Part shown: positions 1 through 34,042 of the stretch, in pieces
How positions within the stretch are numbered: position 1 is the first letter of the stretch
Layout: every line of letters begins with the position of its first letter
Source of the DNA: a virus
Taxonomy: Duplodnaviria > Heunggongvirae > Uroviricota > Caudoviricetes
IMG/VR virus record: IMGVR_UViG_2571042487_000002
Span: 1 to 34,042 of that record
Reading direction: 5' to 3' (one strand)
DNA length: 34,042 bases
The notes under the pieces: model-generated
Databases searched by the model: none
What the model saw: only the letters and a program-made list of their open reading frames with translations
What the model was told of the DNA's origin: nothing
Program-made: the position numbers and the translations under genes

Positions 1-19580: not shown

Positions 19581-20278
19581 GCGAAATTAATTACCGGGCA
19601 CTGCGTGAGATAGCAAAACAGGCAACACAGGGCGAATGGGTCGCATTTATTTCGCCGGGTACTGGTACGTATGCGGTGCATACGCCCGGTGATAAACGAT
19701 GTGAAGACGTTATCAAATGGACCGGCTTTGATGGACTGAAAAACGCAGAGAACAACGCTCGTTATATTGCCGCATTCAACCCAAAGGTTGCACTGGAGCT
19801 ACTTGGTGAAATTAAGCGCCTGGAGGACACAAATATTGATGCTATGTGCCGAATAGCACCGCTTGAGACTAAGCTCGCGGCTCTGGTGGCAGAGAACGCT
19901 GGGCTGAAACACGCAATGGCTGTAACTCTTGATCATGTGTCGGTCACGGATGCAGGGCAGGCCGGAGTTGCTGCAATGATTATCAACGATGCCCTACACC
20001 ACAGCGAAACTCCAGCTACCGATGCTTTTCTGGCTGAAATTCGTGCGGAAGCACGCAACGAGGGGATTAACTATACCGCCAGCCGTCTTGCTGCTGCGTT
20101 CAATCACGGATTTATCAATAAGTCTTTGCGTGAAGTTTTCGACGTTACGCGCATGATTCTGTCAGCGAAAGAAGAGTTGGCTAATGAACCGTACCCGATT
20201 GATGGCCTGTCCGGTGAATATGCGGAGAAATCCCTTGAAGAATGGGCTGAACAGATTCGCAAAGGAGCTGACAAGTGA
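19577..20278 (+). CDS. Ead/Ea22-like accessory protein
   Basis: GTG start after AAAGGAGG; N-terminus VSEINYRALRE... shared with the ORF at 21440; C-terminal block PATDAFLAEIRA shared with the ORF at 20694. Confidence 0.5.
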   Translation: MSEINYRALREIAKQATQGEWVAFISPGTGTYAVHTPGDKRCEDVIKWTGFDGLKNAENNARYIAAFNPKVALELLGEIKRLEDTNIDAMCRIAPLETKLAALVAENAGLKHAMAVTLDHVSVTDAGQAGVAAMIINDALHHSETPATDAFLAEIRAEARNEGINYTASRLAAAFNHGFINKSLREVFDVTRMILSAKEELANEPYPIDGLSGEYAEKSLEEWAEQIRKGADK

Positions 20279-20685
20279 AGAAGATGATTTTTGTCGCGGC
20301 ATTGTTGGTGAATATCCAACAAGTGCATGCTTCAGCAGCTATTGTAGCCTCTACCGCCGCGACTACGGCTGCTGTAGCTGCTGCGAACTCTGCGAATATC
20401 GCAAACCAACAGGCACAGCGTGCTGCTAATGCATCAGCCAGCGTTCACCCAATCACCATTAAGAGCAGTAAGCAAAATCTGGGATTCATAACGTGCGGCA
20501 CGCGTTCTAATGAAGCTGTAGGCTCTCTGGGATGTACGGTATATGGCGATAGTGAGCGCAGAGAAATTCCATGGAAAACGTGGCCCGGATACGTTCTCGG
20601 ATCGAAGCTCCCTGCCAGCTACGAAGTAAATGCCGTATCGTTTGATCACTATAACGGCGTGGCAACTGTCTATTTTACATACTGA
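20275..20685 (+). CDS. Secreted or periplasmic small protein (signal peptide)
   Basis: N-terminus MKKMIFVAALLVNIQQVHA-SAA is a signal-peptide-like h-region with AxA cleavage site; two Cys in the mature part. Confidence 0.5.
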   Translation: MKKMIFVAALLVNIQQVHASAAIVASTAATTAAVAAANSANIANQQAQRAANASASVHPITIKSSKQNLGFITCGTRSNEAVGSLGCTVYGDSERREIPWKTWPGYVLGSKLPASYEVNAVSFDHYNGVATVYFTY

Positions 20686-20693
20686 GGCTCCGC

Positions 20694-21443
20694 ATGAAAT
20701 TCTCCAAATTTTCTGAGTTGGTGAATCGTATTTTGTTGAATCGTATTTTGTCCAACAACCACAGCCATCGTCGCGATATGGATGTAACGATCGTTGTTCA
20801 TTCGCCTGGCAGCATTGGTTCAACACCTTCAGTTGAGGTTCAGTCAATTCACGCTGGTTTTGATTGGGATTCCGGGAAAGTGCTTATTTTCCCATCACAG
20901 CCACTGACCACGCTAACACCAGAACAGATTACTGATATCACTGATAGTGTGCGCAAAGGTCAGTCTTGGCACGCATATCAGGAATACAAGAAGCATCAAG
21001 AGCAGTTGGAAAAATTGTCGATTGAACTGGATGCCGCAAAACAGCGCATTGCAGAGCTGGATGGTAATCGCACGGCGCTGGCAGTGGAGAATGAGCTGGC
21101 TCGTAAGGCAGTTCAGGCATTCTGCGATGTTGTTGGCGACAACACCGAGGTTATCGCTGAGGTGGTTGGGCGAGATGGCGTTCTGGTTATTTTGGAGGCC
21201 ATGAAGGCAACAGGAAATATGCCAGCCACCGATGCTTTCCTGGCTGAAGTGCGGGCGCAGGGCGTGGATGCTGCTATAGAAGCTGCAAAAAATCTGGTGG
21301 CCCAAGAATATGAGTATAAGGATTTCAAAGCGGCGCAGAGTGATTGCTGTATGCACCCTGGTTCAGACCTGGTAGGGAAGGTTGAAATGACTGAGTGGTT
21401 AGTTGACTTTGCTGCCCAGCTTCGCAAAGGAGGCAACCAGTGA
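20694..21443 (+). CDS. Ead/Ea22-like coiled-coil accessory protein
   Basis: Central coiled coil; C-terminus ...FAAQLRKGGNQ and a PATDAFLAEVRA block. Confidence 0.5.
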   Translation: MKFSKFSELVNRILLNRILSNNHSHRRDMDVTIVVHSPGSIGSTPSVEVQSIHAGFDWDSGKVLIFPSQPLTTLTPEQITDITDSVRKGQSWHAYQEYKKHQEQLEKLSIELDAAKQRIAELDGNRTALAVENELARKAVQAFCDVVGDNTEVIAEVVGRDGVLVILEAMKATGNMPATDAFLAEVRAQGVDAAIEAAKNLVAQEYEYKDFKAAQSDCCMHPGSDLVGKVEMTEWLVDFAAQLRKGGNQ

Positions 21444-21928
21444 GCGAAATTAATTACCAGGCACTGCGTGAGGCGGCGGAACGTGCAATTCCAGCAATGG
21501 AACGCCTGTTAATGTTGCCAGCTGATGATGATTTGTTAAGTGAACAGGAACTTAAAGATTACGGTGTGGATATTGATGCGCTCAACGCCTTCAAATTTCT
21601 GGCCGGACCAGAAACCGTGCTGGCACTACTGGATGAACGGGAAAGGAACCAGCAATACATCAAATCCCGCGACCAGGAGAACGAGGATATTGCGCTAACG
21701 GTAGGGAAGTTGCGCGTTGAGCTTGAGGCAGAAAAACAGCGGGCAAAGGATCTGTTTATGGAAAATGCTCGGCTTAAGTCAGGTATAGCCGGTCTGATAC
21801 ACCTCGGTATTCGATATGCAGATGTTGATGTCATGAAAATTGCTGGAGATGCCCAGCTTTCTACCCCATGCACTGACAGCATCATAAACAGCATTGCAAC
21901 AGGCATTCGCATCAACGGAGGTGAGTAG
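21440..21928 (+). CDS. Ead/Ea22-like accessory protein
   Basis: GTG start after AAAGGAGG; N-terminus VSEINYQALRE. Confidence 0.5.
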   Translation: MSEINYQALREAAERAIPAMERLLMLPADDDLLSEQELKDYGVDIDALNAFKFLAGPETVLALLDERERNQQYIKSRDQENEDIALTVGKLRVELEAEKQRAKDLFMENARLKSGIAGLIHLGIRYADVDVMKIAGDAQLSTPCTDSIINSIATGIRINGGE

Positions 21929-22104
21929 TGCGTGTGGCATGTATTGGCTTGTTACCGTACCCGACTCGTTTTTGGGCTTCTGCGCTAATTGCAAAGCCAC
22001 AGGTCCTGATGGCTGACAACATCACCCCAGCACCAAAGCGCCGCCATACCGGTATTGCAGCGGCACGACGAGCAGCAAAGAGACGCAGGAGAGCAAAGCG
22101 ATGA
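21928..22104 (+). CDS. Possible small basic protein (58 aa)
   Basis: GTG start after GGAGGTGAG; Arg/Lys-rich C-terminus (AAARRAAKRRRRAKR); not in the ORF track. Confidence 0.25.
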   Translation: MRVACIGLLPYPTRFWASALIAKPQVLMADNITPAPKRRHTGIAAARRAAKRRRRAKR

Positions 22105-22277
22105 AAAACCGTAAGGCAAAACGACTTTTTTTACAGCGACCTGTGCGTGTGGTGGAGCTGGTTATCAGCAACCATAAGATAGCGGTACTCCATCCATTTG
22201 GTCAGGTGGCTTTTGCCGCAAAGCGTAAGCCTAGCGCGTCACAGAACAGGCGGAAGAAAGGGTACGCAGTAAGATGA
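22101..22277 (+). CDS. Small basic protein (58 aa), paralogue of the next ORF
   Basis: ATGA coupling; MKNRKAKRLFLQRP...KRKPSASQNRRK parallels the ORF at 22274. Confidence 0.35.
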   Translation: MKNRKAKRLFLQRPVRVVELVISNHKIAVLHPFGQVAFAAKRKPSASQNRRKKGYAVR

Positions 22278-22462
22278 AAAACCGTAAAGCAAAGATTCTG
22301 TTAGTTCGTAGAAACGCTCCTGGCGTCTGGCAGTGGGTGAGACTCAGCAACCGACGGATGGGGTTGATGAAATATTACGGGATGATGGATTGTGGTTTTT
22401 GCAAAAAGCCCAGCGCGGCGCAAAACCGCTGGAAAAACCATTTGCGCACTAAAGGAGAGTGA
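22274..22462 (+). CDS. Small basic protein (62 aa)
   Basis: MKNRKAKILLVRRN...KKPSAAQNRWK; contains CGFC. Confidence 0.4.
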   Translation: MKNRKAKILLVRRNAPGVWQWVRLSNRRMGLMKYYGMMDCGFCKKPSAAQNRWKNHLRTKGE

Positions 22463-22463
22463 T

Positions 22464-22979
22464 ATGGCGTTAACACACCGCGAACTCTGTCAGATTGCGT
22501 ACAAGTTCCTTAAGCGCAACGGGTTCAAGGTTTGTTTTCATGACCGCTTTATAGCTGTAACCAGTACCGGAGAACAGCCAGATGCTATGGGGTTCAGAAA
22601 TTCAGCATCATGCCTGATAGAGGCGAAGTGTTCTCGTGCTGATTTGTTGGCAGATAGAAAAAAGCGTTTTCGTAAAAATCCGTCTCTTGGAATGGGCGAC
22701 TGGCGATTCTTTATTAGTGAGCCGGGAATTATTTCAATTGAGGATTTACCACCTGGCTGGGGATTACTTCACGTTGTTAACGGAAGAGTACGGAAAGTAC
22801 ATGGGTGGCCCAAGGGTAATTGCTGTTGGGGTAACCCTGAAGATAAACCTTTTATTGGGAATAAGCAGGTTGAATGCGATTACATGTTATCTGCATTAAG
22901 GCGCATGGAGTTGAGAGGGCACCTTAATGAAATATATGACGGTGTAATTGTTAATAAGAAAGAAGGAAACGCGGCATGA
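22464..22979 (+). CDS. PD-(D/E)xK nuclease-like protein
   Basis: Start refined to the ATG after AAAGGAGAG; GEQPDAMGF...CLIEAKCS fits a PD...E-x-K core. Confidence 0.45.
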   Translation: MALTHRELCQIAYKFLKRNGFKVCFHDRFIAVTSTGEQPDAMGFRNSASCLIEAKCSRADLLADRKKRFRKNPSLGMGDWRFFISEPGIISIEDLPPGWGLLHVVNGRVRKVHGWPKGNCCWGNPEDKPFIGNKQVECDYMLSALRRMELRGHLNEIYDGVIVNKKEGNAA

Positions 22980-23833
22980 TCACTATTACCAAAGAGCGAC
23001 TGCTGACAATCAAGCAGTGGCGCGAAACATACGGACCTGATAGCAACGTTGTACTGCCAGCAGAAGAAGCGGAAGAACTGGCGCGTATCGTGCTGGCATC
23101 GCTGGAAGCAGAGCCTGTTCTGTATCAGTCCTGCACTCGCCCCACCTGGAATAGCGGTGTTCCGTGGACGGAATGGAAAGAACGTAGTCGTGAGTGCTAC
23201 GAAGACGATTTGCGTTTTACAGACACGCCTGACCATGCCGGTTGGATATACAAATGTCGAAAACTATATACCACTCCGCCAGCGCCGATAGCGTTAGAGG
23301 CCATTGAAAACGCAATTGAATACATTCGTAGTATCGCTTTTCACATCGATGAAGACGATTACCACGGCAAACATATTGCGTATTTCATGCGACAAGCATT
23401 GGCCTGGCTGGAAGGGCATTCATGCAGCGACGACAGACTGGGTAAAGCCGACAATCAACCAGTACGCGGCAACCAGGCTGCCGAATCCAATCGCGGTAAT
23501 GAGTGGACCGGCAATCCTGATATTGATAACGCAATCATCATGCTCGACCGCATAGATACGGCGGAAAGTTACGATGATGACCGTATTGAGGCTGTTAAGG
23601 CTGTTTTGCGTAGACTGGCAGGCAACTCTCCGGTAACTCCGGATGGTTGGATAAGCTGTAGTGAGCGAATGCCCCCTCAAGATGATTGGATTTTAATTTA
23701 TTCAAAGCACGGCGAGTATATGGCAGGACAGGTACAAGGGGAATACGTGGAGTTGAGCGACGGCACTTTATCGTGGTTAGGGAACGCCTTGTTCTGGATG
23801 CCGCTACCAGAACCGCCGCAGGAGGCGAAATGA
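22976..23833 (+). CDS. Ead/Ea22-like protein with DUF551-like C-terminus
   Basis: C-terminal WISCSERMPP...WILIY...G...LSWLGNALFWMPLPEPP matches the DUF551 pattern seen in lambdoid accessory genes. Confidence 0.5.
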   Translation: MITITKERLLTIKQWRETYGPDSNVVLPAEEAEELARIVLASLEAEPVLYQSCTRPTWNSGVPWTEWKERSRECYEDDLRFTDTPDHAGWIYKCRKLYTTPPAPIALEAIENAIEYIRSIAFHIDEDDYHGKHIAYFMRQALAWLEGHSCSDDRLGKADNQPVRGNQAAESNRGNEWTGNPDIDNAIIMLDRIDTAESYDDDRIEAVKAVLRRLAGNSPVTPDGWISCSERMPPQDDWILIYSKHGEYMAGQVQGEYVELSDGTLSWLGNALFWMPLPEPPQEAK

Positions 23834-24090
23834 TGGATGTAAAAGAGAAGGTTTTGCAGGTGATGCGTTCCCGTGCTGCCCTACAAGAGAAAGCTCTCGG
23901 CGGTGAATATCCATTCACGATAGCAACCTGGAATCTGCGGTTGGCAATGGAGAAGGAATTTCCTGATGAAGAATGGCGCTCGGCAGATTTGCGCAAAATT
24001 CTTATGGAGCTGGCTAAAGACGGAACAGTATCCAAAGATACCCATGCCAGCCGGATTGGTCAGGCGGTATGGAGACTTGAGGTGCGGTAA
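23830..24090 (+). CDS. Hypothetical protein (86 aa)
   Basis: ATGA coupling to the upstream gene. Confidence 0.35.
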   Translation: MMDVKEKVLQVMRSRAALQEKALGGEYPFTIATWNLRLAMEKEFPDEEWRSADLRKILMELAKDGTVSKDTHASRIGQAVWRLEVR

Positions 24091-24166
24091 TGAGCTGGCC
24101 TGAAGCATTTGCGATTGTAGGCGTAGCTATGGCGATTGCCGCTATTTTTATCTTCTGGGGGTAACG

Positions 24167-24400
24167 ATGGGAAAATTAACTTTTGTTGTCGAATTTGAGG
24201 ATGGCAAAGAGCCACCTGTTAGCGCCAATCTTGATGTTGCTGGTGGCAGGCTGGTTTCGGTTCTATTTGGTGATTACCGCGACGACTTCTTTCAGCCTGA
24301 AGAAGTTGATGTAGTGCGAGAGGCATTAAACGAGTTAAGTGTTGATAACGATGATGCTCATGCGGAAATCATCCAAAAAATGGAACTGCTAACTCACTAA
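24167..24400 (+). CDS. Hypothetical acidic protein (77 aa)
   Basis: ORF; preceded by a 24-codon hydrophobic micro-ORF (24090-24164). Confidence 0.35.
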   Translation: MGKLTFVVEFEDGKEPPVSANLDVAGGRLVSVLFGDYRDDFFQPEEVDVVREALNELSVDNDDAHAEIIQKMELLTH

Positions 24401-24448
24401 ATTATCAATTATGGTGCTATCACCTACGACACCGAGAGAAAATTTATA

Positions 24449-24571
24449 ATGTCAAAAGTAAATGTTTTGATTTTTTCAGCAATTGTTGGCTTTGGTTTTA
24501 CTGCCGGAGTGCAGATTTATATTACGTGGGAAAAAATCATCAACTACGCATGGAGTTGTTTTATTAAGTGA
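24449..24571 (+). CDS. Possible small membrane peptide (40 aa)
   Basis: MSKVNVLIFSAIVGFGFTAGVQIYITWEKIINYAWSCFIK; lies in the A+T-rich islet. Confidence 0.25.
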   Translation: MSKVNVLIFSAIVGFGFTAGVQIYITWEKIINYAWSCFIK

Positions 24572-24578
24572 GGTAAGT

Positions 24579-24872
24579 ATGTGGAGAGGTAATAATCATG
24601 GCAAAAGCCAGATGATACTTACCGAATATAAGCTAGACCACAAAACCAATAAATCACGCTCAGTATATTTGCTCCGGCACAATAGCCGCGTAAGAAATAC
24701 CGTGCTGGAACAAAATCTGACAGTTGAAATGGATAATTGCGGGGAATTCAAGCCAACAATTTCGCTTGATGATTTTCCTCGTGGTTTAAGCGAAAGAGAT
24801 GCAATGCTGAAATTAGCAGAATGGCTACAAAGATTAAGCATTGCTATTGAAGATAACTGGTCTGAACCTTAA
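24579..24872 (+). CDS. Hypothetical protein (97 aa)
   Basis: Start refined to the ATG after AAGTGAGGTAAG; lies in the A+T-rich islet. Confidence 0.4.
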   Translation: MWRGNNHGKSQMILTEYKLDHKTNKSRSVYLLRHNSRVRNTVLEQNLTVEMDNCGEFKPTISLDDFPRGLSERDAMLKLAEWLQRLSIAIEDNWSEP

Positions 24873-24878
24873 ATTTAT

Positions 24879-25253
24879 ATGATGACACTAAAACATTTTC
24901 TTGACCGCCCATTATGGGCGGCAGCCGCAGGCTATGACTTTAATTATATGGATTGCATGTCTTATACTGCCAATGCATACGACCATTCGTTCATCCTGCT
25001 GTTTAATTCTTTAAGAATATTGCCGGAAACAGAAGTTGGAGAGCTTCATTTATGGCTATTGGGCTTTATCGCGGCTGTCGTTGGTATTGCTGTATGGCCT
25101 TTTATTTTCTGGCTGGTGGCTGTTGTAGTGTGGTTTAAGTGCAAGACATACCGGAAAAAGTATTTCTTAGGTGATGGAATGACTGATATTGCCAAAATGA
25201 ACATTGAAGAATGGACTAAGGAATGTGAAAAGAAATGGCGCAAAAAGAAATGA
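24879..25253 (+). CDS. Hypothetical membrane protein (124 aa; 2 predicted TM helices, K-rich tail)
   Basis: LWLLGFIAAVVGIAVWPFIFWLVAVVVWF hydrophobic core; lies in the A+T-rich islet. Confidence 0.4.
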   Translation: MMTLKHFLDRPLWAAAAGYDFNYMDCMSYTANAYDHSFILLFNSLRILPETEVGELHLWLLGFIAAVVGIAVWPFIFWLVAVVVWFKCKTYRKKYFLGDGMTDIAKMNIEEWTKECEKKWRKKK

Positions 25254-25834
25254 CCAGAATCACTGAAGAGCGCATATCAGAGATTATTTCCCGTATCGAA
25301 ATGTATGGTCACGGTGCTGGATATACGGCAGATGAAGTATTGGAAATAGCCCAGCAGATGCTGGCCTTGAGACAAAAAGAGCAACATGAAAGTAATACGT
25401 GTAGATTGAATTTTGAGCATTGGCTGGAACAGCAACGCGGAAAAATCGATGTGGACTGTGGTTGTGTGTCCACTGAAACATTCATGCACTGGCTGTGGGT
25501 AGCTTACGAGGCTGGCACCGGTGAACGTATCCGCATTAAGCCGCATGTTTATCGCGAACTGGTTAACCGTCTCCACGATACAGCGATCAAGTGTGCTGGC
25601 ACCCAGCAATTACGAGAAAGAATTAGCCGTGTTTTGGGCGACGTTATTACACCAGATCATCATAAACAAGCCGAGAAAAGTGACCTGGAAAGGTGTCACC
25701 TTGAGGCGGCATTAAACATTAAGCCGGGGCATACGCTTGGCATTATTGATGCACTATTGGTTCATAAGATGGCCAGGGCTTTATTGCCGCTGGTGGCTGA
25801 AAAGCATGAGGTGGACCATGCCAACGAAAGCTGA
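25235..25834 (+). CDS. Hypothetical protein (199 aa)
   Basis: ORF; no motif recognised. Confidence 0.45.
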   Translation: MAQKEMTRITEERISEIISRIEMYGHGAGYTADEVLEIAQQMLALRQKEQHESNTCRLNFEHWLEQQRGKIDVDCGCVSTETFMHWLWVAYEAGTGERIRIKPHVYRELVNRLHDTAIKCAGTQQLRERISRVLGDVITPDHHKQAEKSDLERCHLEAALNIKPGHTLGIIDALLVHKMARALLPLVAEKHEVDHANES

Positions 25835-26102
25835 ATTACAGGTGCGCGTAGATGAGCTTGAAAAAGAGAACGCGAGCCTCAAAAAAATGCTGTCGCGGGC
25901 GGAAAGGGAATTATCAGGCAAATTATTGCCAGAAGAACTGCCACCAGCAGATATACCTGATCGAGTGTCCTGGTGGATGAAGTATTTCCGTGCACCGTGG
26001 GAGGCGTTTTGGTGCTACGACCATCGCAGATGGTGTGATGAACTTGATAGCAATTTTCCCTACTTTGCGGAAGGGAACACCTGCCCTCAATGCAGGGGAT
26101 AG
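25818..26102 (+). CDS. Hypothetical protein (94 aa) with N-terminal coiled coil and C-terminal CPQC
   Basis: Start refined to the ATG after GAGGTGGACC. Confidence 0.4.
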   Translation: MPTKAELQVRVDELEKENASLKKMLSRAERELSGKLLPEELPPADIPDRVSWWMKYFRAPWEAFWCYDHRRWCDELDSNFPYFAEGNTCPQCRG

Positions 26103-26469
26103 CATTTGACGAAATCGATCACCCTATCCTGAACTTCAGAAAGAAGGTCTTTTTCACGCGCCAGGACGTCAGGATATTGACGTCCTGGCCTTACCAGCTG
26201 CCGGAGCTTCCCATTAAGCAGAATGGCCTCAGAAAACACTTTTACGCTGTGCTTTATCCCCTCTGTTTCACTTTTCAGCGTCAAAATAATGCGCAATTGC
26301 TTATTAGCCTGATTCGGATTCAATACACGAATTTGCAGTTCGTCTATGCTGTTCCGCAATGGGATTGATGCCACCACACTGGTGCAGTCTCTGATTGTCT
26401 GAATTGAACGGCTAACATTGAGAACGTTATTGTGCATGTGCCTGATCCACTAACTCCTGGAGGTTTCTT

Positions 26470-26721
26470 GTGTCAGATCGAAATATAGCAGCTAAAAGCC
26501 AGGAAGAGCGAGACAAGGTGAACGTAGACCTTGCCGCCAGCGGCGTTGCTTACAAAGAACGGCTGAATATACCTGTGATTGCAGAGCAAGTGGCCCGTGA
26601 GCAACCGGAAAACCTGCGCGCCTATTTCATGGAACGGCTACGGCACTACCGGCAGTTAAGCCTCCAGTTGCCAAAAGGGAGCGATCCGGTGTATCAGAAC
26701 GAGGATGCACCAAAAAAATAA
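26470..26721 (+). CDS. hot: Homologue of DNA polymerase III theta subunit (HolE-like)
   Basis: GTG start; core [43 protein letters not shown] closely parallels E. coli HolE ([39 protein letters not shown]...). Confidence 0.8.
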
Positions 26722-26780
26722 CGGCAAGATGGGGGAGAAATGTGATTAGCCCCCAGCGTGGCGCGCCTACAAACCCCGCT

Positions 26781-26825
26781 TTCACAAACTATGCCTTTTC
26801 AATGTATACTGTATGAATAAACAGT
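26781..26825 (+). promoter_or_regulatory. LexA (SOS) box overlapping a candidate promoter for humD
   Basis: TACTGTATGAATAAACAGT at 26807-26825 (CTGT-N8-ACAG); -35 TTCACA (26781-26786) and -10 TATACT (26805-26810). Confidence 0.7.
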
Positions 26826-26844
26826 GTCATTGAGGTAAAACGCT

Positions 26845-27234
26845 ATGGGCTTCCCTTCTCCTGCGGCGGATTATGTTGAAAGCCGAATTTCTCTTGATCA
26901 GCAGATAATTAGACATCCTTCAGCGACCTACTTCATGCGGGCAGCTGATAGCCATCACCGTGAGGGAATATTGCAGGGTGCTTTGCTGGTGGTTGATTCC
27001 TCGCTTACTCCGGTTGATGGTTCTCTGCTTGTGTGCGCTATGGAGGGTGAATATCGCATAAAGAGATACAGGAAGTATCCGCGCCAGCACCTGGAGGACT
27101 TAAGCACCGGGAAGAAAGAGGCGTTACCAGTAGATGACGATGGATACACGGGCAGTAATGCTGTTTTTGGTGTGATCACTCATGTCATCAATGATGCCCG
27201 AAGTGGGGAATTTGATGATTGTCCGGTTATTTAA
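26845..27234 (+). CDS. humD: UmuD'-like protein (S24 peptidase fold, pre-truncated form)
   Basis: GFPSPAADYVESRISLDQQIIRHPSATYF parallels E. coli UmuD residues ~25-55; lacks the N-terminal arm; the Ser of SGDSM is replaced (AADSH). Confidence 0.85.
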   Translation: MGFPSPAADYVESRISLDQQIIRHPSATYFMRAADSHHREGILQGALLVVDSSLTPVDGSLLVCAMEGEYRIKRYRKYPRQHLEDLSTGKKEALPVDDDGYTGSNAVFGVITHVINDARSGEFDDCPVI

Positions 27235-27306
27235 GCTGCAAAGTGCTGGTGCTTTATGCCTGTGAAGTTTATAATTGTGTACACATAACGAGTACACGAG
27301 GTGTTT

Positions 27307-27528
27307 ATGCAATCCATTAACTTCCGTACCGCGCGCGGCAACCTTTCTGAAGTGCTCAACAATGTTGAAGCCGGGGAAGAGGTTGAAATCACCCGCAGAG
27401 GCCGTGAGCCAGCAGTAATTGTCAGCAAGGCTACTTTCGAAGCCTACAAAAAAGCGGCGCTGGATGCTGAATTTGCATCCCTGTTTGACACCCTGGACTC
27501 CACCAACAAGGAACTGGTTAACCGATAA
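27307..27528 (+). CDS. phd: Phd antitoxin (Phd/YefM family)
   Basis: 73 aa, [49 protein letters not shown]...; TAATG coupling to doc. Confidence 0.9.
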
Positions 27529-27908
27529 TGAGGCATATATCACCGGAAGAACTTATTGCGCTTCATGATGCGAATATAAGCCGCTACGGCGGCCTGCCTG
27601 GCATGTCAGATCCGGGCAGGGCAGAGGCCATTATCGGGAGAGTTCAGGCCAGAGTTGCCTACGAAGAGATCACCGACCTTTTCGAAGTCTCCGCCACCTA
27701 CCTGGTGGCTACAGCGAGAGGGCATATATTCAATGATGCCAATAAGCGTACCGCGCTAAACAGCGCGCTGCTATTTCTACGCCGTAACGGGGTGCAGGTA
27801 TTTGATTCACCTGAACTGGCAGACCTTACTGTAGGCGCTGCGACTGGCGAGATATCTGTATCTTCTGTCGCCGACACGTTACGTAGATTGTATGGTTCTG
27901 CGGAGTAG
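27528..27908 (+). CDS. doc: Doc toxin (Fic/Doc family kinase)
   Basis: 126 aa with the Doc signature [11 protein letters not shown]. Confidence 0.9.
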
Positions 27909-27912
27909 ATTA

Positions 27913-28092
27913 ATGGCACGCAAATACAACAAATTGTCCCGTGAAGCGTTAAAGATGCTTCTTGATGGCGTGAGTCGCCGCGAGGTAAAGCAATACCTGG
28001 TTGGTAAGCAAATTGGAGCCAGGACTGCTATTGCTGTGTTATGCCGTCAGGAAATGGTTGTGCTTAAACAGAGAATGCCGGGCAGCAGATAA
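27913..28092 (+). CDS. Small hypothetical protein downstream of doc
   Basis: Start refined to the ATG after GGAG; position corresponds to P1 pdcA. Confidence 0.4.
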   Translation: MARKYNKLSREALKMLLDGVSRREVKQYLVGKQIGARTAIAVLCRQEMVVLKQRMPGSR

Positions 28093-28119
28093 AGCCCAAT
28101 CAGTGATGAAAGGTGTGAT

Positions 28120-29163
28120 GTGAAAGCCGTAATTACTCCCTTTGTACAAAAAGAGCTTGGCGTCGCCACATTCAAAGTGGATCAGGAAGTCAGAAAGCTG
28201 GTGGAGGCTGGCCGTAAATTTATTATGGAGCCGGTGCCGCGTGAGTTAATCGAGCACATGGACGACGGCCTCGTTGTTTCCGAGCAAACTATGGCAACAA
28301 ATGAGGCGTTGCAGCCGTTTTTTAACAGCGATGAACTGTTTCGCCGTATTGGTGGAATTGACGCGCTGGTGGCGTGGTTGCGCAGGAAAGAGGGGCAATG
28401 CCAGGCCGCAGATCGTAGCTGGTGTGACAACCATATTGTCCACGCAGAACGAGACAATAGCGCGGTGTTGTTGTGCTGGCATCACGATAACCATTACCGG
28501 ATGCGTGGTTTTAATGAGCTGAAAGAAACGCTGCATAATAATCGCGTTAACTGGATACTGGATGTCGCCCGTCAGGAAATGGGGCTTTCAGATGGCCATG
28601 ATTTAAGTATTCAGGAACTGTGCTGGTGGGCTTTCATGCGCAACATGATGCACCTGATGCCGGAAGAAGTTTGCCGTATATCAATAAATAAGATGAAAGC
28701 CGCAACGCAGGATAGCGGACCTCTGAAAGAGGCGGATATTCGCCCGTATGACGATCGCGCTACAGCATATGTTCAGATGATGGAAGAACGCGCCGCGCCG
28801 ATGCGTGCAAAAGTATGCCCTGTGGATGTTGACTCCGACCCTGGCATGGCGCATTTCAAAATACCAAAACTGCAATCGCTAAAATTACCTGAGTACATGG
28901 ACTTTGTTGCTTCCCGTCCATGCTGTGGGTGTGGAGCGGCGGGAGCTGGCGCTCACATTACGCCTTATATCGTTCGTCATAGTCGATTATGCGCGCATGA
29001 CATTTACGCAATTCCTCTGTGCCAGTCATGCCAGCGTGATATTGAGCGTGACCGCGATAATTGGGAGAAGACGCACGGTAGGCTGGCGATGCATCAACGA
29101 TTGTTCTTTGATTACGCGCTTGGAGTCGGCGCTATCACAAGTCACTCGTCGAGTGTTAGATAA
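28120..29163 (+). CDS. Cys-rich hypothetical protein (347 aa)
   Basis: GTG start; multiple CxxC/CC clusters ([17 protein letters not shown]); position corresponds to P1 pdcB. Confidence 0.5.
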
Positions 29164-29164
29164 A

Positions 29165-29206
29165 ATTGCTCTAATGTATTGCTATTTCTTTAATCGAGGG
29201 TATTAT
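29165..29206 (+). promoter_or_regulatory. C1 operator-like site overlapping a candidate promoter for lpa
   Basis: ATTGCTCTAATGTATTG (29165-29181) begins 2 nt after the upstream stop; candidate -35 TTGCTA and -10 TATTAT with 17-bp spacer. Confidence 0.55.
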
Positions 29207-29251
29207 ATTCCACGTTGATTAGTTGACATGGGCTAATCAGTAGGTGACAGG

Positions 29252-29704
29252 ATGTTACTTAACTGGCAGGGACGCCACTTCATGGAAATAAATCACTCAC
29301 GAATAACATCGTACGAGATTGCGGATTACATGATCCGCACTAAATCTCTTCTATCAGCGAAAGAACTCGCAGCAATTCTTGAAAAGGAATACCCGCATCT
29401 GGATGTCGATAAGCGCGATGTTTATCTGCGCTTAAAGGCTATCGCTGTGTCTAAGTATTCGTCTGTTTTGATTGATGACAGTACACGCCCACGTAGATTT
29501 CAGATCCACTCTCTGAATCCTGAATTCTTTCGCCGTAGCCGCGCTCCGCGCCGGTTTGATGAAAAACTCCAGAACGAACTCTATATGACGCAGGACGAAA
29601 AGGAACGCCGGGAGCACCAGCCTTGGGTAATGGCGCGTCAACTTTTCAATAAGGTGGCCCGTCAGCACCGTCATTACGGTAATGCCACATCCGCACGTAT
29701 CTGA
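29252..29704 (+). CDS. lpa: Late promoter activator-like protein
   Basis: 150-aa ORF directly after the C1-controlled promoter and before pacA, matching P1 lpa synteny; assignment by synteny, not motif. Confidence 0.6.
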   Translation: MLLNWQGRHFMEINHSRITSYEIADYMIRTKSLLSAKELAAILEKEYPHLDVDKRDVYLRLKAIAVSKYSSVLIDDSTRPRRFQIHSLNPEFFRRSRAPRRFDEKLQNELYMTQDEKERREHQPWVMARQLFNKVARQHRHYGNATSARI

Positions 29705-29789
29705 TTGATTGCTTGCCCGTTCCGGGCCTTTTGACATGTGACTTTCGTTACCCTCGCGTCAAAAAGAGTTTTTACGAAAGGAAGCATAA

Positions 29790-30983
29790 GTGACCTGGGA
29801 CGATCACAAGAAGAATTTTGCTCGCCTGGCGCGAGATGGTGGTTACACCATCGCACAGTATGCCGCCGAGTTTAATCTTAACCCTAATACTGCACGTCGT
29901 TATCTCCGTGCCTTCAAAGAAGACACCAGGACAGCGGACAGCCGCAAGCCAAATAAGCCAGTCAGGAAGCCACTAAAAAGCATGATCATTGATCACTCTA
30001 ATGATCAACATGCAGGTGATCACATTGCGGCTGAAATAGCGGAAAAACAAAGGGTTAATGCCGTTGTCAGTGCCGCAGTCGAGAATGCGAAGCGCCAAAA
30101 TAAGCGCATAAATGATCGTTCTGATGATCATGACGTGATCACCCGCGCCCACCGGACCTTACGTGATCGCCTGGAACGCGACACCCTGGATGATGATGGT
30201 GAACGCTTTGAATTCGAAGCTGGCGATTACCTGATAGATAACGTTGAAGCGCGGAAGGCCGCGCGCGCTATGTTGCGTCGGTCCGGGGCCGATGTTCTGG
30301 AAACCACTCTTCTGGAAAAGTCTCTTTCTCATCTCCTTATGCTGGAGAACGCCAGGGATACGTGTATTCGTCTGGTGCAGGAAATGCGCGATCAGCAAAA
30401 AGACGATGATGAAGGGACTCCGCCTGAATATCGTATCGCGAGCATGCTAAACAGCTGTTCCGCGCAGATAAGCAGCCTGATCAACACCATTTACAGCATC
30501 CGGAATAACTATCGAAAAGAAAGCCGGGAGGCGGAAAAGCACGCTTTATCTATGGGGCAAGCTGGCATTGTTAAGCTGGCATACGAACGAAAGCGTGAAA
30601 ATAACTGGTCAGTGCTGGAAGCAGCTGAATTCATCGAGGCGCATGGCGGGAAAGTGCCGCCCCTGATGCTGGAGCAAATCAAAGCCGATCTGCGTGCTCC
30701 TAAGACAAATACCGATGATGAGGAAAGGCAAACTGCCGTCGGTGGCCCTTCTCTTGAAGATCTGGACAAAGTTGCGCGAGAACGGGCCGCCAACCGCCGC
30801 GCCGATGCCGCATTGTGGATTGAGCAGCGTAGGGAAGAAATCGCCGATATCGTTGATACAGGCGGTTATGGAGATGTTGATACTGAAGGTGTATCAAACG
30901 ACCCATGGCTGGAACAAGACCTGGACGAAGACGAGGAGGAAGACGAAGAAGTTACCCGCAAGCTATACGGGGATGATGATTAA
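29790..30983 (+). CDS. pacA: Terminase small subunit / pac-site recognition protein
   Basis: 397 aa, GTG start after GAAAGGAAG; N-terminal HTH ([23 protein letters not shown]); acidic C-terminal tail; pac hexamer clusters lie inside the ORF. Confidence 0.85.
29983..30168 (+). other. pac packaging site: two clusters of TGATCA/G hexamers carrying GATC (Dam) sites
   Basis: Four TGATCA at 29983-30022; TGATCG, TGATCA, TGATCA, TGATCG at 30113-30168. Confidence 0.75.
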
Positions 30984-32467
30984 TGGCCAGAAGTTGCGTA
31001 ACGGATCCACGTTGGCGCGAGCTGGTGGCGCTATATCGTTATGACTGGATTGCGGCCGCTGATGTTTTGTTCGGCAAAACACCTACCTGGCAGCAGGATC
31101 TGATTATTGAGTCTGTGCAGGAACAGGGTAGCAAGACATCTGTTTCGTCTGGTCACGGTACCGGGAAATCAGACATGACTTCTATCATGATCATGTTGTT
31201 CATAATCATGTATCCCGGTGCCCGAGCCATTATCGTTGCGAACAAAATTCAGCAGGTAATGACCGGTATATTCAAGTACATCAAGATAAACTGGGCTACT
31301 GCCACCAGCCGTTTTCCATGGCTTGCTGATTATTTTGTTCTGACAGAAACCGCTTTCTATGAGGTTACTGGTAAAGGTGTATGGACTGTAGTACCGAAGG
31401 GCTTTCGTCTGGGAAGTGAAGAAGCTCTCGCCGGTGAACACGCAGATCATCTTCTGTATATTATCGATGAAGCCTCCGGTGTCAGTGATAGAGCTTTCGG
31501 TATCATCACCGGTGCTCTTACCGGACAGGATAACCGCATCTTATTGCTGTCACAGCCTACACGCCCAAGCGGCTATTTCTACGATACTCACCATAAACTG
31601 GCCAAGCGTCCTGGTAACCCTGATGGCGTTTATACGGCGATCACGCTTAACAGTGAGGAATCACCGCTGGTAACGCCAGCATTTATCAAAATGAAGCTGG
31701 CGGAGTACGGCGGGCGTGATAACCCTATGTACATGATTAAGGTACGCGGACTATTCCCTAAATCACAGGATGGCTTCCTTCTTGGACGTGATGAGGTTGA
31801 ACGTGCGACGCGGCGGAAAGTCAAGATTGCCAAAGGATGGGGCTGGCTTGCATGTGTGGACGTTGCTGGTGGTACGGGACGGGATAAGTCCGTTATCAAT
31901 ATCATGATGGTGTCCGGCCAGAGAAATAAACGCCGTGTAATCAACTATCGAATGCTGGAATACACAGACGTTACAGAAACGCAGCTTGCCGCCAAAATTT
32001 TCGCAGAATGTAATCCTGAGCGATTCCCAAATATCACCATAGCGATAGACGGCGATGGGCTGGGTAAAGCAACGGCGGATCTGATGTACGAGTATTATGG
32101 TATTACCGTACAGCGTATACGCTGGGGTAAAAAGATGCATAGCCGTGAAGATAAGAGCCTGTACTTTGATAAGCGTGCTTATGCCAACGTTCAAGCCGCA
32201 GAGGCCGTAAAATCAGGTCGTATGAGACTGGATAAGGGTAATGAAACTATTGAGGAAGCGTCGAAAATCCCTGTAGGGATTAACTCCGCAGGTCAATGGA
32301 AGGTGATGAGTAAGGAGGATATGAAGAAAAAACTCAACCTGCACTCACCAGACCATTGGGATACATATTGTTTCGCTATGCTGGCGGATTATGTTCCCCA
32401 GGATGAAGTGCTTAGCGTCGAAGACGAAGCGCAGGTTGATGAAGCTCTGGCATGGCTTAATGAATAA
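30983..32467 (+). CDS. pacB: Terminase large subunit
   Basis: 494 aa; ATGA coupling to pacA; Walker A-like SGHGTGKS; nuclease-domain acidic residues in the C-terminal half. Confidence 0.9.
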
Positions 32468-32491
32468 CTCATTGACCATGCCGGATGGAAA

Positions 32492-33343
32492 CTATTGCGC
32501 GCTTTCGGGGTTGTCGTTTACTGGCTGCCCCTTCTTAGTTTTACGGCTGCGCGTAACTGATGCGGCTGATTTGACCTTTTTCTCTTCGCGAGTGATGGCA
32601 ATTTGTTTTTTTACATTTTCAATATCTGCCAGGCGATATATTTTTGCCTGCGGCCAGCGGTCGCAGATGATCGGTTCTATAGAGTCATAAAGGCTAAATT
32701 TTGCTTTCTCGAATTCACCGTTGATGATAATTCCATCACGGAGAGTTTCATCGCAGATAAACACACCACATAGCGGCACATGGTAACTAACTGATTTACC
32801 ATCATTGTAGTTAGGGCTACTAGAAATGTAATGGACGCGCAGCATTGTTTCGCTAAAGCCGTGTACGCGCATACGGAATTTTTCATCCTCCGGGTACTGC
32901 TTCATTAGCTCTTTTGTTGCTTCCAGGTTCTCTATGTATTTCGCACTGTGCTCATTGATCCCTGCGCTTTTCTGGATGCGAATGTCCTTATCAATCAGAT
33001 GAATAATGCGGCCAGCGGTCATGTTGACGCTGTTCACAGCTTCTGTCTGATAAGTCGTAACCTTACGCACACCGCGAAGGATGTTAGGCACTGGATATAA
33101 AATAGTCTTTGGGATATTGAGGTCTGGGTACTGTTCCAGTTCCCGCGCCATTAAAGTCCATTTATCAATTTCAGCCTGAATGCTGTCCGTTTCTTTGAAC
33201 GGCAGAACGACAACCGGGCGAACAGGACGACCGTCGCTGGCGGCATCAACGTGTTGGGCGCGTGCAACAGCTTTTTTTAGAAAGAGATCCCTGAAGCTGA
33301 CGAACTCCTGGTACAGTTGTTCGCCGTAGACATAATTTATCAT
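32492..33343 (-). CDS. c1: C1 master repressor
   Basis: 283-aa ORF convergent with pacB, preceded by operator-like sites; size and N-terminus (MINYVYGEQLYQEF...) match my recollection of P1 C1. Confidence 0.8.
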   Translation of the reverse strand: MINYVYGEQLYQEFVSFRDLFLKKAVARAQHVDAASDGRPVRPVVVLPFKETDSIQAEIDKWTLMARELEQYPDLNIPKTILYPVPNILRGVRKVTTYQTEAVNSVNMTAGRIIHLIDKDIRIQKSAGINEHSAKYIENLEATKELMKQYPEDEKFRMRVHGFSETMLRVHYISSSPNYNDGKSVSYHVPLCGVFICDETLRDGIIINGEFEKAKFSLYDSIEPIICDRWPQAKIYRLADIENVKKQIAITREEKKVKSAASVTRSRKTKKGQPVNDNPESAQ

Positions 33344-33437
33344 TGATCCTCCTCCAGAATTGACATGGCCAACAACTCACAGCGGATTACACTGGGAGTT
33401 GTTGGCCACCATTATAGAAGGATCCAACGAAAATAAT

Positions 33438-33454
33438 AGATTTATTAGTGCATT
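33438..33454 (-). promoter_or_regulatory. C1 operator-like site between coi and c1
   Basis: Minus-strand AATGCACTAATAAATCT (14/17 to consensus). Confidence 0.4.
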
Positions 33455-33663
33455 TATTGTGAGTCTGGCTGGTTAGTGGCCATGAGATATTCGATTGTGT
33501 CAGTGAGATCATCCAGGTCGTCTTGGGTGATGCGGTACTCCTGATTGGATATCTTTGAGTAGTGTTCAGCAATGGCGCGGGCAGCGTCGGTTTCGGCGGG
33601 GTCTACAGATAAAGCGTTAGAGCAATGTCTAACGTCGTCGATGGTTGGTGGAATGAAAGCCAT
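33454..33663 (-). CDS. coi: C1 inactivator (Coi)-like small protein
   Basis: 69-aa acidic ORF immediately upstream of c1 on the same strand. Confidence 0.7.
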   Translation of the reverse strand: MAFIPPTIDDVRHCSNALSVDPAETDAARAIAEHYSKISNQEYRITQDDLDDLTDTIEYLMATNQPDSQ

Positions 33664-33901
33664 AATTATGCCTCACTGTATTGACAACACAGAGCCTGAA
33701 GCTCTGACCTACTGTTTCACCCATGATCCATGCTGGGGTAATCTAACAACATTGCGCTGTGTGTAAGATGAGCAATGCATAGCTGTAATGCCGTTGTATA
33801 AGGTTTCCCTGTTTGCTCATTTCCTTCTGAGCCGCTCTACAACGCTGAAGACACATTAAATAGTGAATCCAAAGTCGTATTACGAAACGGCGGCAAAACT
33901 A

Positions 33902-34001
33902 TAATTTATTAGAGCAATTGTCAAACAACTATGAAAAACAATCCAGTTTTTGGCTGGTGGAGTGGGATTTTTCTCTCAAAATTTATTGCTCTAATAATTC
34001 T
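33902..34001. promoter_or_regulatory. Cluster of C1 operator sites upstream of coi-c1
   Basis: Minus-strand ATTGCTCTAATAAATTA (33902-33918) and plus-strand ATTGCTCTAATAATTCT (33985-34001) followed by TTGATT. Confidence 0.6.
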
Positions 34002-34042
34002 TGATTTTTATGCGCAGCTGGACGTAAACTCCTCTTCAGACC

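Follow-up and report, generated by a model that had tools for sequence, protein, structure and literature searches.

An MmcB-like PD-(D/E)XK nuclease gene and a probably mobile cassette of small basic genes in a predicted C1-controlled operon of a P1/P7-like phage-plasmid

Do three consecutive small basic ORFs that lead into a nuclease-like gene form a functional unit with it, or have independent genes merely come to lie side by side? This question is raised by a stretch of 34,042 nucleotides from a tailed phage, hereafter the window, in which the initial annotation had noticed such an arrangement and considered it a plausible regulator or anti-defence set. As detailed below, we regard it as probable that the four ORFs are genuine, coupled genes of a P1/P7-like operon preceded by a C1 operator, that the larger one encodes an MmcB-like nuclease and that the small ORFs constitute an independent mobile cassette. 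The features concerned are:

18138..18154, plus strand: P1-type C1 repressor operator ATTGCTCTAATAAATCT, 17 bp, directly after pap, corresponding to Op(hea) of P7
21440..21928, plus strand: Ead/Ea22-like gene, 162 aa (Pfam PF13935, E=7.6e-33), upstream neighbour of ORF1
21928..22104, plus strand: ORF1, 58-aa basic protein of an Escherichia-restricted orphan family (phrog_13831)
22101..22277, plus strand: ORF2, 58-aa member of the MKNRKAK / SNR(H)K / SAxQNR family (phrog_1380)
22274..22462, plus strand: ORF3, 62-aa member of the MKNRKAK family (phrog_1380)
22464..22979, plus strand: PD-(D/E)XK nuclease-fold protein by structure prediction, 171 aa, homologue of P7 upf89.0
22976..23833, plus strand: 285-aa gene with a C-terminal DUF551 (P22 EaA-like) domain (PF04448, E=2.5e-10)

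Inspection of the junctions revealed that the four ORFs are tightly packed and conserved, and lie where they had been placed. ORF1 starts with a GTG that overlaps the TAG stop codon of the Ea22-like gene (TAGTG), most relatives having ATG at this position, and its Shine-Dalgarno sequence is carried by the 3' end of the Ea22-like gene (GGCATTCGCATCAACGGAGGTGAGTAG). The starts of ORF2 and ORF3 each overlap the preceding stop codon by ATGA, just as initially described. The nuclease gene is likewise present, with its ATG at 22464 rather than 22465 and an AAGGAG Shine-Dalgarno sequence 6 nt upstream; a single base separates it from the stop codon of ORF3 (TGA-T-ATG), which means that an ATGA overlap is absent here. 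The stop codon of the nuclease gene overlaps the start of the 285-aa gene by ATGA (22976). The counterpart of the latter gene in MH422554 is annotated as EaA protein. P1-like plasmids and phages carry a near-identical region. A search of positions 21000-24000 against Rfam yielded no match at E<=1, and the RNA of positions 21900-22480 is predicted to fold less stably than shuffled sequence (z=+1.38), which gives no indication of a structured RNA in this segment. ORFs on the minus strand were dismissed, as they contain stops in variants and run into whichever gene is located upstream.

Operator ATTGCTCTAATAAATCT differs by one mismatch from the C1 consensus, and ten such sites are present in the window as compared to 0.18 expected by chance. 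Its position and flanks match the annotated Op(hea) of P7, where the order is pap, Op(hea), Ea22-like gene and upf89.0, i.e. the nuclease gene. With an operator at its start and synteny to P7, the operon has the features of a C1-controlled operon of the P1 family and is predicted to be repressed, the site at 18138..18154 representing the predicted control point for ORF1-3 and the nuclease gene. Promoter-like sites on the plus strand were not found within 19000-26500, and the only terminator-like site on this strand ahead of 24129 is a weak one at 21168, which is consistent with one long operon. The four translationally coupled genes would belong to a long plus-strand accessory operon equivalent to the 'hea' operon of P7. 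From the C1 operator, silence of this operon in the plasmid prophage is predicted, and by homology of the operator its expression would follow derepression. The P7 gene upf89.0 (NC_050152) is 98% identical to the nuclease gene and occupies the same place after the Ea22-like gene; however, P7 lacks the ORF1-3 cassette and the stop codon of its Ea22-like gene is 1 nt away from the nuclease start. RefSeq designates the P7 product 'minor tail protein', a name for which our analysis provides no support.

In its content of Ea22-like, DUF551/EaA-like and ASCH genes, the operon is a homologue of the exo-xis (ea) region found in lambdoid and Shiga toxin (Stx) phages. Within exo-xis, lambda and Stx phages carry the same gene families (ea22, orf61, orf63, orf60a; ST933Wp03-12 in 933W), and both regions share the order Ea22-like gene, small ORFs, DUF551/EaA-like gene and ASCH gene. 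Phage 933W carries this gene set between exo and xis, and like VT2-Sakai and many further Stx phages it possesses ORF1 and ORF3. The present block resides on a P1-like plasmid behind a C1 operator, whereas the lambdoid block lies between exo and xis under pL; moreover, 933W has no nuclease gene at this place. The exo-xis region modulates the lysis-lysogeny decision (PMC10789677, PMC3824215), and ORF1-3 are not among the exo-xis genes studied. Full-length matches were obtained to phrog_1380, phrog_13831, phrog_9263 and phrog_631, all of 'unknown function' and catalogued without function, motif or structure. Thus, the genes are already known as hypothetical phage proteins, also in RefSeq (WP_000797289.1, WP_141087180.1).

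What does the largest of the four genes encode? The structure of the 171-aa protein was predicted with confidence and exhibits the alpha-beta-beta-beta-alpha-beta core of the PD-(D/E)XK nuclease fold, with the characteristic D ... (D/E)-x-K motif on strands 2 and 3, so that according to this model the protein has the fold together with its catalytic motif. The PD...EAK core recognized in the initial annotation is thereby substantiated: 33 homologues from many genera retain E37, D40, E53 and K55 without exception, and there is little or no variation at P39-D40 and E53-A-K55 either in these homologues (60-88% identity) or in relatives of 44% identity. D40, E53 and K55 form a predicted metal site, which makes DNA cleavage the most likely activity, and early in the lytic cycle the protein may act on DNA of the phage or the host. 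Matches to the HMMs of phrog_9263 and phrog_631 have E values of 1e-121 and 9e-94, respectively, and the family spans Escherichia to Shewanella, Alteromonas and Flavobacterium. No Pfam family, including PF06319, matches the protein at E<=1, and NCBIfam yielded none. The closest structure is 3DNX, the representative of DUF1052, with which the motif D...IExKxSRxDFxAD can be aligned; the link to 3DNX by sequence comparison is not significant by itself (E=0.17), and the viral structural matches are named MmcB-like. The protein thus appears to be a distant relative of DUF1052/MmcB-like proteins (PF06319; 3DNX, SPO1766; Caulobacter MmcB), sharing the PD-(D/E)XK fold, the core motif and the single-domain architecture of ~150-170 aa. 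MmcB is a PD-(D/E)XK endonuclease, and a role in the repair of mitomycin C damage and crosslinks is known only for the Caulobacter protein (PMC9578287). Conserved motifs of its own (GMGDWRF, LPxGWGLL) and a C-terminal helix set the phage clade apart from DUF1052/MmcB. Furthermore, mmcB is an SOS-regulated chromosomal repair gene, whereas the present gene is borne by phages and prophages in an early accessory operon.

Turning to the small ORFs, their lengths of 58, 58 and 62 aa, net charges of +14, +15 and +14 and isoelectric points of 11.3-12.0 agree with the earlier description of Arg/Lys-rich proteins of ~58-62 aa. ORF1 is unrelated to the other two by sequence comparison. It matches the phrog_13831 HMM over positions 1-58 of 58 (E=5.3e-40) and combines a hydrophobic N-terminal half with an Arg-rich tail (PKRRHTGIAAARRAAKRRRRAKR; pI 12). 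Its family comprises 80 clusters, and every named source is Escherichia. Diverged variants retain the frame of ORF1, as does 933W despite an in-frame deletion of 7 aa; frameshifted variants are common as well, one of them (P0252) occurring on 95 contigs. ORF2 and ORF3 are paralogues (39% identity, BLASTP E=2e-10), as had been recognized from their common MKNRKAK start and KPSA(S/A)QNR(R/W)K block; a 21-nt direct repeat is located at their starts, and both match the phrog_1380 HMM over their full length (E=3e-23 and E=1e-40, respectively). In alignments, both show the three motifs of this small orphan family, NRKAK, SN(R/H)(R/K) (SNRR) and SAxQNR (SAAQNRWKNH); the middle parts of the proteins vary strongly and contain indels. 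The initial annotation had viewed the pair as a tandem duplication. The paralogy stands; its origin is old instead, since the ORF2-type lineage, which ends in GYAVR, and the ORF3-type lineage have each diverged into variants of their own and are found together in one locus (L025). ORF2 is missing from many arrays, and arrays with and without it coexist. The small-ORF family has no match in Pfam or the PDB, and searching the literature for the peptide strings returned none. A C2H2 zinc finger (zf-C2H2_jaz) in ORF3 was rejected, as the hit is weak and falls short of the cutoff (E=0.096) and family members do not share the Cys residues.

Several observations indicate that the small ORFs are probably conserved and translated. 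Of the six frames, only the annotated one is open, and its dN/dS is the smallest (0.22-0.38). For ORF2, the value is 0.22 as compared to a variant of 67% nucleotide identity, which has the same length and remains open, and for ORF3 values of 0.35-0.41 were obtained; open frames are kept in variants down to 67% nucleotide identity. Changes within the two terminal motifs of ORF3 affect almost exclusively third codon positions. Conservation, on which the initial annotation had let its proposal depend, is hence borne out by the PHROG matches and by the open frames in diverged variants. Purifying selection is only moderate, and frameshifted versions are not rare (P0252; L063, L074). In addition, the last ~25 nt of ORF3 (CATTTGCGCACTAAAGGAGAGTGA) double as Shine-Dalgarno and boundary sequence of the nuclease gene, and the conservation at the ends of the small ORFs is due in part to such embedded signals rather than to the peptide.

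This raises the possibility that the small ORFs are translation relays, i.e. by-products of recombination at gene boundaries that keep ribosomes coupled along the operon and whose peptides have no function of their own. Their conserved ends indeed hold start, stop and Shine-Dalgarno signals (AGGAG, AAAGGAGAGTGA), and the variability of their middle parts would fit, as would the common occurrence of frameshifted or chimeric variants (P0252, P0174 and P0155, a chimera with DUF4014). The AF2 model of ORF3 is of low confidence (pLDDT 67.5), too low for a fold search, and this may likewise be counted in favour of relays, together with the direct coupling of the nuclease gene to the Ea22-like gene elsewhere, where no relay is needed. 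However, NRKAK, SNRR and SAAQNRWKNH are kept in distant phrog_1380 members despite a different sequence at the C-terminal junction and also in genes that stand alone, the dN/dS minimum falls on the annotated frame and the lengths in the family are held at 58-65 aa. We therefore consider it unlikely that the small ORFs are relays only, and favour genuine, independent accessory genes.

Are these genes linked to the nuclease? A module in which the small basic proteins regulate, inhibit (in the manner of an antitoxin) or assist the nuclease is suggested by the adjacency and translational coupling of the genes in the window, by the finding that in about half of the E. coli phage loci a gene of the ORF3 family immediately precedes that of the nuclease, and by occasional ORF3-nuclease fusions (phrog_9263, L074). 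Yet among 80 viral loci whose nuclease is 97-100% identical, 41 lack a small ORF ahead of it. In P7 and in ten loci from other Enterobacteriaceae species of several genera, an Ea22-like or other gene adjoins the nuclease gene instead, the Ea22-like genes being called by Pfam scan, and a small-ORF homologue was found in none of 31 genome loci. Conversely, small ORFs precede unrelated genes in 933W and in two further loci (L062, L038), and in unrelated phages members of the family occur by themselves, with upstream spacers of ~500 nt. The 170-aa gene that precedes a distant member of the family (L116) turned out not to be a nuclease homologue. Among complete E. coli genomes, 931 contain the nuclease gene, 587 some small-ORF sequence and 128 the full block of three ORFs. 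The fusions are due to the loss of 1 nt from an A5 run, and none of the four proteins matches a PADLOC defence model at E<=1. Thus, the conserved co-occurrence and adjacency that mark toxin-antitoxin or nuclease-inhibitor pairs were not observed, the proposal of a functional regulator or anti-defence set found no support, and a module of this kind is very unlikely. The small proteins are not cognate partners of the nuclease. Since roughly every second E. coli phage locus does have small ORFs ahead of the nuclease gene, a facultative functional link between them is conceivable.

The fusions could alternatively signify that ORF3 and the nuclease are one gene, expressed by programmed +1 ribosomal frameshifting. 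This idea draws on the 230-aa phrog_9263, which spans ORF3 (positions 1-61) and the nuclease (62-230), on an A-run (CAAAAAG) in the overlap, and on a GTG-started ORF of 195 aa that overlaps ORF3, gene callers often extending the nuclease to an upstream GTG (P0001). However, homologues in all genera start with M-x-LTH and have their own Shine-Dalgarno sequence, half of the loci lack ORF3, and CAAAAAG, read in the frame of ORF3, does not constitute a canonical slippery heptamer. In the sole fused locus observed (L074) the A-run is 1 nt shorter, reflecting a deletion or a sequencing error. Programmed frameshifting was rejected on these grounds and appears hardly credible.

The 3' end of the Ea22-like gene resembles, in a junction alignment, the boundary sequence that precedes the nuclease gene in loci without small ORFs. 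We propose that the small ORFs form a mobile cassette of the composition ORF1-(ORF2)-ORF3, which would be placed at gene boundaries sharing a short Shine-Dalgarno/stop/start sequence (...GCGCA..AAAGGAGAGTGAnATG), where recombination could have introduced it behind the Ea22-like gene and in front of the nuclease gene, or removed it from there. As to the activity of the proteins, nucleic-acid binding seems the most likely, albeit with low confidence, because of their extreme basicity and their conserved Asn-Arg motifs. The Arg-rich tail of ORF1 (RRAAKRRRRAKR) and the ORF3 motif AAQNRWKN bear a loose resemblance to the Arg-rich, Trp-containing lambda N peptide, and arginine-rich peptides of the lambda N type are similarly short, very basic and encoded in early phage operons. 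By comparison with lambda N, the small ORFs display no detectable homology, no boxB-like target was identified and structural support is absent. That the MKNRKAK/SNRR/SAAQNRWKNH proteins and the Arg-rich ORF1 represent a new class of early-operon effectors binding RNA or DNA is a speculative and rather improbable idea.

Taken together, our data do not reveal a new system: the apparent module of small ORFs and nuclease is a product of ordinary lambdoid phage mosaicism. The nuclease gene, which is present in about 17% of the complete E. coli genomes and in many Stx phages, lacks a model in Pfam and NCBIfam, and RefSeq leaves it without annotation, lists it as a pseudogene or gives it a wrong name; it can now be assigned to a divergent, MmcB/DUF1052-like branch of PD-(D/E)XK proteins. 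Likewise, the two families of small basic proteins are unannotated or carry wrong starts in reference Stx phage genomes such as 933W. These families are located in the exo-xis region, which affects prophage induction and hence Shiga toxin production.

The initial annotation had described four closely packed plus-strand ORFs, which we found at the positions that it gave. Small corrections concern one start coordinate and the nature of the duplication. The four ORFs are:

21928-22104, plus strand: ORF1, 58 aa, GTG start overlapping the TAG of the upstream gene
22101-22277, plus strand: ORF2, 58 aa, ATGA overlap
22274-22462, plus strand: ORF3, 62 aa, ATGA overlap
22464-22979, plus strand: 171-aa nuclease-like gene, starting one base past the ORF3 stop, AAGGAG Shine-Dalgarno sequence 6 nt upstream

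The stop of the 171-aa gene overlaps the next gene (22976), again via ATGA. The products of ORF1-3 have pI values of 11.3-12.0 and net charges of +14 to +15. ORF2 and ORF3 are paralogues (39% identity, E=2e-10 in BLASTP) with a 21-nt repeat at their starts, and ORF1 is related to neither.

The 171-aa protein has no match in Pfam, NCBIfam or PADLOC. Its homologues fall into 319 clusters, typically 160-176 aa in length, and form a well conserved family that reaches from Enterobacterales out to Shewanella, Alteromonas, Chromohalobacter, a Rhodobiaceae MAG and Flavobacterium. Among 33 homologues, E37, D40, E53 and K55 show no variation and P39 shows almost none, and GMGDWRF, LPxGWGLL and a C-terminal ...ALRR... 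helix are conserved as well. DUF1052/PF06319, represented by structure 3DNX, was assigned to the PD-(D/E)XK superfamily by Steczkiewicz et al. (PMC3424549), and the profile of the 171-aa family aligns with 3DNX over the catalytic core (...D.....IExKxSRxDFxAD...), with an E-value of 0.17 that is not significant alone. Foldseek comparison with viral models yielded matches named ‘MmcB-like DNA repair protein’ (E 1e-7 to 1e-3); MmcB of Caulobacter is a PD-(D/E)XK endonuclease protective against mitomycin C (PMC9578287). Because of the 3DNX core alignment and the MmcB-like Foldseek matches, we call the 171-aa protein a divergent relative of MmcB/DUF1052-like nucleases by fold and motif, with predicted nuclease activity, although it lies outside the DUF1052/MmcB family in the Pfam sense. 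At this level, the results support the earlier assignment as a nuclease and narrow it to ‘MmcB/DUF1052-like’. In three Salmonella enterica proteins (P0089, P0092 and P0100), a short Ea22-like N-terminus (DKQALREAAEK...) and Q/H-rich repeats are fused to the nuclease domain, which suggests that Ea22-type proteins can carry the nuclease as a C-terminal module.

The intact 171-aa gene is treated poorly in public records. In two near-identical plasmids (L001 7065-7243, L002 4065-4243), PGAP annotated no more than the first 179 nt of the gene, labelled a ‘frameshifted’ pseudogene, and left the remainder unannotated; RefSeq P7 (L123 2501-3016) names it ‘minor tail protein’, and MH422554 carries it without any annotation. 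A single A missing from the run CAAAAAG accounts for phrog_9263, an ORF3-nuclease ‘fusion’ family, and for the corresponding locus L074, and programmed frameshifting is not needed.

Several lines of evidence favour ORF1-3 being real genes. Each has a full-length match to a PHROG family, and ORF2 and ORF3 are called by RefSeq in sister plasmids. Open frame and length are kept in variants at 81-82% (ORF3) and 67% (ORF2) nucleotide identity, with dN/dS values of 0.35-0.41 and 0.22, respectively, and the annotated frame has the lowest dN/dS of the six frames and is the only open one. The ORF1 start is ATG in most relatives, and ORF1 withstands an in-frame 7-codon deletion in phage 933W. When 1.84 billion representative proteins were searched exhaustively by profile, the ORF2/ORF3 family yielded only 51 clusters; its distant members keep three motifs, M-x-NRKA(K/R)-x-LL, (R/K)(I/V)SN(R/H)(R/K) and (K/R)xSAAQNRWKNH, separated by variable spacers and followed by a variable extreme C-terminus. 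Selection on the small ORFs is nevertheless no more than moderate. Variants with frameshifts or chimeric structure are common (one, P0252, occurs on 95 contigs), and ORF2 is broken in loci L063 and L074. The final ~20 nt of ORF1 and ORF3 also supply the next gene's Shine-Dalgarno sequence. We found no relative of the small-ORF family in Pfam or PDB, and neither an Rfam match nor unusual RNA structure in the region; the AF2 model of ORF3 is unreliable (pLDDT 67.5, pTM 0.29).

It had also been proposed that the small basic proteins are functionally coupled to the nuclease. Gene distribution argues against such a module. Of 80 viral contigs whose nuclease gene is 97-100% identical, 39 carry an ORF3-family gene directly upstream of it, with the full ORF1-ORF2-ORF3 array in roughly 23 and mostly ORF1-ORF3 in the rest. 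In the other 41, no small ORF is present upstream, and the end of an Ea22-like or other gene precedes the nuclease start; P7 has this ‘empty’ arrangement. Of the genes immediately preceding the nuclease at ten loci of other Enterobacteriaceae species, five score as Ea22-like above the Pfam cutoff, two are weakly Ea22-like and three are of another kind, and HMMs of both small-ORF families found nothing in 31 genome loci. Of 5426 complete E. coli genomes, 931 have the nuclease, 587 have at least part of the small-ORF block and 128 have the complete three-ORF block. Conversely, small ORFs precede other genes or stand alone: ORF1-ORF2-ORF3 (locus L062) or ORF1-ORF3 (933W) precede a 69-71-aa Cys-rich gene, an ORF3 copy (L038) precedes yet another gene, and distant ORF2/ORF3 family members occur on their own between structural genes or, in a P22-like prophage, after erf-ssb.

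Over about 25-30 nt, the Ea22-like gene and ORF3 have similar 3' ends (...CATT(T)(C/G)GCGCA..AAAGGAGAGTGA) that lead into the same start context, and Shine-Dalgarno/stop/start boundaries of this kind recur at other junctions in the block. Recombination between such boundaries could add or remove a 0.36-0.54-kb cassette, leaving translational coupling undisturbed. Such gain and loss would be the classical lambdoid mosaic pattern. In E. coli P0155 and P0178, the first 32 residues, identical to those of ORF3, are joined to a DUF4014 membrane peptide of the 933W ST933Wp07 type, a chimera that shows recombination within a small ORF as well as at its ends.

The block contains three Ea22-like genes, a DUF551/EaA-like gene and ASCH genes, and resembles the exo to xis region of 933W, which reads orf60a, orf63, orf61, Ea22-like, ORF1, ORF3, other small genes, DUF551 and ASCH. 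In the 933W reference (L115, NC_000924; 3500-3655, 3652-3840, 3770-4057), ORF1 (a 51-aa variant) and ORF3 are present and unannotated. ST933Wp08 is annotated from a GTG within ORF3; more probably, a 71-aa Cys-rich protein begins at the ATG that directly follows the ORF3 stop (about 3842) and has a good Shine-Dalgarno sequence.

Elsewhere in the window, a 192-aa ORF (12695-13273) matches VRR-NUC weakly (PF08774, E=3e-4, narrowly missing the cutoff), which would make it a second nuclease candidate of the PD-(D/E)XK type. The adjacent, overlapping ORFs 13437-14099 and 13997-14623, both with sub-threshold MptE-like (PF01973) matches, may be a paralogous enzyme pair, and a calcineurin-like phosphoesterase (PF00149, E=9e-16) follows at 14605-15297. 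Between two Ea22-like genes, a 136-aa ORF (20275-20685) without Pfam match combines an N-terminus resembling a signal peptide (MKKMIFVAALLVNIQQVHA) with a low-complexity stretch rich in Ala, Asn and Gln.

The region matches E. coli P1-like phage-plasmids and ‘Punavirus P1’ isolates at 99-100% identity. Allowing at most 3 mismatches, the window contains ten P1 C1-operator-like sites as compared to 0.18 expected by chance, which mark several putative C1-controlled transcription units of a P1-family genome:

2305-2332, 12373-12389, 15997-16062, 18138-18154, 29165-29181, 33438-34001: C1-operator-like sites, several paired

The operator at 18138-18154 (ATTGCTCTAATAAATCT) equals P7 Op(hea), flanks also being alike. 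In the annotated P7 genome, pap is followed by Op(hea), ‘predicted to regulate expression of hea operon’, and then by the equivalent block, in which the Ead/Ea22-like gene upf88.3 directly precedes upf89.0, 98% identical to the 171-aa gene. The first reading frame past the operator is a hydrophobic 28-codon ORF (MNTAFKIIMAAIYFWLFSITFGGIVAHG, 18237-18323), kept in P7 (L123 259-345) without annotation. From the operator to about 24.1 kb, we saw no plus-strand promoter-like site, the sole plus-strand terminator-like site is a weak one at 21168, and nearly all gene ends overlap or abut. For these reasons the four genes should be part of one long operon, predicted by homology to be C1-repressed in the prophage state. 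All four are already catalogued as hypothetical proteins; to this our analysis adds an assignment at the level of the fold, described motifs and corrected annotations.

Follow-up and report, generated by a model that had tools for sequence, protein, structure and literature searches.

[quoted passage not shown] The pmgT operon of P1 has proved non-essential in screens (PMC10695390). In lambdoid phages, the small genes of the exo-xis/ea region, such as ea22, ea8.5, orf60a, orf61, orf63 and orf73, are described as early, dispensable modulators of development (PMC8614690). Here, we show that an A+T-rich islet (24400-25260) in a P1-like phage-plasmid is an ordinary, widely shared cassette, with no sign of a recent, self-contained defence or toxin unit. 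With a probability of roughly 0.62, we propose that the islet forms the central part of a mosaic accessory module of four genes that is expressed early, is read from PpmgT and lies in an expansion of the pmgT operon.

The window, by which we mean the whole stretch of 34,042 nucleotides that was analysed, is 99.6% identical to the E. coli plasmid pLR-21-1_3 and 97.5% identical to phage SJ46, which identifies it by sequence as a P1/SJ46-like phage-plasmid. In blastn alignments it is collinear with P1 (NC_005856) up to 19027 and then again from 25518, and the accessory insertion between these points stands in place of 64 bp that P1 has where pmgT meets pmgU. In this P1-type backbone the islet thus has pap/PpmgT (with Op88) on one side and hot-lxr-humD on the other, the position of variable region 8, and is followed downstream by hot, humD, phd/doc, pdcB, lpa and pacAB (Table 1). 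It resembles variable region 8 in its position between pap/PpmgT and hot, in variable content, in low G+C and in belonging to a non-essential operon; it differs in that the region is here expanded by 6.5 kb and in that the four module genes are absent from canonical P1. We found no individual description of these four genes in the literature on P1-like elements, and literature searches by RefSeq accession and PHROG identifier returned nothing on them.

Table 1. Coordinates of the module, its genes and neighbouring features in the window.
Feature	Position	Strand	Description
C1 repressor operator OpmgT (Op88)	18138..18154	+	Overlaps the PpmgT promoters, at the head of the islet's operon
Accessory insertion relative to canonical P1	19028..25517	+	6.5 kb; the islet is its distal end
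pep24	24090..24164	+	24-aa hydrophobic ORF immediately 5' of the module
Whole module, orf77-pep40-orf97-orf124	24155..25253	+	G+C 0.397; bounded by breakpoint clusters and composition
orf77	24167..24400	+	Very acidic soluble 77-aa protein; 18 D+E, net charge -12
pep40	24449..24571	+	40-aa hydrophobic peptide, predicted single span
orf97	24579..24872	+	Soluble 97-aa protein; ATG preceded by GAGG
orf124	24879..25253	+	124-aa predicted membrane protein; phrog_2638
Palindrome CCGCCCAT-T-ATGGGCGG	24905..24921	.	Within orf124 codons 9-15 (DRPLWAA)
orf199	25235..25834	+	Downstream neighbour; 19-nt overlap with the end of orf124

The G+C content of the islet is 38.3% (0.383), and that of the whole window 48.6% (0.4855). 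Over all 861-bp segments of the window the mean is 0.4855 with a standard deviation of 0.0234, so that the islet lies about 4.4 standard deviations low; only 0.075% of the segments are as low, every one of them overlapping the islet, and the next-lowest non-overlapping segment has a G+C of 0.439. The 2-kb flanks stand at 0.480 and 0.483. A by-eye estimate in the first-pass annotation (about 40% versus about 50% G+C) therefore held up, the islet being the lowest 861-bp stretch of the window. Maximum-likelihood segmentation placed the low-G+C segment at 24325-25414, and a comparison of 76 related loci shows recombination breakpoints concentrated on the left at ~24150 (40 loci) and ~24570 (16 loci) and on the right at ~25250 (26 loci) and ~25340-25350 (35 loci). 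From the segmentation and the breakpoint clusters together, the unit is orf77-pep40-orf97-orf124. The bounds first drawn for the islet, 24400-25260, thus captured a real feature, with a left edge that has to be moved to ~24155 because orf77 had been cut off.

Could the low G+C be a mere side effect of membrane and Lys/Asn-rich protein content, and hence say nothing about the origin of the DNA? We regard this as very improbable. Amino-acid content does explain a share of the shift, amounting to -0.10 in pep40, -0.05 in orf124 and -0.03 in orf97. However, relative to backbone codon usage all four module genes have an additional synonymous-site G+C deficit of -0.04 to -0.06, including the soluble orf77 (GC3 0.36) and orf97, whereas the deficit in the flanking genes is about 0. 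Moreover, where orf97 and pep40 have homologs in other phages, the G+C of these fits their own surroundings, and the recombination breakpoints coincide with the compositional edges of the module. These observations largely refute an explanation by amino-acid content and, taken with the presence or absence of the module in related elements, bear out the earlier claim of an acquired element in the sense of horizontal exchange.

How old and how common is the module? Among the 561 complete E. coli genomes with a P1-type pacA, 309 (~55%) carry part of the islet and 203 carry all of it, whereas canonical P1 and about 45% of P1-like elements lack the module, a comparison that reveals a presence/absence polymorphism. 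At least three structural forms of the region occur among P1-like elements. RCS47-type elements have an ASCH-like gene in place of orf77/pep40, and pep40 is frequently missing where the neighbouring genes remain. Synonymous diversity is 0.04-0.11 in the module versus 0.01-0.05 in hot/humD/phd/doc of the same loci, a comparison that comprises only seven loci. With a prevalence of about 55% and a diversity at least that of nearby backbone genes, the islet is not recent, and the part of the earlier description that called it recently acquired has to be dropped.

The four genes belong to protein families that carry little annotation. Scans of the seven proteins encoded between 22976 and 25834 against Pfam, NCBIfam, PADLOC and PHROGs returned only PHROG families without annotated function, the families of pep40, orf97 and orf124 being matched over their full length. 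The same holds for orf77, which matches phrog_3876 at full length (E=6e-53) and has a pN/pS of 0.07 over 54 intact copies; its homologs are the final gene ahead of xis-int in Citrobacter lambdoid prophages. The hydrophobic segment of pep40 (phrog_5525; 40/40 positions, E=1e-24) reaches a Kyte-Doolittle maximum of 1.83 over residues 3-25. Its frame is intact in 54 of 58 loci, with a pN/pS of 0.52 and no third-position excess, and it is probably a real gene under weak constraint. Relatives of equal length and about 50% identity lie immediately 3' of ea22/Eaa in lambdoid coliphages, as in phage EC.W1-9, where the neighbour is ea22. The most widespread gene of the module, orf97 (phrog_1258), occurs in about 120 clusters in enterobacterial prophages with its length kept at 97 aa; its AlphaFold model (pLDDT 87) consists of a four-strand beta-meander followed by a C-terminal helix, for which neither fold search nor sequence search gave an informative match. 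Selection on orf97 (pN/pS 0.20) and orf124 (pN/pS 0.25) is purifying, the corresponding signal in pep40 being weaker. Both the 40-aa hydrophobic peptide and the 97-aa soluble protein that had been called from the sequence are thus present, the former with a hydrophobic segment and the latter without one.

Similar to the lambdoid exo-xis/ea genes, whose location the homologs of orf77, orf97 and pep40 share, the module genes are small and dispensable and lie beneath a repressor-controlled early promoter, from which early expression would follow. Homologs of orf77, pep40 and orf97 are scattered singly in these lambdoid regions, those of orf97 and orf77 standing immediately 5' of xis-int in Citrobacter prophages, while the relatives of orf124 are found in N15/PY54-like and other temperate phages; co-occurrence of module genes beyond P1-like elements was tested and none was found. 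The flanking genes of the module are themselves Eaa/Ea22/DUF551-like. The assignment of the islet to an ea22-like accessory region therefore stands, since the homologs adjoin ea22/Eaa or precede xis-int in lambdoid phages. The module proteins differ from the exo-xis proteins in that they have no Pfam match, no PDB match (E<=1) and no fold match to Ea8.5, Orf63, Ea22 or Orf73/TraR; PDB sequence and profile searches with orf77, orf97 and orf124 yielded nothing. None of the named exo-xis proteins of lambda is known to be a membrane protein.

The protein encoded by orf124 is composed of a conserved acidic N-domain of about 55 aa with the motif T-x-K-H-F-x-D-x-P-x-x-A-x-x-A-G-Y...D-C-x-S, a hydrophobic helix, about 31 residues long and bearing Trp-Pro-Phe at its centre, and a Lys-rich C-tail (12 K+R among the last 37 residues). 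Its uncharged hydrophobic segment measures 31 residues, and 22-36 residues (mean 29) across 26 family members, with an acidic flank on the N-side and a basic flank on the C-side. The AlphaFold model, which is of modest confidence (pLDDT 67), contains one helix at residues 54-96. Most likely, therefore, orf124 has one transmembrane helix, and an N-out/C-in topology is predicted from the charge bias and this model. The 124-aa ORF and its Lys-rich tail were correctly recognised at the outset, whereas the two transmembrane helices then assigned to it do not agree with a segment of 22-36 residues modelled as a single helix. The family is narrow, with 16 clusters in 5.8e9 proteins and 35 representatives in 1.84e9. 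Its closer members (>=40% identity) are found in P1-like and N15/PY54-like phage-plasmids, two unrelated kinds, and remoter ones in a few further enterobacterial phages; in N15/PY54-type early regions the homologs adjoin exonuclease, Dam and DinI genes.

What would drive expression of the module? It lies about 6 kb into an operon headed by the C1 operator Op88 (ATTGCTCTAATAAATCT), which has one mismatch to the operator consensus and the same sequence and position as in annotated P1; the PpmgT promoter region is identical to that of P1, and the next operator match 3' of Op88 is at 29165. The motif TTGCTCTAATAAATTTATTAG was considered as a P1 late-promoter motif, wrongly, as it is the C1 operator consensus according to the P1 annotation. 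A consensus scan of 18140-26780 found no sigma-70-like site on the + strand, although a weak or non-sigma-70 promoter could escape such a scan in A+T-rich DNA. A consensus scan for terminators gave no convincing one, terminator-like sites not exceeding the shuffled expectation, and an Rfam scan of 23000-26800 returned only a spurious sub-threshold miRNA match. The genes are tightly packed, with gaps of 48 nt (orf77 to pep40), 7 nt (pep40 to orf97) and 6 nt (orf97 to orf124), and orf124 overlaps orf199 by 19 nt. From this arrangement, the module is probably switched on early along with its neighbours. The islet resembles morons of the Hendrix type in being present or absent between conserved neighbours and in its deviant composition; it differs in having no detected promoter or terminator and in being embedded in a long operon that is apparently read through. 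The label of a moron, which the first-pass annotation had applied, is accordingly not supported for a group of genes that are 6-7 nt apart or overlapping and for which neither a + strand sigma-70-like promoter of their own nor a convincing terminator was found.

These features are compatible with a module assembled from small early accessory genes that are exchanged among temperate enterobacterial phages, a source pool to which lambdoid phages would contribute through their exo-xis/ea region and N15/PY54-like phage-plasmids through their early regions. Such a module would have no transcription signals of its own and would depend on PpmgT. Upon infection or induction, with C1 no longer repressing the operon, RNA polymerase would start at PpmgT (~18.15 kb) and the transcript would traverse about 8 kb of tightly packed genes, from which pep40, orf97, orf124 and orf199 would be translated serially. 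Of the expected products, one is acidic and cytosolic, one is a single-span peptide and one is soluble with an alpha+beta structure; the fourth, orf124, would span the inner membrane once, with its acidic N-domain toward the periplasm and its basic tail in the cytoplasm. They would be dispensable for phage growth, because canonical P1 does without the module, as do about 45% of P1-like elements, and because the host operon is non-essential (PMC10695390). By analogy with the lambdoid exo-xis genes, the products most likely tune host physiology or early development, orf124 and pep40 doing so at the inner membrane; as no protein of the module has a recognisable functional domain, this proposed role is read from genomic context alone.

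A toxin/immunity pair, superinfection exclusion and abortive infection had all been put forward as candidate functions, and none of them gains support from the searches: no known toxin, defence or structural family was matched, and the seven proteins gave no hit among the 5027 defence models of PADLOC-DB v2 at E<=0.1, nor in NCBIfam or Pfam. The nearest approach is a match of orf124 to the toxin CptA/YgfX (PF07254), which we reject as an identification, since it reaches only E=0.076 and 13.6 bits against a cut-off of 27.3, and just one of the 26 family members shows it. Like CptA/YgfX of the CptAB system, orf124 would be a small inner-membrane protein in which a hydrophobic core is followed by a basic segment, the match covering residues 57-114, but CptA has two transmembrane helices against the one predicted in orf124, and the conserved N-domain of orf124 has no counterpart in CptA. 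The faint match could nonetheless be taken to favour an antidote/toxin or immunity pair, in which orf124 damages the membrane and the soluble orf97 encoded upstream neutralises it. In keeping with such a pair, orf97 lies directly 5' of orf124, at 6 nt, in 76/76 P1-like loci with orf124, a linkage that is conditional on orf124 because these IMG/VR loci were chosen for carrying it; and some P1-like plasmids have orf97 without orf124, while an intact orf124 without orf97 was not seen there, the asymmetry expected of toxin and antidote. However, linkage at 6 nt is expected by common descent alone, and it dissolves elsewhere: in N15/PY54-like and Proteus phages, unrelated genes stand ahead of the orf124 homologs (33-60% identity), no orf97 homolog was found in these loci, and in lambdoid prophages orf97 homologs are followed by unrelated enzymes. 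Nor was a promoter found for the pair, and the element already has phd/doc, so that we consider the pair unlikely.

An equally doubtful proposal is a defence cassette expressed from the prophage, in which the membrane proteins pep40 and orf124 would bring about superinfection exclusion or abortive infection. Small inner-membrane proteins encoded by a polymorphic A+T-rich cassette where a temperate element is variable, are what such a proposal would expect, but the defence models are silent and the module genes are found separately elsewhere. In addition, C1 repression argues against a function expressed from a resting prophage: with no promoter of its own found and an operon under C1 control, the module should be silent in a lysogen. 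In phage T4, the exclusion exerted by Imm and Sp takes effect early in lytic growth, and a comparable early action of the module would overlap with the PpmgT-driven accessory module that we favour. It is similarly unlikely, in our judgement, that the orf124 family forms a so far unrecognised class of single-span inner-membrane proteins whose periplasmic N-domain acts early at the envelope, where it might, for instance, keep the DNA of competing phages out of the cell, or a membrane toxin restrained by orf97. Least probable of all is a role of pep40 as a type I toxin, with an antisense RNA from the opposite strand curbing its translation. The peptide is hydrophobic and 40 aa long, and a promoter-like site on the minus strand, from 24604 to 24576 (9/12 matches), is directed across it; yet promoter-like sites number 5 against a shuffled expectation of 8.0, no minus-strand terminator was found, Rfam has no match, and pep40 sits inside an operon, 48 nt past orf77, with no long leader. 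Moreover, pep40 is commonly missing while its neighbours persist, and its lambdoid homologs are ordinary operon genes past ea22.

The early accessory module that we prefer offers a clean, quantified example of how variable regions are assembled in P1-like phage-plasmids: small early genes of the lambdoid and N15-like pools appear to have been joined at gene boundaries into a repressor-controlled operon, and they retain a foreign codon signature despite being common in the population. The evidence points to no new mechanism. Among the four protein families, all of them uncharacterised, orf124 and the acidic orf77, with its strong constraint, would be sensible choices for functional screens. Because P1-like elements are common in E. 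coli, occurring in about 10% of the complete genomes in this set, and carry resistance genes, separating cargo cassettes from backbone aids their annotation.

Finally, several smaller features of the locus deserve mention. The palindrome is a perfect 8-bp inverted repeat, as noted originally, but its coordinates had been given one base off (24904-24920) and it lies inside the 124-aa ORF and not ahead of it. Perfect 8+8 sites occur about 10 times in the window (18 overlapping hits, against 5.3 +/- 2.9 hits in Markov simulations). Diverged orf124 homologs retain the amino acids with complementarity at just 3-7 of 8 palindrome positions, and the palindrome is broken without compensation in 4/76 close alleles. 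A role as regulatory hairpin or terminator was rejected: a 7-bp stem is possible, but there is no T-run, the DNA is not conserved and the fold z-score is -2.15. Judged from these alleles and counts, the palindrome is a by-product of coding and not beyond chance. A weak terminator-like hairpin is present at 24129-24145, immediately 5' of the module, and is a point against the explanation that we favour. It is doubtful that pep24 is a gene, the start codon being ATA in 6 of 11 related loci. At the other end of the module, orf199 shares 72% identity with the pmgU frame of P1 over residues 76-187; on this alignment it is a chimera whose C-terminal part is a homolog of P1 PmgU.

The A+T-rich islet at 24400-25260 belongs to a widespread mosaic cassette of uncharacterised, probably early genes, located in an already described variable region of P1-like phage-plasmids, and represents ordinary biology. 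Over the 2.1 kb around it, identity is 99.6% to E. coli plasmid pLR-21-1_3 and 97.5% to Salmonella phage SJ46; this stretch also matches 460 plasmids, mostly non-mobilizable and ~90-100 kb in size, as well as several P1-type phages. Since hot, humD, phd/doc, pdcB, lpa, pacA/pacB and c1 are also present downstream, we assign the window, judging from sequence, to a P1/SJ46-like phage-plasmid. The neighbourhood corresponds to the published 'variable region 8' of these elements, for whose variable regions low G+C has been noted (PMC9603915), and in P1 pmgT, pmgU, pmgV, upfN, upfO and hot are non-essential (PMC10695390). The genes flanking the islet are Eaa/DUF551-like, so that its earlier description as part of an ea22-like accessory region was apt.

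Coordinates of the module, its regulatory context and related features (positions in the window unless a phage or locus is named)
Feature	Position	Strand	Remark
C1 operator matches	2305-2332		overlapping inverted pair
C1 operator matches	12373, 15997, 16046		
OpmgT (Op88)	18138-18154		C1 operator match; sequence identical to P1
Olpa	29165		C1 operator match; next operator-like site downstream of OpmgT
C1 operator matches	33438-34001		three, near c1
Hairpin	18187-18209		perfect, GC-rich
28-aa ORF	18237-18323		hydrophobic, MNTAFKIIMAAIYFWLFSITFGGIVAHG
Accessory block	19028-25517		6.5 kb
136-aa ORF	20275-20685		starts VKKMIFVAALLVNIQQVHASAA
pep24	24090-24164	+	24-aa hydrophobic ORF, MSWPEAFAIVGVAMAIAAIFIFWG; overlaps orf86 stop codon
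Weak 6-pair stem	24129-24145		terminator-like
Module	24155-25253	+	orf77-pep40-orf97-orf124; G+C 0.397
orf77	24167-24400	+	77 aa
pep40	24449-24571	+	40 aa
orf97	24579-24872	+	97 aa
orf124	24879-25253	+	124 aa
Palindrome	24905-24921		inside orf124
orf199	25235-25834	+	downstream neighbour
116-aa ORF	26087-26437	-	between pmgT operon end and hot
91-aa ASCH-like gene	3293-3570 of L003 (MH422554)		also in RCS47; replaces pep24-orf77-pep40
orf124-family protein	4001-4360 of L010		Yersinia phage vB_YenS-P840
orf124-family protein	3477-3830 of L012		Proteus phage Isfahan

The compositional shift that the first-pass annotation estimated by eye is the strongest in the window. G+C is 0.383 in the islet versus 0.4855 across the window (861-bp windows at all positions: mean 0.4855, sd 0.0234); only 0.075% of such windows are as low, every one overlapping the islet, and the shift is therefore real. 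The lowest window clear of the islet has a G+C of 0.439, and likelihood segmentation delimits the low-G+C tract at 24325-25414. Expected G+C per gene was derived from backbone codon usage (20 genes). On this basis, amino-acid content contributes -0.10 to the deficit in pep40, -0.05 in orf124, -0.03 in orf97 and -0.01 in orf77, and all four genes have a further synonymous deficit, between -0.04 and -0.06 (flanking genes: +0.003, -0.007 and -0.020). Elsewhere, homologs of orf97 in a Citrobacter prophage (0.493 vs 0.499 in the flanks) and of pep40 in phage EC.W1-9 (0.480 vs 0.485) resemble their surroundings, and orf124 homologs are A+T-rich (0.41 in a Yersinia phage, 0.29 in a Proteus phage). 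The synonymous deficit and these homologs together show that the module carries a genuine foreign compositional signature.

The three ORFs of 40, 97 and 124 aa reported earlier are present, each matching a full-length PHROG family of unknown function, and are annotated in relatives as 'hypothetical protein' only. Over intact copies, orf77, orf97 and orf124 have pN/pS values of 0.07, 0.20 and 0.25, respectively, and show a third-position excess of variation; pep40 has a pN/pS of 0.52 without this excess, keeps an intact frame in 54 of 58 loci, and has lambdoid relatives that are also 40 aa long at ~50% identity (pN/pS 0.49 at near-saturated pS). On these patterns orf77, orf97 and orf124 clearly qualify as real genes and pep40 probably does, while pep24, with ATA as its start codon in 6 of 11 related loci, is probably not one. 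The most constrained product, that of orf77, is very acidic (18 D+E, net charge -12); searches for an orf77 family, structure or function found none. Inhibitors or mimics are frequent among small acidic early proteins.

How old is the module, and what are its limits? Among 76 P1-like IMG/VR loci, all carrying orf124, the stretch in common with the window starts at ~24150 in 40, ~24570 in 16 and ~23790 in 12, and ends at ~25250 in 26, ~25340-25350 in 35 and ~25510 in 15. The breakpoints fall at gene boundaries, and orf77-pep40-orf97-orf124 is the commonest unit. In RCS47-type and 'P1' MH422554-type elements the ASCH-like gene takes the place of pep24-orf77-pep40, an example of one cassette allele substituting for another at these same boundaries between genes, and some plasmids retain orf97 alone of the module. 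Of the 5426 complete E. coli genomes, 561 have a P1-type pacA; 309 contain part of the islet and 203 at least 80% of it, nearly always on a plasmid, and identity among carriers is 90%-99.8%. Synonymous diversity is 0.10 for orf77, 0.11 for orf97 and 0.04 for orf124, compared with 0.01-0.05 for hot, humD, phd and doc, so the module has diversified at least as much as the backbone in this small sample of seven loci. Such prevalence and diversity do not agree with the recent acquisition originally proposed.

The four genes were not found together outside P1-like elements. Members of the orf97 family (~120 clusters, almost all of exactly 97 aa) occur in prophages of Klebsiella, Citrobacter, Salmonella, Raoultella and Erwinia; in Citrobacter prophages the gene is part of the early-left operon, ahead of dATP/dGTP pyrophosphohydrolase, exonuclease, xis and int, and in other Citrobacter prophages orf77 homologs are the final gene ahead of xis-int. 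Homologs of pep40 lie directly 3' of ea22/Eaa in lambdoid coliphages. Much rarer is orf124 (16 clusters in 5.8e9 proteins; 35 representatives in 1.84e9), with homologs between exonuclease and Dam/DinI in N15/PY54-type linear phage-plasmids (51-60% identity) and in Yersinia phage P840, Klebsiella phiKp_30 and Proteus/Morganella phages (31-40%).

While the compositional observation is statistically strong, several details of the first-pass annotation did not hold. Two TM helices are unlikely, as the uncharged hydrophobic segment spans 22-36 residues (mean 29; 26 members) and the AlphaFold model contains a single helix (residues 54-96, pLDDT 67). In the same members the 15-residue N-flank averages 1.8 K+R and 3.0 D+E and the C-flank 4.6 K+R and 2.0 D+E, which, with the modelled helix, points to one span with an acidic N-domain outside and a basic tail inside (positive-inside rule). 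The palindrome described as preceding the ORF lies within it, encoding D-R-P-L-W-A-A; conservation of these residues down to 51% identity also confirms the annotated start. At the DNA level the repeat is not maintained in diverged homologs, where only 3-7 of 8 positions are complementary, and it is broken without compensation in 4 of 76 close alleles. It can fold as a 7-bp hairpin (local z-score only -2.15) and has no T-run 3' of it; the window contains ~10 sites with perfect 8+8 inverted repeats (18 hits counting overlaps vs 5.3 +/- 2.9 in Markov simulations). We take it to result from coding, with Arg CGC pairing to Ala GCG and Pro CCA to Trp TGG. The orf124-family proteins of Yersinia phage vB_YenS-P840 and Proteus phage Isfahan carry the GenBank labels 'conotoxin' and 'ribonucleotide reductase large subunit'; for a membrane protein of ~120 aa these are apparently misannotations.

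In the canonical P1 annotation, OpmgT overlaps the promoters P1/P2pmgT directly after pap. Relative to P1, the accessory block stands in place of 64 bp at the pmgT/pmgU junction; all genes from 18237 to 25834 are on the plus strand, with spacings around the module of 2, 48, 7, 6 and -19 nt. Between 18140 and 26780 we found no sigma-70-like sites on the plus strand, and the frequency of terminator-like sites did not exceed that in shuffled sequence, the nearest being the weak stem within pep24 at the module's left edge. The module would be co-transcribed from PpmgT after C1 repression is lifted.

Pfam, NCBIfam and PADLOC searches yielded no functional family, and PDB sequence searches no matches; a toxin hint, to CptA, was followed up and rejected. 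The confident orf97 model, four beta-strands and a helix, gave generic fold matches only. The closest analogy is with the lambdoid exo-xis genes, which are transcribed earliest, are dispensable, and affect lysogenisation, induction, DNA replication or the cell cycle (PMC8614690). By this analogy, we propose that the module encodes putative early-expressed accessory proteins modulating host or development, two of them at the inner membrane. The most serious rival, that orf97 and orf124 form an antidote-toxin pair, would explain why orf124 was never seen without orf97 in P1-like elements while orf97 does occur alone; we consider it improbable, as relatives of orf124 outside these elements have unrelated genes upstream. 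Defence expressed from the prophage, in line with the superinfection exclusion or abortive infection suggested before, is disfavoured by C1 control of the operon and by the lack of a detectable promoter for the module.

Several further features of the window may be noted. Ten matches to the C1 operator consensus ATTGCTCTAATAAATTT occur in the window versus 0.18 expected by chance. Just past the PpmgT promoters, the GC-rich hairpin is terminator-like on the minus strand and is followed by the 28-aa ORF; both are conserved in P1, where the ORF is not annotated. The accessory block, which contains Eaa/DUF551-like genes and has the islet at its end, makes the pmgT operon about four times longer than in canonical P1; its 136-aa ORF begins with a signal-peptide-like sequence and may encode a secreted or envelope protein. 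The chimeric orf199, which shares its first 19 nt with the end of orf124, matches Eaa-type PHROGs in its N-terminal part, and its residues 76-187 have 72% identity to the reading frame of P1 pmgU. Finally, the region of the minus-strand 116-aa ORF is not collinear with canonical P1, and the closest plasmid lists this ORF as hypothetical.
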